Source: Bacteroidota bacterium (GTDB lineage: Bacteria > Bacteroidota > Bacteroidia > NS11-12g > UBA955). From it: a stretch of 62,615 nucleotides of DNA. Under the pieces are notes generated by a model. The model was not told the origin of the DNA, searched no databases, and saw nothing but the letters and a program-made list of their open reading frames with translations. Within the stretch, counting starts at the first letter, position 1. The number at the start of each line of letters is the position of its first letter. Positions 1 through 62,615 of the stretch are shown here, piece by piece. The DNA lies in contig JAIXYV010000011.1 in assembly GCA_027490055.1 (NCBI GenBank), positions 1-62,615 of the forward strand, given 5' to 3'. Both the position numbers and the translations under genes were made by a program.

Positions 1-434
1 CCTTCAATATGATCGTATTCGTGCTGAATGATACGCGCGGCCATACCGTCAAAGGTCTTAGTGTGCTCTACAAAGTCCTCATCCAGAAAACGCACTTTCA
101 CCACTGGTTTTCTCGAAACATTCTCATGGATCTTCGGAATACTCAAACAACCTTCCTCGTATTTCCATTCTTCGCCTGTCTCCTCCAGAATCTGTGCATT
201 GATAAAGGTTTGCTTAAAGCCCTCTGGTTGAATGCCATCAATATGACTGCCATCAATCACAAACAAACGAATTGATAATCCAATTTGTGGCGCTGCCAAA
301 CCTATGCCATCACTTTCGTACATGGTGGTATACATATTGGCAATTAAGTTCTTTAAGTCGGGATAAGTGGCGTCGATATCAAGGGCTTTTTTTCTTAAAA
401 CCGGACTGCCGTAGGCGTAAATTGGTAAAATCAT
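1..434 (-). CDS. def: Peptide deformylase (partial, runs off the left edge; absent from the ORF track)
   Basis: Manual translation from the ATG at 434 gives [16 protein letters not shown]...[10 protein letters not shown]...EEGCLSIP...[10 protein letters not shown], containing all three PDF motifs. ATGA overlap with the ruvX stop. Confidence 0.96.
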
Positions 435-841
435 TGTGTTTCTAAATACGATTGCAAAATTAAGGCAGCAGCCACTGTATCTACAAGTTTTTTATTTCGT
501 CTGTCAGATTTCTTGTATCCGGCATCAATTAAAGTCTGCTTCGCCATTCTGCTGGTAAGGCGTTCATCGATGTTAACTACAGGTATTCCGGGGAAGAGTT
601 CGTGCAGCTTTTTCTGAAACTCACGCACCGATTCACTCGAATCTGTGTCGCCACCAGCCAGTGATTTAGGCTCGCCCAATACAAATAATTCGACTGTCTC
701 GCGAGCGACATAGGCTTTTAAATAATCGAAGATCTTATTGTTGTCTATCGTCTCGAGCGGCTGAGCAAACATCTTCAACGGATCTGTCACTGCAATTCCA
801 ACCCTTCTGCTCCCATAATCTATCGCTAAAATTCTGCCCAT
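431..841 (-). CDS. ruvX: Holliday junction resolvase-like / pre-16S rRNA nuclease YqgF
   Basis: [20 protein letters not shown] and [14 protein letters not shown] motifs. Confidence 0.95.
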
Positions 842-899
842 TTTTTATTCCGCAATTTCAGTATTTTTAATCACTAAAAAAAAGTAATTTCGCGCAATC

Positions 900-2132
900 A
901 TGGAATTAATAAATGGCAGATACCACATTGATGGTGTGGATGTTTTGAAAATTGTTGAAGAATTTGATTCGCCTGTGTATGTATACAGTGCCGAAACAAT
1001 GAAAAATCAGTTCGAAAAGTTGAATAATGCTTTCCCTGGTGTGAAGCTGGGCTTGCATTATGCTTGTAAGGCGCTTTCTAACATTACCATTCTTAAATAC
1101 ATGAAACAATTAGGCACTGGCTTAGATGCGGTGTCTATTCAGGAAGTGCATCTGGGACTAAAAGCTGGCTACGAGCCTGATCAAATACTTTACACGCCGA
1201 ATGGGGTTAGTATGGAAGAAATTGATATGGCCGTAAAACTGGGCGTTAAAATCAATATCGATAATATCTCTATTCTCGAGCAATTTGGCGCTAAATACGC
1301 CAATAGCGTGCCGGTTTGTATTCGCGTGAATCCGCATATCCTGGCAGGTGGTAACCACAAAATTTCTACCGGTCACATCGACTCTAAATTTGGTATTTCA
1401 TACTACCAGCTGCGCCACGTGGCCAGAGTGGTGAAACTCTACCGCATTAACGTTGAAGGTCTGCACATGCACACCGGTAGCGATATCCTCGATGCAGAAG
1501 TGTTTATCAGAGGCGCTGAATTGTTATTTGATGCGGCTCAGGATTTTGAAGATTTAAAGTACATGGACTTCGGCTCAGGCTTCAAAGTGGCCTACAAAGA
1601 AGCAGATATCACTACCGATATCAATGATATCGGCGGTAAAATCGCCAGCAGATTCAAAGAATTCTGTCAGCAATACGGTCGCGAACTCGAGCTGTGGTTC
1701 GAGCCCGGAAAATTCCTGGTCAGCGAATCTGGCTATTTCCTCGTTAAGACCAATGTGGTAAAACAAACCACCAGTACCATGTTTGCCGGTGTAGATAGCG
1801 GACTGAATCATTTAATTCGTCCGATGCTCTACGATGCCTACGATAAAATTACGAATGGCAGCAATCCAACAGGCACCGAAAGGATTTATGCCGTGGTAGG
1901 ATATATCTGCGAAACCGACACTTTCGGTTGGGACAGAAAACTGAACGAGGTACGCGAAGGCGATATTCTTGCATTCCACAATGCAGGCGCCTACGGCTTC
2001 AGCATGGCAAGCAATTACAACTCGCGTTTCCGCCCTGCCGAAGTCTTCATCTACAACGGCAAAGCCCACCTCATCCGCCAACGCGAAACCCTCGATGACT
2101 TGCTCCGCAATCAGGTGGAGATTGATCTTTAG
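900..2132 (+). CDS. lysA: Diaminopimelate decarboxylase
   Basis: YACKA PLP lysine, SKFG, HMHTGS, EPGKFLV, CETD and GAYGFSMASNYN motifs. Confidence 0.96.
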   Translation: MELINGRYHIDGVDVLKIVEEFDSPVYVYSAETMKNQFEKLNNAFPGVKLGLHYACKALSNITILKYMKQLGTGLDAVSIQEVHLGLKAGYEPDQILYTPNGVSMEEIDMAVKLGVKINIDNISILEQFGAKYANSVPVCIRVNPHILAGGNHKISTGHIDSKFGISYYQLRHVARVVKLYRINVEGLHMHTGSDILDAEVFIRGAELLFDAAQDFEDLKYMDFGSGFKVAYKEADITTDINDIGGKIASRFKEFCQQYGRELELWFEPGKFLVSESGYFLVKTNVVKQTTSTMFAGVDSGLNHLIRPMLYDAYDKITNGSNPTGTERIYAVVGYICETDTFGWDRKLNEVREGDILAFHNAGAYGFSMASNYNSRFRPAEVFIYNGKAHLIRQRETLDDLLRNQVEIDL

Positions 2133-2139
2133 GGAAGGA

Positions 2140-2331
2140 TCTTCGATGCGTCAGCGACGCTGCAATATCATTGATATATAACGAAAGGTATTATCAGGTA
2201 AACCGGTGCCAGCGGTGCCGGTGTATCTTGCCCTCAAGAACAGTCTTCGATGCGTCAGCGACGCTGCTATATCATTAATGTGTAACGAAAGGTATTATCG
2301 GGTAAACCGGTGCCAGCGGTGCCGGTGTATC
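2140..2331. repeat. Two-copy 88-bp direct repeat (2140-2227, 2244-2331; period 104 bp) carrying REP-like hairpins
   Basis: Copies differ at 5 positions. Each holds GCGTC-AGC-GACGC and ACCGGTGCC-AGC-GGTGCCGGT hairpins. Lies between the convergent lysA and rluF genes. Confidence 0.9.
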
Positions 2332-2362
2332 ATGTAATCCCCGATTATATGCACCATACCCG

Positions 2363-3346
2363 TTAACGACCGCGTCTTCCGCCCGACTTCGGCCTACCAC
2401 CGCCACCGCCAGTTCTTTTCGGGCCGACAGACTTGCCCGCGCCGCCAGGCTTGCGGTGACTATTACTTGAATGACCGCCACTATGCCCACCTTTGAATCC
2501 CTTACCCGAATCAGACTTGCCATGATGCGCCGATTTGCCCTTGGCTTTCGCGCCCGAACCATCTGCCTTTTTATATTCAGGTTTTCTGTTCTCAGGTTTC
2601 TTTTCACTGGGTTTTTTAAAGGATTCTTTATGCGAATGCTCTACCATTTTGTGGAGCTCTGCCATTTCTTTATCTGTCAGATCCCGCCAGTCGCCCGGAG
2701 GTAATCCCTTTAAAGAAATATTCATAATCCTTACTCGCTCTAGTTTTATTACGTCATAGCCAAAATGCTCGCACATTCTGCGAATCTGTCTGTTAAGGCC
2801 CTGTATTAATGTAATCCTAAATGTTGTCGGCGATTCCATTACAACCTTACATTTCTTGGTCATAATTCCTAACATCGGTACGCCTAAAGACATGCCTAAA
2901 ATAACGGCATCTGTCAATGGTTTGTTAACGGTAACGACATATTCTTTTTCGTGCTGATTGCCGGCTCTCAGAATTTTATTGACCATGTCCCCATCGTTGG
3001 TCATGAAGATCAGTCCCTGCGAGTCTTTATCCAGTCGGCCAATCGGAAATATTCGCTTACTGTGCTTGACGAAATCAACAATATTATCTCTGATTTTTTC
3101 GGTGGTCGATACAATACCAACTGGCTTATTCAGTGCAATAAAAATAATGTCTTCTCCTTCTCTTGGTTCCAACTCATTGCCATTCACCCTAACTCTGTCG
3201 CCCACTTTCACCTGGTCGCCAATTCCGGCCTTTTTACCATTGATGAACACATTGCCACTGGCGATGTATTTATCGGCTTCGCGTCGCGAACACAAGCCGC
3301 TTTCGCTGATGAATTTATTGAGTCTTATAGAACCTGATTCTGACAT
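2363..3346 (-). CDS. rluF: 23S rRNA pseudouridine synthase (RluF-like) with a low-complexity basic C-terminal tail
   Basis: S4 domain [18 protein letters not shown], catalytic [22 protein letters not shown]. Confidence 0.9.
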
Positions 3347-3732
3347 TATTTTTTTATTTTTTTAAGGGAAGCTTTTTCGGCTATGCGCATTTGTCTGTAC
3401 TTAACCAATTGTTTTATGAGAGCAACCGGAACGGGAGCATCCATCGGAATTTTTATTGTGCCTTTTGATGTTTCAAAATCTTTGAGCTCTTTGGCAAAGA
3501 ACTCAATGGGTTCGGCCCCCGGAAACAAACTGTAATGTTTGCTAAAAGCGGCAAAATGAATCAGAATACCGCCTTCTTTAAAAGTGGGCATTTGATAACT
3601 GATCACTTCTTCGGCTTTAGGCGCCACAGATAAAACGGTTTCTCTGATGGTCTGAAGCTTTGCTTGAATGGCTTCTGGCCATTGAACGATGTAGTCATCT
3701 ATCGTGTTAAATGGTTTCAGTTTGCTGTCCAT
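3346..3732 (-). CDS. DUF1801/YdhG-like protein
   Basis: TIDDYI...[15 protein letters not shown]...HYSLFP...SKGTIKIP pattern. Confidence 0.8.
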
Positions 3733-5311
3733 TGTTGCTGGTTTTTTTGAAACGCTTTACAATAACAAATATAAGTAAGCCTATTGATATCAATGATAGT
3801 TTTCCAATCAAATTGCCATATCTGACATAAAAGGTAAGGTCAGAATACGGATTCACTGAGCAGGCAAAGGCTGTGCGCTCTTTGTATTTAGTGGCATTAG
3901 AAATTTTTCCGTAGCGATCTATGCTGGCTGAAATACCAGTATTGGCGCTTCTTACCATATCTCGTCTGGTTTCAATGCATCTAACAGAACCGAATAGTAA
4001 ATGCTGCTTGTAGCCCGGGGTGTTTCCCCACCAGCCGTCATTGGTTACTACCGCCAGTACGTTGGCGCCATCTCTGACATACTCGCAGGCATAATCGCCA
4101 AACACAGATTCGTAACAAATCAAAGGCGCTACTTTATAACCATTGTTTAATGTAAAGTTGATAGCTCTGTCGCTGGTGCCCAAACTGCCTGAAGTGCCTC
4201 CAAGGTTTATGCTCAGCTGCTCAAGAAATTCAAATGGCATCTTCTCAACACCAGGTACTAGTTTTGATTTGTGATAAAGCTCTGCTACTTTTCCCTTGCG
4301 AACATTCACAGCGGTATTGTAAAAATCAAACCACTTGTTAATGGCTGAATCGTAACGCGCCGTTAATGTTGGTCTTTCTTTTTCCTTGTGAACCATAAAA
4401 GATTCGGCTCCGGTGATGACACAGAGTTGTGTGCTATCGCTCAGCTTGCGCAATGGTTCAAATAAGAAGTTATTGTTTAGATCTGATTCGTCGTTATAAC
4501 CTGTTACAGCTGTTTCAGGGAGTAATAATAAATCTGTCTCGTCGTCTATAAATGGCTCTGCCGGCTCTAAAGCGTAGTCTAACTGAATCTCTGGATAGAG
4601 GTAGTTCATGCCATCGCCAAACTTCTCTTCATACGGATCGATATTGGGCTGCGATACTACACAGTTAATTCGGTCTCTTTTGTCTGAAGTAAATTTAGAT
4701 TGATCTATAAAAGCAATCAAATAGGAGAGTGCTCCAAAACCAAGCAAAATACCTGCAGGCATTATTAGTCGCTTGTAACGCTGTTGTATGACAATAGAGG
4801 CAATGAGTACATTGATGCTGACTATCAAAGCCGTTCCGCCCATCTCGCCTGTAAACTCGTACCACTGAATGAACCAGGGCATGGTCGATAAACCCTTGCC
4901 AAAGGTTAACCATGGCCAGGAGGCACTCCAGTTAAAATGCCAGTATTCGGTCGCCAGATAATAAAAGACAAAAGCAGGGAATGCTAATTTAGGTAATACC
5001 TGACGGGTGTGTGAAAACATCAGGAAGGGCAAACTCATGATCAATGAGTTGAGGAATAACATCATGATGCTGCCGCTCGGACTGGCATTCCAGACCCACC
5101 AGGTGGTGCCGGTATTAAATATGAAAAGCGCCAGATAGGTAAATGCCCAGAATTTTAAATGTTGTCTTTTCTGATTACTCAGTCGCTCTCTTATGATGAA
5201 CAAAGGCACCAATGCCACAAACAAAATAAAGGCTGTTGGCAATGGTGGCCAGGCCAGCATTAATAAGACGCCTGAGATCAGGCTTAATAGGATGAGGGGT
5301 AATCTATTCAT
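3707..5311 (-). CDS. lnt: Apolipoprotein N-acyltransferase
   Basis: N-terminal TM helices, QPNI, LPETA (Glu), KSKLVPGVE (Lys), ICYESVF (Cys), TNDGWW, RSANTGIS. Confidence 0.95.
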   Translation of the reverse strand: MNRLPLILLSLISGVLLMLAWPPLPTAFILFVALVPLFIIRERLSNQKRQHLKFWAFTYLALFIFNTGTTWWVWNASPSGSIMMLFLNSLIMSLPFLMFSHTRQVLPKLAFPAFVFYYLATEYWHFNWSASWPWLTFGKGLSTMPWFIQWYEFTGEMGGTALIVSINVLIASIVIQQRYKRLIMPAGILLGFGALSYLIAFIDQSKFTSDKRDRINCVVSQPNIDPYEEKFGDGMNYLYPEIQLDYALEPAEPFIDDETDLLLLPETAVTGYNDESDLNNNFLFEPLRKLSDSTQLCVITGAESFMVHKEKERPTLTARYDSAINKWFDFYNTAVNVRKGKVAELYHKSKLVPGVEKMPFEFLEQLSINLGGTSGSLGTSDRAINFTLNNGYKVAPLICYESVFGDYACEYVRDGANVLAVVTNDGWWGNTPGYKQHLLFGSVRCIETRRDMVRSANTGISASIDRYGKISNATKYKERTAFACSVNPYSDLTFYVRYGNLIGKLSLISIGLLIFVIVKRFKKTSNNGQQTETI

Positions 5312-5984
5312 CGTTTTTACCTTCTAGTATAATGACAAACTCGCCTTTAGGGGCTTTGTGTTTAAAATGGGTGAGGACTTCTGCTAAAGTACCGTTAATG
5401 GTTTCTTCGAATAACTTACTAATTTCTCTGGAGACTGATACTAAGCGCTCAGAACCCATCGTTTCGCCAAGGTCTTCGAGGGTGGTAAGTAGTTTATACG
5501 GACTTTCGTAGAGGATCATGGTACGGGTTTCGTTTTTAAGGAAATCCAATCTGGTTCTGCGACCTTTTTTAACGGGCAGAAAACCTTCGAAGACAAATTT
5601 ATCGCAGGGTAAACCGCTTTTAACTAATGCCGGTACAAAGGCCGTAGCACCTGGAAGACATTCTATAGAGATGCCCGCTTTGTTGCATTCGCGAACAATT
5701 AAGAAACCCGGATCGCTAATACCTGGTGTGCCTGCATCGGTCACTAAGCACATGGTTTTGCCTGCTTCTAACTGGTGAATGACATCTTTGTACTTGTCGT
5801 GTTCGTTGTGCGCATGGTAGCTCTGTAGTGGCTTGTCGATCTCGTAGTGCTTGAGCAAAATACCAGTGTTGCGGGTGTCTTCAGCCAGTATGATATCACA
5901 TGAGCCAAGCAGCTCAAGTGCCCTTAAAGTAATGTCTTTTAAATTGCCAACCGGTGTTGGTACCAGATATAATTTTCCCTGCAT
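5304..5984 (-). CDS. rsmI: 16S rRNA C1402 2'-O-methyltransferase
   Basis: LYLVPTPVGNLKDITLRA, AEDTR, DAGTPGISDPG, YESP, REISKLFEE. Confidence 0.96.
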   Translation of the reverse strand: MQGKLYLVPTPVGNLKDITLRALELLGSCDIILAEDTRNTGILLKHYEIDKPLQSYHAHNEHDKYKDVIHQLEAGKTMCLVTDAGTPGISDPGFLIVRECNKAGISIECLPGATAFVPALVKSGLPCDKFVFEGFLPVKKGRRTRLDFLKNETRTMILYESPYKLLTTLEDLGETMGSERLVSVSREISKLFEETINGTLAEVLTHFKHKAPKGEFVIILEGKNDE

Positions 5985-6428
5985 TTAAATGGTTTTCGCA
6001 ATATTAATATGAAATAGTCCTTTTATACCAAACAATAAAATGCTCCAGCCCAAAACCGATAATAACTGATAACGGATGATCTTGCCTTTGTCGTGTTCGA
6101 AAGAAGCACTGATGATGCAGCCAACGGGGATACTGATAATAACCGGACTAAGAATGGCGATGCCAATCAGGCCATAGCTGTTTTTCATTTTAACAAAACC
6201 ACGCAGTTTCTTGTATTTGAATTTGAAGAGATGAAATTTTGAAAGGTATTTAGATAAAACTGCACCCAAAAATGTGAAAACGAAAACACCTAAAGTGCCA
6301 CCTGAAGATACAATCAGCATGTCCCAGTACCATTCTCTCTGAGAGTTGGCCAAAAGAGGGAGGACGGCAAACAGATATTTGACGCCTGATAATAGAAACC
6401 AAATGGCTATCTCAAAAAAATCATTCAT
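5985..6428 (-). CDS. Membrane protein, small-multidrug-export-like / unknown function
   Basis: About 4 hydrophobic segments; YGLIGIAILSPVIISIPVG. Confidence 0.6.
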   Translation of the reverse strand: MNDFFEIAIWFLLSGVKYLFAVLPLLANSQREWYWDMLIVSSGGTLGVFVFTFLGAVLSKYLSKFHLFKFKYKKLRGFVKMKNSYGLIGIAILSPVIISIPVGCIISASFEHDKGKIIRYQLLSVLGWSILLFGIKGLFHINIAKTI

Positions 6429-6493
6429 TGTTTCCTGCGAAGTTACTTATAAGTTTCTTATTTCAATATCATTAATCGTTTAATTTAAAGCAT

Positions 6494-6530
6494 AAAAAAA
6501 AGCGTCACTTTTTGGGTGACGCTTTTTTTT
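6494..6530. terminator. Intrinsic terminator downstream of the S46 peptidase gene (bidirectional form)
   Basis: A8-GCGTCAC-loop-GTGACGC-T8. Confidence 0.9.
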
Positions 6531-6546
6531 ATAAAAGGTGTTATAA

Positions 6547-8763
6547 TTATTCAACCAATGTCATTTCATTGACAATATGTGATGCACCACCTAGTTTTTC
6601 AATCAGCCATAATACATAGCGAATGTCAACGTTGATGGTTCTTTTGTATTTCTCGTCAAAGTGGATATTGCCACTCATCGCTTCCCAGTTACCATCGAAG
6701 GCTAAACCAATCAGGTTACCGTTGCCATCCATAACCGGACTGCCGCTATTACCACCTGTGATGTCATTGTCTGTTAAGAAAGCAACAGGTAGTTTACCGT
6801 TTGCTAAAGCATATTTACCAAAATCTTTGTTTTTGTATAGTTCAATCATTTTGGCAGGTAAGTCGAATTCGTAGTCGCCAGCAATGTATTTCTCCATTAC
6901 ACCATCCATGGTGGTGATGTAATCGTAGTGTACCGCATCTTTCGGATTGTATGATTTAACGGTACCATAGGTAAGACGCTGACTTGAGTTAGCATCTGGA
7001 TAGAACATTCTGTTAGGCTGCATTTCCATCAAACCTTTGATGTATTTTCTGCCAAGTGCCAGTGACTGGGCTTGGAATTCAGTAACTTTAGATTTGAAGT
7101 TTGTATTGTAATTGTCGAAATGCGCTTTTAAATACGCGTAAGCTGGATCGCTTAATAGTTTTTTCAGGTTTGGTTTTTCAAAGAATTTAGCGGCTTTCTC
7201 TTTAGAAGCAAATACGCTCTTTGCAAATACCATCTCGGTGTATTTTCCAAATACTTCGTCAGCATTGCCGTTTTTGATTTTACCAGCCAGTTCTTTAAAG
7301 AATGTAGGCCACTGATCTGATGGGATGTTTTTGTAGTACATTTTCAACATGCCAGCGAAGATTTTTTTGTCAGCTGCAATGATTCTGTCATTGTAAGCTA
7401 CGTTTTTAAGATCTTCAATAAACTCTTTAGATAAAGCGCTGATGGCTTCGTCGATTTTAGCAATTTCTTTTGCTTTGTCTTCTTTTGATTTGGTTTTGTC
7501 TGCTGCAATGCTCGCTTTTTTGCTGTACATCGCTTCTAAACTCATACCAATCATACTCATTTGAATGATGGTTGGAGCAGTGATACATTCGCGCATGTAT
7601 GTGCTTTGTAAAGCATATGGTTTGTATAAAGTATAAACCTGATCTATGTCGTAAAGCAATGATTTGTATTCATCTTTGTTAGAAGCCCACTGACTGAAAG
7701 TTTTTTCTTCAGCAGATTTCTTTTCAAACACTTTGTTGTGTTTTAATTGTTCAGCTTCACCGTCGAAGAATTTCCAGTAGTTAGCAATCGAAGCATAGTC
7801 GCTGGACAGCAATAATCTTGTTGCTTCGTCCTGAACCATTTGTTCTTTCCAGGCTTTCAATCTGATGTCTCTTAAGTTAACGATATTAGGATCAACGATG
7901 TCTGTAGCAAGCGCAACACCTTGAGAAAATTCATAACGGTTAGTTCTGCCAGGGAAACCGATGATCATGGCGAAGTCACCTTCTTTGATACCTTTAGTAG
8001 ATACTGGCAGGTAGTGTAATGGTTTGTATGGTTTGTTTTGAGCATCGTATTTAGCAGGTTTGTTTTCTGTGTTAGCGTATACTCTGAACATACTGAAATC
8101 GCCAGTATGTCTTGGCCACATCCAGTTGTCAGTTTCGCCACCAAATTTACCAACGTTTTGTGGAGGTGTACCAACCAAACGGATATCGGTAAATTTCTCC
8201 ATTACGAAAAGGTAGTAGGCATTGCCTTTGAACATTTCTCTGCAGGTAGCTTCGAAATGAGTACCCTCAGTAGCTGTTTTAATTAACTCTTTGTATAGTT
8301 CCTGAATTTTGGCAGCTCTGTCTTTTTCAGCTACACCATTCAGTTTTTCCAGCATTTTGTCGGTGATATCATCCACTCTTACAACGCGGGTAATAGACAT
8401 TGGGTTTTTAGGAACACGCTCAGATGCTTTGTCTTTAGCCCAGAAACCGTTGTCAAGGATATTGTCAGCAGGTGTGCTAAGGTCGGCGATTGCATCGTAA
8501 CCGCAGTGGTGATTGGTTAAAATTAAACCTTCAGAAGAGATTAATTCACCAGTACAACCACCATTAAACCAGATACAGGCATCTTTTAAAGATGAGTGGT
8601 TAACACTGTAAAGTTGTTCAGGCGTCAGTCTAAGGCCTTTGGCTTCCATGTCTTTGTAGTTCATTTTGTCTAACAAAGACAAGAGCCACATACCTTCGTC
8701 AGCTTTAGCCAGGTTGCTTGTCAGCATCAGGGCCAGCGTAAGTAATGCGTAGATTCTTTTCAT
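6547..8763 (-). CDS. S46 family dipeptidyl peptidase (DPP7 type)
   Basis: ADEGMW after the signal peptide, TNHHC, TGGNSGSPV. AFDGN has Gly at the S1 position, as in DPP7, rather than the Arg of DPP11. Confidence 0.93.
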   Translation of the reverse strand: MKRIYALLTLALMLTSNLAKADEGMWLLSLLDKMNYKDMEAKGLRLTPEQLYSVNHSSLKDACIWFNGGCTGELISSEGLILTNHHCGYDAIADLSTPADNILDNGFWAKDKASERVPKNPMSITRVVRVDDITDKMLEKLNGVAEKDRAAKIQELYKELIKTATEGTHFEATCREMFKGNAYYLFVMEKFTDIRLVGTPPQNVGKFGGETDNWMWPRHTGDFSMFRVYANTENKPAKYDAQNKPYKPLHYLPVSTKGIKEGDFAMIIGFPGRTNRYEFSQGVALATDIVDPNIVNLRDIRLKAWKEQMVQDEATRLLLSSDYASIANYWKFFDGEAEQLKHNKVFEKKSAEEKTFSQWASNKDEYKSLLYDIDQVYTLYKPYALQSTYMRECITAPTIIQMSMIGMSLEAMYSKKASIAADKTKSKEDKAKEIAKIDEAISALSKEFIEDLKNVAYNDRIIAADKKIFAGMLKMYYKNIPSDQWPTFFKELAGKIKNGNADEVFGKYTEMVFAKSVFASKEKAAKFFEKPNLKKLLSDPAYAYLKAHFDNYNTNFKSKVTEFQAQSLALGRKYIKGLMEMQPNRMFYPDANSSQRLTYGTVKSYNPKDAVHYDYITTMDGVMEKYIAGDYEFDLPAKMIELYKNKDFGKYALANGKLPVAFLTDNDITGGNSGSPVMDGNGNLIGLAFDGNWEAMSGNIHFDEKYKRTINVDIRYVLWLIEKLGGASHIVNEMTLVE

Positions 8764-8917
8764 ATCAGAATGGAGTTATTTTTTTGTGTCGCGAATTACC
8801 GACTTTTAAATTGTAATAACAAACCTGATTCGTCTAAACGGCAGCATTTTATCGCCGAATGTCTTAATAAGTGGAGGTCTGATAGCTTACTTTGCTCTTT
8901 GCTAGTTTTTAATCTCC

Positions 8918-8925
8918 TATCTTTG
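8918..8925 (+). promoter_or_regulatory. Bacteroidota sigma-A -7 element of rnpB
   Basis: TATCTTTG 4 nt before the predicted 5' end of RNase P RNA; TTTG motifs at 8891 and 8898. Confidence 0.75.
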
Positions 8926-8929
8926 CAAC

Positions 8930-9282
8930 GGACAATCGGCTTGTCGCGTCTGGCAACAGATGAGGAAAGTCCGGGCAACACAGGGTGCCAAACCACTTGA
9001 AAGGGTGGGCGGTGTGAAGCAATGAGCACCGACAGAAAGGGTCGCAGAAAATAACCGCCGATCAGCAATGAACGGTAAGGGTGAAAATGTGAGGTAAGAG
9101 CTCACATCTCTGTGCAGTAATGTATAGAGGGGATAAACCTTTTGGGTTGTAAGGCCAAATATACCGGGGATTGAGGGTTACCCGCCCTACTGAGATTCGT
9201 CTCTGCCCCGGAGGGTAGGCTGCATTAGATAAATGACAAGCATTCGCTCAGGCGAATACAGAACCCGGCTTATAGATTGTCC
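8930..9282 (+). ncRNA. rnpB: RNase P RNA, bacterial type A
   Basis: GAGGAAAGTCCGGGC and ACAGAACCCGGCTTA conserved regions, GGGTGAAA...GGTAAGAG, P1 helix GGACAATC/GATTGTCC. Confidence 0.97.
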
Positions 9283-9296
9283 ATTTTTTTAACTTC

Positions 9297-9328
9297 AAAA
9301 AAAAGGCGCTTATTAAAGCGCCTTTTTT
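9297..9328. terminator. Bidirectional intrinsic terminator between rnpB and the M61 peptidase gene
   Basis: A8-GGCGCTT-ATTA-AAGCGCC-T6. Confidence 0.9.
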
Positions 9329-9329
9329 G

Positions 9330-11072
9330 TTATTTCTTCAACCATGCTTTTAATATCACATCGTCGCCATTGTCGACGCTCAGTTGCAGGTCGTATTTCG
9401 GACTCTTTTGAGTCTCCAATGTAATCGTTCTGATTAAGCCTGCTCTGCTTATTAAAATGCTGTAAGGTGATGTGCTGTTTTTTAATACTTCATCTAAACT
9501 GATTTTTACTCTAATGTCATTCACTGCCAGTATCTCGTCGCCGGCTTGTAGGCCCGATTTCCAGGCTGGCGAATTTAGCTCTACCCAGCGAACCAGCATC
9601 TTATCACCTTTCTGCTCAGTGGTAATGCCTGTGAAATGCATGTTGCTCTGCTCGCGATTCGATAAAGTACACGCCGCTTTCTTCATCACTTCTGTGAGTT
9701 TTCCGAGGGTATTGACTTCGTTTAAGCCTGTTGCCCAGTCTTTAAAGTTGAGCGACTTCCCGGCAATCTTATCAATGGCAGCATAGAACTCATCATCGCT
9801 AAAGCCTCTTTGCTTTCCTATGTAGAACTCCTGATACAAATACTGCATCAATTGATCTAATCCTTTCTCTCCCTTAGTGGCTGATAATAATTCTATATCC
9901 AGTAAAGCTGCCAATGCTGATCCTTTAAGATAATAGGAGATGTTATTATTGGTGCTGTTTTCGGTTGGACGGTATTCTTTGATCCAGGCATCAAATGAGG
10001 CGTCGTGCATGCTCTGAACTTCGCCGCCCTTGCGATTAAGGGTTGCCGTAAAGGTAGAGGCTAATGTTTTGCGATAGTCACTCTCGCTCATAAAACCCGC
10101 TCTGTACATTGCAAGTTCATCGTAATAACTGGTGATGCCTTCGGCTACCCACAATAGATTGGTGTAGTTTTCTTTGCTGTAATCAAACGGTCCGAGTGCT
10201 GCCGGACGAATGCGTTTAACATTCCATAAATGGAAATATTCATGCGCACACAAGCCTAAAAAGGCTTTGTATCTATCGGCATTGCTGTAGTTGAAACGAG
10301 GCATCTGCACTACACTGCTGTTGGCATGCTCTAGTCCGCCTCCGCCTTCTTCCACGTGGTGAACAATGAACAGGTAGGATTTACACGGATGCGCTCCTAT
10401 AATATTGTACATGGTCTGACACACTTTGGTAAGGTCGCGCACAAATGTCTCTGTATTGCAATTGTTTCTGCCTACCATGGCGACTTTATGTGGCACTCCT
10501 GCAACTTCAAATGTCAGTTCGCTGTGATTGCCAATTTCTATTGGCGAATCTACCAACTCGTCGTAATTGTTAAATTTATAAGTGTTGTTGCCTGCACTCT
10601 CTAGGGTTGTCGATACCTTTGTCCATGCTGCCGGAAAGTTAAGCGTGAGCTGACCGCCGTTTTTGTATCCTTCTGCATACATCAGACAACTCGTTAATAA
10701 TAAAAACGCGTGGTCGTTGTCAATATAAGAGGTACGAACAGATTGCTCGAAGCAATAAATCGGGTAGGAGATGGTGACGCTGGTCTCACCCATTAAATCT
10801 ACTACCCAGGTACTTTTGTCTTTCTTGCTGATTTTTCCTTTACCTGATTTTACTGTAACTCGGTCTATATTCTTCTCAAACTCTCTCACCATATAACTGC
10901 CAGGGGTCCACACAGGCATTTTAAATTCTGCCGTTTTTGTTTTAATGCCCGTCAGGGTAATGTCTACCTGAGCATAATGTGAGTTCGGATTGTCAATGCT
11001 GATCTTGTAAGAAAGTTCTGCCTGTAATTCTGATACCATAAATAATACAATTGCTGAAATAATAAATCTCAT
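9330..11072 (-). CDS. M61 family (glycyl) aminopeptidase with C-terminal PDZ domain
   Basis: MPVWTPGSY, GGGLEH, HEYFHLWN, LWVAEGITSYY, ISYYLKG, SPAWKSGLQAGD. Start moved to the ATG at 11072 (signal peptide MRFIISAIVLF); the ORF track starts at 11135. Confidence 0.92.
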   Translation of the reverse strand: MRFIISAIVLFMVSELQAELSYKISIDNPNSHYAQVDITLTGIKTKTAEFKMPVWTPGSYMVREFEKNIDRVTVKSGKGKISKKDKSTWVVDLMGETSVTISYPIYCFEQSVRTSYIDNDHAFLLLTSCLMYAEGYKNGGQLTLNFPAAWTKVSTTLESAGNNTYKFNNYDELVDSPIEIGNHSELTFEVAGVPHKVAMVGRNNCNTETFVRDLTKVCQTMYNIIGAHPCKSYLFIVHHVEEGGGGLEHANSSVVQMPRFNYSNADRYKAFLGLCAHEYFHLWNVKRIRPAALGPFDYSKENYTNLLWVAEGITSYYDELAMYRAGFMSESDYRKTLASTFTATLNRKGGEVQSMHDASFDAWIKEYRPTENSTNNNISYYLKGSALAALLDIELLSATKGEKGLDQLMQYLYQEFYIGKQRGFSDDEFYAAIDKIAGKSLNFKDWATGLNEVNTLGKLTEVMKKAACTLSNREQSNMHFTGITTEQKGDKMLVRWVELNSPAWKSGLQAGDEILAVNDIRVKISLDEVLKNSTSPYSILISRAGLIRTITLETQKSPKYDLQLSVDNGDDVILKAWLKK

Positions 11073-11120
11073 TCTGCAAATATGCTGTAATAACTCAGCT
11101 TTAACAAGCAAATTAAGGGC

Positions 11121-11149
11121 ATAAAAATAGCCCACATTAAGTGGGCTAT
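11121..11149 (-). terminator. Intrinsic terminator of the left small-gene unit
   Basis: Minus strand reads ATAGCCCAC-TTAAT-GTGGGCTAT-TTTTAT. Confidence 0.88.
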
Positions 11150-11199
11150 CAACTCTAGATTTTGTGTATTTGTATTTGTGTGTGTCGTGTTGGGGTTTC

Positions 11200-11409
11200 C
11201 TAGGTGTTTAAGCCAATTAGAAACAAGGCGCTAAATAATGATACAATAGCAATGGTCTTAGTAATACGGTCTGCCATAACAGCACTGATTAAATAAGGCT
11301 TCTCAATTTCTTCTTGTGTGTTGTACAATTCATACGGTAGTCCGGTAAAGCGACTCGCTTGATGAACTTCTAATCCACTGTAGGTGCTGAAATTGGTTTG
11401 ACGTTGCAT
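11200..11409 (-). CDS. 69-aa small protein with a C-terminal hydrophobic helix
   Basis: ORF lies between its own promoter (11489-11504) and terminator; C-terminal TIAIVSLFSALFLIGL. Confidence 0.6.
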   Translation of the reverse strand: MQRQTNFSTYSGLEVHQASRFTGLPYELYNTQEEIEKPYLISAVMADRITKTIAIVSLFSALFLIGLNT

Positions 11410-11488
11410 AATTATTATAAGGTTTTTAGCAGGCTTTTTGATAGGTTTAAATACTCAAAATGTATTAATACTTAAATTTTTCAAATGG

Positions 11489-11504
11489 CCTATACCCAAA
11501 TATA
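11489..11504 (-). promoter_or_regulatory. Promoter -7 element and start region of the left unit
   Basis: Minus strand TATATTTGGGTATAGG, identical to 11938-11953 on the plus strand. Confidence 0.8.
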
Positions 11505-11937
11505 GACAACAAGTAATTCATGAATAAGTTTTTCTTAAAATTTCTATAAATATATTGTAAGTACTTGAAATTAAGTAGTATAATTTTTAATTGAGATCTG
11601 GTTTGTTATTGTTTTTTCAGGTTTTAGTTCTGAGCCTGAACTTAAAATGCGCCATTTTCTTCTTAAAGCTTTTTTTAAAAACCTTTTAAATTTAACGATT
11701 GATTTATTATTAAAATATATTAATGTTTTACCTGTTTGGGCTGATGTTAAAATATATGTATGATTTCTAAGTTTGATTTCGACTTAGTACCCTGGTTTTT
11801 AAAAATGAAACTGTATTTTTATCCTTGAATGGGCAAACTTTACGCTTGGAATAAAAAATTTTCAATTTGAATATCAGGTGTTTATGATCTAAATCAAAGT
11901 TTTTTTTCGATCTTGTTAAAATCATCAGATGGTTTTT

Positions 11938-11953
11938 TATATTTGGGTATAGG
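11938..11953 (+). promoter_or_regulatory. Promoter -7 element and start region of the right unit
   Basis: TATATTTGGGTATAGG (matches the TAnnTTTG consensus). Confidence 0.8.
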
Positions 11954-12027
11954 GTATTAAAACAATGTGAGTTTTATTACTTATTAAGTAGAAAATCCTA
12001 ACAAAAAACAAAAAATAAAATACTAAT

Positions 12028-12228
12028 ATGAACAACTCTGCAACACTAAAAAACAACAGTAAAAAAGGTTTTTACTTCACCGAAATCTTAATGCTTAAAT
12101 CTATTATAGCATTATTAATCCTGACTTTCTTTTTATTAAACGAGATGCAGGCATCTAACCACGAATCAAATACCATGAATGATCATAAAGGCTACAAGGT
12201 TTGCGAATCAAATCCTGAAAGCCACTAA
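12028..12228 (+). CDS. 66-aa small protein with a central hydrophobic helix (TM or signal peptide)
   Basis: ILMLKSIIALLILTFFLL; A-rich region before the ATG; own promoter and terminator. Confidence 0.6.
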   Translation: MNNSATLKNNSKKGFYFTEILMLKSIIALLILTFFLLNEMQASNHESNTMNDHKGYKVCESNPESH

Positions 12229-12282
12229 ATCTTTCATTATAAAAAGACACACACACAAATACACAAAATACCTCTAAAGACT

Positions 12283-12310
12283 ATAGCCCACTTCGGTGGG
12301 CTATTTTTAT
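12283..12310 (+). terminator. Intrinsic terminator of the right small-gene unit
   Basis: ATAGCCCAC-TTCG-GTGGGCTAT-TTTTAT. Confidence 0.9.
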
Positions 12311-12410
12311 TTCCATTAGATTTTTCTTTTATAGCTTTTCGATAAAGAAATGTCTTCAATTCTTAGATATCAGCTTGCATTCTTTATCTTTGTGTCACTA
12401 AACACTATCA

Positions 12411-13106
12411 ATGAACACCGTTTTGCCGCCATTTGTACCACTCTCAATGGTACTCTCTCTTTTCCTCTGCGTATTTTGTTTCTATAAAGCTTCTGGGAAT
12501 GCCACCAGGGTGCTTTCAGTTATTTTAGCTTTTGCTGCTGTTCAGGGATTAGCAGCCTTTCTTGGTTTCTACTCGCAGTTCGATGCAGTGCCTCCCAGAT
12601 TGCCACTTTTAGTCCTGCCGTCTTTTGCTCTAATTGCGCTCTTATTTGCTTTTCCAATGAGCAGAGCGTTTCTCGATGCTATCGATCCTTCGTGGCTTAC
12701 TTTTTTGCACATTGTCAGATTTCCAATTGAATTAGTCTTGTATTGGCTTTTCTTGTTTGATCTGGTGCCAGAGCTCATGACCTTCGAAGGTCGCAACTAC
12801 GATATACTCTCAGGCATCACAGCGCCTTTTATTGCCTATTGGGCTTACATCAAAAAGTCTATGAACCCGAAATGGTTGCTGGTATGGAATTTTATCTGTC
12901 TGGCTTTGTTACTGAATATCGTTATTCAGGCTATCCTGAGTGCACCCGGACCCTTTCAGCAATTATCTTTTGAACTGCCTAATACGGGTGTATTCTATTT
13001 CCCATATGTTTGGCTGCCATCTATTATCGTGCCTCTGGTGTTTCTGTCGCATGTCATCTGTATCCGACAATTGATTAGAACCTTGTCGCTTAAGCACGGT
13101 GCTTAA
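12411..13106 (+). CDS. Multi-pass membrane protein of unknown function
   Basis: About 7 hydrophobic segments, GRNYDILSG, FPYVWLP; TATCTTTG promoter at 12385-12392. Confidence 0.75.
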   Translation: MNTVLPPFVPLSMVLSLFLCVFCFYKASGNATRVLSVILAFAAVQGLAAFLGFYSQFDAVPPRLPLLVLPSFALIALLFAFPMSRAFLDAIDPSWLTFLHIVRFPIELVLYWLFLFDLVPELMTFEGRNYDILSGITAPFIAYWAYIKKSMNPKWLLVWNFICLALLLNIVIQAILSAPGPFQQLSFELPNTGVFYFPYVWLPSIIVPLVFLSHVICIRQLIRTLSLKHGA

Positions 13107-14202
13107 TGGCACGCTGTGTGATAAGTTTCGCAGCCCGCTCACTGGCTCCCGGTTCCCCGACTTTTATTTTTAATGCAGCATAAGAATTTAGCATGGCTTG
13201 TCTGCCTTCGCCGTCCAGTATGAGGTTGAGTTCTTTCTTAATCTGATTTTTGGTAAAGTCGACCTGTATTAACTCGCTCACGACTTTTCTGTCCATGATC
13301 AAATTAACCAGAGAAATAAACTTGACTTTAATTACCAGCTTGCCGATTTCGTAACTGATCTTACTGAATTTATAACACACTACCTGCGGGCAGTTAAGTA
13401 AGGCTGTTTCTAATGTGGCAGTGCCACTGCATACCAAAGCGGCATGGGCGTTGACTAATACATCGTAAGTTTTACCTTTGATTAAGCGGACATTCTTGCC
13501 TTCTGTATAAGTATTGTAAACCTCGTCGTCTATATGTGCTGCGCCAGCGAGTATGAATTCATATTCCGGATACTCGTCGCAAACTGTTAACATCGTTGGT
13601 AAGACATGTTTCAATTCGCTCATTCTGCTACCTGGTAAAAGGGCAATGATAGGTTTGCTGATTTGGTGATTAGCTTTGAAATTCGGATCAAAAGGATACT
13701 GTGCAATGGCATCGCAAAGGGGATTGCCGATGTAATCAGGAACAACTTTGTAGGTCTTGAAAAATTCTTTTTCAAATGGCAGGATCGAATACAGATAGTC
13801 GACATAGGCCTTGATTTTTTTAGCCCTTTTAACATTCCAAGCCCAAACCTTTGGCGAGATATAGTAATGCGTCTGAATACCGTTTTCTTTACCAAACTTC
13901 GCCATTTTCAGATTAAATCCGGGATAGTCAATTAGTATCAAGGCATCTGGCTGATAACTTAAGATGTCCTGTTTACAGAATTTTAAAAATCCAAGAATTT
14001 TAACGATATTCAATAGCACATCTGTTAAGCCCATAAAGGCTGTCTCTCTGTAATGTTTTACTCTGGTTCCGCCTTCTGCCGACATCAGATCGCCACCCCA
14101 GAATCTGAATTCTGCTTCAGAATCGTTTGCACGGATGTGTTTCATTAGGTTCGCTCCGTGTAAATCTCCGCTTGCTTCTCCAGCTATGAGGTAGTATTTC
14201 AT
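13090..14202 (-). CDS. lpxB: Lipid-A-disaccharide synthase
   Basis: IAGEASGDLHG, IDYPGFN, SPKVWAW, LLPGSR, SGTATLE. Confidence 0.97.
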   Translation of the reverse strand: MKYYLIAGEASGDLHGANLMKHIRANDSEAEFRFWGGDLMSAEGGTRVKHYRETAFMGLTDVLLNIVKILGFLKFCKQDILSYQPDALILIDYPGFNLKMAKFGKENGIQTHYYISPKVWAWNVKRAKKIKAYVDYLYSILPFEKEFFKTYKVVPDYIGNPLCDAIAQYPFDPNFKANHQISKPIIALLPGSRMSELKHVLPTMLTVCDEYPEYEFILAGAAHIDDEVYNTYTEGKNVRLIKGKTYDVLVNAHAALVCSGTATLETALLNCPQVVCYKFSKISYEIGKLVIKVKFISLVNLIMDRKVVSELIQVDFTKNQIKKELNLILDGEGRQAMLNSYAALKIKVGEPGASERAAKLITQRAIKHRA

Positions 14203-14281
14203 TCGTTGTGCAAATTAAACTCAAAATTTACACAATTCGTTGCTAAAAATGCCTTAATTTCGCGCAAATTTTATTAAAGAA

Positions 14282-15460
14282 ATGAAAGAAGTATATATCG
14301 TTTCCGCCGTTAGGACAGCAATGGGTAGCTTTATGGGCGCTCTGTCTTCTGTACCTGCTACTAAACTTGGTGCAGCTGCCATCAAAGGTGCTATCGAGAA
14401 AATCGGTTTAAACCCTGAAGAAGTTCAGGAAGTATATTTTGGTAGTGTTCTGCAAGCTGGTCTTGGTCAGGCCCCTGCCAGACAAGCCGCAAAATTTGCA
14501 GGTTTGCCAAACACGGTTCAATGTACTACAGTTAATAAAGTTTGTGCCAGTGGTATGAAATCTATCAGTCTTGGTGCTCAGCAAATTATGCTGGGTATGG
14601 CAGATGTGGTTATCGCCGGTGGTATGGAAAGCATGAGCAATGTGCCGCATTATATGATGGGCAGCAGAACTGGCTATAAATATGGTAATGTTAACATGAT
14701 CGATGGTCTGGCCAACGACGGCTTACAAGATGCCTATAACCATCAAATGATGGGCTGGTGCGCTGATCTTTGTGCTAAAGAATACAGCTTCAGCAGAGAA
14801 ACTCAAGACGAATTTGCTATCAACTCGTACAAAAAAGCGGCTCAGGCCTGGGCTGATGGTAAATTTAACGACGAAATCGTGCCAGTTGAAATGACCGATA
14901 GAAAAGGTAATGTGACTCAATTCGTTCACGACGAGGAATACAAAAATGTGTTCTTTGATAAAATCCCTGGTTTGAAACCTGCTTTCAGCAAAGAGGGTAC
15001 CGTTACTGCTGCTAACGCCAGTACGATGAATGATGGTGCTGCTGCTTTAGTATTGATGAGCAAAGAGAAAATGGAAGCTCTTGGTCTTACACCAATCGCC
15101 AAATTAAGAGGTTTTGCAGATGCTGAACACGAACCAGAATGGTTTACAACCGCTCCAAGTAAAGCAATGCCTAAAGCTGCTGCTCACGCTGGTGTGGCTA
15201 TGTCAGATATCGAATATTTCGAATTCAATGAGGCTTTCTCAGTAGTTGGTTTAGTTAACACTCAACTGATGAACCTTGATGCTGCTCGTATCAATGTAAA
15301 CGGTGGTGCTGTTGCTCTTGGTCACCCGCTCGGAGCCAGTGGCGCAAGAATTATCGTTACACTTATCAATGTTCTGAAACAAAATAACGCTAAAATTGGC
15401 GGTGCTGCAATCTGTAATGGTGGCGGTGGTGCAAGCGCTATGGTGATCGAACTTGTTTAA
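14282..15460 (+). CDS. atoB: Acetyl-CoA C-acyltransferase (thiolase)
   Basis: NKVCASGMK, NEAF, GHPLGASG, CNGGGG. Confidence 0.93.
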   Translation: MKEVYIVSAVRTAMGSFMGALSSVPATKLGAAAIKGAIEKIGLNPEEVQEVYFGSVLQAGLGQAPARQAAKFAGLPNTVQCTTVNKVCASGMKSISLGAQQIMLGMADVVIAGGMESMSNVPHYMMGSRTGYKYGNVNMIDGLANDGLQDAYNHQMMGWCADLCAKEYSFSRETQDEFAINSYKKAAQAWADGKFNDEIVPVEMTDRKGNVTQFVHDEEYKNVFFDKIPGLKPAFSKEGTVTAANASTMNDGAAALVLMSKEKMEALGLTPIAKLRGFADAEHEPEWFTTAPSKAMPKAAAHAGVAMSDIEYFEFNEAFSVVGLVNTQLMNLDAARINVNGGAVALGHPLGASGARIIVTLINVLKQNNAKIGGAAICNGGGGASAMVIELV

Positions 15461-15504
15461 TCCACTCTGCACAATATTTAGTGCCTTTTTGTATTAAGTA
15501 TAAT

Positions 15505-16344
15505 ATGCGTGCTCTGTTATCGGCCTCCGTCTTTCTTATTTTCTTTTGCTCGGTTCAGCTGAAAGCAGACTACAATCCTTTGCTTAAAAAATACTCTGAT
15601 AGCCTGCGCTATCATCGTAATGCGGATGTTCGTCTGCTCTATAACGATTCGTTTACTAAACTCATTCGCGATCTTGCTGATGAAGACAATGGCTTCAATG
15701 AATCTCTCGATTCTATCATGTCTACCATCTCGGTTCTGAATTCTGAAGATGGTAAACTCAGAGTCATCTCCTGGTTAGTCATTAACGATAAAGAGGAATT
15801 CTTTAACTATTGCCTGGTGATGTACCGCGCTAAAGAAAATAAACCTCATAAAACTTTCTGGCTGCGCGATAAAATAGAATCCAAATCGGATTCGATTTAC
15901 GAGGATTTTACTGCCGATTTCTGGCCAGGTGCCCTCTATTATCAAATGTACCAGTTCAAAAAGAAAGGTCGTAACCACTATTGTGTTCTGGGTATGAATG
16001 GTAAAAATAGTTTTTGCAACCAGAAAATAATCGATGTGCTGTGGTTTGATAAAGAAGAGGAACTCCATATCGGTGCTCCTGTTTTCTATGCCTTCGAAAA
16101 AGATTATACGCCACAATACAGGGTGTTTTTTGAATATGCCGATCAGTCGACCATGCTGCTGCGCTTCGAAAAAGAACAGAAAATGATTACCTATTCTAAC
16201 CTGGTGCCCAGCAATCCTGAAAAGATTGGCATGAAACAGTATTATATTCCAGATGGTAGAATCGATTTTTATGTCCTCAAAAAGAAAGGAAAATGGATCC
16301 GCTACGATGGCCTGAAAGATTTTGATTTTCTTGGCAACGAATAA
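15505..16344 (+). CDS. Hypothetical exported protein
   Basis: Long ORF with a signal peptide from the ATG at 15505 (track start is GTG 15481). Confidence 0.7.
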   Translation: MRALLSASVFLIFFCSVQLKADYNPLLKKYSDSLRYHRNADVRLLYNDSFTKLIRDLADEDNGFNESLDSIMSTISVLNSEDGKLRVISWLVINDKEEFFNYCLVMYRAKENKPHKTFWLRDKIESKSDSIYEDFTADFWPGALYYQMYQFKKKGRNHYCVLGMNGKNSFCNQKIIDVLWFDKEEELHIGAPVFYAFEKDYTPQYRVFFEYADQSTMLLRFEKEQKMITYSNLVPSNPEKIGMKQYYIPDGRIDFYVLKKKGKWIRYDGLKDFDFLGNE

Positions 16345-16384
16345 ATTTCATTATCTCAGTGTTTCTTATTAAAATTGTAATCCA

Positions 16385-17035
16385 ATGTTTCGTCTCTCTC
16401 TAATCGCAGTTTTTTTGATATGTGCCTCTGGTAGCGCCGACTATGGTTTTAAAGTGGCGAAGGTAAAATACAAGGGGGGCGGCGACTGGTATGCCAACAA
16501 AACGGCATTGCCCAATCTTGTCAAATTCTGTAACGACAACCTTAAAACCAATATCAATCCCGCTGACGCCACTGTTGAAGTGGGTTCTCCGGAAATATTT
16601 AATTACCCTTGGATTTACCTCACTGGTCACGGTAATGTGGTCTTCACTGATGCCGAAGTTGTTAATCTGAAAAAGTACCTCATGGCTGGTGGTTTCCTCC
16701 ACATCGACGATAACTACGGACTTAAACCCTTTATCGTGCCACAAATGAAAAGGGTTTTTCCAGAACTGGACTTTGTTGAATTGCCATTTACCCACCCAAT
16801 TTATAACCAGAAATATACCTTTAAAAATGGCTTGCCTAAAGTACACGAACATGATGGTAAACCACCACAAGGTTTTGGACTTATACACGAAGGTAAACTG
16901 GTGTGCTTTTTTACCTATGAGTGCGACTTGGGCAATGGCTGGGAAGATCAGTCTGTTTACAACGATCCGGAAGAAAAACGTCAGGAAGCCCTTAAAATGG
17001 GTGCCAATATTATTCAACTGGCCTTTAATAAATAA
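16385..17035 (+). CDS. DUF4159 domain protein
   Basis: YKGGGDWY, YPWIYLTGHG, GGFLHIDDNY, DLGNGWE. Confidence 0.85.
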   Translation: MFRLSLIAVFLICASGSADYGFKVAKVKYKGGGDWYANKTALPNLVKFCNDNLKTNINPADATVEVGSPEIFNYPWIYLTGHGNVVFTDAEVVNLKKYLMAGGFLHIDDNYGLKPFIVPQMKRVFPELDFVELPFTHPIYNQKYTFKNGLPKVHEHDGKPPQGFGLIHEGKLVCFFTYECDLGNGWEDQSVYNDPEEKRQEALKMGANIIQLAFNK

Positions 17036-17041
17036 TTCAGC

Positions 17042-17917
17042 GTGAAGAAACTGGTGGTCATCTATAATCCCTTTTCCGGCAGGAAAAAGATCAAAGATTT
17101 ACCGCAGCTCATCGACCGACATATTAATCACCTGCTCTTCGAAACCCATATCTGGCCTACCGAAAAAGCCGATGATGTGATTCTGCTAACTGAAAAAGCT
17201 ATTCGTGAAAAAGCCGATATCATTATGGGGGCTGGTGGTGATGGAACTATCAATCAAATTGCCTCCCGATTAGTCAATACCGGAATCGCTCTGGGTGTTA
17301 TTCCACTGGGTTCTGGAAATGGCTTCGCCAGACATTTTAAAATCCCCCTTAATACCGCTCAGGCTATTTCTAAAATATCTGATTATTCTGTTAAAGATAT
17401 TGATACTGTATGGTTTAATCGCCATTGTATGATAAATATAGGCGGAATAGGTTTTGATGCTCATATCAGCTCGGCTTTCGCCAATACCAAAAAACGTGGA
17501 TTGCAGGGATACGTTAAAACCATTGTTCGCGAACTGAATTATAAAAGTCAGTTTTATAGTATCTATAACAAGGGCGAAAGGGTATGGGAAGGCAATGCTT
17601 TTATGATTGGTATCGCCAATGCCACGCAATGGGGTAACAATGTTGTTTTACATCCAGGCGCCAAACCTGATGATGGCTTGTTTAATCTGGTTGTACTCAA
17701 GAAATTTTCTCCAATCGATTTTGTTGTTATCCTTAAAAATCTGATGGAAGGTAAACTCCATAGCAACAAAAATAGTGTGGTCTTTACTGGCACCGACTTT
17801 ATGATAAGACGAGAAAAAGAAGGACCTATCCATGTCGATGGCGAACCTATCTGGCTGGGTAAAGAAATAAATATTAATATTGAACCTTTAAGCTTAAAGA
17901 TTTTGTGTCATGTCTAA
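17042..17917 (+). CDS. Diacylglycerol-kinase-family (YegS/BmrU) lipid kinase
   Basis: NPFSG, GGDGT, IPLGSGNGFAR, GIGFDA, HVDGE. Confidence 0.9.
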   Translation: MKKLVVIYNPFSGRKKIKDLPQLIDRHINHLLFETHIWPTEKADDVILLTEKAIREKADIIMGAGGDGTINQIASRLVNTGIALGVIPLGSGNGFARHFKIPLNTAQAISKISDYSVKDIDTVWFNRHCMINIGGIGFDAHISSAFANTKKRGLQGYVKTIVRELNYKSQFYSIYNKGERVWEGNAFMIGIANATQWGNNVVLHPGAKPDDGLFNLVVLKKFSPIDFVVILKNLMEGKLHSNKNSVVFTGTDFMIRREKEGPIHVDGEPIWLGKEININIEPLSLKILCHV

Positions 17918-18248
17918 AAAAGTAAAACGCAATTTTGATGGAATGGTCTATAGCACCGACTCCGATTTCGATTATCAGGAGGAGAGTGAGGATATTGAAA
18001 CGCCTGAACCCAAACATCAAAAACTCATTATCCGTCTCGAAACCAAACAACGCGGTGGTAAAAAAGCTACTATGATTGCAGGCTTCGTTGGCAAGTCCGA
18101 GGATCTTGAAACACTCGCTAAACAATTGAAAAATCACTGTGGTACCGGTGGAAGTGTTATTGATGGCGAAATACTTATTCAAGGCGAACAAATTAAAAAG
18201 GTGAAGGAATTTCTTCAGGCTAAAGGCTACAAAACCAATAATATCTAA
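17910..18248 (+). CDS. yciH: SUI1/YciH translation initiation factor homologue
   Basis: RGGKKAT, LKNHCGTGGSV, ILIQG. Confidence 0.9.
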   Translation: MSKKVKRNFDGMVYSTDSDFDYQEESEDIETPEPKHQKLIIRLETKQRGGKKATMIAGFVGKSEDLETLAKQLKNHCGTGGSVIDGEILIQGEQIKKVKEFLQAKGYKTNNI

Positions 18249-18254
18249 GACATC

Positions 18255-19661
18255 TTGAGTGCGTTCGCCAAAGGTATATTGTCTAACCTGTTCTCTAAAA
18301 CGGCTGTCGCCGGAATAGGTCTGCTGACTGTTATCGTGGTATCGCGATTTCTTGGTGCCGAAGGTAGGGGAGAAATTGGCTTGTTTATGTCGACTGTAGC
18401 CCTGGTGCAATTGATATGTGATTTTGGTAATAGCACAGCAATCATCAATCTATCGTACAAACACAATAACAAAAACCTTTGGCTCAGTAGTCTCATTTGG
18501 ATCGCTCTGATCTGTCTCTTAACCTTTCCTGTTTTATTACTGTTTAGTCACCTGCCTTTTGTATGGCTCATTCCGCCCGCTGCTTTCCTGTATTCTATAA
18601 TTAATCTGAACCATTTAATTTTAATGGGCAATCAGAAAGTACATTTGAGAAATACTAGCCTTTTGGTTTTTCCAGTGGTCTTACTAATTCTGTTTTTCGT
18701 GCTCTCTAATTTAATCGGATTTAAACAATCAAATTATATTATTGCTTTATTTGTAGCGCTTATTGTGTCGGTCATTGTATCGTACTCAATGTGCAGTAAA
18801 CACTTAAAATCTGAACAGCCTTTTGCTTTCGAGCGCGAAATTCTCAACAAGGGTTTCTGGGCTCAGAGTGCACAAGCAGTGCAGTTTTTTAATTACCGTC
18901 TAAACTTCTTTTTACTGGCGTTTTTTATTCTCGATGCTGCATTGGCTAACTACGCCATAGGTGTATATAATAATGCCATAATTCTCTCTGAGTCGGTTTG
19001 GATTCTGGGGCATAGCATCGCACAAATGCAACACATGAAGATGCTCAATACCGAGAGTTTGGAACTAAATTTTAAACTGACCAATCAAATGGCTTATCTC
19101 AATTTCTTTGGAACGCTATTGCTAATGCTGGTTCTTATGCTGATTCCAGAAACTTTCTGGGGCAATTTGTTTAGCGCCGACTTTATTCAAATCCGCCAGT
19201 TGTTCATGATCACGGTTCTGGGTGTTATCTCATTTGGCTTATCCAATATTTTGAATCATGCTTTACATGCGGCTTCCAGATTCAAAGCAATTTTATTTTG
19301 TAACCTTATAGGCTTATTCGCTGGTGCCTACACGGCCTTGGTGTTTATTCCCAATTATCAGTTGATGGGCGCTGCTGCAGCGTGGAGCATCGGTCTCTTT
19401 GTCTCAATGCTCAGCTATATTCTGGTGTATTTATACCATCATGTAAAGTTTGTTGCTATCAATACTTTATTCGTGCAGGCCATATTGTCGATGCTTGTTT
19501 TTCTTGCGAGTATCAGCATGTTTAGATATCTGAATCTTTGTTCTGAATTACATTTTATTCAGCGTTTCTGTATCTCTCTCAGTGCAGCACTCTCAATAAG
19601 TGTCGTTTTAAATTTGATAGCCACTAAATTAATGTATGGAATTAAGCGGCATAATTCTTAA
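18255..19661 (+). CDS. Polysaccharide flippase-like (Wzx/MOP superfamily) membrane protein
   Basis: SRFLGAEGRG, IGVY, GAAAA and 12-14 hydrophobic segments. Confidence 0.75.
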   Translation: MSAFAKGILSNLFSKTAVAGIGLLTVIVVSRFLGAEGRGEIGLFMSTVALVQLICDFGNSTAIINLSYKHNNKNLWLSSLIWIALICLLTFPVLLLFSHLPFVWLIPPAAFLYSIINLNHLILMGNQKVHLRNTSLLVFPVVLLILFFVLSNLIGFKQSNYIIALFVALIVSVIVSYSMCSKHLKSEQPFAFEREILNKGFWAQSAQAVQFFNYRLNFFLLAFFILDAALANYAIGVYNNAIILSESVWILGHSIAQMQHMKMLNTESLELNFKLTNQMAYLNFFGTLLLMLVLMLIPETFWGNLFSADFIQIRQLFMITVLGVISFGLSNILNHALHAASRFKAILFCNLIGLFAGAYTALVFIPNYQLMGAAAAWSIGLFVSMLSYILVYLYHHVKFVAINTLFVQAILSMLVFLASISMFRYLNLCSELHFIQRFCISLSAALSISVVLNLIATKLMYGIKRHNS

Positions 19662-19671
19662 GTTTGCGTTT

Positions 19672-21972
19672 ATGTTTTTTCGTTTTTCCTTATTGTTTTT
19701 ACTAACAGGATCTGTTTTCTCTCTCTCTGCTCAGAATGGTGGTGTTAAGGGTTATGTCAAAGATTCAAAAACTGGTGTTGAAATAGATAATGCTCAGGTG
19801 TCTGTCAAAGGTACCGATGTGCAGGTGTCTACTAACTCCGAGGGCTATTACATCATCAATGGATTGGCTCCAGGTGTTCATACCATCATTGCCACTATTC
19901 CCAATTACAAACCTGATTCATTTACCCTAACAGTTAAACCGGAAGTAATCAACGTCCATAATTTTTTCCTGGTGCCAGAAATCCAAACCATCGGCTCTGG
20001 TAAAATTGTCAACGTCAAAAAGAGAAGGAGAGAGGATGTCGATATTGGAGCGACTAAAATTAAGCCTTCTCAATTGTTTAAAATTCCAACAATCGGCGGT
20101 ACGCCAGATTTAGTGCAATATCTTCAAATCCTTCCAGGTGTTGTCTTTAGCGGCGACCAGGGGGGGCAGCTCTATATCCGCGGTGGTAGTCCGGTGATGA
20201 ATAAAATTACATTAGATGGCATGACCATTTATAACCCCTTTCACTCAATAGGTTTGTTCTCTATTTTTGATGTCGATCTGATGAAATCTGCTGATGTATA
20301 CTCGGCTGGTTTCGGAGTCGAATACGGTGGTAGAGTGTCAGCCATTGTTGATGTAAAAACCAGAGATGGTAATAAAAACAAACTGGCTGGTAATTTTTCT
20401 GCTAGTCCGTTTCTTGGTAAACTCTCTTTAGAGGGACCACTGAGAAAGTTTATTCCCGGTCGCGGTAGTAGTAGCTTTATTGTTTCCCTTAAAAACTCTT
20501 ACCTCGATCGCAGTTCTAAACTGTTTTATCAATATGCCGATCCATCTAAATTGCCTTATAATTTCAATGATTTGTATACCAAGTTTACTTTCAACTCGTC
20601 AAATGGTAGCAGCATTAAATTGTTCGGATTTAACTTCAGAGATAATGTCAATTTCCCTGGATCTACCAGCTATGGCTGGAAACAAAGTGGTTTAGGTAGC
20701 AGATTTACTCTTATACCAGAAGGTAAGCAATCTAAAATCGATGGCTTTATCACGTATTCTGATTATCAAATCGAACAAAAAGAACTCGATAACAAACCGC
20801 GTTCAAGCTCTATCAGTGGCTTAAACATGGGTGTTGTAGCTAATTCTTATAACAAGAAGGATGAAATCAAATACGGTTTTGAAGTGAATGCTTTTAGTAC
20901 CGATTTTTCCATTTTTAATGCCAATAACAGACAAATCTCACAGCAAGAATTCACCACAGAGTTATGCGGATTTGGTTTGTACAAATGGGTGCGCCAGAGA
21001 TTTACGCTCGAAGCAGGTACCCGTGTTCAATACTATGCCTCATTAGGAAATACCTCGTTGGAACCAAGAGTGAGCGGTAAATACTTATTGACTAAAAAAT
21101 TAATTTTTAAAGCAGCTGTAGGTAAATACTCTCAGAACTTATTGTCGGCTTTTAGTGATAGAGACGTTGTCAATTTGTTTTATGGTTTCTTATCGGGACC
21201 AGACAATCTTCAAAAGAAATTTAATGGCGAAGAGGTTAAGTCGCGCCTGCAATTGGCTCGTCATGCTGTTGCCGGATTCGATTACGACATCAACAAATAC
21301 AGTGAAATTGGCGTTGAAGGTTTTTACAAAAGCTTCGACCAGATTACCAATATCAACCGTGAGAAATTGTTTGATGACGATGGTAACTATTCTGTCTATT
21401 CAGAGAGATTGAAAAAAGACTATATCGTAGAAAGTGGTAATGCCTATGGTGCAGATATCAGATACAAATTCGACAATGTGAAGAGAGTGTATATCTGGGC
21501 TGTTTACTCTTTAACGTATGTCAATCGTTTTGATGGCCTCAATTCATACAGTCCGCATTGGGACAGAAGGCATAACGCCAACTTTGTCATGGACTATGTG
21601 CTTGACAAAAACAACCGCTGGTCGGCTAACCTTAGATGGAACTTTGGATCAGGCTTTCCTTTCACGCAAACACAAGGGTTTTATGAGAAGTTTGATTTCC
21701 AAAACGGACCAAGTACCAACTACGCCCAAACCAATGGTCAGCTGGGTATTTTATATGCCGGTTTCAACGAAGGAAGACTGCCAACCTACCACAGACTGGA
21801 TGGTTCTGTTCGATACAATTTCAAACCAAAGAATAACTTCAAAAGTTATATCGTGTTTTCTGTAACGAATATCTACAACCGCCAAAACATCTTCTATTTC
21901 GACAGAGTCAATTATACCCGTGTTAACCAATTGCCTGTACTACCTGCTATCAGCTACAGCGCTTCCTTCTGA
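19672..21972 (+). CDS. TonB-dependent receptor with an N-terminal carboxypeptidase-regulatory-like domain
   Basis: GYVKDSKTG, plug LQILPGV...LYIRGG, YGGRVS, RLPTYHRLD, terminal Phe. Start set at the ATG at 19672, just after TAAGTTTG. Confidence 0.88.
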   Translation: MFFRFSLLFLLTGSVFSLSAQNGGVKGYVKDSKTGVEIDNAQVSVKGTDVQVSTNSEGYYIINGLAPGVHTIIATIPNYKPDSFTLTVKPEVINVHNFFLVPEIQTIGSGKIVNVKKRRREDVDIGATKIKPSQLFKIPTIGGTPDLVQYLQILPGVVFSGDQGGQLYIRGGSPVMNKITLDGMTIYNPFHSIGLFSIFDVDLMKSADVYSAGFGVEYGGRVSAIVDVKTRDGNKNKLAGNFSASPFLGKLSLEGPLRKFIPGRGSSSFIVSLKNSYLDRSSKLFYQYADPSKLPYNFNDLYTKFTFNSSNGSSIKLFGFNFRDNVNFPGSTSYGWKQSGLGSRFTLIPEGKQSKIDGFITYSDYQIEQKELDNKPRSSSISGLNMGVVANSYNKKDEIKYGFEVNAFSTDFSIFNANNRQISQQEFTTELCGFGLYKWVRQRFTLEAGTRVQYYASLGNTSLEPRVSGKYLLTKKLIFKAAVGKYSQNLLSAFSDRDVVNLFYGFLSGPDNLQKKFNGEEVKSRLQLARHAVAGFDYDINKYSEIGVEGFYKSFDQITNINREKLFDDDGNYSVYSERLKKDYIVESGNAYGADIRYKFDNVKRVYIWAVYSLTYVNRFDGLNSYSPHWDRRHNANFVMDYVLDKNNRWSANLRWNFGSGFPFTQTQGFYEKFDFQNGPSTNYAQTNGQLGILYAGFNEGRLPTYHRLDGSVRYNFKPKNNFKSYIVFSVTNIYNRQNIFYFDRVNYTRVNQLPVLPAISYSASF

Positions 21973-22054
21973 TAATTGCTCATAAAAAAGGACAGTTCGG
22001 TATCAGTGTCTTGCACATTTTTTAGTACTTTTGCAGTCTATATCTGATATATAC

Positions 22055-23470
22055 ATGCAAGACTCAGTTTATCAACCTCAACACAAAGTAAGAATCGTTA
22101 CTGCTGCCTCTCTGTTCGATGGACACGATGCTGCCATCAATGTGATGCGCCGTATTATTCAGGCAACTGGATGCGAAGTGATTCACCTCGGTCACGACCG
22201 CAGTGCCGAAGAAGTAGTTGATACCGCCATTCAGGAAGATGCTAACGCTATTGCAATGACTAGCTATCAAGGTGGTCATAACGAGTATTTCAAATATATG
22301 CGCGATCTCCTTCAGCAAAAAGGTGCTGGCCATATCCGCATTTTCGGCGGTGGTGGTGGTACCATTCTCCCTGAAGAAATTAAAGATCTAGAAGATTACG
22401 GTATCACTAAACTGTATCACCCTGACGACGGACGTGCTCTGGGGCTTCAAGGGATGATCAACGACCTGGTGCAGAAGTCTGACTTCGCAACTGGTCATAA
22501 CATCAACTTCAATCTCGAACAAATCGTCGCTAAAAATCCTACCACTATTGCGCAAACCATCTCTTGTGCTGAAAACTACCCGGAGGATTTTGCCGCCTAT
22601 AGAACCTTATTGCAAGAACATATCGCCAAAATGGATAAAACTGCTCCCGTGCTTGGTATCACTGGTACCGGTGGCGCTGGTAAAAGTTCATTGGTTGACG
22701 AGTTTGTAAGACGTTTCTTATTCGATCTTAAAGATAAAAATATCGCTATCATTTCGGTAGATCCAAGTAAACGTAAAACTGGTGGCGCCCTTTTAGGGGA
22801 TAGAATCAGAATGAATAGCATCAAAAACTCAAGAGTCTACATGCGCTCTCTGGCTACCCGTCAGAGTAATCTGGCTCTAAGTAAACATGTCGATGATGCA
22901 GTGCTGATTCTGAAAGCTGCTGGCTTCGATTTAATCATTCTTGAAACCAGTGGTATCGGTCAGAGCGACACAGAAATTACCGAACACAGCAACGTCGCCA
23001 TGTATGTGATGACACCTGAATACGGTGCCGCTACTCAACTCGAAAAAATTGATATGCTGGATTTTGCCGATATCATCGCTGTCAATAAATTTGATAAAAA
23101 AGGTGCTGCAGATGCGCTGAAAGATGTTAAAAAACAATTCCAACGCAACCATAAACTGTTTGATCAGGATCCTGAAACAATGCCTGTCTATGGTACTATT
23201 GCCTCTCAGTTCAATGATCCGGGCATGAATACGCTTTACAGAAATCTGCTCGATCTGATTGATGAGAAAACAGGATCAACTTTTAAATCCGATTTTCATG
23301 CTTCTGATGAAATGAGCGAAAAGATATTTATTATACCACCTTCAAGAAACCGCTACCTCAGCGAAATCAGTGAAACGGTTCGTAAATACAATTCATGGAC
23401 AGAAGAACAAGCAGAAATTGCTGAACAGTTATACCAATTGAAGGGTACTAAAGATATACTTTCTAAGTAA
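22055..23470 (+). CDS. N-terminal half of IcmF: cobalamin-binding domain plus MeaB-type GTPase, no mutase barrel
   Basis: [51 protein letters not shown]. Ends shortly after RYLSEI. The TACTTTTG promoter overlaps the track's TTG start. Confidence 0.88.
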
Positions 23471-23500
23471 TCCCCATCTCATTAATCGATTCAACGACTC

Positions 23501-24868
23501 ATGTCTTTTTACAATAACATCCTCGAAACCATCGGTAATACGCCAATGGTAAAACTAAACCAGATTGTCGCCGACCTGCCTTGCACCGTTCTGGCTAAAA
23601 TAGAAACGACCAATCCTGGTAACAGTATCAAAGACCGTATGGCGCTTAAGATGATTGAGGATGCCGAAAAATCGGGTGCCCTTAAACCTGGTGGTACCAT
23701 CATCGAAGGTACAAGTGGAAATACTGGTATGGGTTTAGCGATTGCAGCAGTGATTAAAGGCTACAAATGTATCTTTACCACTACCGATAAACAAAGTAAG
23801 GAAAAGGTTGATGCGCTTAAAGCTTTTGGCGCCGAGGTCATCGTTTGTCCTACAGATGTGGATCCTGAGGATCCTCGTTCATACTACTCTGTGTCTTCAC
23901 GCCTGGTTAGCGAAGTGCCTAATAGCTGGAAACCGAATCAATACGATAATCCAAGTAATGCTTTGGCGCATTATGAGTCTACCGGACCAGAAATATGGGA
24001 GCAGACAGAAGGTAAAATTACCCATCTGGTTGTTGGTGTTGGTACTGGCGGAACCATCTGCGGTACTGGCAAATACTTAAAAGAAAAGAATCCTAATATT
24101 AAAGTTTTGGGTATCGATACCTATGGCTCTGTGTTCAAGAAATACAAAGAGACCGGTATCTTCGATAAGAACGAAATCTATCCTTATATCACCGAAGGAA
24201 TTGGAGAGGATTTTCTGCCGGCTAACGTCGACTTCAGTATCATCGACCATTTTGAAAAGGTGACCGATAAGGATGCTGCCGTGTATACGAGATTAATTCC
24301 AAGAACCGAAGGTATCTTTGTTGGAAACAGCGCTGGTTCTGCCATTGCTGGTATGTTGCAGATGAAACACATGTTCAAAAAGGACGATGTGGTAGTGGTG
24401 ATTTTCCACGATCACGGCACGCGTTACCTGGGCAAAATGTATAACGAAGACTGGATGAGAGACCGCGGATTTATTGAGTCTAAGAAACCAGCAACGGCCA
24501 TCGACCTGATCCAAAAACACAAAAATCTGAAACTGTTGACGGTTAAAGATACTCAGGCTGTAAGAGAAGCGTATGACATCATGAAAAAATACGATGTGTC
24601 TCAGATTCCTGTAGTAGATAACAGCGGCGCCTTTGTTGGCAGCTTAAGCGATACCGAATTGTTCGAAACATTGATTGAGCAACCTGAACTGAAATCAGCC
24701 GAAATCAAACAAGTGATGCAAGCGCCTTTCCCTATGGTGAAAGCCAATACCAGTATCGAACAAGTATCTAAACTGATTAACAAAAACAATCAGGCTGTGC
24801 TTATGGTCGATTTAGGCGGTAACACCCACATCATTACTAAGTATGATGTGATCGATAGCGTGGCTTGA
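23501..24868 (+). CDS. Cystathionine beta-synthase / cysteine synthase with a C-terminal CBS pair
   Basis: IGNTPMV, NPGNSIKDR, TSGNTG, GVGTGGT, EGIG; CBS domains SQIPVVD and IITKYD. Confidence 0.9.
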   Translation: MSFYNNILETIGNTPMVKLNQIVADLPCTVLAKIETTNPGNSIKDRMALKMIEDAEKSGALKPGGTIIEGTSGNTGMGLAIAAVIKGYKCIFTTTDKQSKEKVDALKAFGAEVIVCPTDVDPEDPRSYYSVSSRLVSEVPNSWKPNQYDNPSNALAHYESTGPEIWEQTEGKITHLVVGVGTGGTICGTGKYLKEKNPNIKVLGIDTYGSVFKKYKETGIFDKNEIYPYITEGIGEDFLPANVDFSIIDHFEKVTDKDAAVYTRLIPRTEGIFVGNSAGSAIAGMLQMKHMFKKDDVVVVIFHDHGTRYLGKMYNEDWMRDRGFIESKKPATAIDLIQKHKNLKLLTVKDTQAVREAYDIMKKYDVSQIPVVDNSGAFVGSLSDTELFETLIEQPELKSAEIKQVMQAPFPMVKANTSIEQVSKLINKNNQAVLMVDLGGNTHIITKYDVIDSVA

Positions 24869-24870
24869 TT

Positions 24871-27078
24871 TTAAAGCTTGCTTACTAACTCAGCACTATT
24901 TTCTCTCTTTTCTGCCTTATTCACCTGAATAGATGGTTTGTCTTCGGTTGGTGGATTTTCCTTGAGGACTTTTCCTTTACAGGTGTATACGTCTCCAGAT
25001 TTATCAATAACAAGAATCCCACTGGTGTTTTCTAAACTCATGGTAAACTGATAGGCAGGAAAAGTGTATGTGCCATTCGCAGATCTGTCTACAACATAAA
25101 CCGTCGTTATGTTTTCGATTTTTTTGCCTTCATAAATAAAATCTGCCTGGGTAATTACTAAAGGATTTTTGATTCTGTATATCTGATCACAGTTAAAAAA
25201 GCCCAAAACTTTGATATCTATCTTGTATTCATTGTTGTAACCATTGATTTCTGTCTTGCTTGTACTATATATGTCATCGCTATACCTACCTGAGCTCATT
25301 TGTATTTTATTAATTTCTAAATTAAAATATCGGGCTTTTATATTCAGCAAACGCTGATACTTACGAAACTGTCGTATAAAACTGATGTTTTTTACCATTG
25401 TACCCTTGGCATTGGTGCGATAAGTTTTAAATCGTAATTCAGTAAATCCGGTACTTGATTTTAACTCGATAATGCCATAATTGTCGCCTGGCTCATAATA
25501 GATTCTGATATCATTGTATACCTTGTTTTTCTTGTAAAGTTCTCTGAATTTAGTACTCTTCATATACTCCTCTAACTCAAATTCAAAATTATCAAATGCT
25601 CGAAGTTCTGGAAAGCAGTATTCCATTAAGCTTTTGGTTTGATTCGTTCTGCTTAAGTTAAAACTGATAAATAATTTTGGATTGTCTTTATCTGTAAGTT
25701 CTGCTCTTGTCAGAATTTTTACGAGGTTTCTATTCGCTCTAATTTTGTCTTTTTGAGCCTTAGCGTTCTTACGCATTTTCATTCTGATATAGTTCCTTTT
25801 ACTAGTGCTCAGATCCCATTCTACTGTGCCATTGCTTATTTTTTCAGGTAAAACATTGACACATTTTAAGTTGTTGTACCGATCTTCAAAGCTGGTTTTA
25901 TCCAGATATTCACTATAAGACATTGTTCTCTGAGAAAGTCGCAATATCCTGTTAATACTGGTCCACTTGCCTGTTTGATCATTAATCTGATACAAATTGT
26001 AGTTTGTGGAATCGGATCTGGTTGGAAAGTTTAAACTAAGCGATGTGCCATTCTTAATCTGCAATTCTTCATTGCCGGCATAGGCTCTGATCTCGAACAT
26101 GCCATTGGTTTTAAAGAGATTCTTCTGTCCGCCTGAATCAAAATCCATAGGGATGCCACTGCTTAAAATTTCTTCAGGGGTACGTATACTGCGATAGGCA
26201 ATAGTGATGTCTTCAGTTACTGTTTTACCATTCTTGTCAATAAAGGCTCCTGATGGAATGCTTAAAACAGACTGATCGTTAAAAGCCAAATAGGTAGTTG
26301 TGTTCGGGTCTATTAATACAGATTGTTCATTGCTTGTCACTGGTCGCAATGGCTTAAATCCATTCGGCGTTTTAAAAATGTTTTCAGATCTTACAGTTTG
26401 TACACCGCCTCTTCTAAATGTGCTTCTCTGATAGGTGCTTGCTCCTGGAATATTAGTCATAACAACTGCCTTCATCGAGTCGGTACTCAAATCACAATCG
26501 GAACAATATGATGAGATATAGATTCTTTTGTTTCTGTTGTTGCTGTCGTTATAACCCAAAACAATCTCAGTTGCACCCAGTGTTTGCATCGGTTCGCAAA
26601 GCAGTTCTGTTTCGTTGTAACTCACTTTACTAAAAAGACTGAGCGGAATTTCATGAATGCTTAAATTGGTAAAGCCTGCACATTCCAGATGGGGTAAGAG
26701 ATTAAGTGATGAGAGGTCCTGATAGGTTTTGTTCTGATTAAATAAACGAATTGTTTTGATTGTCTGGAGGTACTTTAACTCCGAAAGTTTCAATGAATCG
26801 CCGTTGAAATATAACTCCAGAGTTTCCAGCTGTGGCAGTTTGCCAAGCAGACTCAGGCATTCTGTATTTTGAGAAATGCTGTTGGATGTTATGTTCATCT
26901 TTACACCCGTAATTGGATATTTACTCTGAATCAATTTATAGAGTTTTTTCATATCACCCGGCATAGTTAACTGTATGTTTTCAGTAGTCTTGCCTGCTTT
27001 GCTGACAGGGGTGTAAATCTCCTGTGCACTAACTTTGATACAGCAAAATAATAAAAGAAGTAGTGTGTATGATTTCAT
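24871..27078 (-). CDS. Large exported hypothetical protein with an LRR-like N-terminal region
   Basis: Signal peptide; LPQLETLEL / LQTIKTIRL / LPHLECAGF repeats; GMFEIRA and LGFFNCD motifs. Confidence 0.65.
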   Translation of the reverse strand: MKSYTLLLLLFCCIKVSAQEIYTPVSKAGKTTENIQLTMPGDMKKLYKLIQSKYPITGVKMNITSNSISQNTECLSLLGKLPQLETLELYFNGDSLKLSELKYLQTIKTIRLFNQNKTYQDLSSLNLLPHLECAGFTNLSIHEIPLSLFSKVSYNETELLCEPMQTLGATEIVLGYNDSNNRNKRIYISSYCSDCDLSTDSMKAVVMTNIPGASTYQRSTFRRGGVQTVRSENIFKTPNGFKPLRPVTSNEQSVLIDPNTTTYLAFNDQSVLSIPSGAFIDKNGKTVTEDITIAYRSIRTPEEILSSGIPMDFDSGGQKNLFKTNGMFEIRAYAGNEELQIKNGTSLSLNFPTRSDSTNYNLYQINDQTGKWTSINRILRLSQRTMSYSEYLDKTSFEDRYNNLKCVNVLPEKISNGTVEWDLSTSKRNYIRMKMRKNAKAQKDKIRANRNLVKILTRAELTDKDNPKLFISFNLSRTNQTKSLMEYCFPELRAFDNFEFELEEYMKSTKFRELYKKNKVYNDIRIYYEPGDNYGIIELKSSTGFTELRFKTYRTNAKGTMVKNISFIRQFRKYQRLLNIKARYFNLEINKIQMSSGRYSDDIYSTSKTEINGYNNEYKIDIKVLGFFNCDQIYRIKNPLVITQADFIYEGKKIENITTVYVVDRSANGTYTFPAYQFTMSLENTSGILVIDKSGDVYTCKGKVLKENPPTEDKPSIQVNKAEKRENSAELVSKL

Positions 27079-27111
27079 AATTTTATAACGACGAACTTAA
27101 CTAAAAAATTA

Positions 27112-27141
27112 CAGGCCTTTCAAAGAAATTTGAAAGGCCTG
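27112..27141. terminator. Hairpin terminator downstream of the deoxyhypusine-synthase-like gene
   Basis: CAGGCCTTTCAAA-GAAA-TTTGAAAGGCCTG (13-bp stem). Confidence 0.8.
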
Positions 27142-27167
27142 CTTTAATATTGTTGAAGGAGTATGAA

Positions 27168-28142
27168 TTACCAGCCTAAAATCCATGCGAACATCAGCGG
27201 TGCCACGATGGTAGCATCACTTTCTACAATGAATTTTGGTGTGTGAATATCTAATTTACCCCAGGTGATTTTCTCGTTTGGAACGGCACCTGAGTATGAT
27301 CCGTAGCTGGTAGTAGAGTCAGAGATCTGACAGAAATAACTCCAGAAAGGCACATCATGCCACTCTAGATCCTGATACATCATCGGTACAACACAGATAG
27401 GGAAATCGCCGGCAATACCGCCACCAATCTGGAAGAAGCCTACGCCTTTACCTGAACTGTTGGCTCGGTACCATTCGGTTAACCATACCATATACTCGAT
27501 ACCACTCTTCATGGTAGAAGCTTTGATTTCGTTTTTGATGACGTATGAAGCGAAGATATTACCCATGGTACTGTCTTCCCATCCTGGAACAACGATTGGT
27601 ATATTCATCTGCGCAGCCGCTAACATCCAACTGTCTTTTGGATCGATTTCATAGTATTGCTCTAATTCGCCACTCAATAAAATCTTGTACATGTATTCGT
27701 GCGGAAAATAACGCTCGCCTTTATCGTCGGCGTCTTTCCAAACTTTATGGATATGCTTTTGCAGTCTTCTGAAAGCTTCTTCTTCAGGAATACAAGTGTC
27801 GGTAACACGGTTGTAGTGGTTTTCCAGAAGATCCCATTCCTCTTGCGGACTTAAGTCGCGGTAGTTGGGAACTCTCTTGTAGTGCGAATGCGCTACCAGG
27901 TTCATGATATCTTCTTCGAGGTTGGCACCCGTACAGCTGATGATGTCTACTTTACCTTGTCTGATCATCTCAGCCAGTGATAAGCCGAGTTCTGCGGTAC
28001 TCATAGCACCCGCTAGGGTTATCATCATTTTACCACCTTCGGTAAGATGGGTTTCGTATCCTTTGGCGGCATCCATCAATGCTGCAGCATTGAAATGTCT
28101 GTAATGATGCTCGATGTAATTTGAAATTGGACCTTTACTCAT
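27168..28142 (-). CDS. Deoxyhypusine-synthase-like protein (probably homospermidine synthesis)
   Basis: TGANLEED, QIGGGIAGD, GSYSGAVPNEKITWGK, SDATIVAPL. Confidence 0.9.
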   Translation of the reverse strand: MSKGPISNYIEHHYRHFNAAALMDAAKGYETHLTEGGKMMITLAGAMSTAELGLSLAEMIRQGKVDIISCTGANLEEDIMNLVAHSHYKRVPNYRDLSPQEEWDLLENHYNRVTDTCIPEEEAFRRLQKHIHKVWKDADDKGERYFPHEYMYKILLSGELEQYYEIDPKDSWMLAAAQMNIPIVVPGWEDSTMGNIFASYVIKNEIKASTMKSGIEYMVWLTEWYRANSSGKGVGFFQIGGGIAGDFPICVVPMMYQDLEWHDVPFWSYFCQISDSTTSYGSYSGAVPNEKITWGKLDIHTPKFIVESDATIVAPLMFAWILGW

Positions 28143-28240
28143 GTCGATTTATTTGCCGCAAAAATAGACAAAAAAGTGTAAACTCTTTGTTAAGATTGTG
28201 ATGCGTGGATAATATGGAGGGCTTTAGAAAAACGCGGTCT

Positions 28241-28978
28241 TTATTTGGTAACAATAAAGGCTGCCTGGTAGTAATTGTTCACTGCACCAATTAGCTTGAA
28301 CTCGCGGTAGAAGGTCTTCTGGAAAATTGATAAAGCGTAATATTCGTGGTTTGGAACATTAAATTCGTCAAACAAAACAATGTCGCCAGGTTTTAAATAG
28401 TTAGATAAACTGCTGAGGGCATATAGTGTAGATGAGAACAAATCGGCATCTAAGTGCACCACTTTGCGCTTGCCCGTATCCATTGGGTGTGTCTTGATAA
28501 AATCAGGTAATGTGTCCTGGAATAAGCCTTTGAAGAAATGCACTCTGTTGTCGTCGATGTCCGGAATATTGGCACTCATGGCCCCTTTTTTAAAGGCTGT
28601 TCCCCAGTCTTCAGGTAAACCTTCGAAGGTGTCAAAACCGTAAAAAGCAGTGTCGGTATTTTTGTTTTGCTCAACCCACCATTTCATAGAAGCACCTCTG
28701 CAAACACCAAATTCTAAGTAATCGAAGGCGCTGTCTTTTAAACCTTGCTTTTCCATTACATCCTGGTATAGGTTGTAACGTCTGCTATGGTCGCGCTTCC
28801 AGGTGAAATAATCATTAAGGATGGTTTTATCTTTCTGTGCGGCAATAAATTTTGTTAAGCCAAGGACATTGTGAAAAAACAGGGTAGGGTGACTTAAAAA
28901 GCCGAGCCATGTGCCCGGACGGGCCATTAATACAAGGCCTTTAGCAGTTACATTAAGGGTTTTGAGTAGATTGCTCAT
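28241..28978 (-). CDS. TylF/MycF-family O-methyltransferase
   Basis: YLEFGVCRGAS, GFDTFEGLPE, KGLFQDTLP, VHLDADLFSS, LFDEF. Confidence 0.88.
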   Translation of the reverse strand: MSNLLKTLNVTAKGLVLMARPGTWLGFLSHPTLFFHNVLGLTKFIAAQKDKTILNDYFTWKRDHSRRYNLYQDVMEKQGLKDSAFDYLEFGVCRGASMKWWVEQNKNTDTAFYGFDTFEGLPEDWGTAFKKGAMSANIPDIDDNRVHFFKGLFQDTLPDFIKTHPMDTGKRKVVHLDADLFSSTLYALSSLSNYLKPGDIVLFDEFNVPNHEYYALSIFQKTFYREFKLIGAVNNYYQAAFIVTK

Positions 28979-29061
28979 GGTTAAATGAATCGCAAAAGTA
29001 AGTTTTTAATTGATAAAAACCATTCTTAAAACAAGGCGAATTTGGAGCTGATGCGAACAAC

Positions 29062-29817
29062 TTAACTGCTCATCACACTGCCGCAGTTGATGTCCATGAC
29101 TTGTCCGGTTATGGCACTTTGAGAAAGTATATAATAGACTAGGTCGGCAATCTCTTCAGGTTCAGCCATTCTTCCCAAAGGAACGCTCTGCATGGCGATT
29201 TTATAGAAATCATCATAACTCATGCCTAAACCTTTGGCGATACCATCCATGCCTTCGCGCGCCATGTTGGTGTTAACCCAACCTGGACTGATGGCATTGA
29301 CCATGATTTTCTGTTCGGCAAGTTCCATCGCCCACGAGCGCATTAGTCCTAGCAAGCCAGCTTTTGAAGCGCAATAGGCTGTGTAGTTCTTTACGCCCAA
29401 ACGCGCCAGAACACTGGAGGTTAAAAGAACATGCTTCTGAGGGGCATTGCTTGATTTTAACTGTTCAAGAAATGAATTGACAAAATAGTATGTGCCAGAT
29501 AGGTTGGTGTCTATGATCTCATTCCAGCGATCATCTTCTCCGTAATAATTCTCGCCGCCTACACCAGCATTGGCAATGATGCCATCAAGATGGGTGCCGT
29601 TCAGAATTTCAGAAACCTCTTCACAGTTTTTCTTCAGTCTGATATCTGTCGAAATAATGAGGTGATTGCCCTTTGGTAAAAGCTTTAAAGTTTCTTCTAG
29701 TTTTTCTAAATTTCTACCAGCTAAGATGATGCCTGCGCCTTCGCTTGCCAGTTTTATCGCTATTGCTCTACCGATGCCACTTCCGGCACCGCTGATGATG
29801 TATCTTCTGTCTTTCAT
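29062..29817 (-). CDS. Short-chain dehydrogenase/reductase
   Basis: SGAGSGIG, ANAG, YCASK, NAISPGWVNT. Confidence 0.92.
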   Translation of the reverse strand: MKDRRYIISGAGSGIGRAIAIKLASEGAGIILAGRNLEKLEETLKLLPKGNHLIISTDIRLKKNCEEVSEILNGTHLDGIIANAGVGGENYYGEDDRWNEIIDTNLSGTYYFVNSFLEQLKSSNAPQKHVLLTSSVLARLGVKNYTAYCASKAGLLGLMRSWAMELAEQKIMVNAISPGWVNTNMAREGMDGIAKGLGMSYDDFYKIAMQSVPLGRMAEPEEIADLVYYILSQSAITGQVMDINCGSVMSS

Positions 29818-30197
29818 TTAAGAATTATGCGTGCAATATAATCGAATTTTATTACAAAAAAAGTGAGAGTCTGTTAAGGTGCAAATAATTCATATTAAAA
29901 TAATTTAAAACTTTATGGAAGCTCAGATTTGTGTGTTCAGAAAACTAAAAATTACTTAAGTACTATTCGTTCAGTTTTAGTAAGAATCGTTTTTAAAATG
30001 GATGGTTAATTTCTAAAAAGTCTGTTATTTGATATTTTCAGTTAAGTCGATATTTTTAAGTGATTGAAAATCTGCCAGTAAACGCTTCTTAATTTGCGAT
30101 TATTTTTAATAGATTGATTCATAGCGATTTGCAAATCTCCATTTGGGTGTTTTTTGTTTGAAAGTAGCTTTTAGGCTAATAAACGGCATTTTTAGTT

Positions 30198-30232
30198 CTG
30201 CACCTTCCAGGTCTAAGACCTGGAAGGTGCAG
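30198..30232. repeat. 17-bp perfect inverted repeat, REP-like
   Basis: CTGCACCTTCCAGGTCT-A-AGACCTGGAAGGTGCAG in an AT-rich divergent intergenic region, with no U-tract. Confidence 0.85.
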
Positions 30233-30275
30233 GAGTCAATCCAACTAACAATTTATTTTTTATATCTTTGCCCCC

Positions 30276-31391
30276 GTGAATTTTGAATTAGTTAAAGTCG
30301 ATACCCCAAGCCAGGCCCGTCAGTTTGTTGAGTTCCCTAAATCACTCTACAAAAAAGATGAGAACTATATCATGCCCCTGGATGTCGATATCGAAAATGT
30401 CTTTAATCAAGATTACAATGCTGCCTTCAAAACGGGCGATTGTCAGAGATGGCTGCTTCTCCAAAATGGCGCTGTAGTTGGTCGAATTGCCGCTTTCTAT
30501 AACGATGTCGAAAAAACTAAAATCAGAACAGGTGCTTGTGGCTTCTTCGAATGTATTAACAATCAAGATGCTGCTAATCTGCTCTTCGATACCGCTAAAG
30601 ACTGGCTAAAATCTAATAACTGCTCCTTTATGGATGGTCCCATTAACTTCGGCGACCGAGATAGCTTCTGGGGCTTAATGGTGGGCGGCTTCGCTAGTCC
30701 GAGTTACCGCGAAAACTACAATTTTCCATATTACCAGCAACTCTTCGAAAACTATGGCTTTCAGTTCGAAATTGGTCAGACAACTTCTCTTATCAACGAA
30801 AAACACTTCAACTTCGAACGCTTCAGTAAACTGGCATCCCGTGTGATGTCTAATCCTGCCTATACTTTCGAGTTTTTCAAATTGTCGAAAATTGAAAAAT
30901 ATGCCGAGGACTTCGTTACTATCTACAATAAAGCCTGGGCATTTCACGAGAATTTTGTACCGATGACCAAAGAAAAAATCCTCATCCGTATGAAGGAAAT
31001 GAAGCCTATCGTGGTCGAAGAATTAAATATTTTTGCCTACCACAATGGCAAACCTGTGGGCTTCTATCTGACTGTCCTCGATGTTAACCAGATCTTCAAA
31101 TACGTCAACGGCAAAATGAATCTGATAGGTAAACTCAAATTCTTATACTACAAAAGATTTGTTAAACGTATCCGTGGTATTGTCTTTGGCGTGGTGCCTG
31201 AATTACATAACCTGGGTATCGAAGTGGCGCTGATTATGAAGTTCAGAGAGTCTATGATAAAGAATGGTAGATACGAGGAAAATGAACTGGCTTGGATCGG
31301 CGACTTTAATCCGAAAATGCTAAGTATGTTCGAGTCTATGGGCGCCAATCCTATTAAAAGACATATTACCTACAGATATAACTTTAACTAA
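30276..31391 (+). CDS. Tandem-GNAT acyltransferase of the YghO / bacterial ceramide synthase-like family
   Basis: FVEFPKSLY, VGRIAAF, GFFECIN, GPINF, GLMVGGF, YNFPYY, GVVPE, ELAWI..N..M. Confidence 0.75.
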   Translation: MNFELVKVDTPSQARQFVEFPKSLYKKDENYIMPLDVDIENVFNQDYNAAFKTGDCQRWLLLQNGAVVGRIAAFYNDVEKTKIRTGACGFFECINNQDAANLLFDTAKDWLKSNNCSFMDGPINFGDRDSFWGLMVGGFASPSYRENYNFPYYQQLFENYGFQFEIGQTTSLINEKHFNFERFSKLASRVMSNPAYTFEFFKLSKIEKYAEDFVTIYNKAWAFHENFVPMTKEKILIRMKEMKPIVVEELNIFAYHNGKPVGFYLTVLDVNQIFKYVNGKMNLIGKLKFLYYKRFVKRIRGIVFGVVPELHNLGIEVALIMKFRESMIKNGRYEENELAWIGDFNPKMLSMFESMGANPIKRHITYRYNFN

Positions 31392-31396
31392 TCCTT

Positions 31397-32581
31397 TTGA
31401 AAATTCTATTCATAGCCAACCGTTTCCCTTATCCGCCTTTTCGCGGTGATAAACTAAAGATTTATAATCTTGCTAAACGTCTGGCTAAGAAACACGAATT
31501 ACATCTCATTACCTTTACCGAGCAACGCTCAGATACGCAATATCTGCCCGAGCTGGAACCTATCTTTTCAAAAATAGAAATTGTTCATCTGCCAAAATTG
31601 CAAAGCGTTTTTAATGTTGGATGGGGGATGTTGGGTAGCGCTCCCCTGCAAGTAAATTATTTCAAATCTACTGCGTTTAAAAACACATTGCAAGAGCTCA
31701 TGGCAGCTAATCAATACGATGCCATCCACGTGCAACATTTGAGAATGGCTCAATACGCTATTTCATATCAAGATCGTTTTAGAATACTCGATCTGCCAGA
31801 TGCTTTCTCACTCTACTGGCAACGCCGTAAGTCTGTGCCTCGTAGTTTTCTTACACGCATTCTCGATAATATCGAATCTAGAAGGGTAATGAAATATGAA
31901 AAGTACATCCTTAGTCAGTTTAATCTTAATCTGGTTTGCTCTAACGAAGATCTCAAGTTTTTAGAAGAGAAACACCATATCAATACCATTCGTCTCCTTC
32001 CTAATGGCGTCGATACGGATAAGTTTAAACCTATGGGGCATGATTATTCGCATGCCCATACCTTGTTATTTACCGGTAACATGGACTACGACCCGAATGT
32101 CGATGCGGTTTTGTACTTCGCCAATGAGGTCTTTCCCAAAATAAAACAGGATTTTCCAAATGTGAAATTTGTTATCGCCGGTCAGCGCCCTATCGATAAA
32201 GTTAAAGCACTCGATAATCAGAATGATATTCAAGTCACCGGTTTTATTCCAGAATTATCTGAAATGTACAATACAGCCTCTGTTGTAGTAGCGCCTCTGA
32301 GATTTGGTGCAGGCACACAAAACAAAGTGCTCGAAGCCATGGCCATGGGCATTCCTGTCGTATGTTCAAATATAGGTTTCGAAGGTTTAGGGATTCAGGA
32401 TGGCGAAGGTGCCTACATGAGGACAGATGCTAAAAGCTTTGCTGCCCAGGTAGTAGAACTTTTAAAAGATGCTCAACTGCGAGAATCTGTCGGTAAAAAA
32501 GGGGTGGAGGTTATCCAGAAAAACTTTAGTTGGGATACCGTCTCAGATACCCTGGAACAGTATTTAAAACAACAATTCTAA
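31397..32581 (+). CDS. GT4 family glycosyltransferase
   Basis: RFPYPPFRGDK, PNGVD, FTGNMDY.PNVDA, PLRFGAGTQNKVLEAMAMG. Confidence 0.9.
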   Translation: MKILFIANRFPYPPFRGDKLKIYNLAKRLAKKHELHLITFTEQRSDTQYLPELEPIFSKIEIVHLPKLQSVFNVGWGMLGSAPLQVNYFKSTAFKNTLQELMAANQYDAIHVQHLRMAQYAISYQDRFRILDLPDAFSLYWQRRKSVPRSFLTRILDNIESRRVMKYEKYILSQFNLNLVCSNEDLKFLEEKHHINTIRLLPNGVDTDKFKPMGHDYSHAHTLLFTGNMDYDPNVDAVLYFANEVFPKIKQDFPNVKFVIAGQRPIDKVKALDNQNDIQVTGFIPELSEMYNTASVVVAPLRFGAGTQNKVLEAMAMGIPVVCSNIGFEGLGIQDGEGAYMRTDAKSFAAQVVELLKDAQLRESVGKKGVEVIQKNFSWDTVSDTLEQYLKQQF

Positions 32582-32596
32582 TTTATCGTGTTTTAA

Positions 32597-33862
32597 CTAT
32601 TGAGTGAATTCAATAGGAGGTTTATTGTCGTTTAATTTTCTTTCTTTTCTCAATTTAGAGTAAATAAAAGCAACAATTATAAAGGATATCAAAATGAGAA
32701 ATGCGCCGAGCAGCATGGGTGCTCCTGGTAGTTCTATAATCGCTTTCTCACCTGAACATACTTTAAAAAGATTGTTCATCATGGGGGGACCGAAGATGGA
32801 GGTTAAACTCATTATGCTGGTCATGCCCCCCGATAACTCTCCCTGAGCATTGGCTGGAACTGCAAGGGACATTTCACTTTGCAGAGCTGGACCCGCAATA
32901 CCGCCTAAACAATAGACCGTAGTGAAGGCATACATCATCCAGGTAGTATTAGCCAGGGCAAATAACAGCATACCAGCAAAGTATAAAAAGAAACCGAGTT
33001 GAATAGATCGCTCGTTGCCAAGTTTTGGAACTATTACTCTGATTAATCCACCCTGCACAATGGAAACCATAACACCTACTACACCGAGTGAAAGTCCAAT
33101 CATTTTAGCATCCCACTTAAATTTATAGGCAGTGTAATAAGGCCAGTTCGATTGAACGGCATGCGATGCCAGATACAATAAAAATAATGGTACCATCAGT
33201 TTTAGAACCAATGGGTATTGTTTTAATTGAAACAGTGTTCCTATAGGATTCGCACGTTTCCAACTGAATTCACGGCGATTCGATTTATCCAGACTCTCTG
33301 GTAACATCAATAAACACAATAAAGCATTGGCAAACGAAAGACCTGCGGCAATCCAAAAAGGTGCACGTACATGCCAATCGCCGGCTATACCGCCAATAAT
33401 GGGACCGAGAATGAAGCCTAAGCCAAAAGCCACGCCAATCAACCCAAAATTCTGTGCGCGTTTTTCTGGTGAACTGATATCTGCAATGTATGAACTTGCA
33501 GTGGTGAAACTGGCACCACAAATTCCAGCTAAAATTCGCCCTACAAATAATATGGCAATACTAGGCGCCAATGCATGAACAATGAAATCAATACCCAATC
33601 CCAGTAATGCAATAATTAAGACCGGTCTTCTGCCATATTTATCACTTAATCCGCCCATGATAGGAGAGAAGATAAACTGCGGTAAGGCAAAAGCCACTAC
33701 CATCCACCCACCCATAGCCGCAGCTTCAGAAATAGTATAATTACCAAGTGTTTTAAGTAGTTTCGGAATGATGGGAATAATAATGCCAATTCCAATAACA
33801 TCTACAAGAAGTGTAATGAAAATTAAAGTAAGTGAGCGTTTATAAACGGCAGGAGATTGCAT
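32597..33862 (-). CDS. TetA-like (TCR/Tet, DHA1) MFS efflux transporter
   Basis: LSDKYGRRPV motif A, GRILAG, AYIADIS-like, GFILGP motif C, LPES. Start moved to the ATG at 33862. Confidence 0.88.
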   Translation of the reverse strand: MQSPAVYKRSLTLIFITLLVDVIGIGIIIPIIPKLLKTLGNYTISEAAAMGGWMVVAFALPQFIFSPIMGGLSDKYGRRPVLIIALLGLGIDFIVHALAPSIAILFVGRILAGICGASFTTASSYIADISSPEKRAQNFGLIGVAFGLGFILGPIIGGIAGDWHVRAPFWIAAGLSFANALLCLLMLPESLDKSNRREFSWKRANPIGTLFQLKQYPLVLKLMVPLFLLYLASHAVQSNWPYYTAYKFKWDAKMIGLSLGVVGVMVSIVQGGLIRVIVPKLGNERSIQLGFFLYFAGMLLFALANTTWMMYAFTTVYCLGGIAGPALQSEMSLAVPANAQGELSGGMTSIMSLTSIFGPPMMNNLFKVCSGEKAIIELPGAPMLLGAFLILISFIIVAFIYSKLRKERKLNDNKPPIEFTQ

Positions 33863-33942
33863 ATGGCGAATATACATTCTCCTGTTTAAATTGAAGAATT
33901 AAATTTATAAATTGAGCTTTTGACTATAAGTACGATATTTGT

Positions 33943-34731
33943 GTGGTGAAACACATCTTCTTGTTTTTTGTAATTGTATTTTCTGCTCTGTCTGTCGGCG
34001 CTGAATCACACAAAGATAGTATATGGATAAATGGTGTGGTGCGACCAGATAATACAAGGTATCCCTTTAAAGTTTTGAAACATGTTGCCATCAGTTTGCT
34101 GAAAAATGATTCTGTTATATCTAAAACCTTTTCGGATGATTCAGGGCAATTTCAACTAAAATGTGCGTATAAAGATGTAAATACTTTTCAACTGCTGGCC
34201 GAAGCGCGCTCAGGGCAGCCAGTGCTAACATTCGATTCTGTTTGTCCATATTGGGTGGCCAAATCTCCTTCGGGTTATGCTGATCAATATGCAAGCATTT
34301 ATAAAAATAAAATTATTAGCGATACTTTTAAAACAGTGATACTGATGAAAACACCATTTTATTGTCTCTTTGGAATAGCGCGTTTTGATTATATCATGGG
34401 AACCAATCGTTTTCAAAATCGGTATGGACAGGACTTCGATACTTTGTGTTTGTGTTTAGACAATAATTTTAAGCGATACCAGTTTTTTAATGGTCGTAGA
34501 AAGTTTCATCTGAAAAGTTTTTATTCAGATTCTATTGAATTAGCCAAAGAAAGAGCAGATGGGTTAAAAGAGCATCTATGTTTGACCTATAGTTTTAATA
34601 GAGATGATGTAGATATCGAATGTATCCAATCGACAGAAAGTAATTGTAACAATGAGGGTAAAGCCATTGGAAATTGTGATTTTATAATTGTTTCTGTAAC
34701 GATTGATTTTAAGCCTGAAAAAGGTCACTAA
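33943..34731 (+). CDS. Hypothetical exported Cys-rich protein, possibly with a degenerate OmpA-like C-terminus
   Basis: Signal peptide, SDDSGQF beta-sandwich-like motif, ELAKERADGLKEHL. Confidence 0.55.
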   Translation: MVKHIFLFFVIVFSALSVGAESHKDSIWINGVVRPDNTRYPFKVLKHVAISLLKNDSVISKTFSDDSGQFQLKCAYKDVNTFQLLAEARSGQPVLTFDSVCPYWVAKSPSGYADQYASIYKNKIISDTFKTVILMKTPFYCLFGIARFDYIMGTNRFQNRYGQDFDTLCLCLDNNFKRYQFFNGRRKFHLKSFYSDSIELAKERADGLKEHLCLTYSFNRDDVDIECIQSTESNCNNEGKAIGNCDFIIVSVTIDFKPEKGH

Positions 34732-34783
34732 TTTTGGTTTTTATCCGTATTGATATTTTATTATCTTTGCACCCTTAAACATT

Positions 34784-36121
34784 ATGGCTCAAGTCGAATT
34801 AATCATGCCTAAAATGGGCGAAAGTATTGCTGAAGCAACCATTACCAAATGGTTGAAAAACGAAGGTGATACTATTAAAATGGACGAAGCGGTTGTAGAA
34901 ATCGCTACCGATAAAGTGGATTCTGAAGTGCCTTCTACCGCAGAAGGAATACTAATTAAGAAGCTTTGGAATGAAGGAGATGTTGTGCCTGTTGGTGCTG
35001 CCATCGCTATCATCGGTTCTGATGCCTCTGCAGCTGTTTCTAATGCTGCTCCAGCGCCTGCTGCCAAAAAAGAGCAACCTGATGAAACTGTCATCCACGC
35101 TGCTAAAATGGCTCAGCAAGCTCTGAGTACTTCTGCGGTGTCTGCGCCATCCAACGGTGAAGCTGGAAGATTCTATTCGCCTTTGGTGCTTAATATCGCC
35201 AAAACTGAAGGTATCTCTATGTCTGAACTGGAAGCGATTCCTGGAACTGGAAAAGAAAATCGTGTCACTAAAGGTGATATTTTAAAATACATCGAAAACG
35301 GTCGTCAGTCACAATCTTCTGCACCTGCTGCTCCTGCAGTTAGTGCTCCGGTTGCTGCTTCTGCGCCTGCTGCTAAACCTGCAACTACTGGTAGTAAAAT
35401 TACCATGATGCCTGGTGACGAGATTATTGAAATGGACCGTATGCGTAAACTAATCGCCGATCATATGGTGATGAGCAAAGCAACCAGTCCGCATGTTACT
35501 TCTTTCGTTGAAGTAGACGTTACCAATCTGGTTCAATGGAGAGACAAAATCAAAGCGAAGTTTGAAAAGAAAGAAGGCGAGAAGATTACCTTCACACCAA
35601 TCTTCGTTGAAGCAGTTGTTAAAGCGATTAAAGATTTCCCAATGATCAATATCTCTCTGGATGGTAATAACATCGTTAAGAGAAAAAACATTAATATCGG
35701 TATGGCTGCTGCACTTCCAAGTGGTAACCTGATAGTGCCTGTTATCAAAAATGCAGATACTAAAAACTTGCTGGGCTTAGTGAAAGATGTTAATGATTTA
35801 GCAAAACGCTCAAGAGAAAACAAATTGCAGCCTGACGAAATTCAGGGTGGTACATACACCATCACCAATGTCGGAACTTTCGGCAACGTTATGGGAACGC
35901 CAATCATCAATCAGCCTCAGGTTGCCATCATGGCCATCGGTGCTATTCGCAAAAAGCCAGCGGTGCTTGAAACTGAATATGGTGATGTTATCGCTATCAG
36001 ACATATGATGTTCTTGTCGCACTCATACGACCACAGAGTGGTGGATGGTGCATTGGGTGGAGCCTTCGTAAGAAGGGTAGCCGACTACCTGGAGCAATGG
36101 GATGTCAACAGAGAAATTTAA
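34784..36121 (+). CDS. Dihydrolipoamide acyltransferase E2 of a 2-oxoacid dehydrogenase (probably branched-chain)
   Basis: Lipoyl IATDKVDSE, E3-binding GTGKENRVTKGD, catalytic SYDHRVVDG. Confidence 0.92.
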   Translation: MAQVELIMPKMGESIAEATITKWLKNEGDTIKMDEAVVEIATDKVDSEVPSTAEGILIKKLWNEGDVVPVGAAIAIIGSDASAAVSNAAPAPAAKKEQPDETVIHAAKMAQQALSTSAVSAPSNGEAGRFYSPLVLNIAKTEGISMSELEAIPGTGKENRVTKGDILKYIENGRQSQSSAPAAPAVSAPVAASAPAAKPATTGSKITMMPGDEIIEMDRMRKLIADHMVMSKATSPHVTSFVEVDVTNLVQWRDKIKAKFEKKEGEKITFTPIFVEAVVKAIKDFPMINISLDGNNIVKRKNINIGMAAALPSGNLIVPVIKNADTKNLLGLVKDVNDLAKRSRENKLQPDEIQGGTYTITNVGTFGNVMGTPIINQPQVAIMAIGAIRKKPAVLETEYGDVIAIRHMMFLSHSYDHRVVDGALGGAFVRRVADYLEQWDVNREI

Positions 36122-36128
36122 TCTACAT

Positions 36129-36159
36129 AAAAAAAGCCTCGATTATTCGGGGCTTTTTT
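36129..36159. terminator. Bidirectional intrinsic terminator
   Basis: A7-GCCTCGA-TTAT-TCGGGGC-T6. Confidence 0.85.
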
Positions 36160-36177
36160 ATTGGTGATATAATTTAT

Positions 36178-36819
36178 TTAATCCAATTCAAATGTAATCG
36201 GTATTCTACATCTCTGACCCAGTGACATTGGTACCCAATACCCATCTGTTTTATTGATGACTCTATAAGCTTCTCTTATTAATTCGGGATCAATATTGGA
36301 ATCACTTTTAATAGAAGAGATGACACCTTCTCTTGAAATATCAAATAACACAAATACAACGCCGGTTTTGTTTTTCTTTTTAGCCTTTTCTGGGTAAACA
36401 AGGTTCTCTTCGAGGAAGTTATTTAAACTATTGCCTTCGCCAATAAAATGCGCATGATTGGTATAGAGGTATTCCTTAATGTTTGTAATAGTGTCTTCTG
36501 GTGTTTTATATGACTTAAAAACGGTGTCTGCATAAGCTTTGTATATCTTAAAAACACTGTCACTGAAATATGCTTTTGATATATTAATCTGTGTGGCAGA
36601 TTCTATATTAACATCATAAGATGATAATTTCATCTGCCTATAATAATAGGTCTTCTTTTTCATGACACCATTTACATATTGATACTCTGCAAACAAGCCG
36701 TTTTTTAAGGTTTTATTGATTGTCGTGTCCGAACTTCCAATTCCTATTAAAATATTGTTGGCATTAGCAGATTTAGATAAATACAATAAGCCAATGATAA
36801 GTAATTGTAGTTTTGTCAT
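36178..36819 (-). CDS. TonB C-terminal domain protein
   Basis: LVYPEKAKK..GVVFVLFDISREG...EAYRVI...WVP...IPITF. Confidence 0.8.
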   Translation of the reverse strand: MTKLQLLIIGLLYLSKSANANNILIGIGSSDTTINKTLKNGLFAEYQYVNGVMKKKTYYYRQMKLSSYDVNIESATQINISKAYFSDSVFKIYKAYADTVFKSYKTPEDTITNIKEYLYTNHAHFIGEGNSLNNFLEENLVYPEKAKKKNKTGVVFVLFDISREGVISSIKSDSNIDPELIREAYRVINKTDGYWVPMSLGQRCRIPITFELD

Positions 36820-37111
36820 ATTTATGATGCAAATATATCATTTCAAAATTTTTTTAAACAACTAAAATAGAGTAGATGTGGTGCCTATTATTTGTCATCA
36901 CTCCGTCAAATCAATAATAGTTTTATCATAATGAGAAAATGTTTAATGATTTCAATCGTGCCTTTTTTAGTCAATGCCATTGCAAGTCTGTTTGATAATT
37001 AATCGTTTATCCAAATAAAAAGTTGTTTTTAGAATTAGCCGCTTTATAAAGGAATGCGTTTTGTGACCATGCTCATTTAAATTACCATTTAAATTAATTA
37101 ATATTGTAAAT

Positions 37112-37786
37112 ATGTTGAAACAAATATTCAGCTTTAGTCTCATCGCAACTTCCATAATTGTTTTCACGTCATGCGAACACCAACCACCCGTGAAAATTTC
37201 GATTACACCAGTAGACACTACCGGTAATGGAGGTAACACTGGTCGTAAATGCAGTCCTGATACTGTTTACTTTAACGAAATTTTACCAATTATTGTTAGC
37301 AACTGTGCAGGCGCTGGTTGCCATGATGCCGCCACAAAAGCAGATGGTGTGCAGTTAACAGATTATGCCACTATTCGTTCACGTGTCAATAATGGTTTAA
37401 ATTCTAAATTGTTCAGAGAAATTAACAGTGGTTCTATGCCTCCAACTGGCAGACTGTCCCAGGATATCATCGATAAAATTAAAAAGTGGATTACTCAGGG
37501 TGCTAAAAACAACTATTGCAGCTCTGTTTGCGATTCAACTAAATATACTTACTCAGCAGATATCTCTAAAATCATTGCTACAAACTGTATCTCTTGCCAC
37601 AATAGCGGAACAGTACTTTTAAATTCTCATAGCAATGTTCAAACCTTCGCACTTAATGGTCGACTCATGGGAGCATTAAAACACCTTCCAGGTTATCAAC
37701 CAATGCCGAATTCTACCAATTTCTTATCGGATTGTGAACTGAAAAAAATACAAAAGTGGATTGATAATGGCGCACCAAATAATTAA
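37112..37786 (+). CDS. Lipoprotein with two c-type cytochrome-like domains
   Basis: Lipobox VFTSC; CAGAGCH...MPP...WITQGA and CISCH...MP...WIDNGA. Confidence 0.8.
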   Translation: MLKQIFSFSLIATSIIVFTSCEHQPPVKISITPVDTTGNGGNTGRKCSPDTVYFNEILPIIVSNCAGAGCHDAATKADGVQLTDYATIRSRVNNGLNSKLFREINSGSMPPTGRLSQDIIDKIKKWITQGAKNNYCSSVCDSTKYTYSADISKIIATNCISCHNSGTVLLNSHSNVQTFALNGRLMGALKHLPGYQPMPNSTNFLSDCELKKIQKWIDNGAPNN

Positions 37787-38156
37787 TAAACTCATACTCT
37801 CTGGAATTTTTGCCCTGAGCTTGTCTGCTTGCTACTACGATAAAGCAGATAAGATTTACCCTGCAGATCCTAACCAGGTTTGTGATACAGCCAATACTAA
37901 ATATACCCTTACAATTGCACCAATCTTAAAAACCAATTGCACAGACAAGGGCTGTCACACAACGGCTAAACAAGATGCCAATATTGTTCTGGATAATTAT
38001 GCTGGCACTAAAGCCTGTGTAGATGGTGGTCGATTAATCGGATCACTTAAAGGAAGTGTTGGCTATTCTGCCATGCCTAAAGGCTATCCACTTATTAGCA
38101 CTTGCGATGTTGCCAAAATTCAAAACTGGATCAACAAAGGTGCACCAAACAATTAA
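37767..38156 (+). CDS. Lipoprotein with one c-type cytochrome-like domain
   Basis: Lipobox LSAC; CTDKGCH...MPK...WINKGAPNN. Confidence 0.8.
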   Translation: MAHQIINKLILSGIFALSLSACYYDKADKIYPADPNQVCDTANTKYTLTIAPILKTNCTDKGCHTTAKQDANIVLDNYAGTKACVDGGRLIGSLKGSVGYSAMPKGYPLISTCDVAKIQNWINKGAPNN

Positions 38157-38161
38157 TCATT

Positions 38162-38584
38162 ATGAAAAAAACAATTATATGGCTCTTTATTATCGGAATT
38201 ATAGCCGCCGGTATCGTTATCTTCTATTTTAAAGTAATTGCTGCTAAACACAAAGATCCTGCAGATGCTGTGAAAATTTCATTAACTGCACCAGAACTTT
38301 ATCGCATGTTCTCGAATTTCGAGGATAGCGCTAATAAAATGTATACAGTGCGCGATATGGCTATTAAAGTGTCTGGACGGGTTCAAAGTATCGAACAAAA
38401 TGGTAGCAGATATACTATTTTTCTCAATAGCAACGATATGATGGGTGCTGTAGCCTGCGAAATGGATTCTCTCGAAAATTCGTCAGTTAAAATGCTGAAA
38501 GAACAAGATAGTACCAATATCGTTGGATTCTGCACTGGCTATTTAATGGATGTTCAACTCTTCAGATGTAAATTGGCAAAATAA
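38162..38584 (+). CDS. Membrane-anchored OB-fold (tRNA_anti-like) protein
   Basis: N-terminal TM, TAPELY..F...ANKMY...IKVSGRV, IVGFCTGYL. Start set at the ATG at 38162. Confidence 0.7.
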   Translation: MKKTIIWLFIIGIIAAGIVIFYFKVIAAKHKDPADAVKISLTAPELYRMFSNFEDSANKMYTVRDMAIKVSGRVQSIEQNGSRYTIFLNSNDMMGAVACEMDSLENSSVKMLKEQDSTNIVGFCTGYLMDVQLFRCKLAK

Positions 38585-38612
38585 TTGTATTAAGTAAACT
38601 AAATCATTTTTT

Positions 38613-39161
38613 ATGTTAAAATCATTCGCATTCGCCCTTATCGCATTCACCGGTCTTGCCCTGAGTGCTCAACAGTACATGACAAAAACAGGTACTATTA
38701 AATTTTTCTCTCACACAACTTTAGAAGATATAAAAGCTGAAAACCGCAAGGTTGTCAGTGCGCTCGATAGCAAAACAGGTGCAATGGAGTTTGCCTGTCT
38801 TATAAAGGGTTTCGACTTCACAAACGATGCCATGGAACTCCATTTCAATGAAAGCTATCTGGAAAGCGCTAAATACCCAAAAGCGTCTTTTAAAGGAACT
38901 GTTACCGATATCGCAAAAGTGGATTTTACTAAAGATGGTACTTATACCTCTGCATACACTGGTAAACTAACCATCAAAAATGTTACTAAAGATGTTACAG
39001 GTACCGCCACTTTCGTCGTTAAAGATGGTAAAGTGACCTCTACTTCTAAAATTAAAATCAAACCAAAAGATTATAACATTTCAATCCCTGCTACTGCTAC
39101 TGCCAAAATCGCTGAAGAAATTGACGTAGACATTATCATGGATTACACCAAAAAAGCATGA
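38613..39161 (+). CDS. YceI-family lipid/polyisoprenoid-binding protein
   Basis: GTIKFFS, MELHFNESYLES.KYPKASFKG, GKLTIKNVTK, DYNISIP. Confidence 0.88.
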   Translation: MLKSFAFALIAFTGLALSAQQYMTKTGTIKFFSHTTLEDIKAENRKVVSALDSKTGAMEFACLIKGFDFTNDAMELHFNESYLESAKYPKASFKGTVTDIAKVDFTKDGTYTSAYTGKLTIKNVTKDVTGTATFVVKDGKVTSTSKIKIKPKDYNISIPATATAKIAEEIDVDIIMDYTKKA

Positions 39162-40084
39162 GATTACTAAGCGCATTAATTATTTCGTCAGTTGCTTTCA
39201 GTGCAAACGCGCAAACTGATACCACCAAACAACCTTCTGCTGTCTCTGATATTCCAGGCATGGTTGGCGATACATCCAGTATGCTGGATGGTTTCGACAT
39301 GAATGAAGAACCGGATTTTGAACAAAATGTCTTCAAAGGCAACCGTGTCATCAACTCGCATAGCGTTGAAATGATTGGTAAGAAAAATCTTGACTACAGA
39401 ATCTGCCACCGTTTTGGTTATATCAATACCGGCCCTTATGAGATGTTTGGTCTGGATCAGGCCTATCAGAGAATGAGTTTCTCATACGGTATCTCCGATC
39501 TTGTCAATGTCGAAATTGCTCGTAGTTCAGTTAACAAAATGTATGATGGTTCACTGAAAGTAAAGTTTATGCGTCAGGCTAAAGGCGATAAAAAACGTCC
39601 ACTAAGTATTGTGTACGTCGCTAATATGGCCGTTCAAACACTAAAGCCTAATAGTTCTCAAACACCTTACTATTTTTCCAATCGTCTATACTACACCCAT
39701 CAATTACTGATCGCTAAGAAATTCAATGAGCATTTCTCTCTGCAAATTATGCCTACGCTCTTGCATAGAAACCTCATCGATTCTATGAAGTATAAAAATG
39801 ATGTTTTCTGTATCGGTATTGGTGGTAGAAATAAAATCACCAGAAAGACTGCGCTGACATATGAATACTTCTATGTATTGCCTGGTCAGATCAATCCGAT
39901 CTACAACAATTCTCTATCAATTGGTTTTGATATCGAAACTGGTGGTCACGTATTCCAATTGCACTTTACCAATAGTACCGGTATGAATGAAAAGGGTTTC
40001 CTTGCAGAAACCGACGGATCATGGGCTAAAGGTGATATCCATTTCGGATTTAACATCTCCAGAATTTTTTATATTGGCAGATAA
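39158..40084 (+). CDS. DUF5777-like outer-membrane beta-barrel protein
   Basis: FKGNRVINSHSVE, HRFG, IETGGHVFQLHFTN, FGFNISRIF. Confidence 0.8.
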   Translation: MRLLSALIISSVAFSANAQTDTTKQPSAVSDIPGMVGDTSSMLDGFDMNEEPDFEQNVFKGNRVINSHSVEMIGKKNLDYRICHRFGYINTGPYEMFGLDQAYQRMSFSYGISDLVNVEIARSSVNKMYDGSLKVKFMRQAKGDKKRPLSIVYVANMAVQTLKPNSSQTPYYFSNRLYYTHQLLIAKKFNEHFSLQIMPTLLHRNLIDSMKYKNDVFCIGIGGRNKITRKTALTYEYFYVLPGQINPIYNNSLSIGFDIETGGHVFQLHFTNSTGMNEKGFLAETDGSWAKGDIHFGFNISRIFYIGR

Positions 40085-40107
40085 TTTCTGCTCCTGATAC
40101 TTTCTTT

Positions 40108-40134
40108 AAAGCCAGAGTTTCTCTGGCTTTTTTT
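40108..40134 (+). terminator. Intrinsic terminator of the cytochrome-YceI-barrel operon
   Basis: AAAGCCAGAG-TTT-CTCTGGC-T7. Confidence 0.88.
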
Positions 40135-40248
40135 ATGGCCTCTTGGGCGCAACTGTTTTAAATAGTTGACACTGCTTTTGTGTTGTTTACAAGTCAGAAT
40201 GTCTCTCGTCGCTCTTATAACTAAATTTGAATATTAATCTAGTACACA

Positions 40249-41244
40249 ATGAGACCATCAATTAAATATATAGCGATACCGGCGCTGCTGCTCTCTGCAT
40301 GCGTGCCTCAGCGTAAGCTCGACGATTTACAAGCGAAATTCGATGATTGCCAGAAATCAAAATCTGAATGCAATACTCAGCTCTCTCAGGCTCAGTCTGA
40401 TTTAACTAACTGTAACGAATCGGTTAAATCTATTAACGCTCACCTTAAAAGTCTGCAGGCCGATTCTTTGGAATGCTTCACAGAACTAGAACGCACCAAA
40501 AAACTCTACGAACAATCTGAGCAAACGTCTCAGAAAATCATAGATAACAACCGTTACGAAAATGATAAACTTTCCAGAGAACTCAATGCTAAAAATGAAG
40601 CATTGAAAAATAAAGAACGCGAACTCAACGAGAAGGAAGCGTCTTTAATCATGTCGCAAAATAAAAACCGCGATCTCTCAGCATCTCTATTAACTGCCGA
40701 AGAAAGTCTGAAACTCAGAGAAAAGCGTGTGGCTGAACTCGAATCGGTTCTCAGAGCTAAAGACAGTGCCGTTAATGCCCTTAAAGCCTCTATTCAGAAA
40801 GCTTTGTTGGGTTTCAAGAACCAGGGACTCACAGTCGAAGTCAGAAATGGAAAAGTGTATGTTAGTATGGAAGAAAAATTGCTCTTTAAATCTGGAAGCA
40901 TAGAAGTGGATCCTAAAGGTCAGCAAGCCCTTCTGGAACTGGCTAAAGCGCTTAACCAGAATAAAGAAGTGAGTATCCTCGTCGAAGGTCATACCGATAA
41001 TGTGCCAATGAAGTCGCCTACTATTAAAGATAACCTCGACTTAAGTGTACTGAGAGCAACTTCTATATCTCGCATTCTTACAAGCAAAGGTGCTGTTGAT
41101 CCAAAACGTGTTATGTCTGCTGGTAGAGGCGAACATTTCCCTATCGATCCAGCCGATACCCCTGAAGCCAGAGCAAAGAACAGAAGAACTGAAATTATCC
41201 TGACGCCTAAACTGGATGAATTACTCTCTATCCTCGGAAATTAA
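40249..41244 (+). CDS. Coiled-coil lipoprotein with an OmpA/MotB peptidoglycan-binding domain
   Basis: Lipobox LSAC, long heptad region, LLFKSGS, VEGHTD, LSVLRA, NRRTEI. Confidence 0.88.
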   Translation: MRPSIKYIAIPALLLSACVPQRKLDDLQAKFDDCQKSKSECNTQLSQAQSDLTNCNESVKSINAHLKSLQADSLECFTELERTKKLYEQSEQTSQKIIDNNRYENDKLSRELNAKNEALKNKERELNEKEASLIMSQNKNRDLSASLLTAEESLKLREKRVAELESVLRAKDSAVNALKASIQKALLGFKNQGLTVEVRNGKVYVSMEEKLLFKSGSIEVDPKGQQALLELAKALNQNKEVSILVEGHTDNVPMKSPTIKDNLDLSVLRATSISRILTSKGAVDPKRVMSAGRGEHFPIDPADTPEARAKNRRTEIILTPKLDELLSILGN

Positions 41245-41267
41245 TAATTAAATAAATATACAATAAC

Positions 41268-41302
41268 GACCGTGCACGGAAATCTTCCTGCACGGTCTTT
41301 TT
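41268..41302 (+). terminator. Intrinsic terminator after the OmpA/MotB gene
   Basis: GACCGTGCA(C)GGAA-ATC-TTCCTGCACGGTC-T5. Confidence 0.8.
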
Positions 41303-41313
41303 GTAAAATCTTT

Positions 41314-41781
41314 ATGCTGCACATCACCATTCTCTCTATCGGTAAAACCAACGAATCTTATGTCAAAGAGGGATTGGATAAATACATAAAACTGCTGAGT
41401 AAATACTGCAAACCTGAATGTATAGAATTGCCTGATGTGAAAAATGGCAATAAAATGTCGCCCGACAAATTAAAAGATGCCGAGGCAGAACTTCTTTTAA
41501 ATCACCTGCCCGATAAAGCTGCTATTCTCTTTCTGGATGAAACAGGTAAAACCTTTAGCTCAGAAAAGTTTGCTGAATACTTTAATAAAAAATCGCTCGA
41601 TGCTTCTAAAATTATTTTCGTAATAGGTGGCTCTTACGGCTTGTCTGAAAAAAAAAAAAAAAAAGGGGAGAGCATTAGCCTATCGGCCATGACCTTCAAC
41701 CATCAAATGGTGAGGGTTATTCTAGCCGAACAAATCTTCAGAGCCTTTACCATTATTAAAGGTACCGGTTACCACCACTGA
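41314..41781 (+). CDS. rlmH: 23S rRNA pseudouridine-1915 methyltransferase
   Basis: LSIGK, LDETGK, FVIGGSYG, SLSAMTFNHQMVR..LAEQIFRA, YHH. Start at the ATG at 41314; the track start lies inside the terminator. Confidence 0.95.
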   Translation: MLHITILSIGKTNESYVKEGLDKYIKLLSKYCKPECIELPDVKNGNKMSPDKLKDAEAELLLNHLPDKAAILFLDETGKTFSSEKFAEYFNKKSLDASKIIFVIGGSYGLSEKKKKKGESISLSAMTFNHQMVRVILAEQIFRAFTIIKGTGYHH

Positions 41782-41794
41782 TGTTTTTCATTTA

Positions 41795-44413
41795 TTATAC
41801 TAACTGACGAGCTGCTTGTTCCGCCGCTGCCAGTCCTTCGCTCAACTTTCCACCTGCTGTCGCAAAGAAAGGCTGACCGCCACCGCCGCCCTGAATATGC
41901 TTGGCTAAATCGCGTACTACCTGACTGCAATTTATACTTTCCATCAAATCGTCGGTAGCAAATACTGTTATCATTGGCTTGTCATCTGTTTTGCTCAATA
42001 ATACGCCAAACAGTTTCTCCTGTTCGTTTCTTAACTGAAAACAAATGGTCTTAATAGCATCTGCATTCAAACCATTGACATGCTCTATTATAAAGTTAAA
42101 CTTACTGCCTTTCTGAATCTTGGATTGTAAGCTTTGTTTGACTTCGCCAGCCTTTGCCAGTTCGAATTGCTCAATTTTTTTAAGCAGTTCGCTGCGCTCC
42201 ATACTCATTTTCTGAATGGCTGCACGTACATCTTTAGGATCACCAAGTAAGTCGTTTATGTCTTTTAATTGTTGCTCAATGCCTTTATAATAGGCATCTG
42301 CACCAACACTGGTAATGGCTTCAATTCTTCTGACGCCGGCAGCTACCGAACTTTCTGAACGGATTTTAAATCGTCTGATTTGTCCTGTGCTCTTCACATG
42401 CGTTCCTCCGCACAATTCTACCGAATAGGCTTTGTCAAATGTGATCACTCGCACCAGGTCGCCATACTTTTCTCCAAACAATGCCGTTGCGCCAAGCTCT
42501 TCTACTGCTTGCTTTATCGGCACTAAACGTTTTTCATCTAAAGCAATATTATCCGAGATTTTCTGATTGACAATGCTCTCTATTTTCTCAATTTCTTCTT
42601 CACTCAGTTTACTAAAGTGACTGAAGTCGAATCTCAGATATTCATCATTCACCAAACTGCCTTTCTGTGCTACGTGATTGCCTAATACCTGTTTTAATGC
42701 AGCATGTAATAAGTGCGTTGCACTGTGATTATTAGCAGATAAGGCTCTTTTTTCAGCATCTACTTTTACTTCGAATGATTGTACATTATCGGTAGGAAGC
42801 TTATCTACGAAATGAATAATCAGATCATTTTCTTTCTGAGTATCAAGTATCTCTATGACTTCACCATTGGCAATACCAGTCATTGTTCCGGTATCTCCAA
42901 CCTGTCCGCCGCTTTCAGCGTAAAATGGCGTTATATTGAATACTAACTGGTATTGTAGCTTGTCTTTTACTTTAATAGTACGATGTCTGGCGATCTTTAC
43001 ATTGGCTTCCAAGAAGTCGTACCCAATAAACTCCTCATCGTCATCATCTATCAAATACTGCCAGTCGCCTGTCTCTTTCTTGGCGTCTTTCCGACTGCGC
43101 TCTTTCTGCTCATGCAGGCTTCTTTCAAATCCTTCAATATCAACTTCAAAACCATTTTCTGAAGCAATCAGTCTGGTCAGGTCAATCGGGAATCCAAATG
43201 TATCATATAATTCAAATGCAACACTACCTTCTATTGTTTTGTTGTCACTTTCAAGGTAGGTATTGATGCGCTCCAGTCCGTTAGATAAAGTCTTTAAAAA
43301 GGTATTGCCTTCTTCCTGAATTACTTTGGCAATAAAGTCTTTTTGCTGCTCTATTTCAGGGAACACATTGCCAAATTCTTTGCAAAGTACCGGAATCAAT
43401 CTGAACATAAATGGTTCTCTCATGCCCAAATAACTGTAACCATAACGCAAAGCTCTTCTCAGAATCCTTCTGATAACATAGCCTGCGCCTGTATTGCTGG
43501 GCAACTGACCGTCTGCAATGCAGAATGCCACTGCTCTAATATGGTCGGAGATCACTCTGAAGGCGATATCCTGTTTGCTATCGCTACCACTGTATTGTTT
43601 GCCTGAAATGTCTTCAAGGGCTTTAATCAGAGGCTGAAATATATCGGTATCGTAATTGGATTTTTTGTTTTGTAAAACGCGGGTTAAACGTTCGAAGCCC
43701 ATGCCGGTATCGACATGCTGAGCTGGCAATTTTTCGAGACTGCCATCGGCTTTGCGATTGAATTCCATGAACACATTGTTCCATATTTCAATTACTTCCG
43801 GATGGTCTTTGTTCACCAGTTGATCACCGCTTACTAAAGCTTTTTCGGCCTCATCGCGCATATCAACGTGTATTTCGGAGCAGGGACCGCAAGGACCGGT
43901 ATCGCCCATTTCCCAGAAATTATCTTTCTTGTTGCCTTTAAGAATGCGTGAAGGATCGATGAGCTTTGCCCAATAGTCGTATGCCTCCTGATCGAAAGCT
44001 AATCCTTCTTTAGCATCGCCTTCGAAGACGGTAACGTACAATTTGTTCTTGTCGATTTTATATACCTCGGTTAAAAGCTCCCAGCTCCAGGCTATGGCTT
44101 CTCTTTTAAAATAGTCGCCAAAGCTCCAGTTGCCCAGCATCTCGAACATGGTGTGGTGGTAATGGTCGACACCAACTTCTTCCAAATCGTTGTGCTTTCC
44201 ACTGACACGCAGACATTTCTGAGTGTCGGCAGCTCTGTTGTAAGGGGCTCTCTTATTGCCTAAGAAATAATCTTTAAACTGATTCATACCCGCATTGGTA
44301 AACATCAGAGTAGGGTCGTTCTTAACGACAATAGGCGCTGAAGGCACTATCGTGTGCTGTTTGTTCTGAAAGAATTCTAAAAAACTTAGTCGTATTTCCT
44401 TGGATGATATCAT
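41795..44413 (-). CDS. alaS: Alanine--tRNA ligase
   Basis: DPTLMFTNAGMNQFK, HHTMFEMLGNWSFGDYFK, DTGMGFER, HSATHLLH, ELCGGTH, GGGGGQ. Start at the ATG at 44413. Confidence 0.98.
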   Translation of the reverse strand: MISSKEIRLSFLEFFQNKQHTIVPSAPIVVKNDPTLMFTNAGMNQFKDYFLGNKRAPYNRAADTQKCLRVSGKHNDLEEVGVDHYHHTMFEMLGNWSFGDYFKREAIAWSWELLTEVYKIDKNKLYVTVFEGDAKEGLAFDQEAYDYWAKLIDPSRILKGNKKDNFWEMGDTGPCGPCSEIHVDMRDEAEKALVSGDQLVNKDHPEVIEIWNNVFMEFNRKADGSLEKLPAQHVDTGMGFERLTRVLQNKKSNYDTDIFQPLIKALEDISGKQYSGSDSKQDIAFRVISDHIRAVAFCIADGQLPSNTGAGYVIRRILRRALRYGYSYLGMREPFMFRLIPVLCKEFGNVFPEIEQQKDFIAKVIQEEGNTFLKTLSNGLERINTYLESDNKTIEGSVAFELYDTFGFPIDLTRLIASENGFEVDIEGFERSLHEQKERSRKDAKKETGDWQYLIDDDDEEFIGYDFLEANVKIARHRTIKVKDKLQYQLVFNITPFYAESGGQVGDTGTMTGIANGEVIEILDTQKENDLIIHFVDKLPTDNVQSFEVKVDAEKRALSANNHSATHLLHAALKQVLGNHVAQKGSLVNDEYLRFDFSHFSKLSEEEIEKIESIVNQKISDNIALDEKRLVPIKQAVEELGATALFGEKYGDLVRVITFDKAYSVELCGGTHVKSTGQIRRFKIRSESSVAAGVRRIEAITSVGADAYYKGIEQQLKDINDLLGDPKDVRAAIQKMSMERSELLKKIEQFELAKAGEVKQSLQSKIQKGSKFNFIIEHVNGLNADAIKTICFQLRNEQEKLFGVLLSKTDDKPMITVFATDDLMESINCSQVVRDLAKHIQGGGGGQPFFATAGGKLSEGLAAAEQAARQLV

Positions 44414-44492
44414 GAAATAAAAATAATCTATTATTTTTGAGCGTTCAAAAATTTGAATTCGCGAAAATACAAAATAGCTTAGGTAATTTAAC

Positions 44493-45464
44493 ATGGCAAA
44501 GACCAAATATTTCTTTAATCCAAAAACACTTAGTTACGAGAAGTACAAACTAAGTAGATGGATCCTCTTTCTCAGAGGCATTGGTGTCTTTTCTTTTTCC
44601 TTAATTCTGGGCTTTATTTTTTTCCTGATTTTTAATCGATTTGTCGATACGCCTACAGAAAAGAAAATGAAATCTGAAAATGTCGATTTCATTGCCGAGC
44701 TCGAACACCTCAATCAAAGGGTCCTGGCTATGAATGCAGAACTCGAAAAAATCAGAATTAAAGACAATACTGTTTATCGCGCTATCTATGAGAGCGCTCC
44801 TGTTGCCGGCAATACCTGGAAACAAAGCTTTCAGAATTCTGAGAAGTACGATGAACTAAGAAAATTGCCAAATGCCGAACTCTTATCTGAGTTGAATATG
44901 AACCTGGATAAACTGAGCCATGATTACAAAGTTCAAAGTGCCAGTTTCGATCAGTTGCTATCCATTGCCCAGAATAAAAAAGACTACCTATCCAGAATTC
45001 CAGCAATTCAACCGGTATCAAATCGCAAACTGGAAAGAATTGGTTCAGGCTTTGGTTATAGAACCGATCCATTTTACAGAACTCAGCGTTTCCATGCTGG
45101 TATCGATTTTACTGCACCAAGAGGGGTAGAGGTATATGCCACAGCCGATGGTACCGTAGAAGCGGTTAATACAGAAATATGGGGCTATGGTCAGCATATC
45201 ATCATCAACCATGGCAATGGCTTTACGACGCTGTATGGTCACTTAAGCAAATTTAAAGTAAAAAGAGGTCAGAAGGTAACCCGTGGCATGTTGATTGGGC
45301 TGGTAGGGTCTACAGGTAAATCCACTGCGCCACACTTACACTACGAAGTACATAAGAATGGCGAGAAACTCAATCCGGCGTTTTTCTTTTATAACGACTT
45401 AACTAACGAAGAATATCAGCAGATGCTAGAAAGGGCCTCTGCACCTAACCAATCATTTGACTAA
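44493..45464 (+). CDS. M23 family peptidoglycan peptidase
   Basis: HAGIDF, GYG, YGHL, STAPHLHYEV. Confidence 0.93.
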   Translation: MAKTKYFFNPKTLSYEKYKLSRWILFLRGIGVFSFSLILGFIFFLIFNRFVDTPTEKKMKSENVDFIAELEHLNQRVLAMNAELEKIRIKDNTVYRAIYESAPVAGNTWKQSFQNSEKYDELRKLPNAELLSELNMNLDKLSHDYKVQSASFDQLLSIAQNKKDYLSRIPAIQPVSNRKLERIGSGFGYRTDPFYRTQRFHAGIDFTAPRGVEVYATADGTVEAVNTEIWGYGQHIIINHGNGFTTLYGHLSKFKVKRGQKVTRGMLIGLVGSTGKSTAPHLHYEVHKNGEKLNPAFFFYNDLTNEEYQQMLERASAPNQSFD

Positions 45465-45808
45465 TGCCTAAACTGAAATCAGAATCAGATATCAAAAAAA
45501 TGTTCTATAAAATGGGAGAGGTGTCAGCTATTATTGGCGTGCCTCCTTCTATGCTCAGATTCTGGGAAAAGGAATTTGATTGCCTTAAAGACCTGCACAA
45601 AAACAGAAAGGGCGATAGATTATACACAGAGCAAAATATTGAAGACCTAAAAACCATACACTTCATTGTAAAAGAGAAGGGATACACGCTACAAGGGGCT
45701 AATGAGTATATGTTAGGCAATCGCAAAGTGTCAGATAAAAACAGCGAAATGCTAAAAAGTCTTGATAAAGTGAAGGCTTTTTTGCTTGAATTGAAACAAA
45801 ACCTTTAA
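45464..45808 (+). CDS. MerR-family HTH protein
   Basis: YKMGEVS...LRFWEKEF...KGDRLYT. Confidence 0.88.
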   Translation: MPKLKSESDIKKMFYKMGEVSAIIGVPPSMLRFWEKEFDCLKDLHKNRKGDRLYTEQNIEDLKTIHFIVKEKGYTLQGANEYMLGNRKVSDKNSEMLKSLDKVKAFLLELKQNL

Positions 45809-45868
45809 AAATTAAAAATCAATCAAAGGTTTTTTTATATAAATTTGTCATAAAATTGATTAGAAAAG

Positions 45869-46795
45869 ATGGAAATTCAACAAAACGAAAAAGACAAAAA
45901 GAGTAAAACCTACCTCATGATTCTTATCGGTGCTTTGTTAGCACTTAATATTGGTATCGGGGTTAATTTATTTTTAAGTAACAAGAAAAATAAAGAACAG
46001 GCGGTCAATATTGAAGGCTTAAGTAAAGATAAAGACAATCTGCAAAAAGAGGTTCAGGGTCTCGAAATCGAACTGGAATCACTCAGATCCGAAAATCAGG
46101 GTTTGAATGAACAACTCAATGAGAAAGATTTAGCGATTGAACAAAAAATCAAACAAATCAAAGTCCTTTTAAGTAAAGGTAAATTGTCTGATGCTGAATT
46201 CAAAAAAGCTAAAGCCGAAATTCTTAGCCTGAGAAGTCAGATCGAAGATTACAAACTGCGCGTCGCTGAACTTACCAAGCAAAACGAAGAACTAACCGTT
46301 CAAAACACCGACTTAACGCAGAACCTTACAGCTGAACAAATGCGTTCTGCTGAAAAAGACCGTGCCATCGAACAGAGAGATAAAAAGATCAATAAAGCCA
46401 AAATTTTGCATGCCAGTGGAATTGTTGTGGCTGGTGTGAGAGAAAGAAAATTATTTGGTAAAAAAGAAGTCAGCACAGACAAAGCTTCTAAAGTGGAAGA
46501 AATTAAAGTGAAATTTAGTCTCGACCAAAACGTTGTAGCGGATGCTGGTGATAAAGATATCTTTGTTAAAATCATCGGTCCTGATGGTGCACCTATCACC
46601 GGTAAAATGCAAACGACCAAAGTAGATGGTACTGAAACTCTGTATACTGAAAAGAAAACAGTGGATTACAAAAACGAAAAACTAGATGATGTCGTGTATT
46701 GTAAAAAGCAAGGTTCTTACACTAAAGGAGAATATACTGTAGAGATTTTCGCTGAAGGTTTCAGAATCGGCAGCGCTAAATTCACCTTGAAATAA
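45869..46795 (+). CDS. Single-pass membrane-anchored coiled-coil protein of unknown function
   Basis: N-terminal TM, about 140-aa heptad region, beta-rich C-terminus ending KGEYTVEIFAEG..IG. Confidence 0.75.
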   Translation: MEIQQNEKDKKSKTYLMILIGALLALNIGIGVNLFLSNKKNKEQAVNIEGLSKDKDNLQKEVQGLEIELESLRSENQGLNEQLNEKDLAIEQKIKQIKVLLSKGKLSDAEFKKAKAEILSLRSQIEDYKLRVAELTKQNEELTVQNTDLTQNLTAEQMRSAEKDRAIEQRDKKINKAKILHASGIVVAGVRERKLFGKKEVSTDKASKVEEIKVKFSLDQNVVADAGDKDIFVKIIGPDGAPITGKMQTTKVDGTETLYTEKKTVDYKNEKLDDVVYCKKQGSYTKGEYTVEIFAEGFRIGSAKFTLK

Positions 46796-46812
46796 GTGAA
46801 TAAATAATATTG

Positions 46813-46842
46813 AAAAGCCGACAGAAATGTCGGCTTTTTTTT
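46813..46842 (+). terminator. Intrinsic terminator
   Basis: AAAAGCCGACA-GAAA-TGTCGGC followed by a T run. Confidence 0.88.
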
Positions 46843-46856
46843 TACATTTGTATCAG

Positions 46857-47828
46857 ATGAAGAGAATAGGTGTAATGACTTCAGGTGGCGATGCGCCAGG
46901 GATGAATGCCTGCATCAGAGCAGTGGTTCGTTCTGCTGCTTTTCACAATGTGGAAGTAGTAGGTATCAGACGCGGTTTCCAGGGAATGATTGAAAATGAA
47001 ATGTCCCTGCTCAATGTCAACGAAGTTGGTAATATCATTCAGTATGGTGGTACCATCCTTAAATCAGCCCGTAGTAAAGAGTTCATGACAGTCGAAGGGC
47101 GCAGAAAAGCCTACGACAATCTTGTTGCAAATAATGTTGAAGGTATAGTTTGTATTGGTGGAAATGGTACCTACACAGGTGCTGGTGTTTTCTATAACGA
47201 ATACGGTATTCCTAGTGTAGGTGCTCCTGGTACAATTGACAACGATTTATATGGTACCGATTTTACGATAGGTTACGATACCGCTGTTAATACCGCTTTG
47301 GATGCAATCGACCGTATCAGAGATACCGCAGATTCTCATAACCGTATCTTTTTTATTGAAGTAATGGGACGAGATAGTGGGTTTATCGCACTTAATAGCG
47401 GACTGGCAGGAGGTGCCGAAGCGATTCTTTTACCAGAAATCATGAACGACTACGATGATTTAATTGCTAATTTTGAAGATAATACCAAACGTAAAAAAGC
47501 ATTTTCTATCATAGTGGTTGCCGAAGGCGAAACCAATGGTCACGCTTTCGAAATCGCCGAAAAGTTTAAAGCCCGTTTCTCTGAATTCGATATCCGTGTC
47601 TCTGTACTCGGTCACATTCAAAGAGGCGGAAAACCAAGTGCTAACGACCGTGTTTTGGCCTCTACATTAGGTAATGCTGCCGTTGAACAATTGCTCGCAG
47701 GTAATACCAATGTATGCGTGGGTGTCGTCAACCAGGAAGTGAAAGTTACTTCATACTCCGATGCTATCTCTAACAGAAAATCAATTAACCCTGTCCTCTG
47801 GAACTTGTCTAAAATACTAAGCTATTAA
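46857..47828 (+). CDS. pfkA: ATP-dependent 6-phosphofructokinase
   Basis: MKRIGVMTSGGDAPGMN, PGTIDND, EVMGR, LGHIQRGG. Start at the ATG at 46857. Confidence 0.97.
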   Translation: MKRIGVMTSGGDAPGMNACIRAVVRSAAFHNVEVVGIRRGFQGMIENEMSLLNVNEVGNIIQYGGTILKSARSKEFMTVEGRRKAYDNLVANNVEGIVCIGGNGTYTGAGVFYNEYGIPSVGAPGTIDNDLYGTDFTIGYDTAVNTALDAIDRIRDTADSHNRIFFIEVMGRDSGFIALNSGLAGGAEAILLPEIMNDYDDLIANFEDNTKRKKAFSIIVVAEGETNGHAFEIAEKFKARFSEFDIRVSVLGHIQRGGKPSANDRVLASTLGNAAVEQLLAGNTNVCVGVVNQEVKVTSYSDAISNRKSINPVLWNLSKILSY

Positions 47829-49483
47829 TGCTGCTCAAGTTAAGTGTCAATAATTTTGCTATCATCAAACAGGTGGTGTTTCAACCTTCTAAAGGATTGA
47901 ATATTATTACCGGTGAAACTGGTGCCGGTAAGTCAATTATTCTTGATGCACTTAACTTAATTCTTGGCTCAAGAGCCGATATTAAAACACAAAGCGAATG
48001 GTCTGAAAAAACAGTGGTAGAAGGGGAGTTCGCGCTTAACCACGATCAGTTTGGTGCTTTCTTTACTGATAATGATATCGACTTTGAGGAGACAACCATC
48101 ATAAGACGCGAAATAAACAGCAATGGGAAGTCGCGGACCTTCATTAATGACACACCTGTTAACCTTAATCAGTTAAAATCTCTTGGTGAGAAATTAATAA
48201 GTATTCATTCTCAACACGAAAATACCCACCTCAACGATCGTGTTTTTCAATTTAATTTAATTGATAACTTCGCCGGGATTGCCCCAAAAGTCAATAGCTT
48301 TAGAAAACAATTCAGAAATCTAAAGGAAAAGGAAACTAAGTTGACTAATCTGAAAGCTGAACAAGATAAACTGCTAAAAGAAAAAGACTATCTCGAATTT
48401 CTGATCAATGAGTTTGAAGCGCTCGCCCTCCAGGAAAACGAAGAATCCCTGATCGAAGCTGAATTGAATATCCTGAGCAATGCTGAACAAATTACCCAGA
48501 TTGCTGACTGGATTTCAACGGCTATAGCTGATTCCGAAAATGCCATCGCTGATGTGCTGACTCAGATTAGAAATAAAATTAGAACCATTGAAAATGTCAA
48601 TGATAAATCGCGCGAACTATCTGCCAGAATTAGCTCGGCTATTATCGAACTGAAAGATATTGCCAATGACGCTACCGAGTTAAAAGATTCAGTTCAGGCC
48701 GATGATAACCGGATGGAGCAATTGAATGAACGTTTAAATGCCATTCAACATCTGAAACGCAAACACAATGTAAGCGATTATGCTGAACTCTTAAAGGTAA
48801 GCGAGCAGATAGCGGATCAACTCATTAATATCGGGAATATAGATCGCGATATCGAACACCTTGAAAAAGAAGTGGAAGTTCTACTCAATCTCTTAAAAAC
48901 AGAAGCTAAGACGCTGCACCAGGATAGACAAAAATCGGTTGTTAAACTGAAGTCTGAACTGGAAACGAGATTGAAATCGCTTGAGATGCCTAATGCTAAA
49001 ATAGAATTTGATCTCTCTGAAAAAGAGCAACTGGACGACTTTGGTTGTACAGAGCTGTTAATTCGTTTTAATGCCAATCTGGGTATGACACCTCAAGCCC
49101 TCAATAAAGTAGCTTCTGGTGGTGAGTTAAGTCGGCTTGCTCTTTGCATTCGCTCAGTTGAAGCTTCTAATAAACAACTCAACACCCTCATCTTCGATGA
49201 AATTGATACGGGTGTCTCTGGCAGAGTAGCTGATACCATCGGTCAGATGTTTAAATCTATTTCTTCTCAACACCAGGTGATTGCCATTACACACCTGCCT
49301 CAAGTGGCAGGATATGGCGATGAGCATTTTATGGTTTGTAAAAAAGAAGAAGGGAACTCTACCGTTTCATATTTAAAACACCTCAATGATTCTGAACGCA
49401 TCGATGAACTGGCAAATATGCTTAGTGGTAATCAGGCGACTGAAATTGCGCGAGAAAATGCCAAAGAATTACTTAAAGCCTAA
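47828..49483 (+). CDS. recN: DNA repair protein RecN
   Basis: TGETGAGKS, ASGGELSR, IFDEIDTGVSG, ITHLPQVA. Confidence 0.97.
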   Translation: MLLKLSVNNFAIIKQVVFQPSKGLNIITGETGAGKSIILDALNLILGSRADIKTQSEWSEKTVVEGEFALNHDQFGAFFTDNDIDFEETTIIRREINSNGKSRTFINDTPVNLNQLKSLGEKLISIHSQHENTHLNDRVFQFNLIDNFAGIAPKVNSFRKQFRNLKEKETKLTNLKAEQDKLLKEKDYLEFLINEFEALALQENEESLIEAELNILSNAEQITQIADWISTAIADSENAIADVLTQIRNKIRTIENVNDKSRELSARISSAIIELKDIANDATELKDSVQADDNRMEQLNERLNAIQHLKRKHNVSDYAELLKVSEQIADQLINIGNIDRDIEHLEKEVEVLLNLLKTEAKTLHQDRQKSVVKLKSELETRLKSLEMPNAKIEFDLSEKEQLDDFGCTELLIRFNANLGMTPQALNKVASGGELSRLALCIRSVEASNKQLNTLIFDEIDTGVSGRVADTIGQMFKSISSQHQVIAITHLPQVAGYGDEHFMVCKKEEGNSTVSYLKHLNDSERIDELANMLSGNQATEIARENAKELLKA

Positions 49484-49647
49484 TGTCCGAAATACTAATA
49501 ATTATTTTCCTGATTGCTGTTCTCTTCGCTTACCGAAAAGATCTAAAAGATTACACCAGCAGATATTCTGATAAAACTCAAAAAGCTATTTATATCACAT
49601 TTATGGCCCTGGTAGCTTTGTATCTGCTAAAGCGGCTGTTCTTCTAA
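49483..49647 (+). CDS. 54-aa two-TM small protein (not in the ORF track)
   Basis: Manual translation [54 protein letters not shown]; TAATG coupling to the recN stop. Confidence 0.7.
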
Positions 49648-49877
49648 TGCTTTTTGCGATCGGCTTTCTGCTTCTCGTAAATAAAGATGGTTTCAACTCT
49701 CTCTCTTGCCCATGGCGTTCTGCGTAAGAACTTCAAACTTGATGCAATGGTAGGATCCTTTAAAAAACAATTAATTCTAACCTGATCAGCCATATAATCC
49801 CAGCCCTTATTTTCTACCAGCCAGTTTAATATCTGCTCTAAAGTTATGCCGTGTAAAGGGTTGTTTTTTTGTTCCAT
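49644..49877 (-). CDS. VF530/DUF2132 family small protein
   Basis: [13 protein letters not shown]...GW...[26 protein letters not shown]. Confidence 0.9.
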
Positions 49878-50363
49878 TTATTGCTTTCTTTTAATCGGAA
49901 TGTAAATATACTCTTCTGATTCCGGATCATTGTTTTTGTACCGGTCACCCAATACCTCAAAATGCGGTCTGTTATCTAACTCAAATTCTGAAGCTGGTAA
50001 ATACTCGCCGTAAATATACTGGAAAATACTGGTGTCTGTAGATAAACCTTTGTAATGGAATACGGCATATAATCCGCCAGGTATCTCAAAAAGACTGTAT
50101 CTATCGTCAATGTTAGATGGATTGTTTTCCAGCTCTACTGCCGCCCATTTCTCAAAAGTTCTGTTTGGGTCGAACTGAATAAAATAGTCGGACTCGTACA
50201 CCTGAGCAGAGATAATTTCCTTGTTTTTGCGATCCCCAATACTGCCAATCTCTGGCATAAATGAACGCCATAATTCGCCAGTTCTATTATTCGCTAATGA
50301 CATGTTTAAACACTTGCCAAGGCAAATTTTAGGCGCTATCGTAAGAATATCCGGACTAAGCAT
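49878..50363 (-). CDS. GyrI-like small-molecule-binding domain protein
   Basis: LWRSFMP, FEKWAAVE, IPGGLYAVF, DNRPHFE, EYIYIPI. Confidence 0.85.
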   Translation of the reverse strand: MLSPDILTIAPKICLGKCLNMSLANNRTGELWRSFMPEIGSIGDRKNKEIISAQVYESDYFIQFDPNRTFEKWAAVELENNPSNIDDRYSLFEIPGGLYAVFHYKGLSTDTSIFQYIYGEYLPASEFELDNRPHFEVLGDRYKNNDPESEEYIYIPIKRKQ

Positions 50364-50367
50364 CGAC

Positions 50368-52026
<1,659 letters not shown>

Positions 52027-52099
52027 TCAATCAATCGCAATAGTTTTTTGGCAATAACAGATGGAGCAGATAACCGGATGACAAAGGTAGATATTTTTC

Positions 52100-52855
52100 T
52101 TAAATCATGTGGGGGTTGATTTTCAAGAAATTGTCAACAGTGATTAAATCAGAAGGGCTGTCGATGGCGGGACTAACAAAATCGGTATCCTTGACGCTTA
52201 TTGTGAACCCGTTCTCGAGCCATCTTAACTGCTCTAAACTTTCTGTTTGTTCCAATACCCCAGGCTGCAATTCGCTTAACTTGGAACAGATTTCAGTTCT
52301 GAATGCATACATGCCTATATGTCGTCTGTATGGATAATTGTCTACCCAGGTGCTCTCCTCTAAACCTCTGTAATAGGGAATGGCCTGTCTCGAAAAATAA
52401 ATGGCTTTGCTATTGCCATCACTAATCACTTTGACAATATTGGGATTGAACAATTCTTCGCTGCTCTTTATAGGTTTCTGTAAAGTGGCAATGTCTGTGT
52501 GATGCTCCGAAAATTCTGAAGCCAGCAACTCTATCTGTGACGGCAATATAAATGGTTCATCGCCCTGTAAATTGATTAAGACATCAAAGCTGCCATTGAT
52601 TCGTGACATCACTTCAAAACATCTATCAGTTCCACTGACATGATCTGAGGCAGTCATCATACAATTGCCAAAAGCACTGACGTGGTCATAAATTCTCTGA
52701 TCGTCTGTGGCAACTACCACCTCTGCATCCAAATTGGTTTTTAAGGCCTGCTCGTATGTGCGTCTTACCAGCGATTTGCCTGCTATATCAACTAGTGGCT
52801 TGCCTTCAAATCGGGTCGACCCATATCTGGATGGTATTACAATCAGTACTTTCAT
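52100..52855 (-). CDS. kdsB: 3-deoxy-manno-octulosonate cytidylyltransferase
   Basis: IPSRYGSTRFEGKPL, SGTDR, NLQGDEP, YFSR, HIGMY, LEQLRWLENG. Confidence 0.96.
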   Translation of the reverse strand: MKVLIVIPSRYGSTRFEGKPLVDIAGKSLVRRTYEQALKTNLDAEVVVATDDQRIYDHVSAFGNCMMTASDHVSGTDRCFEVMSRINGSFDVLINLQGDEPFILPSQIELLASEFSEHHTDIATLQKPIKSSEELFNPNIVKVISDGNSKAIYFSRQAIPYYRGLEESTWVDNYPYRRHIGMYAFRTEICSKLSELQPGVLEQTESLEQLRWLENGFTISVKDTDFVSPAIDSPSDLITVDNFLKINPHMI

Positions 52856-52892
52856 CGTTGCGAATATAATTTAATTTTTATCTGTAGCGCTT

Positions 52893-55400
52893 TTAAAAAC
52901 TGACACTCAAGCCAACCTTTAAACCGAACCTCCTGTAGCCTACGCCGTTTAAATGGGTCAATCTGTGAACTGCCACTACCTGCAAAACTTTAAAAATGTT
53001 CTCTATGCCATAAGCTACTTCGATGTATGGCTCTTTGTTGAGGGCGTTAACAAGCGGACTTACTGCTATGCCATTGTAATCCTTCACTGGAATCAATGAT
53101 TTGTTTTTTTCACTTAAGCTACCCATCACGGCGCGACCTTCAGCAAATTCTCTCCATTTTAATTTCTTCATTAAGGGAATTCTGTTAATTATCGCTCCGT
53201 TAAAATGGTGCTCCATTTTGAAGAACAAACTCTGATCAGTAACAAATTCAAAAAAGTCCATTTGATTATAAGCAGAGGTGCTGTAAATATACGATTGGTT
53301 TCCTCTGTGAACCTCTAACAAAGGGTAGGGTAGTTGCTCGAAAATCTTAGTGCCCGACAAGGTGAAATCCGTTCTGCCCCAGTAGCCAAAACTCAATCCT
53401 TTTTCTATACTGGCCGTTACTCTGTTGTAATTAAATCTGCTGCCCAGTACACCTTTAAAACCTCGGGTATAATTGATGGCCAATGCCAGTCCCCCTGGCT
53501 TTGATTGTCTTACACGTTCATTATCGTTCTGTAAATAGTATTCTTTTGGTGCCCAACGCAAACTCACTGTAGCTGTACTATTAGTAAAATCACTACTAAT
53601 GCCGCTGTCTCCCTGGTTTAGGTTTTCGAAATAGGCAAAGTTGAATTTGTTGTTAACGGGCTCAAACTGATATTCTTTATGCATCAATACAAGTTTCGCA
53701 TTCCAGCCTTTGGTGAACTCGCTGTTAAACCAGAATTTAGATTCTTTGGTTCTGTTTAACTGACTGGCGGCAAACACCGATACAGCTGTAAATAAATTGC
53801 TGGATCCGTAATAATCATCTGTTACGCCGATTTGCTCTATGTCTTTTTTATAGGAGATACCTGTCATCGTCCAGTGTTTTCTGCTGATGACTTTCTCTGC
53901 CTGAAGTTTGTATTTCCATTGCATATCCTGGAAACCATAGGCGCCATAACCACTGAAGATGTATTTTTTGCTGAGTCCAAAATTGGTCTTTGCTCCCACA
54001 CGAATTCTATGTCCTTCTAATACGTTATAGCCGTATAATAAGGCATACGGACCGAAATCAAACTTGCCAATGGTTTTGTAACCATTAAATAAGATGTTGA
54101 TGAACTCGACATAGTTTTTGATGACCTTCACATTGGTAAGGGTATCGATTTTCATCAATGCTCTTTTCTCATCCGTACTTAAATTCTCATGTCTGGCAGT
54201 GTCCCAGAATTCGTCTGATTTTTGTGTGGCGTCTTCTAATAATGTTATAGGGTAGTCAAAAAACTTTGGTGATCGATCGGTGTTTACACTTATCTTCTCA
54301 TATGAATTGGTGAACAAAGCGATCATACCTGCAGAGTTTTTTGAAAGCTCGGCAATATCTATCAGGATCCTTGATTTAACAGGTACATAGGCCCCCGCAG
54401 CTGTCTTCTGCAATTCCTGTGTAATCTTTAATTTCTCTACAAAGTTTAAGTTGGCTTTATTGGTAATGCTTAATGTTAAACGCGTTAATGCAAAGGTGCT
54501 GTCTTCAATCCATATGTAGCCGGTGAATACTAAGTCCAGTGGATTTTTTGGTGTCACTTCTATCTGGAAAATCTTTCTGTTGGTGCCAGGTACAAAATCT
54601 GAACCTGCCATTTTGAAATTGTAATAGGTAAAGGATGACTTGGCAATTGGAGAAATAAAATTCTTCTGAAGTATCGGCAATATATTGTCGTTGAAATTGT
54701 ATTGCTGAAAAGTTGATCCTAATAACTGTGATAAGAATGAACCATCTTCAACGCCTATTCCTTTTACCCTTGATGCAATAATTACCTCTTTATTTAGGCG
54801 TGGATTTTTATTGTAATAGAAATTGCTCAGATTCTCTGAAATGAAAATTGGTAATACCTGTTTGCCTTTATCCTCACTCAGATATGACATGGTGTCAAAA
54901 ATGCCCTCAACACTTTTTAGTAGTTTCTTGTTCTTTAAATCTTCAGAAACATTATTAACTGCTATCTGAATTTTTGTAAAACTCTCGCACTCGAAGGAAT
55001 TCAATTGTTCAAAATTGTAAGTCTGTTTATTGTTCTGCGCGTTCTCAATAATTTTTAAAGCCCGGTTAACTTTACTGGATGCTTTTGCACCGGTAAAAAC
55101 AACATCTTTATTAACCATCTTAATATTTAGAGTTAAACTCGAGCCTCTTGCTATGTAGATGTTCTGAGTTTCATAACCCACATAAGTGATCACCAATGTA
55201 TCACTTTCCTTGCTGGTCTTTAAACTAAACTGACCTTCGAAATTTGTACTTGTAGCATCACCTGTGCCGGCAAAGTAAACACTGGCGCCAGTTATAGGCT
55301 CGCCTGTCTTTAAGTCTATAACTTTTCCCTTAACAGAACTTGTCTGAGCTAATACACACTGCCCTAAGCCAAATAACACAATCAGAAACAATAAGCGCAT
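52893..55400 (-). CDS. Carboxypeptidase-regulatory-like plus DUF5686-type outer-membrane protein
   Basis: GKVIDLKTGEPITGASV, FISPIA, FTGYIWIED, EHHFNG, PYIEVAYGIENIFK, terminal Phe. Confidence 0.8.
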   Translation of the reverse strand: MRLLFLIVLFGLGQCVLAQTSSVKGKVIDLKTGEPITGASVYFAGTGDATSTNFEGQFSLKTSKESDTLVITYVGYETQNIYIARGSSLTLNIKMVNKDVVFTGAKASSKVNRALKIIENAQNNKQTYNFEQLNSFECESFTKIQIAVNNVSEDLKNKKLLKSVEGIFDTMSYLSEDKGKQVLPIFISENLSNFYYNKNPRLNKEVIIASRVKGIGVEDGSFLSQLLGSTFQQYNFNDNILPILQKNFISPIAKSSFTYYNFKMAGSDFVPGTNRKIFQIEVTPKNPLDLVFTGYIWIEDSTFALTRLTLSITNKANLNFVEKLKITQELQKTAAGAYVPVKSRILIDIAELSKNSAGMIALFTNSYEKISVNTDRSPKFFDYPITLLEDATQKSDEFWDTARHENLSTDEKRALMKIDTLTNVKVIKNYVEFINILFNGYKTIGKFDFGPYALLYGYNVLEGHRIRVGAKTNFGLSKKYIFSGYGAYGFQDMQWKYKLQAEKVISRKHWTMTGISYKKDIEQIGVTDDYYGSSNLFTAVSVFAASQLNRTKESKFWFNSEFTKGWNAKLVLMHKEYQFEPVNNKFNFAYFENLNQGDSGISSDFTNSTATVSLRWAPKEYYLQNDNERVRQSKPGGLALAINYTRGFKGVLGSRFNYNRVTASIEKGLSFGYWGRTDFTLSGTKIFEQLPYPLLEVHRGNQSYIYSTSAYNQMDFFEFVTDQSLFFKMEHHFNGAIINRIPLMKKLKWREFAEGRAVMGSLSEKNKSLIPVKDYNGIAVSPLVNALNKEPYIEVAYGIENIFKVLQVVAVHRLTHLNGVGYRRFGLKVGLSVSF

Positions 55401-55615
55401 AATATGCAAATGTAATTAATGTAGTAGACTCTGTAACGGATGAAAGTCGTAATTTGTTAACGCGTTCCATATAAATGTACAATTAGTGTGTTCTCATTTT
55501 TGAAATAGTTATTTCACCATTTTCACACTTCCGTTTTAAAAATTCTGTCCTACAAAAATGTGATTAAAATGTTCACTCTATTTTCAACATTTTTTTGAAT
55601 TCTGTTTTTAACTCG

Positions 55616-55623
55616 TATATTTG
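55616..55623 (+). promoter_or_regulatory. -7 promoter element of the B12 uptake operon
   Basis: TATATTTG immediately upstream of the riboswitch. Confidence 0.75.
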
Positions 55624-55627
55624 CAGT

Positions 55628-55836
55628 CGATAACGGTTCTGAAATTGAACGCTATTTTCAAATTCAGATTAAAAGGGAATCCGGTGTAATTCCGGAACAT
55701 TTCCCGATGCTGTAATCCTCTCGTATCTTGTTTTCAAGATACAGTTTTTCCGGGTTCTAATACCACTGTTCGCCCAATCAGCGAATGGGAAGGTCCGAAA
55801 AAATACAGGGGTGAGTCAGAAGACCTGCCATTGTCA
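55628..55836 (+). promoter_or_regulatory. Cobalamin riboswitch
   Basis: GGTT...AAAAGGGAATCCGGTGTAATTCCGGAAC..TCCCGATGCTGTAA, CCACTG...TGGGAAGG, B12 box AGTCAGAAGACCTGCC; lies upstream of a TonB-dependent receptor. Confidence 0.95.
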
Positions 55837-55938
55837 ACATAGGTTTTAAAGCTTTCGGAGAAAAGGCTTGGACTCAACAAAGGCACTGCTTCTGTTATCC
55901 ATTTTTTTTCATCGCTTTTCAGCCGCTAAATAAACATT

Positions 55939-57816
55939 ATGAAGTCTGCGGGACTGATATCGATTTTTTTCTTTAGTACACTGTGCTACGCTCAGTCTAA
56001 AGATACCACTGTGTGGAAGGCTTTCGAGCTCATTGCTCCTAAAGCTACCTCTAACACAGGGGCTGTGAAAATCAATATGCCCCTGTCTTCAGGCGGTAGT
56101 CTGGCTGATGTACTTTCTCAATACTCTGCTCTGTTCGTTAAATCCTACAGTCCGGGTAACCTCGCCTCTACCTCTATGCGCGGTATGGGAGCTCAGCACA
56201 CCGCTGTATTATGGAATGGTATTAACCTTCAGAGTTGCATGAATTCTAATATCGACCTGAATCTGTTGCCTGTGTTTTTCTTCGATCAGGCTGCTATTGA
56301 AACAGGTGCCAATGCCTCTGCTTCTGCTAATGGTGCCATTGCCGGGGCTATCTATCTAAGCAATGATGTTGCGCCTCTTAATATGACATCACTGGAAGCA
56401 CAACTCGGAAGTTTTCACCAGAAATCTCTGGCTTTTAGTCACCAACTCTCCGTCAAAAAATGGTCGGCCAATACCCGTATTCTACTTCGATCGGCAGATA
56501 ATGATTTCAAATATGTTAATTACTACCTGGCCGAAAAACCTACCGAGCGTCTTAAAAACAGCGAATTACAACAAGGTGGTTTTATGCAGGAAATTAAATA
56601 TACCCTGAATAAAAAACATCAGTTGTACCTTAACTACTGGTACCTCGAAACCAGTCGCAATCTCCCGAACGCTATGGGAATTACCTCTAATAACAACGAA
56701 CACCAGGATGATTTCAGTCACAAACTGATTGCTCAACACTCGGCTCAGCTAAATGCCAAAACCGAACTGGTCAACAAAGTTTCCTATATCAATGAGAAGA
56801 TCAATTACTTCAATGATCTTTTAAGTCCAGCGTTCAACACAGCTAACAATTACATCGCCGAATCTCAATGCAAATGGAAAATAACCCCTCAGTTTGAATT
56901 CGGTGCCTCTATCAATTATACCTACCAACAAGCTCATACCGATGGCTACCGCAATGGCAAAGAAAGACATTTGTTCTCTCTATGGTCTGGTATCGTTTGG
57001 TGGTCGAAAAACAAATTGTATAAACTAAGCTTCGGTAACCGTCAACTAATGGCCAACTCTGAAATGACGCCTTCTAGTCCCGATTTAGGTGCCGAAATTA
57101 AACTACACCCTAAACTAAAACTAAAAGCAAATCTTGCCGCTGGTTTCAGAATTCCTTCATTTAATGATTTGTTCTGGCAAGCTGGTGGTAATGCCGATCT
57201 TAAACCAGAAGTTTCCCGTAAATCTGAATTAACAACAGAATACAAAAACGCTGAGTTTAAACTCGCACTTACTGGATTCTATCACCATGTCAGCGACTGG
57301 ATTCTATGGACCCCAGATCCTGCTTCTCAAATCTGGAGAGCCTCTAATGCTAAAACGGTTACCTCACAAGGTGCTGAAATTGCTTCAGAGTACAAATGGA
57401 GTATCTCTAAATTTCATTTTGTGAAATTCTCTGGCAGATACCAGTTTGTGAGAAGTATCAATACCAGTGTTTATTTCAACGACTCTGCGGCCTTTATGAA
57501 GCAATTATTTTATACGCCGCTTCATACTGGTTTTGCTCAATTAAACTACCAGTACAAGTATCTTAACTTCTCTGTCGGAACTGTCTACACTGGCTCTGTC
57601 TTTACAACTGCTGATAACAGCAAGGATAATGCGCTGCCATCATACTGTCTTGTAAATAGTTCCCTGTCTTATCTCTTCAATGTTAAAAAACATCAGGCCC
57701 TCGTGTCTGTCTCAGCTTTCAACCTCGGGAATGCGACTTATCAGGTTATGCAAAACCGACCTATGCCACTGCGAAACTATCAAATATCAATAAAGTTCAA
57801 TATCAAACATGATTAA
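55939..57816 (+). CDS. btuB: TonB-dependent receptor, probably the cobalamin transporter
   Basis: Plug SLADVL...SMRG..AQHTAVLWNG, FRIPSFNDLFW, LKPE, PMPLRNY; directly downstream of the B12 riboswitch. Confidence 0.85.
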   Translation: MKSAGLISIFFFSTLCYAQSKDTTVWKAFELIAPKATSNTGAVKINMPLSSGGSLADVLSQYSALFVKSYSPGNLASTSMRGMGAQHTAVLWNGINLQSCMNSNIDLNLLPVFFFDQAAIETGANASASANGAIAGAIYLSNDVAPLNMTSLEAQLGSFHQKSLAFSHQLSVKKWSANTRILLRSADNDFKYVNYYLAEKPTERLKNSELQQGGFMQEIKYTLNKKHQLYLNYWYLETSRNLPNAMGITSNNNEHQDDFSHKLIAQHSAQLNAKTELVNKVSYINEKINYFNDLLSPAFNTANNYIAESQCKWKITPQFEFGASINYTYQQAHTDGYRNGKERHLFSLWSGIVWWSKNKLYKLSFGNRQLMANSEMTPSSPDLGAEIKLHPKLKLKANLAAGFRIPSFNDLFWQAGGNADLKPEVSRKSELTTEYKNAEFKLALTGFYHHVSDWILWTPDPASQIWRASNAKTVTSQGAEIASEYKWSISKFHFVKFSGRYQFVRSINTSVYFNDSAAFMKQLFYTPLHTGFAQLNYQYKYLNFSVGTVYTGSVFTTADNSKDNALPSYCLVNSSLSYLFNVKKHQALVSVSAFNLGNATYQVMQNRPMPLRNYQISIKFNIKHD

Positions 57817-58846
57817 AATTAATTACACTAAATGGGTGTTCATTTCTATGTGTGCCTTAGCCTTCTCGTCTTGTAAAAAAGATGAAAACACTACTGTCAT
57901 TACCGAAAACTACAAAGGTTACCTAGTCGTTAATGAAGGTGGATTCAATAAATCTAATGGCTCTGTGGGTTTGTACAAACCCGGAAATAAAACATATTTG
58001 GATGCATTTAAATCTGCCAATAACCGTCCACTTGGCGATATTGTGCAGTCGATGTCTCTCATTGATGGTAAATATTATATCGCTGTCAATAACTCTAATA
58101 AAATAGAAATCGTCAACCAGGCTGACTTTAAATCGGTGGCTTCAGTAAATGTTAATTCCCCTAGATATATTCTTAAAGTTTCAGCCACTAAAGCCTATGT
58201 AAGCAATCTCTATAACAACGCTGTTCAGATTCTTGATCTGAATTCTAAAATGCTTTCTGGTTCTGTTAATATTAACCACTGGAGCGAAGCTATGGCCCTG
58301 ATGAATGGCAAAGCCTATATTAATGCGAATAACGATAAAATGATGATACTCGATGTTACTTCTGATGCATTGGTTGATTCTATTAGTATGTCGGCCGGAC
58401 TGAGTAAAGTGGTGAATGCAGGCACTGATAAACTTGGGGTGTTGTGCGCTGGGGCACTCGACTGGACCAATGGAAGTGTTCTGGCAGATGCCAAGTTTTT
58501 TATTCTAAGTAAAGATTCTAATAAAGTGTCTTTAACAGTACCTCTTACTGGTGCCGGTTACGGTGGCTCTCTGGTATACAGCGCTTCGGCAAATGCTTTC
58601 TATTTCTCTCTTGGAGGAAACGTTATTAAGAAGGTAACGATCGATGGTGTCGTAAGTGATTTTATCACGCTTGGTTCTGGTATCTCAGTTTATGGTCTTT
58701 CTATTAATTCAAATGGTGATCTGTTCGTTATGGATGCTGGCGATTTTAACTCTGCTGGTAAAGTTTATATTTACAACAGCACAGGTGTGAAACAATCTGA
58801 GTTTGCAGCTGGTATCGCTCCAAATGCTGTATTATTCAACGACTAA
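57809..58846 (+). CDS. BtuG-like (YncE-type beta-propeller) surface lipoprotein
   Basis: Lipobox FSSC-KKDE, VVNEGGF, LGDIVQSM, YIAVNNS, SPRY, AGIAP; follows btuB. Confidence 0.8.
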   Translation: MIKINYTKWVFISMCALAFSSCKKDENTTVITENYKGYLVVNEGGFNKSNGSVGLYKPGNKTYLDAFKSANNRPLGDIVQSMSLIDGKYYIAVNNSNKIEIVNQADFKSVASVNVNSPRYILKVSATKAYVSNLYNNAVQILDLNSKMLSGSVNINHWSEAMALMNGKAYINANNDKMMILDVTSDALVDSISMSAGLSKVVNAGTDKLGVLCAGALDWTNGSVLADAKFFILSKDSNKVSLTVPLTGAGYGGSLVYSASANAFYFSLGGNVIKKVTIDGVVSDFITLGSGISVYGLSINSNGDLFVMDAGDFNSAGKVYIYNSTGVKQSEFAAGIAPNAVLFND

Positions 58847-59919
58847 TGAAGTACTTCTTTTACCTCATCATACTTTTGTCTGCCTGTCAGAATAAATCTG
58901 CTGATGTAAAAGATACGATCTTATCATACGAGCCAATGCGCTATACTAAAATGTTTGGTATAGCGCATTTTTCTGATTATTCTCGTCTCTTTTTTGTTAA
59001 GGATGGCGATACTACATGGAGTATTTCTTCAAAGGAAACAGATACCTCAAATGCTAAAATGGTGGTTCTTTCTTCGGTTTTTGCAGCTTGCCTGGAAATT
59101 ATTAACGAACAAGATAAAATCATCGGTATCGATAAAATAACTTATTACAATGATTCTCTTCTCCTAAAAGCATTTAGTAAAGGGTTTATCACAGAAATAG
59201 GTGAGGAGGGGCAATTGAAAATGGAAAAATTACTTCAGCTAAAACCTGATTTTCTGTTCGCCAGTTCACACACTAGTTCTGATGTCGCTACAGTTAAACG
59301 ACTTGAAAGTGTCGGTACCAGAATTATACCATGTGATAATTTTCTGGAACAAGATCCTCTGGCTCGTGCCGAATGGATGAAACTCTTTGGGTTTATCTGC
59401 GGTAAATTGCCTCTGGCAAATCTGAAATTCAATCAAATTGATTCGAATTACCAAGTACTCAAATCTCAGGTAAGTAGCACCTCTAAACGCCCCTTGATTA
59501 TGACCGATGCCATGTACATGTCGGTGTGGAATGTGCCCGGTGCCGAAAGCTACACCGCAAAACTAATTCAGGATGCAGGTGGTCTATATGTGTTTAGTAA
59601 TAAAAAAGACCGTTTCTCTTTTCCTTTGAGTTTTGAAACTGTTTATACTGCAGCAGCTAATGCAGATGTGTGGATTCATGTCAATCAATATAAAACCATT
59701 AGCGAATTACTATCGGCTGAACCCAGATACCAATTGTTTAATCCAGTTGCCAAACAGCAAGTCTACAATTACAACAAAAAAGAAAATGTAACAGGTGGAA
59801 ACGATTTCTGGGAAACCGGTGTTGTCCGACCAGATCTGGTGCTGAAAGACCTGATTCAGATTTTCTCTATGGATAAAAATAATCAAACGGATTTGTATTT
59901 TTATAACAGACTTGATTAG
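58846..59919 (+). CDS. ABC-type cobalamin/iron-chelate substrate-binding lipoprotein (BtuF-like)
   Basis: Lipobox LSAC, EKLLQLKPD, EQDPLARAEW, DAGG, DFWETGVVRPDLVLKDL. Confidence 0.85.
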   Translation: MKYFFYLIILLSACQNKSADVKDTILSYEPMRYTKMFGIAHFSDYSRLFFVKDGDTTWSISSKETDTSNAKMVVLSSVFAACLEIINEQDKIIGIDKITYYNDSLLLKAFSKGFITEIGEEGQLKMEKLLQLKPDFLFASSHTSSDVATVKRLESVGTRIIPCDNFLEQDPLARAEWMKLFGFICGKLPLANLKFNQIDSNYQVLKSQVSSTSKRPLIMTDAMYMSVWNVPGAESYTAKLIQDAGGLYVFSNKKDRFSFPLSFETVYTAAANADVWIHVNQYKTISELLSAEPRYQLFNPVAKQQVYNYNKKENVTGGNDFWETGVVRPDLVLKDLIQIFSMDKNNQTDLYFYNRLD

Positions 59920-59939
59920 ATTTGCCTTTTATCTAAAAA

Positions 59940-61334
59940 GTGCTGTTCAATTCCTGGATATTCTTTCTCTTTTTACCCCTGGTTTTTGCCGGCTTTTTTA
60001 GTTTGCCCCACAAATGGCGATGGCTTTTTGCCCTCATCGCTTCTTATGTCTTCTATGGTTGGTGGAAATGGGAATTTCTTATTCTTATAGCTTTTTCTAC
60101 CATCTTCGACTATTTTACTGCTCTGAAAATTGAAGCCTCTGATGTGCCTTCCGTAAGAAAACGATGGCTTGCCTTAAGTCTGTTCATCAATTTAGGAATA
60201 CTTTTTTTCTTCAAATACTTTTACTTTTTTGTTGGAAATACTGAGCCTGTTCAAGCTCTGGCGCACGACCATCAATCTCTAAAAGACTTCATCGATTTCC
60301 TCGGTCGCTCTTTACCAGTCGGTATTTCTTTTTATACTTTTCAAACATTGAGCTATACATTAGATGTATACTACAAAAGAGCCTCTGCTGAAAAACATCT
60401 GGGACAGTTTGCTCTGTTTGTGTCGTATTTCCCGCAGCTGGTAGCCGGACCAATAGAACGATTCACACATCTTAATGATCAACTCAAACAAAAACAAAGT
60501 ATTCTGTACAGCAATCTGCAAGCTGGTTTCAGATTAATACTTTACGGGTTTTTTGTGAAAATGGTAATTGCCGATAACCTGTCTTATACCGTTAGCTCTG
60601 TGTTCGATCAACCAGGTAAATGGGTGTGGTACTGGAACCTTATTGGGGTGCTGGCTTTTGCATTTCAAATTTACGCCGACTTCTTTGGATACTCCCTGAT
60701 AGCCCAAGGTGTCGCTAAATTGTTTGGCGTTAACCTGATGGATAATTTCAATCGTCCCTATCTGGCTAATGGTATCAATGATTTCTGGCAAAGATGGCAT
60801 ATCTCTCTAAGTACCTGGTTCCGCGATTATGTCTATATCCCTTTGGGTGGTAATAGAGTAGGGCAGGCCAAATGGATATTTAATATTCTGGCAGTGTTTT
60901 TATTAAGCGGACTCTGGCACGGTGCCAACTATACCTTTATTATTTGGGGTGCTTTGCATGGTGGCTATTATTTGATAGAACGATTTACGCCTCTTAAAAT
61001 TAAAAACAGTCCGTTTAAAATTCTCATAACTTTTCTGGCTGTGGCTTTTGCCTGGATATTCTTTAGAGCAAATGATATGTCGCAAGCCCTGGATGTTATA
61101 AATGGTGTGATTGGTGTTAATGATGGCGATAGATTGCTGGATACTCAGCCATTTATTTTTATGCTCTTACTGATCTTCGGTGTCCTCGAACTGATGCGAA
61201 AAAACCAGCGCTTCGATGAGTATTGTAACACCTACTCGGCTGTTCAACGCTGGGCACTATACTGTTTTCTCTTGTTTTGTATCCTCACTTTAAGTGGCTC
61301 CGAATACCAGGCCTTTATCTATTTTAAATTCTGA
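59940..61334 (+). CDS. MBOAT family O-acyltransferase (AlgI/DltB-like)
   Basis: MLFNS, LPVGISFYTFQ, FPQLVAGPIER, QIYADF.GYS, FWQRWHISLSTWFRDYVYIPLGG, SGLWHGA. Confidence 0.93.
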   Translation: MLFNSWIFFLFLPLVFAGFFSLPHKWRWLFALIASYVFYGWWKWEFLILIAFSTIFDYFTALKIEASDVPSVRKRWLALSLFINLGILFFFKYFYFFVGNTEPVQALAHDHQSLKDFIDFLGRSLPVGISFYTFQTLSYTLDVYYKRASAEKHLGQFALFVSYFPQLVAGPIERFTHLNDQLKQKQSILYSNLQAGFRLILYGFFVKMVIADNLSYTVSSVFDQPGKWVWYWNLIGVLAFAFQIYADFFGYSLIAQGVAKLFGVNLMDNFNRPYLANGINDFWQRWHISLSTWFRDYVYIPLGGNRVGQAKWIFNILAVFLLSGLWHGANYTFIIWGALHGGYYLIERFTPLKIKNSPFKILITFLAVAFAWIFFRANDMSQALDVINGVIGVNDGDRLLDTQPFIFMLLLIFGVLELMRKNQRFDEYCNTYSAVQRWALYCFLLFCILTLSGSEYQAFIYFKF

Positions 61335-62362
61335 TGCAATGGTCGTTTAAACATATCGCCCCTCGTGTTTTAGCCATTACGGTAACAGTTTTTGTGTCTT
61401 CATGGCTATATAATAAGGTGTTCTGGATACCTGAACTAAAAGATCAGGGACCAATGCTGTATAACTTGATAGAATACCAAAATCACAACGATGTGCTTTA
61501 TTTTGGTGAATCATCTAATTATTGGGTGGCGCCCGAAGATGCGGATAAACGCACCATCAGCGATATGATTAATGATAGTTTAATTGGTGCCCGTTTAAGC
61601 GGTATTCAAGTGCCTGCCTATCATGCAGGAATGTTCCTGCCTGTAATCAAACATATCAATCCCAATAGCAGAGTCAAACACATCGTGGTTACTATGAACC
61701 TGCGCTCTTTTGATAAGCCCTGGATCTTTTCAACTCAGGAAGGTGCTCTGCTAAGAACGCGCTGCTTTTATTATACCACACCTCCTCTCTATAACAGATT
61801 GTGCGCAACACTGGGTTATTACGAAAATCCTAGTGCCGAATTACAAGATGAAAAAATGCTGGAGGCTTTTGAAAAAGATAGTATAAAAGCTAATTTTCCA
61901 CTAGCCTACACCACCGTTAATGCCTGGAAAAATTCTATCGCTTACCTCAATCCCGATGGCTCTACTAACGAAGAAAAACAAGGTCTCGCTCACCATTATG
62001 TTAAAGCCTATGCTTTTTCTATCGATACGCTGAACAATCCTCGTATACGCGACTTCGACGAAATTGTTAATGTTTGTAAATCTAAAAACATCAAAGTGTA
62101 TTTTAATCTCTTATCTGAAAATACGCAATGGGCCGATTCTCTGGTTGGTAAAGAACTCTCAATGCTGATGAGATACAACAGAGATTTACTGGTTAATCGT
62201 TATACCAATCAAGGGGCTGTCGTTATTGATAACCTCGAAGCTGTGCCTGGTAAACACTTCGGTGAAAAAAATTGGACTACCGAACATTACGATCAAACAG
62301 GTAGAGCCATTATCGCCAAAAACGTCTGCAAAGCGCTGGCTTCTGTGCCGAGAAAAAAGTAA
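61334..62362 (+). CDS. SGNH/DltD-like partner of the MBOAT
   Basis: N-terminal anchor, YFGESS block I, TTEHY..GR near the C-terminus; TGATG coupling to the MBOAT gene. Confidence 0.65.
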   Translation: MQWSFKHIAPRVLAITVTVFVSSWLYNKVFWIPELKDQGPMLYNLIEYQNHNDVLYFGESSNYWVAPEDADKRTISDMINDSLIGARLSGIQVPAYHAGMFLPVIKHINPNSRVKHIVVTMNLRSFDKPWIFSTQEGALLRTRCFYYTTPPLYNRLCATLGYYENPSAELQDEKMLEAFEKDSIKANFPLAYTTVNAWKNSIAYLNPDGSTNEEKQGLAHHYVKAYAFSIDTLNNPRIRDFDEIVNVCKSKNIKVYFNLLSENTQWADSLVGKELSMLMRYNRDLLVNRYTNQGAVVIDNLEAVPGKHFGEKNWTTEHYDQTGRAIIAKNVCKALASVPRKK

Positions 62363-62615
62363 AATTGGTCCATTCTTCCTCGCAATTGACCAACATCATT
62401 AATCTTTATTTGTTATTTTTCTGTTAAATTAATCTGACTTACATCATGGTTGATATACGATTAAGTCAATTATTTCAATGCTTATTCCTTATAACAATGT
62501 CATTATAAGTTCCTTCTATTTTATTTAGAATAATTCTAAATTGATTTGGTCGAATAATTTGAATCCTCTAATATTGCAGCACAAAATTTATTTAAAATGA
62601 TTCTAAATAATTGTA

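Follow-up and report, generated by a model that had tools for sequence, protein, structure and literature searches.

To our knowledge, post-transcriptional control is poorly known in the Bacteroidota, which have no Hfq, and the few small RNA (sRNA) circuits that have been described come mostly from gut Bacteroides. Some RNAs have a dual function, among them SgrS/SgrT and SR1/SR1P: they act by base pairing and are also translated into a small protein. In type I toxin-antitoxin loci, the gene for a small hydrophobic peptide has long UTRs that are conserved and is accompanied by an RNA of perfect complementarity, and some type I antitoxins act through pairing at the 3′ end of the mRNA. GcvB, known from Salmonella and E. 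coli together with its mRNA-derived sponge SroC, pairs with C/A-rich sites in the start regions of many functionally related envelope or transport mRNAs; another complementary site, which lies within one of the mRNAs of this regulon, acts as the sponge and creates mRNA cross-talk (PMC4474525). In Bacteroides thetaiotaomicron, FopS and GibS, described together with the RRM-1 protein RbpB, are members of a multicopy, paralogous RNA family with a common promoter motif and a single-stranded conserved seed that is followed by an intrinsic terminator; their predicted targets are enriched for outer-membrane proteins, and an RRM-1 protein binds sRNAs (PMC11697453).

Here, we analyzed two small divergent units, A and B, in a genome (G000; 3.0 Mb, 96.8% complete) of an uncultured freshwater Chitinophagaceae genus. 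The window, meaning the whole stretch of DNA that was analyzed, is 62,615 nt long. The units are predicted to be transcribed separately, contain one gene each, measure ~370 nt, and present their parts in the same order (Table 1). Comparisons covered 33 genomes of this one genus and a comparison set of 104 genomes from 23 other genera. An earlier note on this DNA had pointed to five shared parts (a 16-mer, a leader box, the word CCTAnCAAAAA, a C/A-rich element, and a terminator), all of which were found in place, in order, and far beyond chance. The identical 16-mer occurs exactly twice in the window (11489-11504, minus; 11938-11953, plus; 0.03 expected), with no further exact copy in the 3.0-Mb genome. 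The leader box (11450-11471, minus; 11954-11975, plus) was expected 0 times, and the C/A-rich 16-mer has a perfect copy at 12253-12268 and one with a single mismatch at 11160-11175, with 0.13 expected. CCTAnCAAAAA (11435-11445, minus; 11997-12007, plus) is weak on its own, giving at least two matches in 6 of 100 shuffles.

Table 1. Positions in the window of the parts of units A and B and of the DNA between them.
Feature	Position	Strand	Remarks
Unit A	11504->11121	minus	Promoter, leader, ORF, C/A-rich 3′ tract, terminator
Unit A sigma-A type -7 box (TATATTTG)	11497..11504	minus	Predicted transcription start near 11492
Unit A 5′UTR, ~83 nt	11410..11492	minus	Shared leader motif, then A-rich stretch ahead of ATG
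Gene A, 69 aa	11200..11409	minus	Conserved KPxLIS motif; C-terminal hydrophobic helix, residues 49-67
Unit A C/A-rich tract, predicted unpaired	11155..11186	minus	3′UTR; 15 contiguous Watson-Crick pairs with G/U tract
Unit A intrinsic terminator	11121..11150	minus	9-bp stem ATAGCCCAC/GTGGGCTAT and U run
Spacer between divergent promoters	11505..11937		433 nt, AT-rich; BLASTN gave no alignment of the spacer
Unit B	11938->12310	plus	Promoter, leader, ORF, C/A-rich 3′ tract, terminator
Unit B sigma-A type -7 box	11938..11945	plus	Predicted transcription start near 11950
Unit B 5′UTR, ~78 nt	11950..12027	plus	Shared leader motif and A-rich stretch ahead of start codon
Gene B, 66 aa	12028..12228	plus	Central transmembrane helix, residues 19-37, core invariant; orphan family
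Unit B C/A-rich tract, predicted unpaired	12246..12271	plus	3′UTR; 17-nt perfect complement of G/U tract
Unit B intrinsic terminator	12283..12310	plus	9 base pairs, 4-nt loop and T run in the terminator scan

The absence of a described family for these units, as proposed in the same note, agrees with the Rfam search of positions 10500-13000 (cmscan), which gave 3 chance-level matches of 18-27 bits against gathering scores of 37-50. No publication on these elements was found in the literature on DUF6089, on Chitinophagaceae small RNAs and UTRs, and on Bacteroidetes small proteins and UTRs. Contigs from four RNA libraries (three studies) fall on 11183-11470 and 12047-12271; they are weak evidence for expression, since carry-over of DNA is possible, and give no transcript ends, strand, or level. 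The same libraries gave no contigs on 10900-11169 and 11494-12033, an absence that carries no weight as evidence.

The proteins are best explained as two unrelated, predicted small single-pass membrane proteins, A being tail-anchored and B having a central helix. Each has one 19-aa window with a mean hydropathy of 2.1-2.4, as is found in small hydrophobic membrane peptides. Gene A has five database relatives and occurs in 10 of the 33 genus genomes; gene B has 21 database relatives and occurs in 13, among them 3 genomes (93-99% complete) that have B without A. Across relatives, both proteins are 66-75 aa long, have conserved soluble parts, and are single-copy and syntenic. The alignment of B contains 21 invariant columns over 22 sequences (transmembrane core), and a search with the B profile against 1.84 billion representatives gave 8 matches at E ≤ 1e-10, 3 of which were already in the query alignment. 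In Pfam, A matched 0 families and the best match of B scored 18.1 bits against a cut-off of 27; the ESM Atlas held no usable match for either. The dN/dS ratio was 0.05-0.13 in the nine pairs that are unsaturated at synonymous sites (0.12 for gene A and 0.06 for gene B in comparison with G006, the closest relative of G000), marking both predicted ORFs as genuine, conserved coding genes under strong purifying selection.

The two ORFs are as dissimilar as the earlier note had found them. BLASTP gave no alignment of A with B at E ≤ 100, profile-profile comparison (hhalign) gave a probability of 0.2%, and no frameshift relation was seen, each profile matching its own units only (six frames, 18 units). 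By these three tests, A and B are not ordinary diverged paralogues. Homology of B with another small protein, C, was also unsupported (hhalign, 1.9%).

The non-coding parts of the units are evidently under constraint. Between G000 and G006, the units are 82-92% identical (5′UTRs, 84-90%; 3′ blocks, 82-90%), compared with only 50% for the spacer, which is equally long in G006 and contained no conserved element in this comparison. In distant species, the 5′ block is still 58-72% and the 3′ block 45-68% identical, although synonymous sites are saturated. The proposal that selection acts on a non-coding scaffold is borne out by these figures. The further statement that the UTRs had outlasted the coding sequence is right in that the blocks are conserved, but it is overstated, given the low dN/dS of both proteins and the invariant positions of B. 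A mobile-element origin was rejected because there are just two copies per genome; it is also disfavored by the downstream neighbor, which in the A-bearing genomes inspected has a leaderless-type start and an M61-like signal peptide.

The -7 box is invariant in 26 of 26 aligned leaders; the Flavobacterium consensus, TAnnTTTG, sits at -12 to -5 relative to the start site (PMC9723704). A-rich initiation regions are typical for Bacteroidetes (PMC6847099). A model of the leader, R1, matches unit A with an E value of 1.8e-16 and unit B with 5.6e-17. It is present in 22 of the 33 genus genomes, with up to 11 sites per genome, and in 0 of the 104 genomes from the 23 other genera. The same 5′ block is found ahead of genes for cargo of type IX secretion (T9SS; Por_Secre_tail, E 9e-15 to 3e-11), the gene for a DUF6089 outer-membrane protein, the gene for small protein C, and genes for other small membrane proteins and for secreted proteins. 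Hence, A and B share their leader and promoter with T9SS cargo, DUF6089 barrel, and small membrane-protein genes within one Chitinophagaceae genus, which lends support to the earlier idea of a co-regulated cassette. The leader may be the mark of a lineage-specific envelope regulon.

Measured from the 16-mer, the leader box is 17 nt farther away in A than it is in B, so that the match made in the earlier note is out of register with the family-wide alignment; this reflects an internal repeat of ~17 nt. In the 5′UTR of unit A, such ~17-nt repeats, of the type TRAGTAT..ATAC, are found at roughly 11435-11475. Identity between A and B leaders was 66.3% within a genome and 65.9% across genomes, giving no sign of concerted evolution of leaders within a genome, and A leaders of different species are 66% identical to each other.

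The leader is, in our view, more likely read as DNA than as RNA structure, and would consist of near-palindromic operators arranged in tandem downstream of the start site. Each repeat is near-palindromic, as dimeric DNA-binding proteins prefer. Alternatively, the leader could be an RNA-level element, serving as a platform for an RNA-binding protein or as the target of a trans-acting sRNA, and would then control the stability or translation of envelope mRNAs. We regard this as somewhat doubtful. The location of the motif, within the predicted 5′UTR and downstream of the -7 box in every strong case, is what such an element would show, as is the repetition of the short words RRGUAU..AUAC at ~17-nt spacing, which resembles multi-site protein platforms; RRM-1 proteins are also encoded in the genome. 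Orientation argues the other way: that of the leader relative to the gene is mixed across loci, and the core scores better, by as much as 11 bits, when read antisense to the gene at the T9SS cargo loci and at one further locus. Five candidate helices lack covariation support (the observed score was reached by 61-500 of 500 shuffles), and RNAalifold predicted only 5 pairs in the leader alignment, all in or flanking the promoter box (columns 1-14). The leader thus does not show the compensatory changes of a structured 5′UTR element such as a riboswitch, thermosensor, or leader. Targets of RNA-guided transcription factors (dCas12f-sigmaE, TldR) have been described as a contiguous guide match beside a guide RNA and a dCas12f/TnpB-like gene (PMC13472631). 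The conserved positions of the leader are spaced, near-palindromic, and non-contiguous, which argues against a target of this kind.

At the other end of the units, terminator hairpins were seen for both in a pairwise alignment; a consensus terminator scan reported the hairpin of B (12283-12304) and not that of A. A structure model of the 3′ block, R2, matches A at 11121-11186 (E 7.8e-11) and B at 12248-12310 (E 7.2e-11). R2 gave 19 matches in 13 of the 33 genus genomes, at A/B loci, meaning within a few hundred bases of A or B coding matches, and nhmmer found no other copy of the 3′ block in G000. Unlike the 5′ block, which also heads other genes, the 3′ block is confined to A and B. The scan for further copies that the earlier note had proposed did yield more in relatives, with R1 as with R2.

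Several roles for the C/A-rich tract were considered within the units themselves. No TAnnTTTG box of an antisense promoter was visible by eye in the tract. Pairing of a unit's own 5′UTR with its own 3′UTR was rejected, the z-scores ranging between -1.6 and +2.3 across 14 units. A role of the tract as a general regulator of the shared leaders was also rejected, 9 of 10 leaders being at the 13th-97th percentile of random windows. The sole outlier among the 10 was the leader of a small ORF, D.

The C/A-rich tracts of A and B are complementary to a nearly invariant G/U tract that stands just ahead of a terminator, either after T9SS cargo genes or free-standing. The exact G/U 15-mer occurs 6 times in G000, 5 times after T9SS genes and once as the antisense of B, with 0.017 occurrences expected; 200 shuffled 15-mers had a mean of 0.055 occurrences in G000 and a maximum of 2. 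For A, pairing extends to 17 pairs if one G-U wobble is counted. Predicted duplex energies with the G/U tract were -22.0 kcal/mol for A and -23.5 kcal/mol for B, whereas 3000 random windows averaged -11.4 (SD 3.0), and cofolding of the B tract with the G/U tract gave a 17-bp intermolecular helix with both terminators retained. Identity between the reverse complement of the B tract and the G/U element is limited to 17 nt, and the flanks are unlike. This complementarity supports the earlier suggestion of dual-function sRNA/small-protein genes.

A model of the G/U element, R3, gave 32 matches in 13 of the 33 genus genomes and none in the 104 genomes outside the genus. Of the 26 copies listed from outside G000, which come from 12 other genomes, 24 have an identical 18-nt core, although the terminator stems vary and 3 copies have a wholly different hairpin. 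A long frame with a T9SS-type end precedes 22 of the 30 copies that were examined; the other 8 are free-standing, with no preceding frame of >50 aa, and those of them that were inspected had no visible ATG ahead of the tract. An Rfam search (cmscan) of the T9SS array with G/U elements returned nothing relevant. Of the 33 genomes, 11 have both R2 and R3, 2 have R2 alone, 2 have R3 alone, and 18 have neither; the four discordant genomes are all 52-92% complete. This co-occurrence lies inside one clade and is not phylogenetically independent, which counts against a pairing reading. In sum, the alignments and folds show a conserved unpaired tract adjoining an intrinsic terminator, as would befit a 3′UTR-borne sRNA/sponge pair, and an extended complementarity that persists across species (15-17 nt in G000, a core invariant in 24 of 26 copies outside it, and 11 genomes with both elements). 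Because both tracts are invariant, covariation between them cannot show.

The G/U tract could also be matched with the start regions of genes. For pairing with this putative seed, cargo-gene start regions in G000 rank 9, 10, 11, 31, and 73 of 1705 ORFs, and in three further genomes (G046, G023, and G021), 6 of 7 genes with a G/U 3′UTR are at or below the 2.8th percentile; the starts assigned to a 600-aa gene (TTG start) and to L128 of G023 are probably wrong. C/A-rich starts are common among the secreted-protein genes of G000, so the start-region signal may be partly compositional. Hfq (PF17209) was not found in G000 (96.8% complete), which encodes two RRM-1 proteins.

The complementary stretches suggest an undescribed RNA-to-RNA regulatory circuit. 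The G/U tract would be the seed of a small-RNA family, 3′UTR-derived or free-standing, with which the A and B mRNAs, or 3′ fragments of them, may pair through their C/A-rich tracts. The A and B transcripts could then be high-affinity sponges or, alternatively, targets marked for co-degradation. The seed would also match the C/A-rich regions at which translation of T9SS cargo genes starts, and the circuit would thereby couple the levels of small-protein mRNAs to the translation of secreted surface proteins, much like SroC and GcvB in enterobacteria. Our best explanation, for which we judge the chances to be evenly balanced, is that A and B are mRNAs for small proteins under common regulation and that their 3′UTRs pair with a family of G/U-seed RNAs, as GcvB/SroC-like sponge or target. 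A more specific version, which we put forward tentatively and hold to be improbable on balance, is that A and B are dual-function, each encoding a membrane protein and carrying a 3′UTR decoy for T9SS-cargo-linked G/U sRNAs that would repress C/A-rich starts of secreted proteins; such a system would be Hfq-independent and lineage-born and would tune the type IX secretome.

Several observations count against pairing. One T9SS cargo gene (G000:C56) has the C/A orientation in its 3′UTR; gene class thus does not strictly dictate orientation, and the motif may instead act at the DNA level or be bound by a protein. The tract is also similar to the promoter region of the regulon itself, and when 2 mismatches are allowed the motif is no commoner than its reversed control (37 versus 28 matches) and merges into a promoter-like background. 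These two observations would be expected if A and B derive from an old tandem duplication and share transcription signals only, one ORF having diverged beyond recognition and the promoter, leader, 3′ spacer, and terminator having been kept for expression level. The C/A-rich tract would then have no pairing partner, and its match with the G/U tract would be a common DNA- or protein-recognized word related to the promoter of the regulon. Such an origin, which we rate as rather unlikely, also accords with the adjacency, similar size (~370 nt each), and collinear parts of the units, with leader identity being the same between A and B as between A copies of different species (66%), and with leaders occurring in both orientations relative to genes. 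It leaves unexplained the near-identity of the 18-nt core across 12 other genomes despite changing hairpins, the free-standing modules of tract plus terminator that have no ORF, the constant place of the tract within the transcript, just 5′ of the terminator, and the 15-17 nt of exact complementarity between tracts with unlike flanks.

For a pairing circuit, it may further be observed that the pairing site is ~300 nt from the start codon, with no obvious route to translational control of A and B. The occurrence of B without A in 3 nearly complete genomes, the mixed leader orientation, and the leader helices without covariation are points against a circuit as well.

The earlier note had also considered type I toxin-like mRNAs, and A and B would in that case be hydrophobic peptides restrained by an RNA antitoxin. 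Each protein is indeed small with one hydrophobic helix, and an RNA with perfect complementarity to the mRNA 3′UTR is predicted to be encoded elsewhere in the genome. We nevertheless think this explanation very improbable: no antisense or adjacent RNA gene was found next to the units, where the non-coding DNA is unconstrained (50% identity) and holds no conserved element; the proteins are 66-75 aa long, with conserved soluble parts, and are single-copy and syntenic rather than multi-copy. Type I loci have their antisense gene adjacent or overlapping, unlike the arrangement here, in which T9SS cargo genes at distant sites carry the complementary RNA.

The candidate pairing circuit differs from the described systems in other ways. 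SgrS/SgrT and SR1/SR1P resemble A and B in having a conserved small ORF and a conserved candidate pairing region on one transcript; in A and B, by contrast, the pairing region would be a 3′UTR tract beside the terminator. The likeness to GcvB/SroC lies in the putative pairing with C/A-rich start regions and in a second complementary site within an mRNA of the same regulon (PMC4474525). Unlike in that system, the putative seed here is present in many paralogous copies on the 3′UTRs of T9SS cargo genes or would be derived from them, and the sponge would be the 3′UTR of a small-protein mRNA; the two systems are unrelated in sequence, and G000 yielded no Hfq. With FopS/GibS, the units have in common a paralogous family of Bacteroidota RNAs with a common promoter motif, a seed followed by an intrinsic terminator, and the presence of RRM-1 proteins (PMC11697453). 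Rfam, which includes FopS (PMC11697453), matches neither the units nor the G/U element, and the G/U modules are, unlike FopS and GibS, mostly 3′UTRs of protein genes, with A and B being coding.

The locus thus leads to a compact, testable candidate circuit in environmental Chitinophagaceae. Its elements are a near-invariant 18-nt seed in multiple copies, the tails of two orphan small-protein genes, which complement it exactly, and the starts of secreted-protein genes, which complement it in part. Separately, the analysis defines a genus-specific leader/operator motif and three or four orphan families of small membrane proteins. If true, the proposed circuit would be an example of mRNA-to-mRNA cross-talk via 3′UTRs that governs the T9SS secretome, and it would also show how unrelated genes acquire common non-coding modules.

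Units A and B, which run divergently, each encode a small protein and had been described in the earlier note as sharing several parts in the same order. The window holds two copies of the promoter 16-mer, the only ones in the 3.0-Mb genome, and the leader box, pre-ATG box, C/A-rich tract, and terminators of both units all lie where the note had placed them. Only the pre-ATG box is not significant by itself. The leader box is present in both units, but its distance to the 16-mer is 17 nt greater in A than in B; a family-wide alignment explains this offset, because the leader consists of ~17-nt repeats of one near-palindromic word. Bases 1–8 of the 16-mer form the Bacteroidota sigma-A −7 box, which in Flavobacterium lies at −12 to −5 (PMC9723704). 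This placement predicts transcription starts near 11492 (A) and 11950 (B), in agreement with the sites guessed earlier. An A-rich stretch precedes each ATG, consistent with the Shine–Dalgarno-less initiation regions of the phylum (PMC6847099). Assembled RNA-library contigs cover parts of both units and carry no strand or end information. At the neighboring M61 peptidase gene, the −7-like box lies so close to the ATG (Table) that a leaderless mRNA is predicted, its start lying past the GTG with which the ORF is listed; G006, G005, G023, and G013 show this arrangement too.

The two ORFs are as dissimilar as originally reported, with no homology by BLASTP, by profile–profile comparison (0.2%), or in any shifted frame. 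The same units, in which promoter and C/A tract together span ~340 nt, recur in genomes of the genus with two protein families. Family B (64–75 aa) has 21 invariant columns among 22 sequences, all in or around the helix, and family A (68–75 aa) keeps a KPxLIS motif and the C-terminal helix. dN/dS is 0.05–0.13 for the nine pairs without saturation at synonymous sites. Among 5.8 billion database proteins, 21 are relatives of B and 5 are relatives of A; all come from Chitinophagaceae or Bacteroidia MAGs and, two automatic JGI names aside, are unnamed or hypothetical. A profile search with B of 1.84 billion representatives found eight, three of which belong to the query alignment, and Pfam and the ESM Atlas yielded no family for A or B. 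By sequence comparison, A and B are orphan families. Within the genus, B is found in 13 of 33 genomes and A in 10, all 10 of which also carry B; the arrangement is divergent in six and tandem in four, and three genomes (G014, G020, and G024) have B without A. The A-like segment found in G048 (Table) may represent A in a fused or read-through version.

Compared with the nearest species (G006), the 5′UTRs are 84–90% identical and the 3′ blocks (C/A-rich tract plus terminator) 82–90%, versus 50% for the 433-nt spacer. In distant species, where synonymous sites are saturated, the 5′ block (promoter plus leader) is still 58–72% identical and the 3′ block 45–68%. Because these blocks outlast both the spacer and saturated synonymous sites, the earlier note's inference of selection on the noncoding scaffold holds; the proteins are under selection too, however, and the scaffold is not constrained in their stead. 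A and B are very probably bona fide, coregulated small-protein genes with constrained UTRs.

In G000 and related genomes, a profile of the 5′ block also picks out sites in front of further genes. Their products are a DUF6089 outer-membrane barrel; C, a third small membrane protein that shares no homology with either A or B; secreted proteins of 170–186, 466, and 541 aa; and an array of 580–770-aa proteins with a type IX secretion (T9SS) C-terminal sorting domain. Within the genus, the model matches 22 of 33 genomes; among 104 genomes from 23 other genera of the order, it matches none. A leader that serves as an RNA-level platform is possible. RNAalifold gave no structure in the transcribed part of the 5′ block, five hand-built helices were no better than shuffles, and at T9SS loci the leader core scores higher in the orientation antisense to the gene. 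Since no helix is supported and the core scores better antisense at these loci, a DNA-level reading is favored, and we lean towards a leader that would act as a DNA operator, a tandem series of near-palindromes lying downstream of the transcription start. That it is a target of RNA-guided transcription factors (PMC13472631) is judged unlikely.

The 3′ block is confined to A and B units (two copies in G000; across the genus, 19 matches spread over 13 of 33 genomes). A search of G000 for the complement of the C/A core unexpectedly returned five copies of one conserved module, composed of a G/U tract, a 4–7-nt gap, and a terminator, and located 17–29 nt past the stop codons of tandem genes for T9SS-secreted (cargo) proteins. 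The exact 15-mer occurs six times in G000, versus 0.017 expected. Predicted pairing with the G/U tract extends over a perfect 17-mer in B and over 15 nt plus one wobble in A, with duplex energies of −22 to −23.5 kcal/mol versus −11.4 ± 3.0 for random windows; in predicted folds, the single RNAs leave the C/A tracts unpaired, and the duplex keeps both terminators. The C/A and G/U elements have unlike flanks, so a larger segment copied in inverted orientation is not the explanation, and they show no covariation because both are invariant. All of this is computed from sequence. Weak points for pairing are that the tract looks like the regulon promoter and merges into background once two mismatches are allowed, and that one T9SS cargo gene carries the C/A orientation (Table).

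In the genus, 13 of 33 genomes hold the G/U module (32 matches); none of 104 genomes beyond the genus does. The 18-nt core of the module is the same in 24 of the 26 copies outside G000, whereas the hairpins drift or get replaced. Among 30 copies, 22 follow T9SS-type frames and eight follow no frame >50 aa; upstream of some of these eight lies a −7-like box, with no ATG preceding the tract. C/A and G/U elements occur together in 11 genomes, the four discordant genomes are incomplete, and all lie within one clade. The G/U seed is also predicted to pair with C/A-rich start regions of cargo genes, which rank 9, 10, 11, 31, and 73 among 1705 in G000; in three other genomes, the start regions of six of seven genes fall at or below the 2.8th percentile. 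C/A-rich starts are, however, widespread in secreted-protein genes. Judged on such patterns, the G/U module shows the behavior expected of a regulatory RNA. The repeated words upstream of some free-standing modules (Table) may be a regulator site.

Coordinates of features (G000, genome holding the window; other G numbers, genomes of the same uncultured freshwater Chitinophagaceae genus; C, contig; L, extracted locus)
Feature	Location	Strand	Remarks
Unit A	window 11504->11121	minus	protein A, 69 aa
Unit B	window 11938->12310	plus	protein B, 66 aa
M61 peptidase gene start	window 11062-11090	minus	downstream of A; -7-like box CATATTTG ends 5 nt before ATG at 11072; listed ORF 9330-11135
Multi-pass membrane protein	window 12411-13106	plus	downstream of B; 231 aa; no Pfam family
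A-like segment	G048:C82:2878-3099		E 1.2e-11; within 1400-aa open frame; weak leader match immediately upstream
Protein C	G000:C47:12857-13102 (L043 1358-1603); G023:C19 (L081)	minus (G000)	third orphan small membrane family, 61-82 aa, same leader; a 210-aa G023 protein has its N-terminal 30 residues in common with C
ORF D	G000:C113:7685-7777; G046:C4 (L066)	minus (G000)	30 aa, hydrophobic, regulon-type promoter; in both, 5′UTR has 12-nt G/U copy 29 nt ahead of ATG
T9SS cargo array	G000:C29:10500-19494 (L093)		at least 4 tandem paralogs, 580-600 aa, each with own promoter, leader motif, C/A-rich start region, and G/U 3′UTR
Cargo gene end	G000:C56:7600-7760 (L095 about 1180-1260)		C/A-type tract, 13-nt complement of G/U seed, then two hairpins
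Three G/U modules	G017:C102		in 1.2 kb; one after 87-aa ORF with sorting-domain-like end, two after no frame >50 aa
Free-standing G/U modules	G014:C29 (L108); G020:C7 (L117); G019:C3 (L122)		different terminator; repeated TTGTTACAA-like words upstream
RRM_1 (RRM-1) proteins	G000 C41:23397-23606; C115:21990-22199		two, about 100 aa

Type I toxin–antitoxin membership, which the earlier note had entertained, foundered on the antitoxin, as no antisense or divergent RNA gene was found at the locus. The nearest working analogue is the GcvB sRNA together with SroC, a sponge derived from an mRNA (PMC4474525), and the nearest within the phylum is the FopS/GibS family with RbpB (PMC11697453); Rfam covariance-model scans of the unit region and the T9SS array placed neither the C/A nor the G/U elements in these families. 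No Hfq was found in G000 (96.8% complete), which encodes two RRM_1 proteins (Table). The observation on A and B is real and leads beyond what had first been seen: we give even chances to a mechanism in which mRNAs would cross-talk by pairing, through a seed and sponge pair.
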